NCBI GenBank assembly: GCA_026025075.1
Contig: JAPEUI010000044.1
Coordinates: 1-64,000 of the forward strand
DNA from: Vezdaea acicularis
Taxonomy: Eukaryota
Length of the DNA stretch: 64,000 nt
Direction of reading: 5' to 3'
Part shown: positions 1 to 64,000 of the stretch, piece after piece
How the letters are laid out: the number at the start of each line of letters is the position of its first letter
Position numbering within the stretch: position 1 is the first letter of the stretch
The notes under the pieces: model-generated
The model's input: only the letters and a program-made list of their open reading frames with translations
What the model was told of the DNA's origin: nothing
The model's database searches: none
Program-made: the position numbers and the translations under genes

Positions 1-368
1 GATGCGCTGGGTCGGTACGTGGGGTGGAAGTTCGTGTGCTGGGTAAGGACTTGGCAACACGAGAGAGAGGGGAGGCGGGGGAGGGCAATATGCGTAAGAG
101 GCGTGTGCACTTTTCGCAGATTGGCATGTCGTAGACTAATGACTACGTGTGGTAAAACAGGTAGAACGGAAAGACGAACGCACACATAAACGAAGAAACA
201 AACGAGTAAAACAGCGCATGATGCGCAAAATGGGCAATTTAGAGGAAAAGTGATCTCGAGCGCAGAGCGATAAACATCTAAAAATGAGTGTGAATATGAA
301 AGACTGAGTTCCAGCTACCGCCAAAAGCACGCTGTTATCCCCCCTTTTCTCATCTCCGGGGTTTTGCC

Positions 369-930
369 CTAGAGGATCTTGAGAACGCCACTCTTGACAT
401 CCGCCAAGAGTCGCTCAAACACTCTCTTGACGAGTTCTTCACTCTGAGCGGGCGGGGAGTCGTAGGAGAAATCGACGTCGTGGCCGGCAAGGGTGTTGAC
501 GATATGCGCTTTGAGCTTAGTGCCCTGCTTACACAAGCCCTCAGGTCGCCGATGACGTCGACGCTTTTGAGGTTGAGGATGTTGATGGTATTCCTAACGA
601 GTCAGTTGCCCATGTCGAGGGCGGCCTCGCTGGCCTCCCGCGCCTTCTCCATCGCGTTCTTCGCGATGTCGATATCCTTGACGTTTGCCCGGGCGAACGC
701 GAGCACCGTGTTGGCGGCGCCGAAGGCGATGGCCTCGGCCGACTGCGCGAGCGCCTTGACGGCCGCCTGTAGCCCGGAGAGCACCTTCGCCTCGGCGGCC
801 TGGAAGTCATCCAGGGCCTTCTTGGCGAATTGAGCGAGGTGGAGCTCGTTGCCCGCAGTCTGCACCGCGGTGAGGGCGTTGTTCGCCTGTGTCACGAGGA
901 TGTTCTGCACGTTGATCGTCTCCTGCACCT
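369..930 (-). pseudogene. Decayed 3' fragment of an Ala-rich, probably coiled-coil fungal hypothetical protein
   Basis: ORF 928-602 has strong GC3 codon bias and stops at TGA (604-602), but coding-like sequence continues in frame (LVRNTINILNLKSVDVIGDLR). Restoring one G at ~538-540 gives GLCKQGTKLKAHIVNTLAGHDVDFSYDSPPAQSEELVKRVFERLLADVKSGVLKIL* ending at TAG 371-369. There is no ATG start or upstream exon. Confidence 0.65.
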
Positions 931-1302
931 CACTGCCGCGCTAGCTAGCCAGAGCTGAGCTTGCGTTTGTTTTGGGCGCCTAAGGCGGTCGGGAGAGTCT
1001 TTCTCTCATGCTTGCTGCGGGACGGAGGGAGGTCACGCACGGCCAATTCCTAGAGAATAGGATAAGCCGGTCAGAACGTCAGTTGCGCTGCCTCTTACCG
1101 GCGTAGCTTGAGAGCATGTGGGCGACGGTTGTTTCGTTGCAATTACTAAGGCTTCATCAGTCTATTCAAACCGAACGCTGCTGCCACTGCTGCCGCTGCC
1201 GCTACCAAATACCAAAGGAGACTGGTCATGACATTGGCGGATAGTCTAACCTCTAATGCCAGCACAAGGTGCAGATCAGGAAATGACGGCGCTTTCCCCA
1301 TC

Positions 1303-2793
1303 TCAACCTTCTTCTCGGTCCATAATGTCTCGACTGCGTTTCCCGTCCTTTCCACCCTTAGTCCGACCATGTAGAGTTGCCCCTTTCGAACCCCTTTTCT
1401 CATGCAAGTCTTTCATCTCTCTGATTGCTTGTCTTTGCGCCTCTCCCACTCGTTCGCCCAGTACCATCACTTCTTCCTTTACCGTCTCGTACTCGGGCAT
1501 TTTCTTCCCCAAGGCCGCTTCAATGCGCAGCCATACCTCGACATCGTACTGCGTGACCATACTGATTGCGTGACCACTTTTGCCGGCTCGTGCCGTGCGC
1601 CCAATTCGATGTATATGTGTCTTAGAATCCGCAGGCAAGTCAAAGTTGAGAACTACATCAACGGAGGGTATATCCAATCCGCGAGCAGCCACGTCGGTGG
1701 CTACGAGGATCTCGCGACTACGGCCACGGAACTTCCCCAACGCGCCGAGTCTTGAAGACTGAGATAGCTGCCCATGCAAGGGAATTGCGGAGAACCCCAG
1801 GGCGCGAAGTAGAATTGCGATCCGTTGAGTCTCATTGACCGTGCGCGTGAACACGATGACAGACTGTCCAGCAAACTCATTCAGGAGGTAGACAAGGTAG
1901 ATGTCTTTGTGCTTGTGCGGTATGAACAGGTAGGACTGGAGGAGTGTAGACACTGTCTGGTACTTGCTTGATGAAATAGATACCCTCGCTGGGTTCGATA
2001 GGGACGCTCGCTGGAGTGACTCGACTTTCGAGCTTATTGTAGCGGAGAAGAGATAAGTCCGTCGTTCTTTCGGTAGCACTTTCAATATCTTGTCGAGTAT
2101 GGGCCCGAAGTCCAAGTCCAGCAGACGATCGGCTTCATCCATGACCAAGTACTTCAATTGACGCAACGAGAAGCCCTTTGTATTTTCAAGGTGATCCAAC
2201 AGCCTTCCTGGGGTGGCAACCACAATGTGCGGCTTCTTCCCTAGAGCGATGGCTTGAGGAACCATGTCCATCCCGCCTACAATCACAGCGCACCTTACTG
2301 CTATCAGAGACCCCAGAGCCTCAAACGCCTGTGATATTTGATATGCTAGCTCTCGTGTGGGCGCAAGCACTAACCCAAAGAGAGGCTGTGGCTTATCCAT
2401 CAGCGCTTGTAAGATGGGCAGTGCGAAGGCCGCCGTTTTCCCACTGCCTGTCTCTGCAAGGCCAATTATATCTCGCCCCTCGAGTGCTAGTGGTAGTGCC
2501 TCAGCTTGAATTGGGGTTGGGGCCTTGTAACCCAACGAAGCGCATGCATCGCACAATGATTCGATGATACCCTACATACTTAGCTATTTTCACACAACCA
2601 ACAGTCCTCCTCAGGTGAGAAGGAAGCTTACAAGTTCTTGGAATGATTTCTTAGCATCTAAGGGTTCCTCTGTAGAGTCCAACGCATCTCGAATAATTTC
2701 TTCGGAGGTTGCGCCTGATGACTGAGGCGGGACGAGCTGCTTGGTAGCACTGCTGGGCTGATCATTCAGCTTACGCTTCTTGGGAGTAGACAT
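1303..2793 (-). CDS. RRP3: ATP-dependent rRNA DEAD-box helicase Rrp3 (DDX47), 2 exons
   Basis: Q motif [39 protein letters not shown]. An intron GTAAGC...TAG (~2630-2572) joins SFQEL to [10 protein letters not shown]. Confidence 0.95.
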
Positions 2794-3042
2794 TGTGTCG
2801 TAGATTCTGTCAGTTGTTTAGATAGCTAGTTTCTAGAGGAATGTGAATAACGTGAAAGTGACATATCTGAAAGAAAGCTGGCTGAAGTTTGGGTCTCGGG
2901 TAAACTCCGCAAATGGTGCTCTCCGATTGGTCACTCTAGACACCGCCTGCACATAAACTTTCTGGAACTTTTCCACCGAAATTATGCTCATATTCTAATT
3001 GGCGGGAAATATCTGTCAACCTCTTCTCACAGCACATTCAAG

Positions 3043-4519
3043 ATGGCTCGTCGCAGAACAAAAAGCCGTACTCATTTAGCCGGACGTAAAGCTAGTGGTC
3101 CAATACAGGCCAGCAGTGCTCATGTCTCCATGGGTCGAGATCCTAAGAGTATGGTCATCAGGATAGGTGCCGGGGAAGTGGGGCCGAGTGTATCTCAGCT
3201 AGCTAAAGATGTGAGGTCTATGATGGAACCAGGTACAGCAAGCAGGTTAAAGGTTATAACATGATGGAATTGAAGTATATAACGAATGCTAATCAGTTTG
3301 CAGGAGCGCAAATCCAATAGACTACGTGACTATGTCACAATGGCCGGACCTCTAGGCGTATCACATCTTCTTCTCTTCTCACGATCAGAGTCTGGAAACA
3401 CCAATCTGAGGGTGGCTGTGACGCCAAGAGGCCCTACGCTTCACTTTCGAATTGAGAAGTATTCTCTTTGCAAGGACGTTCAAAAGGCCGCGAAACACCC
3501 AAAAGGAGGAGCAAAGGAGTTCCTGAGTCCCCCTTTAGTACGTATATCAAACACGAACACTTCGGTAGCGCCCTTTACTAATTTCTCTCTCTCTCTCAAA
3601 GCTTGTCATGAACAATTTTACGACTCCTATATCAGAAAACAACTCTCAACCCGCAGTCCCTAAACACCTCGAGCAGCTTACAACCTCCATCTTCCAGTCT
3701 TTATTCCCTCCGATATCACCGCAGACCACGCCTTTAACATCAATTAGACGCGTTTTACTTCTCAATCGTGAAATTACATCCTCAAAGGATGAGGAAGGCG
3801 AATACGTCCTCAATCTTCGACATTATGCTATCACCACTAAGCCAACTGGCCTGTCAAGAGGCATTCGTCGGCTGAACGCCGCAGAACAGATGCTAGCTTC
3901 CCGAGAAAAGCGGGGCAAAGGCCTACCTAACCTTGGAAAGCTCGAAGATGTCGCGGACTATCTCTTAGATCCTGCGGCAGCTACGGGATACGCGTCGACT
4001 AGTGAATCTGAGGTCGAGACCGATGCAGAAGTTGAAGTGCTTGAAAATGGTACTCGGAAAATACTTAACGCAAAGCAGCGAGAAGCAATGCGAAATGCCC
4101 CTGAAAGCATAGATGGTTCTACTCGATCCAACGTTGAAAAGCGAGCAGTGAGACTCATTGAATTAGGACCACGAATGAGATTGCGCATGACGAAGGTTGA
4201 AGAGGGTCTCTGCAACGGCAAAATCATATGGCATGAGTATCTACATAAGACAAAGGAAGAAGTAAAGAAGCTTGATAAGGTCTGGGAAGAACGTAGAGCC
4301 GAGAAGGAGCGTCGGAAGAAGGAGCAGAAAGACAACGTTGAACGAAAGCGGAGGGAGAGGAAAGGCAGTGATAAAGCCACAGAAAAAGAAGTGGGGGAGG
4401 ACGAGATGGATGAGGACCTCAACGACTGGGACAGTGAGGATATAGATTCAGACGGGGCTAATGAAGATATGGAGGTAGATCAAGTAGGCCGAGGTAGGCT
4501 TGAGGTTCCTAAAGGCTAA
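3043..4519 (+). CDS. SSF1: Brix-domain ribosome biogenesis protein Ssf1/Ssf2 (PPAN), 3 exons
   Basis: PKSMVIRIG, DVRSMMEPGTASRLK/ERKSNRLRDY, GPLGVSHLLLFS, PRGPTLHF, LRHYAI, ELGPRMRL. Introns at ~3253-3303 and ~3538-3604. Confidence 0.93.
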
Positions 4520-4765
4520 AAATGGGAGTGCACTTGAAGCGATACATTTATGAAGTCGTTCAATACCACGGCTGAATTGAATTGTATAATAGAAATGTCT
4601 GAAAATCATAAATTCGCCGTAAAAAGGTTAAAGAATACGCTTCCAGGTATCCTCATTGTGAGAAAGCATAGACTGTGTCCGGTTCGGATCTAGTGAAGGA
4701 GCACTCGTCATTGCATTACGGGAACCGTCAGTGTTCCAACCTCAAGCCAAGCTACAGATTGAACT

Positions 4766-5577
4766 ATGTTTACAGGCATAATAGAAAAGATAGGAGGTAT
4801 ATCACTGTAATCTCCTTCTATGGGAGACGATTCAACTTACTATACATAGTCGTCTCCGCGTTACAGACCAAAGATGATTCTAGCGCTGGTGGGGGCGGGA
4901 CTTCCATGACGATCTCCGACTGCGCCGAAATACTCACCGACGCGCACCTTGGGGACAGCATAAGCATCAATGGTTATTACGCAACCTCACAGCTGATCCA
5001 AAGCCACTAACACAAGTATCTCGTAGGAACATGCCTCACCATCACGGAATTTACAAAGGATGACTTCAAAGTCGGCATCTCGCCCGAGACGCTCCGGCGG
5101 ACAAACCTCGGCTCTTTGAAAACGAAGTCGACGGTGAATCTCGAGAGAGCCGTGTCTGCCTTAACGCGCATGGGCGGCCACTTTGCCCAGGGCCATGTTG
5201 ATACGACTGCTACCATCCTAGAGATCACGCCCGACGGCAATGCCCTGACGTTTCGCTTCCAGCCGCGCGATGCGAGTGTACTCCGCTATGTCGTTGAGAA
5301 GGGTTACGTTTGTATCGATGGGGCAAGTCTTACGGTCACGCGAGTAAATGATGTGGAAAGTTGGTGGGAGGTTATGCTGATTGCGTATACGCAAGAGAAG
5401 GTGGTTACAGCGGCCAAGAAGGTGGGGGAAGAGGTCAATGTGGAGGTGGATATGGTGGGGAAGTATGTGGAGAAGAGTGTTCAGGGGTACTTTGAGGGAC
5501 AGGGCGCTGGAGAGCTAGGCGTGCTTGAAAAGATGGTAAGGAGGATTGTGGACGAGAAAATGAAGGAGAGTAGATAG
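4766..5577 (+). CDS. RIB5: Riboflavin synthase (alpha chain), 3 exons
   Basis: Diagnostic N-terminus MFTGIIE at 4766, then GDSISING/TCLT, VNLERA, GGHFAQGHVD, KGYVCIDGASLT, VNVEVD. Confidence 0.95.
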
Positions 5578-5674
5578 GCAATTCTCTCACGGACCTGCCA
5601 AGGTTTAATGATGATTATCTATAAAATCAACGCCTTCGTGATCCTACCCTTCTGCCACACAAAACAATAATACT

Positions 5675-8600
5675 TTACAACTCTTGCACTCTTTCTAATA
5701 TCTCTTTTAGCTCCTCCATCAGCGCCTCTGTATCCTCTGACCCTTCAACAAGGCGTGGGAAAAATATACCGACATCAATGCCTTGACTCCTCACAGCCAT
5801 TTCAATATCTATTGTCGGTCCATAGGCAGCTCGTACTTTATTCTTCTTGATCCAACCCGGCTCATCTCCTTCTTCCCACACTGGCTCCTCCCAATCACTG
5901 TCAGTACTCCAATCTCTCGCTTGTTCAAGAACTATTTTATCATGGCTGGGATATCGTGGGTTCAGTTCCATTTCGGGCAAGCTCAAGATGTTGAGCGTGC
6001 AATCTAGCTTGACACCCGTCCACTCCAAGATTTCCCAAAGCCCTACTCGGGCATGGCGTGCTTCTGCTATTAGAAGCAGATCTTGCTGCACCCTTGCAGC
6101 GCTCTTTAGCAGTGGGGTTGATCTTGGTTCTCTTATTCGTAAAGGCAGTATATTCATCGTTGGCGCCACAAGCTTTTCAAGCTCTGGTATAGGCAGAGAG
6201 CGCTGAGCGAGGTATATGCCAAGGACAAAATCCGGATCTTTGTCGTTCGTGGGTGAAGGATGAAGCAAAGTGCAATGTGCACGAGCGTACACCGCAATCA
6301 GCACACTTTGAACGCTAAGCCCGGCACTTTTTGCAACATCGGCAACCGGCATAGAGGGGCTGAGGGAAGAGACGAAGAGGATCTTTCGAGCCCTTGAATG
6401 AACGTGCGACAGAGGAGAACCCCTATCCGCGAGCAGTGTACGTGTATTTATGCAGTTTTGCAAATAGGTCTGCCAGAAATCTTGACATCGGAGTGGTGTT
6501 GAGGAACCTATCAAGTAAGATATAAATCTTTTGATGGTCAAGTTTGAGAAGGGATGAGATTCGGGTTTGTTATAGAGCTCTTCTAGACGTCTGACAAGAA
6601 GCGGTAGGCTGACGCCATCGTATAGCGCATGGTGAATGCGCAGATGCAAGATCATTCCATCGTGAAGTTCGCCATCCAGCTTACAAACGCCGAGAAACAC
6701 CAAGCTATCTTTGTTGCCAGATGAAGTCACCGCTCTTACAAGATCTCGATGCAGAGACCTTTCATCAGAGGCCCACATAACGCTTTTCTTTTCTGCGCCC
6801 GTGAAATTCTTTATAATTTGGACGAAAGGGACGCGACTTCGATCAGTCGCTGCAAATAGCGTTCGTAAGATGGAATTCTCTTTACATAAGGCGACCCAAG
6901 CTGCTGCAAGACGATCTTTGTCCATCGAATGTGCGGTGAAGTATCGAAATGTAGGGTAAAACAGAGCGCCTCTACTATGTTGCCACGCAGAGAGCATATA
7001 GACTTGACCGGCAGTAGCAGGGAGCACAGACTCAACCGCATCATGCTTCATATTAAGTGTCTCGCACGCTTCGTCAATAAGATGCTCGCAAAGCAATCCG
7101 TCAGGGAAAAGATTCGGCGTTGCTTGCTCGCTATCTGTAATAGCTGAGACCGAACTGTTAACAAGTAGTGCTATATTTGCGATTGTCGTAGCTTTGAGTA
7201 TATCGCTCACTGAAATCCGTATGGACTGTTTCCGAAGAAGAGCGGAAACCTTAATGGCGCTGATTGAGTCGAGTCCGAGGTGAAATATAGTCTGAGTCTT
7301 TGAGATCTCTAGTTCCGCGATCCCTGACACTTTTGAAAGAACTGATCGAATGGCGGATTCAGTAGATAGCCATTCGCCAATTGCCATCAAGGATTCCGGT
7401 TTATCAATTGGGGTAACTGAGTCGGTGACAGACTCTACTTGTTGAAGCTCAAAGGCTAGCTGTCCACAAATTGAAAGACCTTCACTGGTAAAGTCGATGG
7501 TTGGATTCTCTGGTGACTTGAGTATATGCTCAAGCACGCTTTCCATCTGCATTAGTAGGTCTTCCGCGCCGTCTCTATCGAAGATAAAACTTTTACAGGC
7601 AGTCCGCCATACGACAGTGTCACCGACGATTTCCATTTCAACACAAACAGGATACTGAACCTCATTAGCTAAAGTATATGCCATGATTTGCTGATCTCAC
7701 CTCTACTTCAGATGACCCTCCCACTGACTCATAAAGTGACTCTCCCTCAGATCTCAAAGGTGGCCTTCTCTGATAGATGAACAAGGAGTCAAAAAGCCTT
7801 CGACCACTATGCCCCACCAGGGCTTTAGCCCTTCGAAGCGGGAAATGTTGATATTCGAGGGTGTCCGCATTCTGATCTTGCATGTACCGAAGTAACTCCT
7901 CGATTGAACCATGCAAGATTGACCTGATCGCAACGGTGTTCATTGTTGGAAACAGAACGTTTTGTGCTTTTTCCGTGTCTCGTCCAGAGAGAACCGTTCC
8001 AAAGACGACATCCAGTTTCTTCAGATGCTGTGCGAGCACCAGAGCCCAGCATGTCAACCCTATGGTCTGTACAGTAACTGCCTGCGACTTACAGAATACT
8101 ATCAGCCGCTCGGAGGAGAAGGAGGATATCCGTTCTCGGCGATGAACCCGATCTGATAGGTCATCATCATCAAGTTCAGAAGAAAGACAGCAGCTCTCCA
8201 CTCCTGAAAGGGTGTCCTTCCAATATTTTTCCGCAGCGGGGCCTGCTGAATTCAATATATCTGCGAGCACACTTCGGTAGCCTGGTCTAGGAGAGTATTT
8301 GGCAACGTAGGAACTGCGAACATCATCGTGTAGGAGTCCCTGTGACCAGCCATCGTACAAGGCGTGCGCCATAGATAGCAGCAACAACTTGCCTTCCTTG
8401 TCGTTGATTAGTGTAAGCTTGAAGTTTTTGCCTTCTGCAAGCTCTTTTCGCGCTCGATACATTGCTTCTTGAACTGCGCCGTCCTTTGACCCATAATCTG
8501 CAGCGAAGATGACGTCAAAAGTGTCGCCGACACTGTCGCACACAACTTGCGCATAGGTGGCGTCTATGTGAGGATCATCAATTTCGATAAAAGACGTACG

Positions 8601-11600
8601 CAATATTGGTGATTGTGATATTAAATTACACCATTGGGCTTCCAGCAACAACACGTCCGTTGACGAATGTAATGCCATAACTTCGTGGTTGAAATAGCGA
8701 GCCCCTTTAGAGGCCACCATCTCTGCTATCATCGCTTCCTGTAAGGGGGTCACTGGAAGAACACTTGTCGTATGTGGAGGAAGTTGATCAGTGTCCCTCA
8801 GATATGCCCATAGGAGTTTTTCTTGTTCAACCAAGTCGTTCCCATGCTTTTCAACGACAGATAAGACGCGTTCGCCCCGAGAGCTTTCAACAGCAATCTT
8901 CTGTGCCATAGCCGAGACTGTCGGACTGTGCATCACGTAGCTCACGGGTAGTTCGATACCGATTGTCCTCAACCGTGAAGTAAGCTTTATTACGTCGAGA
9001 CTGTCGAGACCTAGCTCAAATATCGAAGAGAAGGGCTTGACCAAAGAAACGTCGAGTCCTGCAATCTTAGCCAACTGATCCCTTATTTGCTTTGCTTGAT
9101 GAGACCATTCATATAAACCATCCACTTGCAAGCTTGGAGCACGTGCAGAATATGCGTCCCATACAATGTCGTGCTTGAGCTGAGAGCCGTCCTGACCTGC
9201 CCCAGGATCTTCTTCAACTGGGCTAGCTTCAATAAGAATGTTCGCGCCCAAGCATAAGGCTTTGGCATCTACTTCGATATCTCTCAAAGCTCTCTCAATC
9301 TCACCAAGAAGCTCGGCCGCGATTGTTTCGTTGAGAATTACCCCCTGCGCGACAATATTAAGTTGGAGGTAAGGCGTAGAGGAATCTGGATTATATACAG
9401 CTTCAAGAGATATTGGATACTAGCACATGTCGTATTTAGTCAAGTACTCAAGGGGCACGAAACATCCAGGGAAGCATACATCAGCCTGAGGAGCAGCCTC
9501 GACCTCTTTCCACAGATGATATTTCCCGCCCCAATCATCCGCCTCTTTTTGGAACACAAAGAGCGAATCAATCAAGGGCTCGTCAGGTGACCGATTGCAC
9601 CATTTCGTAACATCTCGTAGTGCTGTATGCTGAAACGGAACTGCTGTAGTATTGAAAGCGTGACACTTCTTGATTATGTCATCCCAAGAATTTTTAGAAG
9701 TTGTTTTTATGTAGAAAGGAATAGTATTGAAGAGAGGTCCAGCAATATTTTCAGCATCTTCTAAATGAATATTCCGCCCTGAAACCACCAACCCCATCGC
9801 GGCTGGAATTTGGAAACGCCTCTGGAAGACAACGCACCAAGCAGCTTGAATGAGGGATTGATGCGTTACTGAGTGCGACCTCCGAATACGGTCAATGACG
9901 TCAAGCGGAATGGCTCGCGAAGAAGTGACTGTTCCATACGCTGGATGCGCTGTCAGATGTGGGATTGCAGCATATTTATTCCCTTCCATTACCTCTTTCC
10001 AGAACTCCTTGGCGCCTTTGGTTTTCATCAAAGGGCCGAAAGACAGGGCGTCATGAAACTTTGGCCGCACCATTGAAGGTAATGATTGATATTCTGAAGC
10101 TACGTCTTGGAGGATCATCCGAAGACTCATGCCATCGTATAATGCGTGCACAATGTATATGCACAATACTCTTTGAACAGGACTCTGCAGCAAGTGAAGT
10201 TCAAAGCAAGATTTGGTAAAGGCACGGTTGGCTCGCCACCAGTCTGTGAAAGCTTTTGATTCATACTTCTCAAGAGCTGTCACCGTAGCAAATTCATGCT
10301 TGTACCACGGTAAGTGGGGCCTTCTCATGACTACCTGGGCGAAGCCATCATTCTTCTGCAGAAACTTTGTTCTGAGAACTTGAGTTGCTTGGTAAACTGT
10401 CTTCCAGGCGTTTTGGAGCATTTTCAAGTCTGTTGTGGATGGAAGCTCGAGACGAACCATATTAAAATACAGCGGCTCCTCACTCCGAAGAGATCTAGAA
10501 ATGATTCCTTCTTGCAGCGGCGTACAAGGAGCAATTGATTCTATGCTATCGACAGTAACTTCGAGAGTCTTCGAAAAGGAGGCCAAATACTTCTTAGAAT
10601 ATGCGTTGATATTGTGTTGTGCCGACATTTGATCAAGATTACGCCGATTGCTGGTCTTCGGGCTCTCTGTTAGCGCAGCCATGAGGCTACTAATAATCGG
10701 ATCTATGGATTTCAATGACCAAAGAAGAGCCCGGATTCTCAGATAAAACTTACTTTGTATAATTGTCGAGTTCTGTGCTTCAATCAACCCTCTCTGCCTC
10801 AATTTTCTGGCAAAACCAATGACCGAGATGGAGTCAAGCCCTATGTTAAAGATGTTAGATCCTCTACCAATTGCATCAGGCTTCAACCCCGTAGCTTCGC
10901 ATATAGCCTGAAGAATGATCTCTTCTTTTTCTGAGCTATGTTCCCACATGCCATTCCAAGACGAGGTTAATTCATGTAACGTTTCAGGAGAAAGATTACT
11001 ATAAAAGGTCTTCAACCTTTTGTAGTCTGTCTTATTGTTAACAGATAAAGGAATTCTGGTAAGGGGTAGAAAATGAGTTGGCACCATGTATCCTGGTAAT
11101 TTAGCGTGACATGCATCTTGAGCCGCTGCTACTAGTTTTTTCAGGAAAGGCCCGCAAAGCAACTGCAGTGATGAATGAAGAGGAATCTGAAGAGATGGAA
11201 CGAAGAATGATACAAGTTGCTCCTTCATTTGGTTGGGATGCTTTAGAACCAAGGTTTCAATCTCCTGTATATCGCTGACGCTGCCCTTGATAACTTCATT
11301 AATTTCCGCTATCTCAAGCCGTTGGCCTCGAAGCTTTACTTGGTCGTCGGCCCTCCCAAGAAAGTCAAATGAGTCATCATGAAGAATGCGAACAATGTCT
11401 CCCGTGCGGTACACCCTCTCTTCAAATTTTTCAAGTATGGGAAAAGCCTTCTCCGTCATTTCAGGTAGGTTCAAATATCCTTGCCCAACTAATGTGCCGG
11501 AGACGCAGAGCTCGCCCACAGCTCCTCGCAAGACGGGATTGGTTCCTTTTGGGTTTAAGACAAACGAGCCCACATTGTCAAATTGTGGACCTATATTAGA

Positions 11601-14600
11601 GGGCTTGCCATTCTCAGGGACTCTCGGGTACATCGTAACGCCTATGGTAGCTTCGGAGGGGCCGTATCCATTATAGATACAGTTCTTTGGGCCCCATTTA
11701 TCGATAATTTCACGTTGAAGTTGTTCACCACCAGTGATAAATACTCCTTTAGAGAGCATAGGAACCTCTTCAGGGCATAACTTCTTTGCCAGCGATGGAG
11801 TTAAGTCGATGTGGGTTATTTTAAGCCGACGAATAGCTGCAGCTATGTCCTCGAATATCAGGTCTCGTGGCGCAGACGTAACACAAATCCCAACGCTCCA
11901 GCTCCAATATTGTTCCATAACACTGACATCGAAGTGGAAGGATGCAAATTGAAGAAAACGCGAATTCGTATCCCAATGACCTTTGAAGACACGTTGGAAG
12001 GCAAGCATAAATTGAACAGCATTTTCATGCGATATCAAGCAGCCCTTCGGCGTTCCTGTTGTACCGGAGGTGTAGATACAATAGCAAATACTAGAAGGCG
12101 CAAGAACTTGGTCTGATGGACTGAGACCTGGTATTTGAAAAGAAATCGAAGCTTTGGTTTGGCGGTCGTCCAGAGCAATGACAGGGATAGAGACTGATTG
12201 AAAGGCTTCGCTAAGGTCTTTGGTTGTAAAGAGAAGCATTGCTCGTGAGTCTGCAATGATGAAGTTGCGCCGTTCTGGTGGACTTCCAGGATCGATAGCG
12301 ACGTAAGCGCATCCAGCTTTCAGTATACCAAGAATCGCAAAAGACGCCTCAGGACATTTGTTGAAACACACTGAAATTAGATTTCCGGGCCCAATTGATC
12401 TAGATCTGAGCAGTGACGCAATCTTTTCTCCCTCTTCATTCAGCTGAGCATAGGTCCATTTCTCTTTGATGACCCTCTCACCTTCAAACGCGGTCGCAAA
12501 CTCAAACGCTATTTTACGGGGAATTTTCTGCGTCTGAAGCTCAACAAACCCATGTAAACAAGTCACCTCAGACGGGATTTTCGAAACACTTGCAGGCGTG
12601 ACAGCCAAGAGATTGCTCGGTAGTGATGTAAATTCTGATGCGACGGAGTTCGAGTTCGACAAAGTATCGATCAGAGTACCTTCGAATTGAGCAAGTAGAA
12701 GTTCAGAAGCTTGACGAGGCACTCTATCCTCCCTTGCCGTAATCTGTAGCTCAAGCCTTCCCACTCCATCACTGAGATTTTTGGGAATAATCTCTATTGA
12801 AATTACGTACTCAGCAGTCGCTTTTTCGTTTACAACAACCCAAGGCCAGCTTCGCTCAAATGTACTATCAACTGTTTTCTGATATGCGAAAAGTGTGTCA
12901 AATAGAACTTCGTGTTGGTGACCACTCCATTGACTGATCTTGCTAAGAGGCGTGAATTGGTGCTTCGTAATGTCTAGATTCTTAGCCATCATCTGGTTCA
13001 AAAGGTCCTTGTTTCTCCCCTCGTTAAGACCATTTTCTGCGCCTATATGGGCTGAGATTGGAAGGCTGGTGACAGTTGGAAACACGGCATCCTGAGCTGA
13101 ATAAAGGTTCCTGCGTCCGGAAAAGACGGTTCCAAACGTGACTGTCGAATCGCCGAGATATGCTGATAATAAACGTGCCCAAGCAGCTTGGCCGGCTGCC
13201 AGCATAGTCACCTCCTCCTTCTTGCACATACCCTCAAAATCTATCAGACTCAAAGCACAGATTCGAGAGACCGTGTTCGTTGCATCTGATGATACCTGCA
13301 GAGGATTAAGGTCAGGAAATCTCCTCATTGCCATATCTTTTCCTGTTTTATGCCAGAATCGTCTTGTGTCGTCCGTTTGATCCAAAGAACGTCTAAGGAT
13401 CTCTCCTAGAGCGGGCGCCACAGGCACTGCTGGGAGAAGTACCACGTTTGTGTATGCTCTACCGACGTCATCCAGGATTAGATGAAGCGACTCGCCATCA
13501 TAAAGAGCGTGATGTGCAAAGAATTGTACGGTTATTTGGCTTTTGGACGGTATAATGACCAGACGCCAAGCTGGGCGATGGAGACTGCGCATGATACTGG
13601 CTGTGCAACGCTTGGCCTGTTCACGGAGCCCCACATATGGTCCGATTGAATCGCTGAGAGCTTCGCATGGGAGGTCGGCAGCATCAGCAGAATACGTTAT
13701 CATCGCAAACTGAAACTCAGAGTCATTGACAGGAGCAAACCCGGTCCGTAGCATCTGATGCTTCATAAAAACAGCCTTCCAGGCCATTTTGATATTTTGA
13801 AGGCTGCCAGCAGAACGCTCAAGCTTCATTTCAAGACCGTTACAATACATGGAACCTTCTGAATGCAAGAACTGAGCAATCATTCCCGCTTGTATGGCCG
13901 TGCAGGGCCAAATGGACTCAATATCTTGTTCCCTCAGGTCGAATAGAGTACATGTTTTGGTACGAAATTTCTTGTCGAAGCCTTCCACATCGAATAAAGC
14001 CATCTCATCGAAGACATCTGTAGGTTGCGCTGAAGCAAATCTTGCCAACTGTCTGACCGTAGGGTTCTATGAGGCGTCAGCGATTATCTGCTAGATCCCT
14101 GAATGAAACGTCTCACATCCAGAACGGAGAAAACATCGACACCATTATATCCATGGTCCCGAAGCTGCTGGGATAAGGATATTGCAGATAAAGAATCTAA
14201 GCCAAGACGAAAAAATGAAGTATGGCGGTCGATTTTCCCCAATTGACATCCAATAATAGCACTGACTAGCTCTGCAATTTCTTTCTCTAGGGTTGTCCAT
14301 TCTGCATTCTCTCCTCTTTGGCCATATCCTTCGTCGAGCTCCACCTGGTGGTCTGAAATCTCTTTTTGACTGTCAAATCCTAAGGAGCTCAGGATATTTG
14401 CTCGTCTGACACGGACGCCTAATTCCTCGTCCAAGATTTCACTACTCTCATGCTCAACCTCAGATTTTGGCTCATTCTCGTATGCATCTTGACTTCTCTT
14501 GGACTCTTCATATGTTGATACTAATTGCTTGGTATCGACCTTACCAGAAGGGAGACGCGGCACATCTTGAAGGAGTACAATATCACTAGGGATCATGTAG

Positions 14601-16160
14601 GATGGAAGCCATTGCCTGCATGACTCTAGCACTTCGGTGGCTGTCACCCTGGGCTCTGTAACACAGAAAGTCACGAGGATGCTGTCGACGACCGCTGCTG
14701 TGGCGTTGAATACCCCTTCCATGCGGCATATAGCTTGTTCAATCTCGCCAAGTTCAATTCGCTGTCCTCTTAATTTGATCTGGCGAGAATCCATTCTACC
14801 TAGAAAATCGATTGACCCGTCAGGCATTATTCGAGCCTTATCGCCAGTACGATAGTATCGACCGTACTTCTGACTACCTATAAATGCCAGAGATGTCTGC
14901 TCAGGACGGTTGAGATATCCATCAGCAACTTGGTAGCCGCCAATGGCAAGTTCCCCTACTTCTCCGAGTGGAAGAGCCTCCATTTCCATGATCTCGTTAG
15001 GATCAGAAGCTATTGGGGCAAGAATCAAGGCTGTGACAGTACTGAAGGGTATTCCGATGTTGCTGACTGGAGAGTCTGAAAGCATATTACCCGCAATAGT
15101 GCATTGCACTGCGGCCTAGGGCGTGTCAAAATAACCTTCTTATAGTTTGACAGTGTGGTTGATATTTTTAATACACCAACATACATACCTCTGTTGGTCC
15201 GTACATTCCGTGTAGTATGCCGGGGCATTCTGCAGAACCGCCGAACTCCTTCACGACAGGCCTAGATAGCATTTCGCCAATCGTCAGCAAGACCTTCAAG
15301 CCTGGAACGTTCTTCCTCGTCTTTAAGAGGCTAGATACAACGGTGGGGGTGAGCTCTGCTCCATCGATGCCCATTTGGTTGATGACTGCAGGTAAGTTGC
15401 TCAGTAAATCGACCCGATTGCAAGCAATAAGGGTTGAGCCTCGATAAAGAGTGAAAAAGATCTCGAAGACAGACACATCAAAGGTAAGGGCCGCAAACTG
15501 CAGAAAGCGACAAGAATATGGAACATGTGGCTCTTGTGCTAAAAGAGATTGTGTCACGGCAAGGTGTGATACTTGTACGCCTTTAGGAGTCCCTGTGGAT
15601 CCAGACGTATACATCACATATGCTGTACTCTCTGGTGTTGCTGTATACATTAGCGCTTTTGCTGGAGGCGATGTAGGCTCAGGGCACCCAAAGATAGTAT
15701 CATCCACAACCACGATATCTGGGCCATTCTCCCATTCCACTTTCTCTCTCAGTGCAGAAGAAGTAATCACGACTAGCCCGTTGACATCGCCGATCAGATA
15801 TCTAAGACGATCTGGTGGGGCGTCCAAGCTCATTGGACAAAACGCGGCACCAGCTTTTAGAATTGCAAGCAGTGTAACGTAGAGCTCCGGGCATTGTGGA
15901 AGAAGGACCGGTATGATGGGCGTAGGAGAACCGTGGCTGGGTCTAACTTGCTGCAGAGCAGCGACTATGCTAGCTGCAAATGCTGATGCAGCTGCGTGCA
16001 GGGTTCCGTAGGAATAGCATTCTCTTCTCCCACCAAGCGCTAGAAATTCTAGAGCGCATTCCTTGCTCGTGGCATGTTGGTCCAACAAGTGGTGGAGCAA
16101 CCTGGGACCAGGCAGAAGCTTTGGAAATGGATTCAAGACCGAAAGCTTACTCTGCGCCAT
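5675..16160 (-). CDS. sidC: Ferrichrome-family siderophore NRPS (SidC/NPS2-like), ~3400 aa, 6 exons; architecture A-T(truncated)-T-C-A-T-C-T-C-T-C
   Basis: Two A domains (YTSGSTGTPKG/YGPTE/YRTGD/LPSGK and YTSGTTGTPKG/NGYGPSE/YRTGD/NNK). T motifs LGFDS, LGLDS, IGLDS, LGLDS, LGLDS. C motifs HHALYDG, VHALYDG, AHALYDG, HHALYDG. GT-AG introns at ~15188-15117, ~14116-14067, 10753-10703, ~9478-9421 and ~7720-7675 join the ORFs in frame. Divergent from sidA. Confidence 0.93.
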
Positions 16161-16527
16161 TGCTAACGCAGGAATAATGCACGGAGAGATTAAAAGCGCA
16201 ACGTTTTAAATGATGTAGAGTTCATGCAGTCGCCCAGAAAGCTTGCGAGGTTCTTCAGCGATCCCTATTACACAGAGTAGCCATATAAGTACATTGGAGG
16301 GCATGCTGAGGTGAACCGGTAGCTTAGGCTGGATCGTAACATATCGTTGGAACAACAATCTGAACTGCCACGAGTGCAGAAAAAGAAGTAAGCAATGAGA
16401 TGGCAAGACGACTTGGCGTGCATTCAACCCACGTCACGAGAATGGAAACATGGGGCGCGGAGGGGAGATCTAGACTGAAAACGGAATGACATGCCAGCGC
16501 TAGTCTGATTTGTGGGGTGCTCGTGCA

Positions 16528-16566
16528 TTATCTCCAGATCAGATAACTTTGATCAGCGCTGATTGG
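16528..16566. promoter_or_regulatory. Iron-regulatory element: SreA-type ATCWGATAA site, a second inverted GATA site and a CCAAT box in the sidC/sidA bidirectional promoter
   Basis: ATCAGATAA at 16538-16546 matches the SreA consensus ATCWGATAA. TTATCT (AGATAA on the minus strand) at 16528-16533. ATTGG (CCAAT on the minus strand) at 16562-16566. Confidence 0.7.
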
Positions 16567-16795
16567 CGAATCACCTCCGATCTCCGGATCCGTCTTTAAG
16601 TGCCACTTGTGAACGCGATCATGACGATTAACGACTATTCCCCAAACGCGGTTACACGTCCGTCTCAATCCTCTTCCTATAGAAATTTGCGCAAACTGCA
16701 TGAACCTTGTTTACGTGCCTTCGATTCTACAGAGTCACTTGAAGAATGGCGGCCAGTAATTATAAAATAGCGCATTTCCGCAAGCATGACGTTGA

Positions 16796-18489
<1,694 letters not shown>

Positions 18490-19127
18490 GCCTAAGGGCT
18501 AGGGACCAACTATTCATGAGGATTTCAGTCTCTAAGACGCCGAAAGTCTATTGTATGTCATGTATATCTTTCTTGTGGAAGGTCACGTTTGGTACACCAC
18601 TACGAATCAAAAGCTTGTGGTCCAGAACCTCACGCTCAGAAGACTCCGAAATGCAATCGTGAGAACCTTGCCCATTTTGCGGACTAACTGTTCATGATCT
18701 TGGACAATCTTATCTCGACCCGAGAAGTCCGATTCTCTTTTCTTCAGGGTTGTAATCGTCCACAGAAAAGCTTTGATCTCTCTATTTCATTTATAAAGTA
18801 CGTCCTCGGCAACGGAGCCCAGTACACAAGGCCTAAATGATTTAAAATGCTATGAAACTGAGCCGGTCACCCAATACTCCTTTTAAAACAGAATGACTCG
18901 GTCAGATAATATATACAATTAAATTTCAAAAGTTCTCCGGTATAAGCTGGAGCCTGATTGATAGCTACTCGGGCTTAGCGGATTCATGCAGCCTTAAGCA
19001 ACCGTGCGGACCTTCTTCCGAAATATTTTGTTCCGACGCGATATTCTCGACTAAGCCCTCGAGATCTGCAGACCACGACTAGTCTTTCGTTTCAGGAAGG
19101 ATCTTTCGTAGATCTTGAATAATCATC

Positions 19128-20740
<1,613 letters not shown>

Positions 20741-20996
20741 CGATGACGCCCGTCACGACCTTTCCTTCCGTCTTTCTCCACAGATCGGCATGGCATTACA
20801 AGAGCGGGCATTGCGCAGCGATTTGAATAGACACTGGCTAATGAAGTGAAGAAACTCTGTTCTATAATTTGTGAATCTCTGATATATCATCTCGATGAAT
20901 GAGAACATTCTCTGGATCCTCAAAAGTTATCACCCTCACCACCATGCCCTGGATTCAACATCCGTGCCTAGTACTCCACACCTCTGAAGACAGTAT

Positions 20997-21947
20997 TCAG
21001 AAGGTAGTAATCATGTCTTTCTTTGAGGTACCCTTTTTCTCTTGCTTCTTCTTCTCTTCTTCCTTGCACACTTGCTCTCTAACTCTCATCAACGCTACCC
21101 CCAACAAATTCATACCCCATTTTCCCCTACTCGCCCTCGACGCATCTTTTGCGCTCAAGCCAATGCCCCAAATCCTGTCGTACGGACTTGCCTACGCGCC
21201 CATGTCAGCCACTTTTTGACTCTATATCTCCACTCTCCAAAAACCTACTCACTTCAACGATTTCTCTTTCTCCGGTGCCCATCAAGACTTCCTTCCTCCT
21301 ATCCACCTCCCCATCGGTGGCCTGCGTGAACTTCAATAGGTTCCCGCGCTCTACAATCTTCAATCTGTGCTCGTTCCAGACCTTATCGCTGAAATTTGGA
21401 ATCTGGCGTCCAAGCGCTTTCTGCTCCCGCGGATCGGACGTCTCGAGAATGGCTTGCGTCGTGGGGTGCTCGGCGCTGCTGAAGAGTAGCGCTTTGCCGT
21501 ACATCATGTACCTGTCAATAGGTGATGGTCAGTGGCCACAAGGGGCGAGGTGAACGGGGGGGAAAGGTGGTCTTAGTCTTGCTCAGGGAGGAGGATAGGT
21601 GGGATCAGAGGTGTAGACTCGAGATGGGTGACGGGTAACGGTGTAGACATAGGAGATAACGGAGGCTCGTGCATCACGCGCAAGTGATTAGATATCTACA
21701 TCGCTATTGAAGTGGAGGGTCTTAATTACTGTTCCGCCGTCTCGAACACTATCCCCGGCTTCTCGGGGTCCTCGAATGGAGTATGCGCCCATTGCGAGAA
21801 GACGCCGTAGGGCTCCTCCGTCTGGCGCCAGAAATAGATCGGAGACTCCTCGTCCGTCGTAGCTCCTGCAGCTGTGGGCGTGTCTTTAGAGGCCTGATGC
21901 TTCACCTTGGACTTAGTCTCGGCTTTGTCCTTCTTGGGCGGGGCCAT
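20997..21947 (-). CDS. NADAR (YbiA/DUF1768) family N-glycosidase, 3 exons
   Basis: IYFW...YGVFSQW, FETAEQ/YMMYGKALLF, DPREQKALGRQI, GNLLKF, IVE/ASPYDRIWGIG, GMNLLGVALMRVRE. Introns ~21729-21512 and ~21252-21192. Confidence 0.9.
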
Positions 21948-22439
21948 GGCTTTTGTTGATGGTACTGCAGAACTTGACAACGGAGACAGCGGTAGGGGGC
22001 ATAGGTAAAAGAGCGTAATCATGCAGTAATAATAGAACGTTGATACAGACAGTATGAAAAGAGAAAATGCTCAACCCCCCCCGGTGGAAATACCCAGCGC
22101 AAGTAACTTCAGACGTTGTAGGTACCACCTTTGCCTTTATGTATTCCACCCACTACCTCCTCGATACCATGGACGCAGCTAGAGAAGAGTCAGCGCGTGT
22201 GAATCACGCGCACGATGCGTCAGTGGGCGTATAGGAAAGTTGGATCCTACACGAGACTCTCTCTGTGAGAAAGGACGGGGAGTGGGTCGACTAGCTACAG
22301 CATCTGACTCATCCTCGAGTGAAGCTCGTCTTAACACCGCCACCTCACCTCAACTTCATGAAGCCAAAAAGGTCGGAATTTGACCTGTATTATGTTGTTG
22401 AAATATATACAGCGTTAAGAGACCCAATCCTCACCTACA

Positions 22440-22511
22440 GGGCGTGTGGCTCAGTGGTAGAGCGTCCGCTTTGCATGCGGAAGGTCCAGGGTTCGATCCC
22501 CTGCCCGTCCA
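22440..22511 (+). tRNA. tRNA-Ala(UGC), intronless
   Basis: Acceptor stem GGGCGTG/CCCGTCC with the G3:U70 alanine identity pair, D-arm GCTCAGTGGTAGAGC, anticodon arm TCCGC-TT TGC AT-GCGGA, T-arm CAGGG TTCGATC CCCTG, discriminator A. T5 run at 22554-22558. Confidence 0.97.
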
Positions 22512-22866
22512 CTGAGTTCGATGGTGTTTCTTTCATGAATATTTCAACGATTCTTTTTGGTATCTTTGGGCAAGCTATTCGACCTTTTTTGGCCTACGCA
22601 CCACATCTCCAGTTTATTTGGTGGGTTCACGACATTTACTTTGTAGCTTTTTGGGTTGTGGGATGCACCTCGTTTCTGGGGGATGATGTCTCATGTTCGT
22701 TGATATTAGATGATTTTCACCGAGGGAAACCTCAGTTGTGAAGTTCAAAGTGAATTACGCTAACGTGGAAGATAGAGGGACTAGATATCATAACGCCAGC
22801 CTATGCGTCCCCCCACGTTGAAAATGCTTGACATCAGAGTTTACTTCGAGTTCATGTGCGGCCGCT

Positions 22867-24188
22867 TCAATCGACAACCTCCCCTTCCTCTTCACCTTCC
22901 TCGCCAGTGCCGCCTTCTTGCTGTCTGCTACTGCTACCACCCCCCTCGCCTTGAACTACCTCCTCTACCTCTTTCGTCGCAACCGCAGCTTCCGCTAAGG
23001 CTTCGACCTCCGCTGTGCGCTGTCTCTTTGCTGGCGGCGACGACGGCGGGTTCTCAGAAGACGACCTCTCCCATGCTGGCTTCCTCTTCGGCGTCCCGGT
23101 CCCATTCGCGGCACCCTTTCCATCCAGCAGTGGCAGTTTTTCTCTTGTGCCCTCTCCATCTATGCTTCCCTCCCTGAGCACTCTTGCGACTTTCAGTTCG
23201 CTCGCCTCGCTATTCTGGCTATCCTCGCTCCCGGCGCTCCCCTCCCGCTTCTCCCTCGTCTGCCTCGTCTCTTGCGCCTTCGCCTCCGCAAGCATCTCCT
23301 CATGGTCCAGCAGCTCCTCCCCGGCCTCGGGCGTGCGAGCATACTCGTTCTCGCTCGTCCGTTTTAACACCGTGTTCTCGTAGAAGTCTGCCATGTCGTT
23401 ACACGCGCGCCGTATGTCGCGCAGACTCACGCCCATCTCGTCCCACCACGGCCGACCGCCCTCCCCATCCGGATACTTCACTCCGCAGCTCCTTGCGGCG
23501 AAGTAGACGGCCGCGGCCGAGATCTCGGCGGGCGTGTAGCGCAGGCACATGGTGGTCAGGCAGCTGTCCGAGATGAAGGCCCACGAGACGTTGCGCACCT
23601 TCTTGTTGTCCTTCTGCTTGAGCGCGACGAGCTGGTCGTACAGGTCGATGTAGGGCGGGCGCACGCTCAGGTCGAAACAGAGCGCCTCGAGCAGCATGTC
23701 CTCGTTCGTCAGGATAGCATCGCGCCATTTCCAGTACTCCTTCGACTGCTCGTCGATCTCTAGGACGGGGTTCTTCTGCGCAATGCGGCAGCAGGCGATG
23801 ACGAGGGGTTTCATCGCCCGCACGTTCTCTTCGACTTTGGTCGCGAGGTATAGAGATGTTGCGGCGATAGTCTGTTGCGTCGGAGTAATGATTAGCTAGA
23901 GCTGTGCAGAGGCAGAATCGGGAGCAAGGGAGGGGCACGAACGTAATAGTGCACGCCTCCGTGCTTCTCGCTCATCGAGTGCCGCACGAAGAAGCGGTGC
24001 AGGAACACGCTAGCGGTTGCGAGTGTGTACTGGGGGAGCTTGAGCATGATGCCGACCTGAGTGATGAAGTTCACGCCCTTGGCGCGGCCTTCGCGCTCGC
24101 TCTCGACGCTGAAGCCATCCATGATACTGGGGGTTTGGAGAAGCTCCTCTGGCGTGAAGAGCCATTGCGAGCTATCAGGTTCTGGCAT
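22867..24188 (-). CDS. Transcription cyclin (cyclin T/K, Pch1/Bur2-like), 2 exons
   Basis: QWLFTPEELLQTPS, RAKGVNFITQVGIMLKLPQYTLATASVFLHRFF, IAATSLYLATKVEEN, EDMLLEALCFDL. Intron ~23943-23873. Confidence 0.9.
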
Positions 24189-24965
24189 GATGTGAAGTTG
24201 CTGCAGATTAGGTGTTTGAGGAGGGCTTAAGCTCGAGGACTGGGATGTATGAGGTTTGGTTGGGACTGTGAAAGAAAATGGCTTATATGCGGAATGGTCT
24301 TTTGGAGATCTGCTGTAGAAGGTGGAGCTGTGACTAGAGGATTGTAGTGGGAGGCGCACAGACAGGGAATAATGTAGTGAAAACGAAAGAAGGAAAGAAG
24401 TCTTAAACTCGACCTTCACATTTGAATGAGAGTGACAGCGATACGCCAGCGACCACTTGTGTTGAAATGAAGTTTGGATTCCCTACGTCGAAGAGCTCCG
24501 TATCGCGGGACGAATGGGGAGAAATTCCGCTTCGCGATCTCGGATCTTGCCGTGGCTCTATAGGGACAATGCCTTGACAATACGGGCAACACCATTCTAG
24601 TGGTGCCATTGTAATCGCACATTTACATTCACGAATACATCGAAGCGCAACTACTCAAAGCAAGTATGACTAGCATGTAGATTCTGTGGAATTGCATCCC
24701 CTTTTCGCAGGGTAATACCACGATAGCCTTACAGTCTATTTTCCAGTTACACATTGTGCTCCCAATGCGTCAAAGCAAGCTACATTGACCATCTTGACTA
24801 TCTTACGTCCATCGTGACTGAAGCTCTGGTCCTAAATTAGCGAATTCCCGATTGATGACTAAATCAGACGCCCGCCCATAGCCACCTCGAGCGCGAACTG
24901 CTCATAGAAAATGCCTGAATGAAACACGAGACTATGATTACAAGCGAGCCTCCGGAGAAAGGGGT

Positions 24966-26739
24966 CTAAACAGCCTGGAAGCCAACCCTTAGTTTAGCAC
25001 GAGCGCCGTCCTGAGACTCGGTTCCCCAGCCCACACGCCAGGCGCGCTCTTTCTCTCTAGCCTCCATGAATGCTTCTAGACACGCAGGTGGAAGACAAGA
25101 GTACACCTCTTCGGAGACCTCACACAGGCCTTTAGAGTTGAAGTCGTACTCGTCGCTCGGATCGGAGATCGAGATTGGACCGTAGTAGGGAGTGGTGGGA
25201 GAGACGAACTGAGTGTCGACGATGGCGAAGTTGCGAGCATGTAGAGGATTGACACTTGTGAACATGGTGGGGCGTTCTCTATCTTCGGTGGTGGCCTCAT
25301 CTTCATCGTTGCCATTAGTCGTCAGAGCGCTGTAGCCATTTGTAAGAGTGTCGATGTCGCCGTTGGTTGCTAATTCGGGTTCAGAGGATGGCTCGATGAG
25401 CTCCCAGCGGGCGTGTGTGGGTTGGGTGTTTTTGGGGTATTGCATAGTATTCGTGTGAGGGTCATAGACACCGGAGTGGTTGTGGCGACGGGCAGCAGCC
25501 AGAGTTGCATTGAATCGGCTGGGAAATATATCGAGTTAGCTCCTGAATAGAGTATATGTTGAGCTCACAAAACATAGGCATACCTAGCTTCAAGAGCATG
25601 CTCGAGCATCCAATTCACATCAGTCACCACGACCTTTCGCTTCTTTGGGTCTACAACCTTGCCACTGGGCATTGGGACGCTTGGTACTCCAGTATGATAG
25701 ACGGAAGATGCGCCGTGCCAAGCAACGTATTGGTTCTTATTATAGGGTTCTCCAGGCTTGGGTAATTGGTCTTGAGGATCTGCGAGTTCTCCTTCGACCG
25801 CCCCCTCAGTTCGAGCGACTTCAACTTGATAATCGTCCGTGATTCTCTTTCCTCCTATAATGATGCGAGCTCCGAACTCACGGAAAACCGAACGTGCTGT
25901 GACTACACCGATAGAGCGACCTTTGTATGAATGCGGAATAAGATCACGATCGATCATGTCACGCTTGAGGTTGTCGTCGATGATGAGTTTGAACAGGAAG
26001 CGATGCTTCTGGAAGAAGAGGTAGCTGTCTCTGAAGCCGATGCACCGAGCGGGCTCAGTCGACAACATGTAAAGTTTGTCTCCCTTGCCAAGAAGGGTGA
26101 ACGTTCTGCACCGATAATCCCGTCCGCCTAGCAGATGCCCATTCTTGTCGACCTTTGTCTCGCCTTCAGGATCTTCGGGAAGGATCAGTTCATCGTCGAC
26201 GACGTCCATCATCGTCCCCTCCTTGTCTACAGCTACTTGAGTGACCTGGGCCGGCCCTCCGCCCTTCTTTCCCCACCTTCCACCCCCAGCGGCAGGCGGA
26301 CGACCCCGCCGTTTCTTTGGCGTTCCTGCGTCAGACCCCCCGTCGTCTGCGTTGTTGTCACCAGCGTCCCAGTCCGGCGGTTTGTTTTTAGGAGGACGTC
26401 CAAGACGTCTTTTTCGCGGTGGACTCTGCTGTACGGGGGCGGGCGTTGATCGTTCGGATTGAAGTGCAGAGTTCTGTGGCTGCGGAGTCTCGTCTCTAGC
26501 CGACTCAACGTCAGAAGCAGCAGCCTCCACATCTACCTCCATAGCTTCTTCTTCTTCTTCTTCGGAGTGTTCATTGCCTTCGTCAACCTGCGCCGTCGGT
26601 GTTCCTGTGTTCAAGGTCAGTTCACGTGTATCCGAGGCGTGCGCACGCACTTTCGCAGACGGCGTCTCAGCGAAGGGGCAGGGATCTCACTGAGCGAAGC
26701 TGCGGCAGCCTGAGCTGCAGCCCGTGGTCTTCTCCCCAT
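24966..26739 (-). CDS. NPL6: RSC/SWI-SNF chromatin remodelling subunit Npl6/Rsc7/Swp82
   Basis: DPEGETKVDKNGHLLGGRDYRCRTF, YMLSTEPAR, GFRDSYLFF, VTARSVFREFGA, YDPHTNTMQYP, plus AT-hook-like GRPP motifs. Start MGRRPRAAAQ at 26739 is inferred from an intron at ~26690-26605. Confidence 0.88.
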
Positions 26740-27541
26740 CCTATGCGGCTGCCGAACTTCAATGTCGTGAGGCCGGCAAACAAGAAAAGTCGAGAGGGCT
26801 CACACAAAGTCAGGGTTCAACACAAAGCGCGGAGGACGCGAGCACAAGTGGAAGAAACGAATGCGGAAAGGCGCGTGGTGGAATTGGAGCGGCAAGCGAG
26901 CATCTATGCGCCTCTGCCTATGCCCATGCAGCGGAGCAGCTGAGGCCGCCGCCGCATTATTGGGAAGATACATGCCCATGCGCCTGGCCATGTTGGATGA
27001 GTTGGATAAAGACGGACGGCGGAGCCCTAATCGCCCAAGTCGTCCACATTGCCCATCTCGCCCATTCCGCACGCCCATATCTTCGCCTCGCTGCCTGCCG
27101 ACCAAGGAAAACTGACCCGACAAAACTCATTTACTGCCAGCATTCACTGCCAGCACGGTTCCGGCCGACACACTTACAGGTCCACACTTTATTTTCCTTT
27201 CTTAAGCTTGCCTATGCTGCTCTCCCTCTCGTCTTCCCACCCACGTAGGCCCAAGATTACCAAATCCAACAGAGGCGGCCGTCTGCCCGACTTATAAAGC
27301 GCCCGATCGCCGTCCGCCGAAGACGCGGGTTCGGAATCTCGTCCCTTGCCCTCGGACCGCCGTCTTAGTCATTCGGAGCACACGAGGCTGTCGGTGTAGA
27401 GACGGGGGAAGACGGCTGTTGTTCGGCCTCGATTGAAGTCCCAAGGTTAAAAAGCCCGTCTCAACTCCCCTGGTCCGCCATTTACCCTCCTCATCCCTGG
27501 GGGTCCGCCGTCAGGGCGATTCTTGTGTCCTCGCCCGCGTC

Positions 27542-30500
27542 ATGGATCGATCTACGGCTGGCGAGAGCCGTCACCCCACCCCGGGAAGCTTCCATGATGG
27601 CAATCCCAACGGGACACCGCCACCGCAGAATAATAGCGAGCTGCAAACTTCGCAGTACGAGCACCTCAACTCTCCCCACGACTGTGATCCATCATCGGCC
27701 TCTTCTTCGCCGCACTGCCTGACTCCATCGTCCACCGACTCATCGATCTCCGCCATTCCTTCGCAAGATACCATCACGTCGTTGCTGGAGAGCTCCACCC
27801 TCGGAAAGCAGCCATCTCCGAAGAAGTCACCCCGCTCGAAAATATCACCCTCGCACTCTCGCACTTTGAGCTGTACATCAATTGCCCTCGACACAACGAC
27901 TACCTTTGAAACTGTCCGCGCAGTCCAACCGTCGGAGCATCCGAAAGCCGTTGGAACGCTCTCGCGGCTTTTGGGAGTGTCTTCACTAGCCATGTCGGCC
28001 CATCACGATACCGCGGCCGATCTACTGCGGCAGGCATTGCAAAAGTACGTCAACCAGCGATGAGCCCACTACACTCCTTCCTTCTCCTCCTCCCCACCTT
28101 TTTCACGCTGCTTCTCGCAGCATATCGTTGCACCAAAGACCGCGAGCTAGCCTCTCAGCTTCGGGCTGGAGGGCGTCGCCGCATTTGAGACTTTCACGTG
28201 CCACTGCGCCACAAATTGCCCAGGCCCTCCAGGGTTTCGCAACCCCACCCTCGGATCACATATCGTCAACAGATTGCTCCCTAGGATATATGCTGACATA
28301 TAGTCTTCTAATAGTCGTCCGGATGATGATCATCAGGACCATATTCTTCCAACTGGCTCAACGCCAGGCTCGGGTATCGTCACACCTCAACCAGACCCGT
28401 CCGACAAACGGACACCGGGCATAATGCATAGTTATTTTGGACAGGTTCGTGCAAGCTTTAGTACCGGCCCCGATATCTCGGGTTCTACTGCCCTTGTTAC
28501 CCCTTCAATCGATTTCAACATCGAGTCCGAACCTCCTCTTCACCGTCGTGAAGTGATGGACCCAAGTGCGTGTCGCCTGCTCGACGGGAAATCTTCTCAG
28601 GAGGAATCTCGTCGGGAAGAGCCTCGAGCACTACCTACCCCTCCTGATTCTTCAAATTCGTCGCTGCACAACCCTAGCAAGGGTGAGGACACCGACGTCG
28701 ACGACGTGTCTCTAGCTGCCCCTCGCTCAACCCCTCTCGAGCAGAAGGGACCGAGCACAACGTTGGCCAGTGGCACGTCGTCGAGCGTTCGGAGGCACAC
28801 ATCTGCTTTGTTACCTACCATCACTCCCAACTTTCTTACTTCTTCACCCCAAACTTGCGATTTCTTCAAGCCTACAAGCACAGGTCATCCTTCGACCAAC
28901 CCTTCTACCCCTGCCAAAGCTACTGAACCTGCTTCTGGCTGTTTCTCGACTTCTACATCCAATGCTAGTCTCAAGAAGCTAACTGAAAGCGTGGTGAATT
29001 CACCACGTATCAAGAGTACCCCACCTCAGACACCTCGATCACTTTCAAACGATGGCTTTGGTTCGGAGAAACATGGCCCGGCGCCAACATCAATTCCTGG
29101 GATTTGTCTTGAGGTCGACCCTTCTGCGAAAGAAAGCGATCGAGCGGACTCTAATTGCACAGATAGAGGCACACCTCTAGCCACTCAGCCTGGCCCAGTC
29201 GGTCCGCCAAAGGGGAAGCTAGCTGTGTTCATCTCAGAAGCGAGGGGCTTAAAGCCTAGCCACGACCCTTATGTGGTTTGCATCTTCGAACTCAATGAAT
29301 ATATATCGAAAGGGCCTCAGACTCGAGGCTCGGATTCAGATCACAAGGGCGATGGGAAGCATCACACGCCACGCGCGAAGATGATGCGGATAGACAGCGA
29401 CCTGGGAAAAGCCATGGCAATCCCATCAAAAAGCCGACAGAACAGTAGCACAAGCTTGGCGAACCATACGGTTCCATCAGGCCTAAGCGACTTCAAGGAC
29501 TCTCGACTCACAACGGATCCTGTCTGGGATCATGAAGCAATCTTCGATGTTACGGGAGAGAATTCTGAAATAGATGTCTCGATTTATGATCGGTCGAACC
29601 AAGAAGCATTCCTCGGGCACGTCAGACTATCGCCGACCTTGTCTGAGGGGCAATCCGATGTGAATGGTTGGTTCAAGCTTGAGCCACGCGGTGAAGGCGA
29701 AGAAGCAGTATCTGGCGAGATACATCTAGAGATGAACTTTCAGAAGACTGACAAGAAGCATTACGGTCCTGAAGACTTCAAAATCCTAAAATTGATCGGG
29801 AAAGGTAATCATCTGCGTCTCAGGCTCGTCGATTGATTACTAATTGAATGCGATGCAGGCACGTTCGGACAGGTCTACCAAGTTCGGAAGAAGGATACGG
29901 AACGTATCTATGCGATGAAAGTTCTTTCCAAGAAAGTCATTGTTCAAAAGAAAGAAATCGCTCACACTGTCGGTGAACGTAACATCCTCGTGCGAACAGC
30001 TATGACCGATTCGCCATTTATTGTTGGCTTGAAGTTCTCGTTCCAAACACCAACCGACCTGTATCTAGTCACAGACTACATGTCAGGTGGAGAACTGTTT
30101 TGGCATTTACAAAAGGAAGGTCGGTTTGATGAAAAGCGCGCGAAGTTCTATATTGCAGAACTTATCCTCGCGCTACAACATCTACATCAACACGACATTG
30201 TTTACCGAGATCTAAAGCCAGAGAATATCTTACTCGATGCTAATGGACATATTGCCCTTTGTGATTTCGGTCTTTCTAAAGCAAACCTTACTAAAAACGA
30301 TACTACCAATACATTCTGCGGAACGACCGAATACCTTGCACCGGAAGTGCTCTTGGATGAACAAGGCTATACGAAGATGGTCGATTTCTGGTCGCTGGGG
30401 GTTTTAGTATTTGAAATGTGTTGTGGATGGAGTCCTTTTTATGCCGAAGATACCCAGCAGATGTACAAGAATATTGCATTTGGAAAAGTTCGTTTCCCAC

Positions 30501-31069
30501 GAGACGCCCTCAGTACCGAAGGTCGCAACTTCGTAAAAGGCCTTCTTAATCGTAATCCGAAGCATCGTCTCGGTGCGAATACAGATGCGGAAGAGCTTAA
30601 AGAGCATCCATTCTTCGATGATATCGATTGGGATATGCTGATGAGGAAGAACGTTGTGCCGCCTTTCAAACCGTTGCTCAAATCGCCCTCTGATACCTCA
30701 AACTTCGATCCTGAGTTCACAAATGCCCTCAACGGCAACAACTCTCTCAACGCGCGAGCAGCCGCTCTTGCAAATGGCGCGATGCCAGCTTCAACACCAC
30801 TGTCCCCCGGAATGCAAGCAAATTTCAAGGGTTTCACCTTCGTTGATGAAAGCACGATGGACGAGCAATTCGGGGGCCGTGGCAGTGACGAACGAGATAG
30901 TGATGAAGACGCAATGGACGAAGACCGAAATGACGACGACGACGACGATGACGAATTGTCACCCACCGTCGGCGCAAGAGGCGGAAAAGGCGACCGTATG
31001 AGCGGCATCGTCAAGACCGGCGCACAATCTGAAGATAGTGTCTTCAGCCATCAGAACTTTGACTTTTGA
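27542..31069 (+). CDS. SCH9: AGC Ser/Thr kinase Sch9/SchA with C2 domain, 3 exons (alternative start at 27992)
   Basis: C2 domain (GKLAVFISEARGL...IYDRSNQEAFLG), GKG/TFGQV, YRDLKPEN, DFG, TNTFCGTTEYLAPE, hydrophobic motif FKGFTF. Introns 28045-28314 and ~29805-29858. Confidence 0.93.
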
Positions 31070-31504
31070 ACATACCACCATTTTCTCGTTTATATAATGC
31101 AAATTGAGGTTTCCTTGGCATTTTGCTGGCGGCGCTCGCTGTGCATTTTCCCCATTGGCGTTTTCATCTCTCGGGCTTTCCTACATCGCCTTATATTCCC
31201 CTTTCACATTACCATTCTCCTTTCCTCATGAAGTAATTCCTTCTGTCAGGTCTTTTCTGTTTCACGAATGGCACGTAACGATGAATTTCAGCCTTACAAC
31301 TCCGACGGCTCTCTATGCGTTACGTGGACATCCGATGGACGATTCCCTTCCTGGCCAGCACGCTCTAAGTTGCAATAGTACTACTACGACAAGGCTTCCA
31401 GTGCTGGGGAAGTTGGCTCGCACCTCTTTTCTGCATTTTGCCCTTCGAGAAGACTTTTACGGCCCTGATTCGACGTTGTCAGTCGCATTCCGGTTTGGCG
31501 GCTT

Positions 31505-31544
31505 GGATGGACGGATGGATGGATGATGGAACGGGATGGAGTGG
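31505..31544. repeat. Imperfect (GGAT)n microsatellite
   Basis: ggatggacggatggatggatgatggaacgggatggagtgg. Confidence 0.7.
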
Positions 31545-32403
31545 CTTGGCTCTTATGAATGCGCTGCAATCTACAACCTATGGGTGTAGTGAAGCACTGC
31601 CGGGGGAGGCGGAATTGCTAGTGTACGTAGTCAGATGTTAGGAGAGTTAACAGCCCATCTTTGGATGGGGGCTACCCGAAAGCTCTCGCAAATATGTCAC
31701 CGGGCCCCTTTTGATCGACCCACCTCCATCGTGAAGGCCCTCCATCTTGTATGATCAGCGAGCGGAGAGGTATCTCATATTATGAAGTGTCATGACCGAA
31801 TAGCGGACGGGCATGCATACAATGCAACTAAGAGACCCCTCATTCTCTTTCCTGATCGCCATCACCAGCGTGTGTACTCTGGAAATGAGATTGACGTTTG
31901 CCACATCTTTCCAATCAACATCAACGCTGCTGACTCAGGATCTATGTTGACTACTTGGTTTCGCCCTCGGAATTGCCACATCCTCATACTTACAGCTAAA
32001 CTTACACGTTTTCTTCTTTATAGATGTCTTTACGCTACAATTGCACCATATTTCAGGCAGGAGAACGGACTATGCAATGGTATTACGCTCTCATACTCTG
32101 AGGGTGAAGGGGAAGGGATTCTTGGTTTCTTGTGCATTTTTCATTGTTAAACGTTGTCTGTTGTATCCAATCAATATTCAAGGAAAATCTGTTCTATGTC
32201 ATGGCAGATAAACATCTGATCTCATGCACCACCTTCCGTTTTGAAACGTAAACAATGCAGAGCATTCGCAATTTGCCCAATCGGGAGTTAGGTCAACAAG
32301 CGAGAAACCTAATCCTGCGAAAGGAAGATTAAGCTTAACTCCCCGACACCCTCTCCCTCTCACCAACAACGCGGATCGCTCCTTGATTCAACAGCTCCCA
32401 ACG

Positions 32404-33578
32404 ATGATTTTGAGGATACGCGCTGCCCCGTTATGGGTGCTGCTGCTCTCCATCTCTGCGCTCTTCACATTGGCCCGCGCCTCTGTCGGTGACCGGCTTC
32501 CCGAGTTCCGCGAATGCGTTGATGTATGCTTTCCTCTCCCCCCCTTGATCTCCTCCCATTACGGATGTTGATGCGGTGCGAGTAGACATGTATAGAGGTC
32601 AACTGCGGGCCGAAGAACCCCACTCCCCTTGGTATGTACACTTCCTCCCATCTGTCCCTCTTAATCTCTAACTAACAACCCCTCCCAGCCCTCCACCTCC
32701 GCCTCCTCCTCTGGACCTGCCCCTCCGAATGCGACTACACCTGCCAACACCTAACCACGACGCACCGCCTATCCCTGTCCCCACCTCTTCCCCAGCCCGT
32801 CGTGCAATACCACGGCAAATGGCCCTTCATCCGCTTCCTCGGCGCCCAAGAACCGCTCTCCGTCCTCTTCTCCCTCCTCAACCTCCTAGCGCACCTCTCC
32901 GGCCTCCAGCGCATCCGCCGCGAAATCCCCACCTCCTACCCCCTCAAACCATACTACCTCTGGTTCGGCTACTTCGGCGTCCTGAGCTGGACCTGCTCCG
33001 CTATCTTCCACACCCGCGACTTCCCCGCTACCGAAACCGCCGATTACCTCGCCGCGGGCGCTAGCGTGCTGTATGGGTTCTACTTCGCACCTCTGCGCGT
33101 CTTCCGCCTCATCGACACCTCTTCCCCCTCCTCTTTCTCCACGCCCCCCTCCACCACCCCACTCATCCGCGCCTGGACAACCCTCACCACCCTCCTCTTC
33201 CTCGCACACACCTCCTACCTCCTGCTCTGGCACTGGGACTACACCTACAACATGGCCTTCAACGTCGCCCTCGGCCTGCTCACCAACCTGCAATGGACCT
33301 ACTTCAGCATCACCCACTACGCCCGCACCCACCGCCTCTGGGCCGCCTGGCCCGGCCTCATCGTCGCCTGGGTCCTCTGCGCCATGAGTTTCGAACTGCT
33401 CGATTTTCCCCCCGTGGGCCTTGATCTGGGACTTTGGGCACGCCGCAATGTTAATGGCGGTTGGTTGGATGCCCATGCTCTCTGGCATGCGGGTACCGTG
33501 GCTCCGACGTTTTGGTGGTATAGCTTTTTGGTCAGGGACGCGTTGGAGGATTTGAGGGGGCAGAGGCTGAAGGCGTGA
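32404..33578 (+). CDS. PER1: GPI remodelling protein Per1 (PGAP3), 3 exons
   Basis: Signal peptide then ASVGDRLPEFRECV, LLWTCPSECDYTCQH, QYHGKWPF, QEPLSVLFS, FHTRD, ELLDFPP, DAHALWH. Confidence 0.93.
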
Positions 33579-33928
33579 GGGGTCGTGTGGGGGAAAGGAA
33601 GGTTGAGAGTGGGGAATGGGCGGCTTGTTTGGTTGCGCATGATATTTTCTAGGATACTACGGCGGCGTTATTCGAATAGGACGAGCTTCAGTCATGGCAG
33701 ATGAGACATGGGGGGGGATATATGGCTTGCTCGCATTCAACGCAATAGTCTCTCCTCATGAGTCAGCGCACGACGAAAGGCATTGCGCTAGTTGAGAGCG
33801 CCACCCACCCACAGATCCAGCGACCTGCCCCTCTCAAGGCGTATGCCCATCCAAGCAGTCCCTCCCCCCCAGCTGAAAATGGAATCAAATGCAAGACTTT
33901 TGATGCAGACCCGCTGATACGCAAGCGC

Positions 33929-35873
33929 CTATACCCTAGCTCCACCAAGGTGCTTCACGATGTCCGCGACCTTATGCGCCAGCTCCTCAGCCTCAGTCCT
34001 AGTCGCCGCCTCGGCATAAACCCTGACGGCGTCCTCGGTCCCACTAGCTCGCGCAAAGCTTCTTCCGGCCTTATACTTGCCAACGACGGCATCGATCTTG
34101 TCCTGTGCGCCTTTCGGCTCGAGCAGCTTGCGCTCGGCATCTGTGGTCTTGAAGATATTCCGGTCGGGGACCTCGATGCGGACGAGGCGGTTGGGGAGGT
34201 CGGTGTAGGTGAGACTCCAATCCTTGGGACCCCAGGATTTGTGGGCGAGGATGACTTCGACGAGGAGGAGATCCGAGAGCGCGTCGCCGACGGCCTGGTT
34301 GATCAGGTCGGTCAGCGCGCGAAGCGTTTCCAGGGCGTTGTGCTGCGCGGGACTCTGTGGCTGGTGCTTGCCTAATGCTTTCAGGGCTTTTGCGGAGAAG
34401 ATTACCGTTCCGTGCCCGTTTGCCTCGAAGTAGACGCCAATGTCAAAGCGTGTGGCGGCGTGGTGGAGGTGCTTCACTCCTGTTGCCGTGCAGACCACGT
34501 CCAGGCCGAGGCTCTTTGTGATATACTCCGTGCTGGCGCCGTTGGCGTAGGCGGTTTGTACGACGCCGATTTTTAGCTTTTCGGACAGGCCGGCTGTGCG
34601 GGCAAGGTCGCCGAGGAATGAGGCAGCGAGCGTGGCAATTTTGTCCCCGTCTAGCAGGTTGAAGTGGTCGTCGGTGAAATAGTAGACGATTCGGTCGGCG
34701 TCACCGTCCAGAGAGGCACACCGGACGAAGGGCTGGGCGTGTGAGCTTGGAGGTGGTTGTTGGCGGGTTTTCACGAAATCGGCGCCACACTGTAGGTGTC
34801 AATGCATGCACGAAACCAGGGTAAGGGTTGGGATCAGAGCATACCTGGTGATTCAAGGACTCTGGTCGGATGACGTCGTCGTTCACGACTTTGATATCTA
34901 CGCCTCCGTCTTCAGCTTTCGGCAGATATTTGATCAGCTCGTTGAGTTTGGGCCCTCCAACGCCGTTTGCGCAATCCACAATAACACGCCCCTTTGTTGT
35001 TCGGCCCTTCATAGCTCTCACGTACGCGGCAGCAAGCTTCTCATAGTAGCCCTTCTCACTGACTTCTCCGTATTCTAAATCTGTGCCTTTCGTGTTGGTG
35101 CAACGAACAAGGTAATGTAGCTGAGGGGTTGTGAGGATCTTATAGTCGATATATTCAGCGCCCGCGGCCTCTAGTCCGTCGATCAATGCTTTGACCAGAC
35201 CTGGGCCTGACGCACGAGTGTCTCGAGCAAGTATCACACGTGCTACGTTTTTGGGATTGACTTTGAGCATTGTCTCGAGTGTAGCATGGGCTTCAGCGTT
35301 GATGTCTTCTGTAGGTGCGTTGGCGAGTTGTGTGGCATGAACCTCCCAGCTTGCCTATTGTAGGAGTCGTCAATTGGGGAGTACTCTTCAGGGAGTATAA
35401 TGCAGTATGTACCTCAAGCATATCACCCTAAAGCAGGCGGGACTTGAAATTAGCCAAGAGCTCTTCCACGGCGTATTGAATGTTCTGTAGCCTCACCATT
35501 GGATCTACAAGCTTCACACCATTGTCCTCTGGAGGATTATGACTCGCCGTGATCATTACTCCGATTGTCTGGCCCCCAAGCTTTCGTGATCTCATCGCAG
35601 CGAGCAAGCCGACCCGAAAGACAACAGAGTCGAGAACATTGCTGTGAAGCGAACCCTCATCAGCGCAAAGCTCCAGACGACCTTTACATTTGCCCATGAG
35701 ACGTTCTAGGATAATGCGTACGCTTTCATCCGGAACTATTGTTTCAATCTCAGTAATGAGCTCCAAGAATTCGGTGTTCTAGTGCTTACCCCTGCAGTAC
35801 CATACTGGTAGAGTTGCTTCTCTGGCTTAGGATGCTTGAGAGAAGCCTCGAGGATCTTGTCGTGGGAAGTCAT
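33929..35873 (-). CDS. PCM1: Phosphoacetylglucosamine mutase (Pcm1/Agm1), multi-exon
   Basis: [55 protein letters not shown]. Confidence 0.95.
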
Positions 35874-36433
35874 GATGTTTGGTGTGTGTATGAACTGATT
35901 TAAAAACAAATGTGATGGGTGCAAAGATTCAGTCTAGCATGGAAGTGACCATGAGAGGAGCATGGATGGCCGCTGAAGCCCGACATTGGAATGAAGTTTC
36001 ATTTCCACTGTAAGGCTAAGGCTGACCACCCCCACCAAATCGTGGCTTCGCTAGCGTCCCCTTGTCTCGAATCTCCGACGAATCAGCGGGAGTCGCTCCG
36101 TCCCTGACTTTTATGCAATGCAGGTCATGTCTACGAATATTGGGAGCAGGAGCTCAAAGCACAAGTGGAGAGAACGAGCAATTGCAAATCAAACAATTAC
36201 TTTTCTATTGATATCTAGAGGCGCGGCGTCTGCCAGCCAAAATTTAAATGTATCGCGCATCACCAAGTGAAAAACGCTCAAGCTCTTTGCTTCTCTCGGA
36301 ATCTAAAATACCAGTGGTCGCCAGCCAATGCCCATTTATACCACTTAGCCGTCTGAGGGTTACTGCTCATGCTTATTGCTGCTCCCAGAAGTCCAAGATA
36401 CTAGTAGTCGCCTCGCCATGCCTAAATGCAGCC

Positions 36434-38758
36434 CTAATCATTAAAGGGGAATTGCTCGTCCTCATCGTCATACGCGACAGAGTCATCATATGCACCCAAA
36501 TCGTCATATCCCTCGTCTGGATCACCAATACTGCCCTCGGCCAATGTGTCCAAATCAGCCACGCTATCTCCAGCCACACTTACGTCGGCCACACTCCCTC
36601 CAGCGACCACCCCAGCTCCAGTAGTAGTTCTGGCTGGACCATCTCCTGCTACACTCCCTTCTCCACGCGTACTCCCACTCACACTTGACTCTCCATCACC
36701 GGATTCACTCTCTCCGCTTCCTCTTTCTACCCCCTGCTTCGTTCCTAAGAGTTTATCGATCATATCGTAATTGATCCTCGTTGAGAACCCTCTCTTCTTC
36801 AACATCATTTTGACTGCCTCCTGCGGCGTTCTGGCTCCACTAGTCCCTTCACCATCTTCACCAATACGTCCCTTTTTGGTACGCTTACGACGCTTGATGA
36901 CGCGCCCAGTTCCACGCTTCTCATCCAATTCTTTGCGGAGCAGCTTCGCCTGCTGCGCCAAGAGGTAGTCTGCATTCTCAGTAACCCAGATGCGCTCCTT
37001 AATGTCAGCTTCTTCCTCAGTAAGCAGGCAGTTTTGCACTTCAGGGTCATCAGCAAACTCATGGTCGCTAATCTCGGGCATGGTTGGGATAGTTGAGGGT
37101 GCTTGATGTGTGGCGAGAAGTTGGTTAGCTAGTTCTAGCGAGCGGTTGAAAGCAGCAGTATGCTCGCTCGTGGAGGTCATATTGATGTTCGAAGAGGTAT
37201 AGGCCGCCGCGGCCTCAGAACGCGCAGGCGGGTGGACAATTGAAGTGACTTGTGGAGATTGCATGATTTCCGTAATCTCCGTATGGAGTTGTTGTTCATC
37301 AGCAATTTCATCTGGACTGAGGCCCGGAGCTGGTGCGCGGACAGACCCGTCTTTGCGAGGACGACCTCGTGCACGTTTCGCAGGTGGCTCTTCGGTTGAT
37401 GAAGAGGCGGAAGACAGGTCAGATAGGGCTGTGTTTGAGGCAGCTAGGAGCTGAGGGTCAATAGGTGGGTCGGCGTGAGAAGGAGGGTTAGGAATAGCAA
37501 AGCCGTCACTGTCGACTCGATTGCGGAGAGTGGATGTGGAAGGACCCGCCCCGCTTTCCGGCAGCGCAGCTGATGGTTCACGAGAAGAAGCCGCGGAATC
37601 ATTGGCATCGTCCTCATCTTCTCCATCGAGACGAGAGCTTCGTTTACGTTTGTGGTTCTTCTTATCTCGAGGTTGGTAGAAGGATGGGGGATCGTGGAAA
37701 GTCTCGAGATCGATTGTTCTGAATTGATCGACGGTGAGATTGCTAGAAGGTGTGACTTTGAACTCTCCGAGACGTTTGTTAATGGTCAGCTCCGTGACTT
37801 TGACGACATATACCACTTCTGTGACCGAGCGACGAAAGTTGTTCATCCGAGCAGCGAGGATTATTGCAGCTCCACAGATACCTGCTGGGCGCCGTCCTTG
37901 CGTCATCCAATCCCGACCCATCCTTGACACCAATCGTATGGCATCGTTGGCAACCTTGTTCTCAAGCTCTCCGAATTGGAGTTGTTTCACGAAGCGGCCA
38001 ACCAAATTCTCTGGAATGACCGGATCAACGCCTTCGACAGGAGTTTCTTGAATCATGCGGGTATATGTTTGTCCAAGTTTGAAGACATTCTCATGTAACA
38101 AGTCCGAGAACTCAATGAGCATCCACCGACAGTCTTTCTCTCGGCGACAAGCAACGTAGAGACAGCAAGCTGCAACATTCCTGACTCGACGACCTTGAAC
38201 GAAATTCTTACATTCCTCTCCATTCTTAGCGTTCTCTCCACAAAGCCTATAGTAATTCAATGCAGCCGTGAGGACATGAGGCCGGGTAATCTTGAGCGCG
38301 GCGGCAATTTGATGGATAGCATTTCGTCCTAAGGGGGGAGATTAGCAAAGCCATAGGATACGAAGGTGATGATGATGCATACCTTTAGCAACAGAGCGCT
38401 CCTTCGAGTCCTGGCTCAATCCTAGATTTCGTGAGGCGACACCTATATTTGTTCTCGCATGGGTCTCATGGTTGCCGACGTAGCTTCCTTGCAGTACGGC
38501 AGCACCATTGGCAGCTTCGCCGAATTGAAGCTCGGATACGATGTTGACTTCGCTAGCTACCATACCACAGCTCACGCAGACCAGCTGGCCATCGTGCTGT
38601 TCTAGCTGCGAATCCGTGCATAACGAATTCGGACATGCCTTCGGCTTATTCGTTGCCTTTTTCGTTGGAGTTTTATTTTTTGCGTACTGGGGAGGTAGAG
38701 GGGTTATTCTGCCAGGGTGGGGCCGAGGCGTACGCCCCCGAGGAGCCACAGAAGTCAT
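36434..38758 (-). CDS. BRF1: TFIIIB subunit Brf1, 2 exons
   Basis: Zn ribbon CPNSLC...VCVSCG, NIVSELQFGE, NFVQGRR, GRRPAGICGAA, C-terminal KERIW..ENADYL and STRINYD. Intron ~38381-38329. Confidence 0.92.
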
Positions 38759-39830
38759 AATGTCTTTTCGAGCTGTTGCATAAGGAAGCAAGAGGATGCA
38801 AGGCAAGTAAATGTGGATGCTGAGACGGTCAAGGAATGCAATGTAGAGCGAGGTACCAAGCCGGTGATTTGAATGGTGAGAATCAGCTATTGTCAGTGAC
38901 ACGCGAGGGTGGTATTTTGGATGACGGGTGCGCGAGCCCTATTGTGGCGGGCAGCTTGGTACAAAGTGGGGCGCTTGAGCTTTTGGCACGTCCGCTTGAC
39001 TCATTCGCCAGCTTTCGGTGGGTTCAACGCGCACCAAATACGTATCTCCAACACAGGAACTCCTGGAGTAAAATTGAAGTCCATATTTATCGTCACTTTG
39101 CACGAATTCTAAAGCGTTGCGCAGCGCACATATCCATTGTTGGCAGTATCGTCCTCCTCTCAACGGTCTCTTGGGAACGAGCTGGTGGGCGGCACTAAGG
39201 AATGCCAAGAAGTGGCTTTGTCACGTGGCTGTGCCGTTGCCAATCTTGACTGTGCCGTACGAGGTAAGGGTCATTGGGGCTCATGAGACGAGCCGCGCTA
39301 CGAGTAGTCCGACATTCCTTTTTCTTGACGTTGTGGCAGCCCGGTCTCTCCTTCCTTTCTTTTTCCCACCTTCTGCGTGCAACCTTGCAGCCTTGCGCTC
39401 CCACCAATCCGAGCCCTGCGCGTTTTGTGCGTGAAAGGCGGTGACTCCGGCTCCGCGAGATCTTATCGCGGGTTGGACAGGGGTCGTGGCAAAATACGCA
39501 CATCTCGCGCAGCATCATAGATTGACGGCATCAGTGGAAGCTTCCAGCGGGGAGCTTTCACTGTGCTGACTGAAGCCTCTCTCTTCCGAACCAGCCTGTT
39601 CCCTCTTTTTCCAGGCGTTGCATATATCAACTCACTCATTTCCTGCTGTCCATTCACTTCTCTCGTCAGAGCGCCCTGCGAAACGTTTCGGGTGTCATGT
39701 TATTCGCGACACCTTGAGATTGCATCCAGGTGCACATTCCGATCCCCGCCTTTCTTGGTTGACCCGGCCGCGAGCTTGCTGCCTCCAGAGCATCGTCGCT
39801 CTATTTGAGCTGGGCGTGCCCTCACTTACG

Positions 39831-42800
39831 ATGTCTGAAGAAATCGAACGGATTCGCTCGGAATCTAGCCCGTCTACTCTCGCCATGCCACAGACTCCAG
39901 TGGTTCCTTTGGACCGCGCCCTCCCTCCCATTCCTCTTGTAAAAACGATAACCAAGAAGGCCCGCTCTTTTTCGGATCCCGAGAACCCTCTTTTTCTAAC
40001 GACTGTTCTTGCCAATAACATTCATTGCGCCTCTTGCATATCCCTAATCTCGGAAACTCTCAACGCCCTCGAGCCTCGTCCCCTTGAAGTTGATGCGAGC
40101 ATCCTTACCCATGCAATCAGAATTCGACATAAGCCGGCACTGGCCGTCCGGACCATCGCTAGTCATTTGCGTGAAGCTGGTTTCGAGCTTCACAGTACAA
40201 CCACTGACGATGTGAACGGGCAACGAGTGGGAGAACTGGACTTCTCAACGAGTGCTCAGGATGGCTGGCTGGACCATGCAGCAGGTCGCTGGTCTAGAGC
40301 TTCCCTGGGCTTTCCTATCCGAATGCGACATGGCTCCTTCCAGATGAACCTGGGTTCTTTTGATCCCACGGAACGTGACAAGCGCAGAAAACACATTGAG
40401 AACTGCGAAGCGTGCCAGGCCGATGAGCGTGAGATTCAGGAGAAGAAAGTACGGCCGTCACCTTCCCGATATGATAGTCAAAGGAAGCACAGCCAACGGG
40501 GCCGACAGGCCGGAGCTACGCCAAGTCGGGATGGTAGTACTCGAGAATTGCTCAATGACAATTTGTCAGATTCATTTGATCAGCTTTCTAAACTAGAAAG
40601 CCAAAAGGACCTGCCTGAAGAGTCCATACCACTGGAGCGCATTCGGGAGGGTTCTGACCAAGGTCATTCCCTTGAGGTGAAGCTGAAGGAGGCAGCTAAG
40701 GTTGTAAACACGCACCCTCAAACCACATTCCCGGATACAGAGGCGCAGTATGAAGCAATACTGAGTATTGAGGGCATGACCTGCGCCTCATGCGTTGTTG
40801 CTATCACAGCTACAGTGAAACAGCTTTCCTTCGTCACGTCCATTGATGTGAACCTCTTGGCGCACAGTGCGTCTTGCGCTTTTACTGGTACCGAGAGCCA
40901 TCTCCACGAGATTGTGGAGACGATCGAGGACACAGGGTTCGGTTGCTCGGTGCAGGATTCCTGGCGCACGGACACGAACGCAAAAATAAACAACGCAGCT
41001 ATCCGACAGGACGTAGGTACCAATGTCGCACCGACTTTCAAGGCTCTCTTCAGCATAGATGGCATGACATGTGCCTCTTGTACAAATGCCGTGACGAGTG
41101 GTCTTGAAAAGACGAAATGGATCAAGTCAATCAATGTCACCCTCCTCACAAACAGTGCCACGGTTGTATTTCAGGGGACGAAAGAAAGAGCCAGCGAGAT
41201 TCTCGAGATGATCGAAGATATGGGGTTCGGCGGCTCTCTGCAGGACATCTCGCAGATCGAAATTCCGGAAAACCCTTTTACAGGAAGGAAGCTGACCAGC
41301 AGAAGCTCCTCGTTCAAGGCGACATTATCCCTTGGAGGTATGACCTGCGCATCGTGCACGGGGGCTATAACCACTGGACTGCAAGACTTGCCCTTTGTTG
41401 AGAAAGTCGAAATCAATCTATTGGCTAACAGCGGTACTGTTGTATTTGACGGAAAGGAAAACATAGATGCAATCGTTGAAAAGATTGAGGCCCTTGGATA
41501 TGAGTGTACTCTGGAAAGCTTGATATCCGAAGGGGCCCAGCGTGGCAGCATCGAGCCCGTGAACAAGGAGAAAAAGGTGATAATTCGGATCGATGGCATG
41601 TTCTGCGAGCATTGCCCTCCGCGAGTTCTTGCAGCGCTAAGAGACAACTGCGGCGATCTTGTCAAGATAATCGAGCCTCTCACCTTGAAAAAACCAATCG
41701 TTACGCTCACTTATATCCCTCACCCGCCGGATTTCACAGTCAGGAATATTGTAGCAGCGATCTCAGAGGCCAACGATGCTTTCCAGGTATCGATATACCA
41801 CCCTCCAACAATCGAGGATCGATCTCGTGCAATGCAGTTGCATGAACGAAGAAGAATCGGTCTGCGGCTCCTACTCTGTGCCATTATCGCCATTCCAACG
41901 CTCCTAATTGGAGTTGTCTTCATGAGTCTTGTTCCAGCAACTAACAGAATTCGCGTATTCTTTGAACGTCCCATATGGAGCGGTACTGTCACTCGCTCAG
42001 ATTGGGCCCTTCTTATCCTAGCAACACCTGTATACTTCTTTGCCGCAGACGTGTTCCACACACGAGCATTCAAGGAGATAAGAGCGATGTGGCGAAAGGG
42101 AAGCCGGGTCCCCCTTATGCGGAGATTCTATAGATTTGGAAGTATGAACCTACTACTCTCCGCTGGGACTTCGATTGCTTATATAGCTTCTGTTGCTATC
42201 ATCATAATGGGATCGCTCCAGACGCCAAGGCCGGAGATGTCTGGTTCATCTATGACAACCTATTTTGATTCTGTCGTTTTCTTAACCATGTTCATTATGA
42301 TTGGTCGGTACCTAGAAGCATATAGCAAAGGGAAAGCTGGTGACGCTGTCACGACGCTTGGAAAGCTTAGGCCAACTGAAGCTCTTCTTCTCACCACCAC
42401 AAAGGAGAGCGGTGGATCCTCTTTAGATAACTCAACCTTGGATCAAGTCAGATCGAACTCAACAAAGACTGTCCATGTTGACCTTCTAGAGATGGGAGAC
42501 GTCATTCGGGTTCCTCACGGCGCGTCGCCTCCCTTTGATGGTACAGTTCTGGAAGGCAACTCATCCTTTGATGAGAGCTCATTGACCGGCGAGTCACGTC
42601 CAGTCGCCAAAGCACCAGACGATGCCGTTTTCGCCGGTACGCTCAATCAAGGCCAATCGATCACTATGGTGATTACCGGCGGATCCGGCTCGTCTCTCCT
42701 TGACCAGATCGTCAAGGTCGTGCGTGAAGGGCAGACGAAGCGTGCTCCTATCGAGCGCGTAGCTGATGTAATCACCGGCTACTTCGTCCCTGTCATCACT

Positions 42801-44183
42801 CTCATCGCAATTGTCACCTTCGCCATCTGGATTGCGCTTGGCACCTCTGGCCGCTTGCCGCAACGTTGGCTGCAGTCTGATAGCACCGGAGGCTGGCCAT
42901 TCTGGTCGCTACAGTTCGCGATTGCGGTGTTCGTTGTGGCTTGCCCATGCGGCATTGGTCTCGCTGCCCCAACGGCGCTCTTCGTTGGGTCGGGCCTTGC
43001 TGCTAAACATGGTGTGTTGGTCAAAGGTGGCGGCGAGGCATTCCAAGAGGCCTCTACACTTGACGTTGTTGTCTTTGACAAGACTGGCACGTTGACTGGA
43101 GGCAACCCTCGCGTGGCGCATCACGAACTTTTTGCTGCGTCGGGTATCGCGGATGAAATTATTTGGGCGGCAACGCTCTCGCTCGAAGAAACGTCATCGC
43201 ACCCTATAGCTACTGCGATATCAACCCTCGCATCGCAAAAGAAGCGGACACCCACTGCGGACAGCGAGATAGATGAACTCCCGGGACTTGGTCTTCGTGG
43301 TCGCATAACCTTCCCTGCGTCCGCAGGATCGCCTCACAGAGCCTATGAAGCTGCCATTGGTTCCTCTTCGCTTCTTCGAGAGCTTGGCATCTCTCTGGAC
43401 GACTACTATGTACGAAATTCGCTGTCCGAACAGCGTTCTCAGGGACATTCCATAGCACTCCTCGCCCTTCGGCCGGCTCACAGCGACAAGACTGCCACTG
43501 CTAAAGAACCATGGAAATTAGCCGCCCTCTTCGCAACCCATACTCCCCTTCGCCCTTCCGCGCTCCCCACAATCTCGGCCCTCCGCTCCTCCGGCATCGC
43601 CGTCTATCTCCTCACAGGCGACAACGCCCAAACCGCCTCTGCCGTCGGCGCCTCCCTCAACCTCCCCGCCTCAAACATCATAGCAGACGTCCTCCCAACG
43701 GGAAAAGCCGCCAAAATCACCGACCTCCAATCCACCGCGCCAAAGCGCCACAACCGTCCCGCGAAGAAAGGCGAGCGCGCCATCATCGCCATGGTCGGCG
43801 ACGGCATCAACGACGCCCCCGCCCTCTCCGCGGCCGACGTGTCCATCTCCCTGTCCGGCGCCTCGGGCGTCGCGATCAGCTCCTCGAAATTCATCCTCGC
43901 GGCCGCGAATCCCAGCTTGGCGACCATCCTCACCCTCATCACGCTGAGCGAGAAGGTCATGCTCCGCGTCAAGACGAATTTCGCATGGGCACTGGTGTAT
44001 AACGTTTGTCTTGTGCCGCTTGCGGCGGGCATTCTTATGGGAGTTGGAAGTCAGGGGGTTAGGCTTGGGCCGGTCTGGGCGAGTGCGGCTATGGCGGCTA
44101 GTAGTGTGAGTGTCGTGTTGAGTAGTTTGGCGCTTAGGAGCAGATTGCCCTGGCTGGGCTTTAAGGCGGCGAAGGTGGATTAG
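39831..44183 (+). CDS. Copper-transporting P1B-1 ATPase, CrpA/Crp1-like, intronless
   Basis: HCASC, CEAC, three GMTCASC and GMFCEHC metal motifs; TGES, CPC, DKTGT, HP, GDGINDAP, YN and MAASS (Cu+ signature). The first ATG is at 39831; the track's 39618 start is a TTG. Confidence 0.92.
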   Translation: MSEEIERIRSESSPSTLAMPQTPVVPLDRALPPIPLVKTITKKARSFSDPENPLFLTTVLANNIHCASCISLISETLNALEPRPLEVDASILTHAIRIRHKPALAVRTIASHLREAGFELHSTTTDDVNGQRVGELDFSTSAQDGWLDHAAGRWSRASLGFPIRMRHGSFQMNLGSFDPTERDKRRKHIENCEACQADEREIQEKKVRPSPSRYDSQRKHSQRGRQAGATPSRDGSTRELLNDNLSDSFDQLSKLESQKDLPEESIPLERIREGSDQGHSLEVKLKEAAKVVNTHPQTTFPDTEAQYEAILSIEGMTCASCVVAITATVKQLSFVTSIDVNLLAHSASCAFTGTESHLHEIVETIEDTGFGCSVQDSWRTDTNAKINNAAIRQDVGTNVAPTFKALFSIDGMTCASCTNAVTSGLEKTKWIKSINVTLLTNSATVVFQGTKERASEILEMIEDMGFGGSLQDISQIEIPENPFTGRKLTSRSSSFKATLSLGGMTCASCTGAITTGLQDLPFVEKVEINLLANSGTVVFDGKENIDAIVEKIEALGYECTLESLISEGAQRGSIEPVNKEKKVIIRIDGMFCEHCPPRVLAALRDNCGDLVKIIEPLTLKKPIVTLTYIPHPPDFTVRNIVAAISEANDAFQVSIYHPPTIEDRSRAMQLHERRRIGLRLLLCAIIAIPTLLIGVVFMSLVPATNRIRVFFERPIWSGTVTRSDWALLILATPVYFFAADVFHTRAFKEIRAMWRKGSRVPLMRRFYRFGSMNLLLSAGTSIAYIASVAIIIMGSLQTPRPEMSGSSMTTYFDSVVFLTMFIMIGRYLEAYSKGKAGDAVTTLGKLRPTEALLLTTTKESGGSSLDNSTLDQVRSNSTKTVHVDLLEMGDVIRVPHGASPPFDGTVLEGNSSFDESSLTGESRPVAKAPDDAVFAGTLNQGQSITMVITGGSGSSLLDQIVKVVREGQTKRAPIERVADVITGYFVPVITLIAIVTFAIWIALGTSGRLPQRWLQSDSTGGWPFWSLQFAIAVFVVACPCGIGLAAPTALFVGSGLAAKHGVLVKGGGEAFQEASTLDVVVFDKTGTLTGGNPRVAHHELFAASGIADEIIWAATLSLEETSSHPIATAISTLASQKKRTPTADSEIDELPGLGLRGRITFPASAGSPHRAYEAAIGSSSLLRELGISLDDYYVRNSLSEQRSQGHSIALLALRPAHSDKTATAKEPWKLAALFATHTPLRPSALPTISALRSSGIAVYLLTGDNAQTASAVGASLNLPASNIIADVLPTGKAAKITDLQSTAPKRHNRPAKKGERAIIAMVGDGINDAPALSAADVSISLSGASGVAISSSKFILAAANPSLATILTLITLSEKVMLRVKTNFAWALVYNVCLVPLAAGILMGVGSQGVRLGPVWASAAMAASSVSVVLSSLALRSRLPWLGFKAAKVD

Positions 44184-44437
44184 GAGAGTTAACTCTCGAT
44201 TACAACGCATTCTGGCATGCATAGCTTTCCTTATTCAAATTCCCTATACATATACCCTGGTAGCTTCTTTATCTCTTGTAACCTTAGCGGCATAGAGCTA
44301 AAAGCAAAATCGATGTACTATAAATCCAAGTTTCGAGGTTTTCGAACCCGTTCACCATGCAACCAACATGACTCCAATCCCAAAACAAACGCCTGGTATC
44401 CATATCCAATCGAACAAGGCTCTATCGGCCCCCCCCT

Positions 44438-46725
44438 CTATCTATCCAACCTTCCCCCCCACACATCCGCAAGCCTCCCACTCAACGCCTTCCCGACCTT
44501 CGCCCCACCCACCCTCGCCGCCAGCCTCCCACTCACCAACCCCCCCACCTCCCCTCCCTCCTGTCGACACGTCTCATACGCCTCGACAAAGCTCCTCGGC
44601 GTAGGCCAGATGCGCTGAATCGCGAGAGCTTTCTCGCCCGTGACACCTCGCGTGCACATGAGCATTTTGAGAAAGACGTCGCGCAGGGTCAGCATGTCTG
44701 ATTTGGAGGCCAGCGCGGAGAAAGTCGCGTAGGTGAGGTGATGGGGGGATGATGGGCTGGTTTCGCGGAGGGAGGTCAGGAGGGAAAGGTGGTTCTGTGG
44801 CGTTAGGAAGGCGCTGGGGATGAGGGCGAGGGAGCGTCCGGCGTAGAGCTTCTCGAGCATGCGTGTCAGGCGGGCGAGATACTTTATACTCTCATCCAGA
44901 GTCGCGGTTCTCTTAACGAAATAGCCGTTGACGAGCTGCATAGCAGCGAGCGCGGTATCCAGGGCTTCCGCAAAGCGAGCCGCGGTTTCAGGGGGAAGAT
45001 TATAGTCTTCGACGATGTAGACGACGTTCCCAACGCCACTTTTGCCGAGGCGGAACTTCTGTTCGTGGAAACGACCGTCTTTGAGGGAGGAGACGAGGTC
45101 GTCGAGGCGTTTGCGCTCGATGATGTAGTCGAGCATTATTTCGTCTGAGCCGGGGCCTTCTTCGCCGTGGGGGGCGAGCTGGGTCGGGGAGTGTAGTTGG
45201 GCGATCCAGAGGGCGTCGCCGAGTTCGAGGGAGCGGACGAGAGGGGGGACGCCGAGCGTGGAGAGGGCCGATTGAATGTAGTCCCTGTCGGTCTTGGAGC
45301 GGACTTCACGCGTGTCGAGGACAAGGCGGATAGTGTAAGATGATGGGGGGATGAGGATGGGTGTGAAGTCTGTTGGTAGGGCGGGGTTCGCAGGGTCTGT
45401 TGTGGGAACGCTTCTTCTGTCTGGTTGGGATGAGATGGTCGGTCTTGTAGAGGGGGGTTGTTGAGATGACTTAGGTACCGGTGGCTTCGGTCTTTGTACA
45501 GTATCTAGTGACGGTGCGGGACTCGAAGGTTCGCTTGATAGAAGGTCAACTACAGCGGGGCTGGAGGGATGTGCAAGGCCTTCAACTTCCCGTGCTGCTC
45601 GTGCCGCTCGAGCCTGTCGGACGCCGAATCTATCTCTAGGAATAGAGCCTGTCTGCTGGTTCTTTGAGCCGGGAGCACCTGGTAGTTGATCGAGAGTAGC
45701 CTTCACTCTGACATCTACACGGCTAGTAATACTTCTGTCTGGAATAGCCGAGAAAGGAGAAAGGGGCGCTGCTGCAATTGATCTAGTTGTTGTTATTTTA
45801 CTGCTCTTCGAGCTCTTGCTTTGCTCCTTAGATACGGCGGTGACCAGCTCTTGAGACCCTAGATCCTGGTCCGCTATACCAATAGAGATGTTGGCCGCTT
45901 TCTCTTTTCTCGTAGCCCTCGAATCGCTAGAGATATCATAGTTTTCAACAAGGGGTCCAGGAGCGTCTATCTCGCTATCGGCTACACGCTTCATCCTCTT
46001 AGCCACCTCCCACCCTTCTTCCGTCAAGGCATATTTCTTGAGAGGTCGGCCTCGTTCGTAGACCAAATCCTTACTGATCAACGTCTTCATTGAATCCCAA
46101 GCGGTATGGAACTTCGTCGGATCACTTGGCGCAGTAAAGGAGGAATCACAGTGTTCTTGTGACGCAGCGATGAGCTGAACTTTGGTCAGGCCAGCGGAAG
46201 AGTTCTCTGCAATAGACGAGAGGCCCAGAATCAGGGCATATGGTCCCGATCGCAAGGCTGGGACGTATGGCCTGGGTTTTCGAGTCTTTCTCAGCGGAAG
46301 TGCGGAGCCGTCGAGATTCGTGTCGCTAGGCCGCTTCTTCCCTAAACAGCCATCAGCATGCAGTCTTTAGTTTCTATGTTCCCCTCGGGAAAGCTCTCAT
46401 ACCCTTGTGGGGCATCTCAGGGACTGGCAGGCCATTCGCGAGACAGTGTGCCTTCAATTTCTCCGTCAAGCGATCGCAGAGCTTCGGGCCCAGGCCATGG
46501 AGCTGCTGCGCCTCCGAAGGATGAGAGAACGCCAGTGGACATGCTGACATGGAATCGTAGGCTTTCTTGTATCTGTCTCGGACGTGCGTTAGTTATCAGC
46601 CGTGCTCAGATCGACCCGCATGAAGCTACTGACGTATTTACGACTTTCGAGTTTTGTTGCCGTGCCGATTCCAGCCATTCTCCAATCCACTGCAACAGAA
46701 GGGGATTTGCGCATTCTGTGGGCAT
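44438..46725 (-). CDS. MUS81: Crossover junction endonuclease Mus81, 3 exons
   Basis: MPTECANPLLLQWIGEW, HhH LHGLGPKLC, winged-helix PTLRSGPYAL, ERCC4 domain VLDTRE...GD...ERKRLDD...DGRFHEQKFRL. Confidence 0.93.
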
Positions 46726-47816
46726 GCTGAGAGGTGTGGTAGAATTGTTCACCCATACGCATATATCAATCCAAGCCTTTTGTTTATAGTTACGAAGCCG
46801 TCGCCTACATTATCTTAGGCTTTCGCAAACTTGAAGCTTGTGACTTATAAATCACAATGTTTAATAGACGTGCATGATTCATTTTTCTCATAGATTCGGG
46901 AAAAGAATTCGCTGAGCTACAGTTTTCCCGCAACTTCCGTTAAATCTAGCAGCACCAAGCGTCCATCTATCATCTATTATCCTAATTTCTGGATGCGGCG
47001 CCATCCCGCCGCCACCGTACACTACAAGTACACACAGCGCACAGGAGCTAAGGAAATAGCGCCACGCCGCTTTATATACTGTCCCCATATGTCAAAGACT
47101 TAACTGGCAGAAGTAACAACTAGCACTCTTCACGGTTGAATCAGTTAGACTACGATAGGCCTGATCAAATGAAGCTTTTCATACTGCTAGCAGGATCTCA
47201 AGGGCAAAAACGCTTTATGCGGCACAATGAAGCTTGCTAAGAGGTACTCATGCATCGGACAAATAATACGGCACCGCAAAATCGAGAGGAAAAGAATTTG
47301 GTGATAATGATCTGTCACGAACATACCCACCCGGTGATCTCTGCCTGCGCGGCTCCTGCGCTAAGCTTGAGTCACGTGCCACACCGTAGACAAGAATGCG
47401 GGGAAGCGCTGAGGCATAGCTTCCCTAGTATTCAATCCACATAGAGATATTCATTGATTGCTACTATATGCGCTACTTCTTGATACTTCTGGTGACTCTA
47501 CTGAGTCACGCTTGCTCTACGCCGGATACGGCTTAGTCTGCTCCCTGCTCGTACGCCTATGCCTCACATAATCTAGCTAATAACTACATAGCTGTCCATT
47601 GCTTTCTATAACATCACGAAGCCTAATAAGCATAGTATTTATCTGATGGTTGTTGGAAATCTGGAGCGACACATCTGGGTGCCATGGCTATTGGACGTGG
47701 TGGTGATAGTGCGGTTCAGGGATTGTTTCGTGATCAAGAGCTATAGAACCTTCCCGGCACAAGTTTACGCTAGTCCTTTTCATCCTAGCTTGCCACTAGC
47801 CTGCACCCTAACCATT

Positions 47817-47878
47817 CGTCAACGCTGGGGGCAGCGTCGTCAACGCTGGGGGCAGCGTCGTCAACGCTGGGGGCAGCG
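47817..47878. repeat. Tandem repeat of 3 x 21 bp (CGTCAACGCTGGGGGCAGCGT), each unit self-complementary
   Basis: Units start at 47817, 47838 and 47859. Each has an ACGCTG/CAGCGT stem around a GGGG loop. Confidence 0.95.
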
Positions 47879-48270
47879 GCGAGCAGCCCCAAAACACATA
47901 GTAAATGGGTCTGTCGGACCAACGTGCATGGGATTGCGGCCCCGCTAATACGCGCCTCTTGGATAGCCATTGCGCCAAATGCCACGGGTGAGTCGCGCTA
48001 GTTGCCACTGTCCGAGCTTCCTGCCTGGCGCTCACAACTCGTAACAGCCTCTCAAGATCGGAGGTTGAATCTCGGCCGATCCGTGAAATGCCTTGCAAAC
48101 GATGCACCAATTGCTTGTATGCATCAGACGTTATGCGTACTGACTGCTATAAGGCCAGTGGGCCCCCTCGCACTTTTCCCATCCGATTCTCTGTACTTCC
48201 GCACACTATTCCATTACCTACAGCCTCAACCGCCCTTTATGCTCCAGCATAGTCATCTCATATATCCAAG

Positions 48271-48902
48271 ATGTATCTCTACATAAACTGCTCTTCACCT
48301 CCAGCCTTTCCATCCACGCCCCAAGGCGTCGACCAACAACAAGCTTTCTCCCGCGAGGGCACCGCCAATCTCGTCATCAGTCTAGTTACCGTTATCCTCG
48401 GCGCCGTCGTCGCCTGGCAAGGTCGCCGCCTCAGGGCCGTCTTGCTAGAAGCCGTGGGGCTGCAGCATAGAGCCCGCAGAGAGGGGTCTATTGGTCAGAT
48501 CGTCTTGCCCTTCGAGAATCCTTGGGTGCTAACATTTCTCTGATGCTAGAGGATGGGGAGCTAGCGCCTGACGCTTTAGAAGGTCCTGCTGAGTGTCAAA
48601 GGGCTGCCAATACTGAGTCGCCGCCGTCGCTATCGCGCTCGTCAATTGAACGTGGCTTTGGTTCGGAAGGTGGTGGATCGGCTAGGGTACATCATGCCCG
48701 TGCTCCATATGTCCCGGTCGACGGAGTCGACCGAGTCGAAAAGCTCGGACAACTTGAGCAAGAAGTCCACATCGACAAAGTCGATCAAGTCGAGAAGGTC
48801 GAACAAGTCGAGCAAGAAGTCCACATCGACAGAGTCGATCAAGCCGAAAAGGTCCGACAGGTCGAGCGAGACGTCCAAATCGACTCGGTTGACCAGCCCT
48901 AG
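48271..48902 (+). CDS. Orphan ~190-aa single-pass membrane protein with a C-terminal Val-x-x/18-aa repeat, 2 exons
   Basis: ORF 48271 has a TM helix (LVISLVTVILGAVVAW). Intron GTCAGA...GCTAAC...TAG (48494-48549) splices it in frame to the 48522-48902 ORF. Confidence 0.6.
48717..48897 (+). repeat. Degenerate 54-bp tandem repeat (~3.3 copies) built from 9-bp GTCGAN-NNN units
   Basis: gagcaagaagtccacatcgac starts at 48756 and 48810, with a diverged third copy at 48864. Confidence 0.9.
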
Positions 48903-49677
48903 TACCAACACCTATACATCCGAATGCTTATTCGTTGCTGCGTTAGAGCCATCTGATATTGCACAAAGCGTTCTGTAACGAGAAGAATTGAAGATAAGGC
49001 ATATTCCTTTCAGGATAGGGTGTTTGTATGGCTATTAGAAAACGGGTCATGGTAAAACAATATGTTTGGATAGGATAATGAAACATAAAGATGGTACATC
49101 GACTTGGAGAACTAGTTGATGTACTGATTTGCGAAGATCGACTGTTTCCACAATTTGAAATGCTCCTGCCCATGATGACTTTGAAAAACTCCTCGCTGTC
49201 GGCTTTCGCTGTGGATACGGTCAGGGGTCGAAACCCCTCCAGATTTCTCCTGATCCTTATTTCTTCTCCTCGACCGTGAAACGAACGGCGAGGAGGACTC
49301 GCTTGGCGAAAAAATGCTTGAATGTATGAAGTGATACCCGAAACCGCCACTCTGTGATATCGTTACAGTAACCCTGTAAAATAAAGAGAAATGAAGAGAA
49401 AAGCGCAATAGAAAAGTGTATGGACAATTATGAACACGCCTACCCACGAAGCCATCTCGCGACAAATTTGAATAAATTAAGTGATCCAATGTGAATTGAA
49501 AACTGTGGTGCTAGCCCTACCGCACACTAGTGAAATGTCGACCATTTATTTCCTATCGTGCGCCTATTGTTTTAGGCACCTTAGATAGCCATTCCGAGAT
49601 GGTAGGACGTCAAAATCGATGATTTGCGACATCCTATAACCATGAATGAAATAGAACTGGTCCCAATCTCTTTTCCC

Positions 49678-51831
49678 CTAAGCTTTCCGCATCCTAAAAA
49701 TCCGCAATGCGGCTACTCCCGAGCAAACGGCCCCAATGGCCAAACATACTGCGGTCCCGCTCAGACCACCCAGGACCTTCTTGACCTCTCCGCCTCCTAA
49801 TTCCGGACTCTTCCCTGGCTCGAGGATGGAGAAGGCGACCATGCTGATAAAGGTACCAAGGAATTGCGGGATAGTGCAGAAGATATTGAGGATGCCGAGG
49901 TAGATCCCGGCTACTTCGCTAGGGGGAGAGTACGGCTCGTCTGTGGGTTGAAGGTAGGGTTCATAGTCATCGTGCGGCGACGGATTGCGAGAGGCGTGGT
50001 GAGAGGAGTGGTTGGACGAGGTATGGTTTTGCGTGGTGAGCTCCATTGTCGGCCGGCTATCATCAATGGAGAGGCGCGTGTAAGCGTGTCGTGCGGAGGT
50101 GGTGGAAGAGAGTGTGTTGATCTCAACGCCCATGATAGCTAGCGGCGCCCAGCCAGTCATGGCCCACGGTATGCCACAGAGCGTAATTATTGAAGTGGCG
50201 AAGCGGAAGGAGTGCGAGAAGGGTGCTAGAATCAGAGAGGCGGAAAAGAGGATTTGGGAGAGGCCCCACGCGGTCGTTAGATTGGGGAGGTACTTTGTGA
50301 GGGTGTCATTATTGACGCTTAAGAGGCGTTTACGAGAGGCGGGGCTGGAGTCGTGGGTTGGTGAGTCGACAATCATGGGGAGGACGATGGATCCAATGAA
50401 GGACATCAGGGTGAAAAGAACGAGAGCGGAGGAGCCTTTGCGTGCAATATCACCGAGGACGTCAGAGGACTTGGTGAGTTCGGCAGCGGTTTGAGCGGAT
50501 TGGCGATAGTATGTCTCGCCGACCCAGGTTGATCCATAGACTGGTAGATTAGATTGGGCCTTGTTCAGTGATATGAGTGCCTGAATAGCTTACAGAAGAA
50601 TGGAGACCATCCTTCTCAGAGTTAGCCCTGAAATACTACTTTGCGTATTAAATTGATGACACTGACCGATCCACGCCCAGAAACTAATCCAACATACGTC
50701 TGCTATCCTTGTCGGAAGATGCCGAGCCTTTTCAAAGATCGTGGAGAACACTCCCCATATCCCCAGATTGGCCTCGTTATCCCTGAGAACTAGTCAGCGC
50801 GGGGTGGCTGAAACGTTTGGAGAAGCTTGTTCTGACTTCGTGGACACAAAAACCTTCTCCTTTACGGAGTAACACGTGAACCCGACACATGACAGTAACA
50901 TGGTTGGCGTGATTATGCACAGCTGCTGAAATTGTGTACCTCCAAGAGATTTCCCAAAAACTTTTGATAGATCAAACGTGCTTGTAGCATATCCCATGAA
51001 ATGACCTGCCCCAGACATCCTAGCAGCTTCTTCGACTTAACATCTGGTTGCAGAGAGGCCGAGGAGGAACACTTACCCCATGCTGAGCCGAGATGCTGCT
51101 GCGATGTGGACAGAGTATCCACGATGAGGCTGCGGCAACATGATTGTACTTGAAGGTAGTGATATTAGTCATCGTCATTTTATGATCGCTGTTGGTGTTT
51201 ACATACCAATGTTGATAGAGAAATCGACTGCATAGATGCAGAATACTGCAAGAGCAACTGTGACTTTCTCTGCCTGCGAAAAAAACCAGAGTTGAGACTC
51301 GTCACAAAGAATTAAGCTTTATGGCGTGCTTATGGCGGCTGACCTTGGGCTTATCATCTATGAAAGCGTTGACTAGCTCTGGTGCCCATCCGAGAGTGAG
51401 GAGGCATAGCGCAACCAAGGTTGAGCCCGCAAGCATGTACGGCCTCCTCCGACCCCATCGAAACTTCGAAGAGTCCGACACGACCCCAACAATAGGTTGC
51501 ACTATCAAACCGGATAGTGGGGCGGCGACCCAGACGAGGGAGGTCTGATTTTTGGCCAGGCCAAGTTGCAGCAGGTATGGGGTGAAATCTGATGGCAAGT
51601 ATCAATCACCAAGTCACACTAGCACAAGATGAAGAGGGAATGGCCTGACAAGTCGTCTCTACGGCCCACGTGAACCTGCTCCATTGATAAGCAAACGGTG
51701 TGTGCAACCAGAGAGGAGAGGGATGGCCCCTACTGCAAACCAATCAGACTGAAGGTCAACACCATCATCCGCCATGATTGCGTGAAACCTTTGATAGCCG
51801 GCCCTTCTCTAAGCGTTGGGTCGACGGCCAT
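49678..51831 (-). CDS. Sucrose/general alpha-glucoside permease (GPH/SLC45-Sut1 family MFS), many introns
   Basis: FTPYLLQLGL, VWVAAPLSGLIVQPIVGVVSD, WGRRRPY, FWAWIGWSPF, TWVGE, GIYLGILNIFCTIPQF. Confidence 0.88.
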
Positions 51832-53413
51832 GGTTACCGCGAGAAATGGGGGAGCAAGCCAGGAAGGTGGCGATTTGGGACGGCTACATTCGCCCTTGGT
51901 TGATTCACAGCATCGACCTTCTATCAACTCCACGTTTCGAGCTGCAGCTAAATGATCCCCATCGCAAGGAGCCGCGAAAAGGGTCTGTGCTTACCTCAGC
52001 AGGCGACGGGAACTGGCTCTCTCGACCACATGCGGCCAGCTGGCTGAAATCAAGGGGGACCTCGCCAAAACCCCCAATTCCAGCCGAGTGGTAAATGGCG
52101 TGGACGTGACATCATCGGCCGGGACGCCAAGGCTCAGGACAGGCCGGGGTCCTGATTCGGCCCAGACTTCACTACCGAACCGCCTTGTTTTCAACCCCTC
52201 GATTATTCTACAGCCGCGTAGACAAGGAAGCTTACACCGCAGCTGCCAGGTTTTTGATGGACGGCAGCTGTAAAAGCCGGGATGATGAAATGATTCACGA
52301 ATCCCGACAGGGGCAGATATGCTTCGTAACGCAGCGGTGGTCTCATGCATGCGAGCCTGAATGAGGGGATTGATGTGATGAGGGAGGAGGAATGCGCCTG
52401 GTGATTCGCCCTTTGGTGGAACGCCTTTGCATGCTGGAGGGAGATCATTCGAATGTTCCATATGCACGATCTCGCCGATGCCTCGATTTTGTGCGTACGT
52501 CACTTCGCTGACTGTGGCTCATGCACTAATGGAGTCCCTTCTCCCCACACCTCCAGGGACAACAAAGCGCTCCGACTGCCAACCGAGACTCGTATAACGA
52601 GGGCGATAGCAACAGTCAACGCAATACAGAGTTTGCCAACACAGCCTAGATGCTGCAGTGCTTCCAATGCGGACATCTGATAGCGCCGTATGCAGTGCTC
52701 GAAAACTTTGATGTCCCATCGGCCCTATTTCAATGGCATCATGATGGCGTACCGGACTGTTGGGAGCGGGTGAGGCGCAGGAAATTTCCTGACGTTTCTA
52801 GAGATTTCAAAACATCCCCCGCCCTCCGGAGATCAGCCCCCGTCGCGCGCGTCCAGCCACGTTAGCCCAACAGGGTTAAGCTTCCTAAGATAGACCCTTC
52901 GAGCATTCTCTTTCGCTGTCGCCCTCCGGGTCTTTTTCTTCAGTTTCGACCATTGACGTCTTGTTTTCGTGACACGCCGGCGACGCACTTGCCGTGAGCA
53001 TGGCACTTCTTACTCCACCGGCAACCCTATCGGCACATTCCACCAATGATTGGTGGAACGTATCATACCGTCTCACCTACCCTGTCCGCGCTCGTTCTTG
53101 TTATCAAACACTTTCCTCTGTGAAACCCTGGATGATACCGGTATGACGCAAAGGTAAGGTGTGGCTTGAAATTAGGTGATCGACGCCCAATCGTGGCGTT
53201 CCGTGCTGTTCCCAGCTCAGGGAGCTTTGATATGACTTCATCCGATTATTACTTAAAGTTGTGCATATCCCGATCAAATCTTCTCTACATCCTACACACT
53301 CCTACACACTCCTCCATCAGACTGATTGATAAAGGAAACCCCAACTATCAAAAACTTCCCGCATAGAACTCCTTGAGTGCTACTTGGTGCCAAACAACAC
53401 CAATATACATACA

Positions 53414-54299
53414 ATGGACACTCAACCCACAGTACAGATAGTGGTTGCCCACTACAACGAGGATTTATCATGGCTCGAGCCCGTGAAAGACTCGTGCATC
53501 GTCTATTCTAAAGGCGGCGCGAAGAATGCCCCTACGGATTATCCGTATATCTCGCTTCCCAACATTGGCCGCGAAGGTCACACCTACCTTCATCATATCG
53601 TCAAGAGATATCACCAGCTTGCCGATGTCACCATCTTCCTTCAAGGTCGCATTGACGATCATGTCAATCTCAGCCCAGCTGAAATTAAAGAACGTGCTCT
53701 CTCGACCCGACCGGGTGAGGTTGTAACCTTCCCGTTTCGTGAACTAGAGCTTTTTGACCTCTGGGATGGTATTCCATGGGAAAAGTATCCATGCTGGGAG
53801 AAATGGGCCAATATGGACTGCAAGAAGATGCCTAAGTCACCTGCTCAATATTTCCGTCAGTACTTCGGCAACGGTAAAGTGCCCGAGTCAATTGGCTTCC
53901 AGCCAGGTGCCATCTTTGCTGTGCACAAAGAAACTATCCAGCAACATTCACGCCTCTTTTACCGAAGCCTTCTCCAAGAACTCTTCCTTGGCGACATGGC
54001 CCACGTTAACCCAGAGACTGGTCACTATATGGAGCGATTCTGGCTTGCAATGTGGAACCCTAGCGAATATGTCTGCTGGAACAGCGAGGATGATCTTGCA
54101 ATGACCAAGCGGAACTCTCTGAATCAACTAGCGAAAGGCCATTGGCACAGAACTCCGAGAGGTGTGAAGGTCGATGCTAGCACCATCTATATGTCAAAAC
54201 AATCGTAAGCCAGCCCTACATCTTAATCCCCGCATCACAGCGACTAACCAGATGGGTGCATCCAGAAGCAGCGATTACCTTTCAAGCGAGAGCGATTGA
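53414..54299 (+). CDS. DUF3431-family protein without N-terminal anchor; probable short 3' exon
   Basis: VVAHYNEDLSWL, LPNIGREGHTYLHHIVKRY..LADVTIFLQG, GAIFAV, GHYMERFW. Possible intron 54205-54265 (GTAAGC...CTAAC...CAG) adds SSDYLSSESD*; the unspliced stop is at 54208. Confidence 0.8.
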
Positions 54300-55410
54300 T
54301 CATGCCGAGGCGATGGAATGACTTGGTAATACCGGTGTTAACAGCGTTTGTGGTTTTGCATTGTTTTGTACATTATAGCATGGAAGGGAATACTCACTCG
54401 GATGGGCTTGGTGGTAGTATATGATGGAGTGACGATAGCATTAGCTTAGGAATGATCATACCCCATGTGTTGCAAATAGCAACCAATATCTTTGAATAAA
54501 CTTCATATTCCATCCATTCGTGAGTCGCTTGAATATATGCCTAGAGGTAGCCGTGTTCCAAAAAAGTCGATCAGCACCTGTTCCTGGCCGAGCAATTCAG
54601 CCAAACAGGGCGCAAAGAAAACGTTCTGAAATAACAATGGATTTCTCGATGATAGTGTAGTATTTAGCGAATGGACTCTTATTGCGAGTGAGAATTGTGG
54701 CCTTGAATAGATGACGGATTGTCGCGAACGAGCCACGGAGGGAAGTCCGAATAAGGAATTTGAGGTCGGTCTCGGCCAATCGGCGAAACCAAAGCTCACG
54801 CAGCTAGCCCAGCATTTCTCAGCCTCGTCTGTGTGCCAAGAAAGTCACGATGTTTGTGGACGGCCTTTGCCGAGATCACGTGCAGGAATCCTTGTCCAAA
54901 AGGGATTAGTGTCTCGGAGCTACGGTATACGGGCTATGCCGATGGTGCGTACGTCTAGCCGAATCGAGTGGACCCTGTGGGAATGCACAATCACGACAGG
55001 ATTCGGGCTCGAAATCTTTTCAAACGCCGGAATTCCATCGTTCAAGGTGAACTCATTGTTTAGCCTGAAAATGGTTCGAAAAGCCAATGGCTTGCGAGAA
55101 GTCACTCGCCAGTATGGCTCCGATGGCTGCCGGATCCCATGTTGGTCGTTCCCGCATTTTGGCACTCGGTCGGGTCGGAGCACGGCTTCTGCTGCGATCA
55201 GCTCTCCCGCCCACCTTTTTCCCCCTCGTTCCTGACGTCGGCCGTGTGCCCTGCTCCCAATTCCCGCAGTGGTTGCTCCAACCTCCCCCTACCTTCCTTC
55301 CACTTTCCCTCTCACACATACAACCCCATCATCGATCGCCATAGCCCGCCGAATTTCTGCGCCTTCGCAAGATTCTGAAGAGAATATAATTCCCACATAT
55401 CTCTATCACA

Positions 55411-56105
55411 ATGTCAACTCGTAAAAGGAAGGCTGAAGATGAAGAGGAGTTGCAAGCTCTTCCCAGTGACGAAAGTAAGCGCTCCTTTTCCTGCAGTTCT
55501 GCGCGGGTGTAAGCTAAATGCGCCATCCACAGGTGAAGAAGAAGAAGAGTACGTGACGTCTTCGACTCAACCTTTGGATACGAACCGCCTTTAATAAGAT
55601 GAGGCTTCTTTCGGTATTGCGAGGCTAATGGCGCACTTTACGCGCAGATACGAAGAATCAGACCTGTCTGGTTCTGGAGAGGAAGAAGTGAGTGAGGAAG
55701 AGGATGCCTCAGACGCGGCCTCTGAAGTCGAAGCTGGTAAGTGCTATAAAGCTATCCCAGCCACTTGAAGTGACCCGATATTGTCATTTTCCGATGATCT
55801 TCCCTGCGTCGTCTTCTATTACCTCAATATTTCTGTACTGACTCTATGAAAATTAAGCCCCTCCACCGAAAAAGCGCACCAAAACCGATGCAACTGTTCC
55901 CGAGATTGTACCGGATGAGGAAGAGGAGGAGGCCGAACCTTCAGGTTCTGAGGTTGAGCCCGAAGCTGAAGAGTCCGCTCCAGAGAGCGACGAGGAAGCC
56001 GAGAAGCCCGCAAAAGCCAAGGCTGCCGATTTGAAGAAGCGCACTGCCGTGCCTGCTCCTAAGGAAGCCGAAGTCGAAGCAGGCAGTGATGCTGAGGACG
56101 ATTGA
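55411..56105 (+). CDS. Small, highly acidic protein with NLS-like basic motifs, 4 exons (absent from the ORF track)
   Basis: MSTRKRKAEDEEELQALPSDE/SEEEEE/YEESDLSGSGEEEVSEEEDASDAASEVEA/APPPKKRTKT...AGSDAEDD*. Introns ~55475-55532, ~55549-55647 and ~55737-55857 keep frame. Confidence 0.8.
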
Positions 56106-56766
56106 GCCACTGCTCTGTATGAGATTTAAAAGTTGGCGGAATTAGATCATGCTTTTCGAATTATGGGTGGAGGACCGTAGCAACTAAAATATAGTGTTAG
56201 ACATTTTGGAAATTTATACACTACGCAAACTACCTATCCTCAATTGCTGGAGATGACCTCGGCATCAGAGATGCGTTGACCAAGAAATTTTAAAACTGTA
56301 TTTCGACCCTTGCGCGAAGGTAATACGATGAAGATTCGAAGGAGGTCAAACCAGCTACCATAAGGAACAAACGTTTAGCGCCAAACAAATGGAATTTGGG
56401 GAGAAATGCCAAGGATTTTGAATTGAGCAGACAAAAAGTTGTCCTATCAGATTTGTTGCCAGCATTCAGAGCTCAACTAGCGAAACTCATTCCTACATCT
56501 CTCCGCCCCTTCATCCCTGAATACACGCGGTTCTGCAAAGGTATAGCCTTCTTGACTTTTAAGTCTCAAGCGCAGTAAAGTACAAGATCGCTGCAACGCT
56601 CCCAGCCGATATAATGGGAATCTAAATCTACAGATAGACCCATTTTGTATGATGCCAATTCAAAGATTACCTTAGCACAGGGGCTATGAATATAATCATT
56701 TGGGGTCGCCGGACAGAGACAGGACATCTCATGCCTTTCTACTTTCCTCCAGCCACAGTCGCTTTC

Positions 56767-59416
56767 CTAGCCATCACTTCCGTTACTCCGAAAAGCAGCG
56801 CAGAGTTGCGCATAGTGATGAGTCAGGTCCAAAACCGGCTGAGGTAGACTTGTCGATTGGATGATACTTCGGACCTTGACCGCTCCATCTTCCTCAATTA
56901 GCTTCCGGATTGTGAATAGCAACGATGGCGAAAACTGGACTAGGTTAGCAAACTTAGTATTCCTTGGTTGGGTTATATCGCTTACTTCCGAGTACCAGCG
57001 ATACTGCCAAGCTATGAGCCTTATAAGCGCCCCTAGCAATGCTCTACCATCCCCATTTCCTTCGATTACGCCCATTATGCCCCTCATTGCCTTTGGAGAG
57101 AACCTCATCGACAGACAACTCTGCCATGCTTCTGCGGCTTCTTCTTTATGTTTTAGCCGTTCCGCTAACGAGCCAAGGATTTCCCACTCCTCTGCGGATT
57201 TCTCATACGTCATACCCTGTTGTTTGTATTGTGTGAGTTCTGTCCGCCAGATGGTATAGACACGAAGATCTTCATAGAGAACCATGAAGAGGTTATCTAA
57301 CCAACGTTCACATAACCTTTTATGCCGGAATTGGGTATACTGGGTATGAGATGGATCCGGCTATTTACAATCAGCAAAGAGAGTGTAGAGGAAGTCGGGA
57401 TATACTTGCATCTTCACTTCCGCTTTTGACCTCTTGGGAGGAGACAGTGTGCTCGGGCTTCTCAACGGCATCATCAGGGGATAAAGTCATGCTCTTTTCA
57501 CGCTTTTCATCCTTTACCACGTCGCTAGCGGTATCACCCCGTTCATCTCCTTCAGAAGCACTCAATCCATTAGGATCCTCGTCTTCGTTCAACGCTGAAT
57601 CTGCATCTGCTGCAGCTGGGGCATCTCCGTTTTCAACCGGATTGGGGCTGGGCACCCGCAGTGCTGTCGTACTTGCGTTCCGACTATGTGCCTGCTGTGA
57701 TCCTTGCTTTTCGCTTCTGTATTCCTCCTCCATAACAAATACACGGCTTCTGATCTTAAGGAGCTGATCCCAGCCAATCTTTTCAGTGATTTCCGTCAGT
57801 AAGCTGTACGCTTTGAGAAACGTGCCACGATAGTTGGCTGCTGGCAACTTTCGAAGCGTAAGATGAACGATGTCCATCTCACCGGCCGAATCATCATTAA
57901 TCTCATCCAGTAAACTTTCAGGCAATACTGGTAAAGATACCCTGGCAGGTTCAGGCATTCGAGGACCGTCTTTGTCCTGGTATGTGAACATTGGGCATGA
58001 ATTAAGGGTTAGTAATGCGAGCTCCCATTCTTCAGCGTGCACGTATATTTCTGCAAGTCTTGCCCATGTGCCAAATTCACTTGGAGCTGCAATCACGCCT
58101 CGCTTTGCACACTCAAGAGCTAGCTCACCTCGACCTTTGCTTTGCAAGAACGAGGCTTGTACGTCTAAAAGCGAGTAGTCCATAGGAAGCTCTTGAACTG
58201 TTTCATGTAGAAGAGATACTGCTCGTACTTCTTCATCAGCCGCAATCAAGATCCGCGCAAGCAGAGATGAGACCTCAACATCGCGAGTTCTAAGCTTCTC
58301 AAAAAGGTTAATTCCTGAAGTATAGCGCCCGGTTGTGTTGATATAATGCAAAAGCCCAGATGTGAGGTGATTCGAGACATTATTTGGTACTTGAACTTCA
58401 GGCTCAGAGCCCAACTGCCAACCTACACGATATTTAGCGCCGATACTAGAACATGCAAGCTGCATCTGGCTACCTTTGAAAAACAAGCGTTCCGCCGCAT
58501 CTAGGAACTTGTGCTCGGATTCAGTATTTTGTATCGGATTGAACCTTCGCATGCCTATTATCTTCTTAATCATATCACCGCTTCCGTCATCAGCATAAGA
58601 ATAAGCCCTAAGAATTGCGCAGAGGTAGGTTTCCAGCCACAATGCTTCGGTGGCAACTCTTTTATCGCCGCGTTCGTCGATGCAATAGCTTTCGACTGTG
58701 CCAGGAATATTCACTTGTACTCTCATGTCAACACGAGAGAAGGCATTGTAGCAGCTGTGTTCGTCAGCTCCATCAATAAGCTATGCCGAAGGATACTCAG
58801 TAGCATACCAGTAGAGGCCCGATACAACCCTGTTCGATTTCTCTGTGGGCGAGTATATTACCGTATTGACGTAGGCCGCCAAGCTCGCCGAAGACGATGC
58901 GTCGATGCCCGTGACATGATGATAGCCCCCTATCTGGAAGTTTGCAGAAGATCAGCCGTCGTTCGGGGAGATTGAGATGAAGCGTACGTGGCGTAGTAGC
59001 ATCCGAGAGTTCTTGAGATACTCACTGGTTTTGAGGGGGATTTTGACGATTGCTTCACCAGGTGAACCAAGTCTGGGGGGCCAAGCTCTCGCAGTGTCTG
59101 TAGAGCTTCTGTTCGAGCATCAATGGCAGAATGAAGCTCTTCCTCGATTATTCTACGACACCTCACATCAGTATGACCATCTTAAGAAAAACACGGCCGA
59201 ATCTGTCCCCAACACAAATATCGTAGCATGCGTATCAGCAGAGCAAAGAATATGGATAACAATTTGGGCTCTATTTCTGTAGTCTACCCAGGAATCCACG
59301 CGAAGAAGCTGCTACGAAGCCAGCTCATGTGTGCGCATTTCTACTCCCGTTGCTGATAAACGTAGCCAAGAAGTTGGAGGAAGATATACTCACTCTGGAA
59401 TTGTTGGTTGGACCAT
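56767..59416 (-). CDS. BUD7: Exomer ChAPs subunit (Bud7/Bch1/Chs6 family), multi-exon
   Basis: LRELGPPDLVHL, HHVTGIDASSSASLAAY, CCYNAFSRVDMRV, LLTLNSCPMF, IGWDQLLKIRSRVFVMEEEY, KRLCERWLDNLFMVLYEDLR. Confidence 0.92.
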
Positions 59417-59829
59417 CGTGGAGAAGCTTGAGACCAAAGCTTTAGCAACAGTGGACGTAAGTGGATATGTGCTTCCGCCCTCTTGATTTATCTCGTGGCA
59501 AGAGTTGTGGGGAGATCATCTGCATTCCGAAAGCGACTCGCCATAAGGTTGGTCTAGATCTATGGGTTAGAGGCAAAGTTGTCAGGGGTTGGGTTCCAGC
59601 TTTTATGGTGTTATAGAACCTTGAGGTTTGCGAATTTACGCGAAGATGCAGTCGGACCCAGCGCGTTATAAGTTACTTCAAGCTCCAGAACACGAAACAA
59701 TCGCAACTACCTTCGTCTAGCACATGAGAGAATCTTGCGCAATTTTGTACAAACAACTTCCCACACCTTCCAGGCTTCGTAAGAGCATATGGAACGCACT
59801 GTGCTTCTCTCTAAAGGAGGGAGACGGTC

Positions 59830-62800
59830 ATGGTTGGTAGTAACTCCTACTTCGATGTTCTCAAGCTGATTTGGATAAATCAGTCAACCTTTCAAGCATT
59901 TAATGTCTACCCTGACGAGGATAGCGAAGACGAAATAGACAACACGAAAGAGCTTCAGGTAGTTTCCTTCCTTGATAAACTACCTACGCCCAAGATCGCT
60001 AATTATACTTTGTATCGGCGCATTGAAGATCGAAGAGGCTTTAAAGCTATACCAGGCTGCGCTCAAGTTGCATGCGCAAGGACCAAAGTACATACAAGAG
60101 ACATTCCGGGCGTACAAGGCACTCTTCAGCTCTGAAGTTTTCCGGTATCCTGAAGCCCTATCCGAGTGGAGCCAAGATGAACGATATGGAACCACTGTCA
60201 TATACGAGAGCGACGAGGAAGATGACCTTACAGTTGATGCGCTAACCGCAAGGGGCGCCGGAGATAGTGCGCCCAGCACTTTACCCCAAATAGTGTACCT
60301 CTCTTACAAAAACCACGGACAGTTCATGCTCGATTACATAAAGCATTACGTGGTTATTGAGTTGGCAAAAGCGAAGAACCAAGGCACGCCGTCACCAATA
60401 CCTGAGAACTATATGCATGCCACCGCTCTGACCGCTCTCAACTATTTTGCGGAGGCCCTTGCAAAAGACGAGTCGGACTCGGAGCTCTGGAGGAAAACGG
60501 CACGGGTCGCAAATGCCTTGGGAAGTCACAAAGTGGAGAGATTCTGTCTTGAAACGGTTCTTGATCAAGACGAGGAGGGCGTGGAGGGGCGACACGAGTC
60601 ATTGGGCCTTGAGGAAGGATTCGCGGGCGAAGATTTGAAAGCTGTAAGAATAGTATCACTTTGCAGAGTTCGTTTACTGACTTATCAAAGCTTCTTGATA
60701 CCCTCTCTGATGACCTTTCCAAACTCCAGCCCCTGAACGTAGGGTTGGGTTCTAGAAAGCTGGCTTCATTTCTCCAAAGCTTTCGAGATCCTTACCCTTT
60801 CCTTCCATCGTCTGGTCCAATATCCGAAGAGCTCTCCCTTTCTAAATCAAGTAGCTCCCCACCCAAACGCTATGAGCTCACGAGTGCAGCTCGAACTTGG
60901 GCTGCTTTTGGGAAAACAATACTACAATCACTTTTAGCTGATCAACATGGCATAATCAAGATTGATGCAGGCTCCGCTGTATCGATTTTGTTACCTGGTG
61001 GTGATGGTGAGAGCGATAAAGGGTCGATTCCTGAAGCTTCGCTATCAGACGCAGAGGATGATGCCAACACACAGATTCAAAAAGAGGCAAATGCTATGAA
61101 GGAGGTAGGACCTCTGGTTACCAAGGAACTTTCCTCACGACCCGAGTCTCCTGTAGCTGAAAGATTCAAGCTAGATGAAGATTGTCAGCCCAAAGAAAAG
61201 CCACCTATCGTTGGCGCCGAGGATCCGAAATCCTCTGGCACTGGTACATCGAGGTCTAATTCCCCCAGAAAGAGGAGCTCCTCTTCTGCTGGGTTAGAAG
61301 AGCCAGCAGATGGTGGTCGAATCAGGAGCAAACGTATTCGAGCTCGTGAATCCAATGCTGATGCTGGGTCTACTGGGGAAGGAGCCGATGCATCCGAAGC
61401 GCAGCAGTTCAGTGAATTTCTCGAGAATATGGAGTCGGCCGACAAGGGCTTGTTCGATTGCGCACAGAGTCTTATGTCCAGATTCAGCATCAACGCTCTA
61501 GGGTCGTTCGAAGAACTTACAAAAGCTCGACAGTCCACTGAAACCTCCGTATCTGATAGCAACGAGAATGAGCGAATCCCAAGGGGGCGGCAGGATATTG
61601 CTGTGTACGATCTCCGGATGCTACTTGAGAGTTGGGAAAATAGTAAGAGTGTCATTGCCCTTTACAGCGAAGGCACCGATGAGATTACGAGTTCTATCAA
61701 CGGATTATCAAGTACGCGGAACGCAGGCTTGACTGCATTTCTCGAGCATTCGAAAGCTGCCGGCCGCAAGATGTCGACTAAGCCAGCTCTTTCAAATGAG
61801 GAAGATTTAGCGAAGTTCAGTCGAAGGATCAACAAAGGCTGGGTTCACATAAAGTCCGCTGCTTTGGGATGGGTTGATAGCCTACTACGAGGCTCATCGA
61901 AGGGAATTGCAAAAGGGATTATAGAAGCTGGTGGTAACTCTAGCTACTTACAGTACGACTGGCCAGAATCGCTGAAAGAGACCGTCGTGCAGATGTGTGT
62001 GGCACTAGACGATGACATCTTTAGCCGACTGCAAGATGAATCTGATGAGCTTATTGAGCGACTTCTGATGGTAAGATTGCCTTCGGAAAAGGTACATGAA
62101 AACGAGCTTGCAATGGTCGATATGGCTGAAACAATTTTCGAGCTCCACCTCGATATATACGCAAGCATCACGAATCCTAGCAGTGAAGTTGATGAAGGGA
62201 CTCGACTGACCCAGAGAGATCGGGTTTGTCGATGGTCAGGTCTTGTCAGTGACCTTATGAATATTCTAGCATCGATTTCTTCTAAAAGTCACATTCTCCT
62301 CCTACGATACCAATGGGCAATGGTTCTCTTTGCGGGTTTCACCGAAGGTGTCTCACGTGAGCATAAATTGATGCTCACAGCCAGCATTAAAGCGGAGCTT
62401 GAGGCCGCTGGTAGCCCGACAATCATCTTACAAAACAACGCATTGATGCCAGAGATATCCGTTGGCGCTGCGGAACGAGAGTCTTCAAGGCTCACGACAA
62501 TGGACTTTTTTCTTGGTATCTTTCAAGCTGACAAAGGCGATCCGGTCAAAGTCATCGAAACGTTAGAAATTGTACTAGACCGCCCGAAAGCGGATCAGTT
62601 TCAATCCGATATTACAGATGATGTGAAGAGCGATAAAAAAAGCGGGCGAGAGGGAGTTGCGCAAGACTCTCAGCAAGAGGAGCAGTCAACACCAATTGAG
62701 CAGATGTCTCACTTCCTCGAGAAAGGCAGTGCCTCCCTTCGATTGTTCCTCTGGCAGAGATTACGAAGCGCTTATGAGCTGATCAAATACCCCACAAAGG

Positions 62801-64000
62801 TTTTTTCTTGTTATCTTCGTAGCATCGAAATCATCATGAACGAGCTCAGGAGCACGACTTACATGGAAGGCTCTGCGGAACAAAGACAGATAACTCTGCT
62901 TAAGTGGCTGAGATCCATGGAGGAACTTGTCACAAAATCGCTGGCTCTGGCATTAAAGGAACAGACTGCATTCGAATGCATTGACCAAGACCATCTAATT
63001 ACTTCCATGACTGCCATCGCAGAGCTAGCTAGGCTAATCCATGGCTTCACGCTCTTTGAAGATCGCGTACGAGTCGGCCAAGTCAAGCTAGGGGAAACAC
63101 CGTCCCGTTCTCCCGGTAATCCCCTTCTGCTACTGACAGTGAGGATGAGAGATATGCAAATTCGCACATGGACGTTAATGTACTTGTTATTAAAGGAGGC
63201 CATGGCGCAAAATACAGACCTTTTCCCTCACCCTCAAGAAGACCTTCTAGAGCTCATCCGCTCCATTCACCATTCTACTGGATTGCGCGCGTTCTGTCAT
63301 GCGTCAAACAAATTATTCCTGCAGTTTGCTAAACAAGAACTTTACCATTTTAGTGTTAGCGACGATTGGGATACGGAGATGACCCAGATACTTTACGACC
63401 TTCATGGCATTAAGCTCTCAGTCGACCCCTGGATAATCGCCGACCACCAATGCAATCCGGAAGCTATTGATCGAGATACCGCCGTCCAAATTGTGGATTT
63501 CGTTCTAGCACTCGTGGACAGGATGCCCTTTCGGGATCTGCCAAAAACCGAACTGAAATCAGTAATTGAAAAAATGCAGCAAGCAATTGGGGCACCAAAG
63601 GAGAGCAGTGCGTCCGTGTACAACCAGCGAATCTTCAAGTCTTTCCTCGACTCATCCATCAACCCTCTAGACTTATATCAGAGTCTCAAAGGGTTGAAAG
63701 AGCTCTCTTCTTTGACGACAACTGGCTTAACGGCGCAATTCGTGGGCAAAGGGTGGTATTTCCTACTTGGTCAGATGGCGCTGTCGAGATTCAAATCGCA
63801 GAAACGCGTTTCTCAAACACCGACTGATGATCTAGAGATAGCACGCCATTTCTTCACCCTTGATCTCGAGTGGGGAATGGAAAGATGGGAATCCTGGCTG
63901 CGACTTGCGCAAACCTTTGACACCATGCTTGAGGAGAAGGTATCATGGTCTGCAGACGCGTTGAATACGGACCGAGCAGAGATCAATGCACTACAGCGAA
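59830..64000 (+). CDS. HIR3: Histone transcription regulator Hir3 (HIR complex, Cabin1-like), 3'-truncated by the window
   Basis: ATG-only first exon, then STFQAFNVYPDEDSEDEIDNTKELQ/IEEALKLYQAALKLH, LSYKNHGQF, LWRKTAR, and a long open frame to the window end (GWYFLLGQ, RWESWLRLAQ). Confidence 0.88.

Follow-up and report, generated by a model that had tools for sequence, protein, structure and literature searches.

A compact ferrichrome-type synthetase of the NPS2 lineage with two adenylation domains in Vezdaea acicularis

The minus strand of positions 5675-16160 carries a ferrichrome-type non-ribosomal peptide synthetase (NRPS) gene of the NPS2 lineage, with a frame that is open over 10.2 kb; positions are those of the window, the whole 64,000-nucleotide stretch of DNA that was analyzed. 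Judged from its sequence, the gene is an intact synthetase that is without two internal blocks of its relatives. Ferrichrome would be the most likely product, at about an even chance, with the first adenylation (A) domain building Gly3 on the single remaining upstream carrier (T) domain—it is the likeliest because the enzyme has the same working set (two A, four T and four condensation (C) domains) as the ferrichrome-making synthetase XpSidC. What is apparently new here is a convergent origin of this compact layout within the NPS2 lineage.

Gene model and domain order

All five introns of the gene are predictions from the DNA sequence. Removal of four phase-0 GT-AG introns leaves 3418 aa in an open frame; splicing out the fifth returns a normal T motif to the T4 carrier and shortens the protein to 3401 aa. 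The initial annotation, which put the protein at ~3400 aa, was right about its size and implied one intron too few. Pfam searches on the exons give A-T-C-A-T-C-T-C-T-C and local HMMs concur, which bears out the earlier reading of an open-frame A-T*-T-C-A-T-C-T-C-T-C protein with two A and four C domains. Domain mapping yields the full order A1-T1(half)-T2-C3-A4-T4-C4-T5-C5-T6-C6, that is, two A, four intact T and four C domains plus a half-T remnant; the Ser of all four intact T domains and the catalytic motif of all four C domains are intact, and the N-terminal A domain begins at aa 21 with no C domain ahead of it. The features of the gene are as follows.

16160-15189, 15115-14117, 14066-10754, 10702-9480, 9419-7701 and 7654-5675, minus strand: the six predicted exons, 3401 aa
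10703..10753, minus strand: fifth predicted intron, GT-AG, 51 nt, in-frame and stop-free, inside T4
14507..16100, minus strand: A1, adenylation domain of NPS2 module 1, placed as Gly-type by its clade, with intact cores and a drifted pocket (DVFELIMVQK)
14372..14470, minus strand: what remains of T1, its N-terminal half as far as the GFDS Ser, remainder of the carrier absent
14300..14371, minus strand: junction 1 and linker; missing here are the C-terminal half of T1, C1 and the Ser-type A domain of module 2
14034..14299, minus strand: intact T2-orthologous carrier, Ser at aa 632, C3 directly next
12726..13928, minus strand: C3 condensation domain, HHALYDG intact, best match in 82 of 82
11001..12557, minus strand: A4, terminal AHO-type A domain (DVMDIGGIGK)
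5981..10925, minus strand: T4-C4-T5-C5-T6-C6 (C6 terminal), three Ser and three HxxxDG motifs intact

The two losses and the surrounding locus

Among the best 120 of 1360 long homologues, the Type IV layout of NPS2 is found in 82 and the Type V layout in seven. Against each of the 82 Type IV proteins the first A domain has A1 as its best match, the second A domain the terminal A, and the C domains C3, C4, C5 and C6; against the Type V proteins A1 is the best match in four of seven, and in three of the seven A1 is truncated. A quick IQ-TREE run on the query together with 79 near-full A domains drawn from 24 proteins, leaving out domains below 400 aa and SidC-lineage sequences, places A1 inside the module-1 clade and apart from clade D.3 (SH-aLRT 100), and A4 in the terminal clade (SH-aLRT 100). 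A4 also matches PDB 3ITE (SidN) with an E value of 9.6e-79 and, as an AHO-type A domain, heads the terminal A-T-C-T-C-T-C block.

The carrier remnant behind A1 (T*) reads LGFDS, with its Ser at aa 573 (nt 14371) and at a distance of 57 aa from the A10 Lys; this distance is 54-59 aa in 88 of 91 homologues. Its profile scores are +4 bits on T1 vs -44 to -60 on T2-T6, and spacing and profile identify T* as the N-terminal half of T1, with colinearity as far as its Ser. In the remnant region there are four in-frame GT-AG pairs whose donor is weak, and splicing at these predicted pairs could remove part or most of it.

The core of the second carrier scores +39.6 bits for T2 minus T3 (held-out means are +45 for T2 and -34 for T3), on a measure that was positive in 19 of 19 true T2 and 1 of 19 true T3 held-out cases. 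A padded HMM gives a near tie, T2 84 vs T3 81, and the pairwise best matches of the whole T domain are divided, with T2 in 43, T3 in 26 and T4 in 13 of 82 comparisons. The carrier ahead of C3 is T3 in all 56 fetched homologue fragments, with a T2-C3 pairing in none of the 56. Two blocks are missing because a half-T1 is followed by a T2-type carrier, yet that carrier leads into C3: on domain mapping there are two separate losses, one of the C-terminal half of T1, C1 and A2, the other of C2, T3 and any D.3 domain, with junction 2 mapping to the end of the T2 carrier or just after it. A single deletion fusing T1 to T3 is rejected on the preference of the carrier core for T2. The internal deletion claimed in the initial annotation is thus real as a deletion and mistaken as a single event, and the claimed disappearance of the Ser-type module-2 A domain is confirmed; because this domain is absent, ordinary ferricrocin is, from the domain content, an unlikely product of the gene.

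Among the runs listed, seven from three studies matched part of the gene, all of them DNA and none recorded as RNA, and contigs were compared from four of them. The X1 contig spans 13477-18579 with 48 differences and no gaps, and X1 is 3.9% different from the window over 5000-11996; X1 could be kin of the source sample. The X5 contig, from a different study, spans 7085-16285 with 770 differences (8.4% divergence), and its coding indels are two net-zero pairs only, which keep the frame. Both junctions are bridged by the X1 and X5 contigs, with no joints reported. Since X5 diverges too far to be the source and bridges the junction, the architecture is common to a related lineage; an assembly collapse at ~14300-14370, raised earlier as a possible objection, is not seen and is ruled out by contigs from two studies that run through.

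That the gene is an inactive relic, or its junction an assembly error, is very improbable. A relic would fit the last exon, where 16 non-synonymous and 14 synonymous changes on the window's own lineage, among 30 rows displayed, give a ratio of ~0.48 (p 0.036 against neutrality, in a small and biased sample), consistent with weak purifying selection; against both ideas stand the 10.2-kb open frame, the contigs that bridge both junctions, and an intact sidA gene and SreA-type site next to the NRPS gene.

16931..18489, plus strand: sidA, L-ornithine N5-monooxygenase, intact, 485 aa, two predicted introns
16538..16546, plus strand: SreA-type site ATCAGATAA, in the shared divergent promoter region

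The sidA gene adjoins the NRPS gene in divergent orientation. We take ATCWGATAA to be the SreA-type consensus, and the match between the two genes to be a putative site; there are two matches in the window vs 1.38 expected, and ~0.017 would be expected in the 770-bp intergenic stretch. The initial annotation had pointed to both an intact sidA and this site, and its suggestion of an active locus agrees with a locus that looks intact. No ABC transporter was found among the window ORFs scanned. A TRI12-family search returned six MFS matches.

The fungal assembly searched (18.9 Mb, 315 contigs, with the window as contig C255) has one Acetyltransf_8 gene, on contig C302, so that an N5-acyltransferase is available; from its N-terminal extension we take it to be SidL-like. 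Searches of the genome, which give lower bounds, found no C-domain NRPS besides the gene described here (four of four candidates), and thus no candidate for complementation in trans. The same lower-bound searches found no separate C1 and none of the missing modules elsewhere in the genome, which speaks against a split gene with its lost modules at another locus.

Relation to known synthetases

The functional layout has a described counterpart in XpSidC of Xanthoria parietina, a synthetase with two A domains that makes ferrichrome in A. fumigatus lacking sidC (Happacher et al., PMC13462969). XpSidC is described there as a SidC that has lost A1, T1 and the greater part of C1, which leaves a degenerate C domain at its start, and as keeping the polymerising A2; its layout is common to 33 of 37 OSLEUM lichen homologues, and most lichen SidC entries in the accessible text have 3150-3669 aa (PMC13462969), a size like the 3401 aa here. 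Like XpSidC, the present gene pairs two A domains with four working C domains, the terminal C among them, and it has a clustered sidA and a SidL located elsewhere. Unlike XpSidC, it has the NPS2 module-1 A domain first, a half-T1 remnant, losses that are internal, and window ORFs without an ABC transporter. The two enzymes were set apart by way of the published description of XpSidC, with clade D.3 as a stand-in for SidC A2: the counterpart of SidC A2 in NPS2 is the D.3 clade and not module 1 (PMC2644324). Membership in the compact lichen SidC group was rejected on domain orthology, as the A domain stands first without a C domain and A1 falls in the module-1 clade. From the different lineage and the different Gly domain, we infer that the two-A layout was reached independently of XpSidC.

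SidC itself, with and without A1-T1, is the model for the mechanism: one Gly A-T pair, a C domain as length gate, and one AHO domain for three carriers. Jenner et al. found that A. nidulans SidC without A1-T1 gives only ferrichrome, as a single Gly domain polymerises Gly to Gly3 on a single carrier; in SidC, A2 builds poly-Gly on T2, the C domain after A2-T2 (C3) takes only Gly3 and refuses Gly1, Gly2 and Gly5, and A3 loads three carriers (PMC10192304). In the accessible text of that paper Gly polymerisation is reported for SidC A2 only, the enzymes of the NPS2 lineage are said all to have enough C domains and no need of it, and an upstream C domain can be required as a platform for A-domain loading.

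Within the NPS2 lineage, each domain here maps to one of those of the Type IV/V ferricrocin synthetases of Fusarium and Cochliobolus, which have six T, six C and three to four A domains with one C domain per bond (PMC2644324). Unlike these, the present enzyme has two A domains and no Ser-assigned module-2 A, and it has four intact T and four C domains in contrast to the six T-C units of NPS2 Types III-V. S. pombe Sib1 (Type III), whose product is ferrichrome, is similar in its NPS2 lineage, its two working A domains and a module-1-type A that is Gly-assigned (PMC2644324); however, it retains extra T-C units and a degenerate A domain, and since Sib1 is proposed to load carriers across modules, polymerisation is not needed there (PMC10192304). 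Type VI enzymes have one A domain and make AHO3 (PMC2644324, PMC10192304). The Type VI proteins CsNPS2 and Cpf1 (basidioferrin, coprinoferrin) share the C-terminal A-T-C-T-C-T-C block and are without an upstream A-T-C, whereas A1, T2 and C3 here are full length with intact motifs. The initial statement that described ferrichrome synthetases carry three to four A domains does not hold in light of XpSidC with two (PMC13462969), SidC without A1-T1 (PMC10192304) and Type VI with one.

A protein of the same architecture was absent from the best 120 of 1360 long homologues, from 148 new proteins among 150 listed representatives (133 of them not ferrichrome-like), from the top 23 of 120 listed short matches, and from the 120 listed of 155 matches in a search that stopped at 3295 aa. 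As the rankings favour domain-rich proteins and length was limited, this absence among the listed matches hints at rarity at most. Nineteen matches of ~3660 aa and nine of ~4000 aa were rejected as compact forms; the former are Type IV proteins truncated behind C4, the latter Type V fragments. No two-A enzyme of the NPS2 lineage was found in the accessible parts of the fungal siderophore literature, including PMC4290682 and PMC3642064; Figs S3/S4 of PMC13462969 may show more compact forms. In the accessible text of PMC5148876 the architecture string occurs only inside a longer Type II string, and PMC4205913 matches the string. The idea that the architecture is already catalogued with an ordinary product is correct for the functional layout (two A, four T, four C) and incorrect for the lineage and the domain set.

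Substrate pockets and the likely product

Pocket positions were set by motif anchoring and not by alignment to GrsA; they give DVFELIMVQK for A1 and DVMDIGGIGK for A4, as had been read earlier by eye. In hand comparisons, the A1 pocket agrees with the Gly-assigned A1 of ChNPS2/FgNPS2 at 14 of 17 positions vs 7 of 17 for SidC A2, and the A4 pocket with the AHO-assigned A4 of ChNPS2 at 15 of 17 vs 7 of 17 for SidC A3. For NPS2 A1, Gly is itself a predicted substrate—the module-1 clade is so assigned because Sib1 makes ferrichrome—and Bushley et al. found the 10-residue code to fail in the ferrichrome NRPS family (PMC2644324). The A1 pocket deviates at 320, 330 and 331; positions 330/331 are Ile/His in 74 of 75 homologues, and at 331 the His is replaced by Gln. 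A1 is full length, with the P-loop, D235, A5, A7 and K517 cores present and the A8 motif altered, and it keeps 131 of 150 conserved columns (87%), below all 11 held-out proteins (135-149). C3 keeps 49 of 54 (held-out range 43-53), and C3, A4, C4, C5 and C6 are all within the held-out range, so that A1 is the most drifted domain. This drift fits either adaptation or early decay.

Decay would lead to an enzyme in which A1 is bypassed and A4 loads T4-T6 in the manner of Type VI, with a basidioferrin-like AHO trimer as product, a reading we regard as unlikely. The low conservation of A1 and its pocket and A8 changes speak for it, as do the known one-A enzymes giving AHO3 (PMC10192304), and the retention of C3 could reflect the need for a platform in A loading; however, A1 has kept its length, all its cores and 87% of the conserved columns, the Ser of T2 and the catalytic motif of C3 are preserved, and the coding region of a relative at 8.4% divergence shows no net indel.

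Ferrichrome, the preferred reading, would be made in the following way. A1 would load Gly on T2 and lengthen it to Gly3, with the A domain forming the amide bonds; C3, which on the loss-of-module-2 mapping of Bushley et al. (PMC2644324) would be the counterpart of the SidC Gly3 gatekeeper, would take the tripeptide and join it to AHO on T4; A4 would load AHO onto T4, T5 and T6; and C4 and C5 would extend the chain, with C6 cyclising the hexapeptide. The weak link is A1: SidC belongs to another lineage, and its A2, the known polymerising domain, is not orthologous to A1 here. The drift of A1 and the T2-C3 pairing, absent from the 56 homologue fragments, also count against ferrichrome; the XpSidC and SidC precedents, the retained C3, the Gly-clade pocket of A1, the lack of a second C-domain NRPS among the candidates and the frame kept in the X5 relative count for it.

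Should A1 load only one residue and C3 have lost its length gate, the product would be a Gly(or Ala/Ser)-AHO3 tetrapeptide, cyclic or linear. Four T and four C domains, read colinearly, would give this product; module-1 A domains are without demonstrated iteration in the accessible text of PMC10192304, and C3 has a new donor carrier. We hold it to be quite unlikely, considering that the SidC gatekeeper refuses Gly1, Gly2 and Gly5 (PMC10192304), that the same layout in XpSidC gives a hexapeptide (PMC13462969), that no such fungal compound was found in literature titles and abstract openings, and that so small a ring may fail to close. The changes at 320, 330 and 331 raise another prospect, in which A1 iterates and its altered pocket takes Ala or Ser besides or instead of Gly, to give a hexapeptide of the ferrichrome type in which the tripeptide is a different one. 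Position 331 is ranked as one of the specificity sites, and Asn331 is proposed to dock Ser in SidC A1 (PMC2644324); however, 14 of 17 pocket positions are still those of the Gly-assigned clade and ferrichromes retain at least one Gly (PMC10192304), and we give this outcome little credence.

The initial annotation had offered Gly iteration to ferrichrome and a non-canonical siderophore; the former is the best reading here, and the latter a minority one. That the two deletions and the remodelled A1 pocket converted a ferricrocin synthetase of the NPS2 type to one with an undescribed product, either a four-residue X-AHO3 or a ferrichrome with an unusual tripeptide, is a tentative and rather unlikely proposition; if true, it would mean a fungal hydroxamate scaffold of a new kind and an assembly line reprogrammed in nature by module deletion, and a shorter product would be a new siderophore.

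The physiology would be ordinary: iron handling by the only NRPS detected in the genome. If the product is ferrichrome, module-1 A domains would polymerise Gly too, either as a latent trait of the family or as a separate gain. This would extend the behavior beyond SidC A2 and contradict the statement that NPS2-lineage enzymes need none (PMC10192304), and the minimal two-A layout would have arisen twice. The A1-T2 unit is small and departs from near-invariant homologues at a few pocket positions, and it may then provide a direct handle on the residues that permit iteration.

Neighbourhood and composition of the NRPS–sidA pair

Housekeeping genes flank the NRPS gene and its divergent neighbour sidA—the NRPS stop lies about 100 bp from the end of the riboflavin synthase-type gene—and no ABC transporter was found among the window ORFs scanned. 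The features are as follows:

1306-4519, 5011-5577 and 19586-58780: flanking housekeeping genes (DEAD helicase, Brix protein, riboflavin synthase-type gene, arginine methyltransferase, cyclin, kinase, Per1, AGM1, Brf1, MUS81 and ChAPs)
39570-44183: heavy-metal P-type ATPase, a 1537-aa open frame with three HMA domains

The GC content of the NRPS gene (5675-16160) is 46.9%, against 50.4% for the whole window; that of L001, a SidL-like acyltransferase locus elsewhere in the assembly, is 54.6%.

Sequence divergence and possible reduced NPS2 forms

In the aligned DNA run X1, 271 differences from the window are seen across 5000-11996 (3.9%) and 48 across 13477-18579 (0.9%); this unevenness suggests haplotype blocks or recombination inside the NRPS gene. 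Among the homologues, the NPS2 protein P0200 carries a C-terminal A-domain fragment between C2 and T3, and is a possible intermediate in the loss of the D.3 domain. The Trichophyton interdigitale entry P0475 (2546 aa) has the layout A1-T1-A(terminal)-T4-C4-T5-C5-T6-C6, and may be either a misannotation or a further reduced form of NPS2.

Iron uptake and adenylation genes elsewhere in the genome

Two further genes were located in the source assembly, G000:

C58:15204-16568: second adenylation-type gene, within a 988-aa frame in which no C domain was found
C46:42079-42923: FTR1 iron permease

Since FTR1 is present in the genome, reductive iron uptake may operate alongside the siderophore route.
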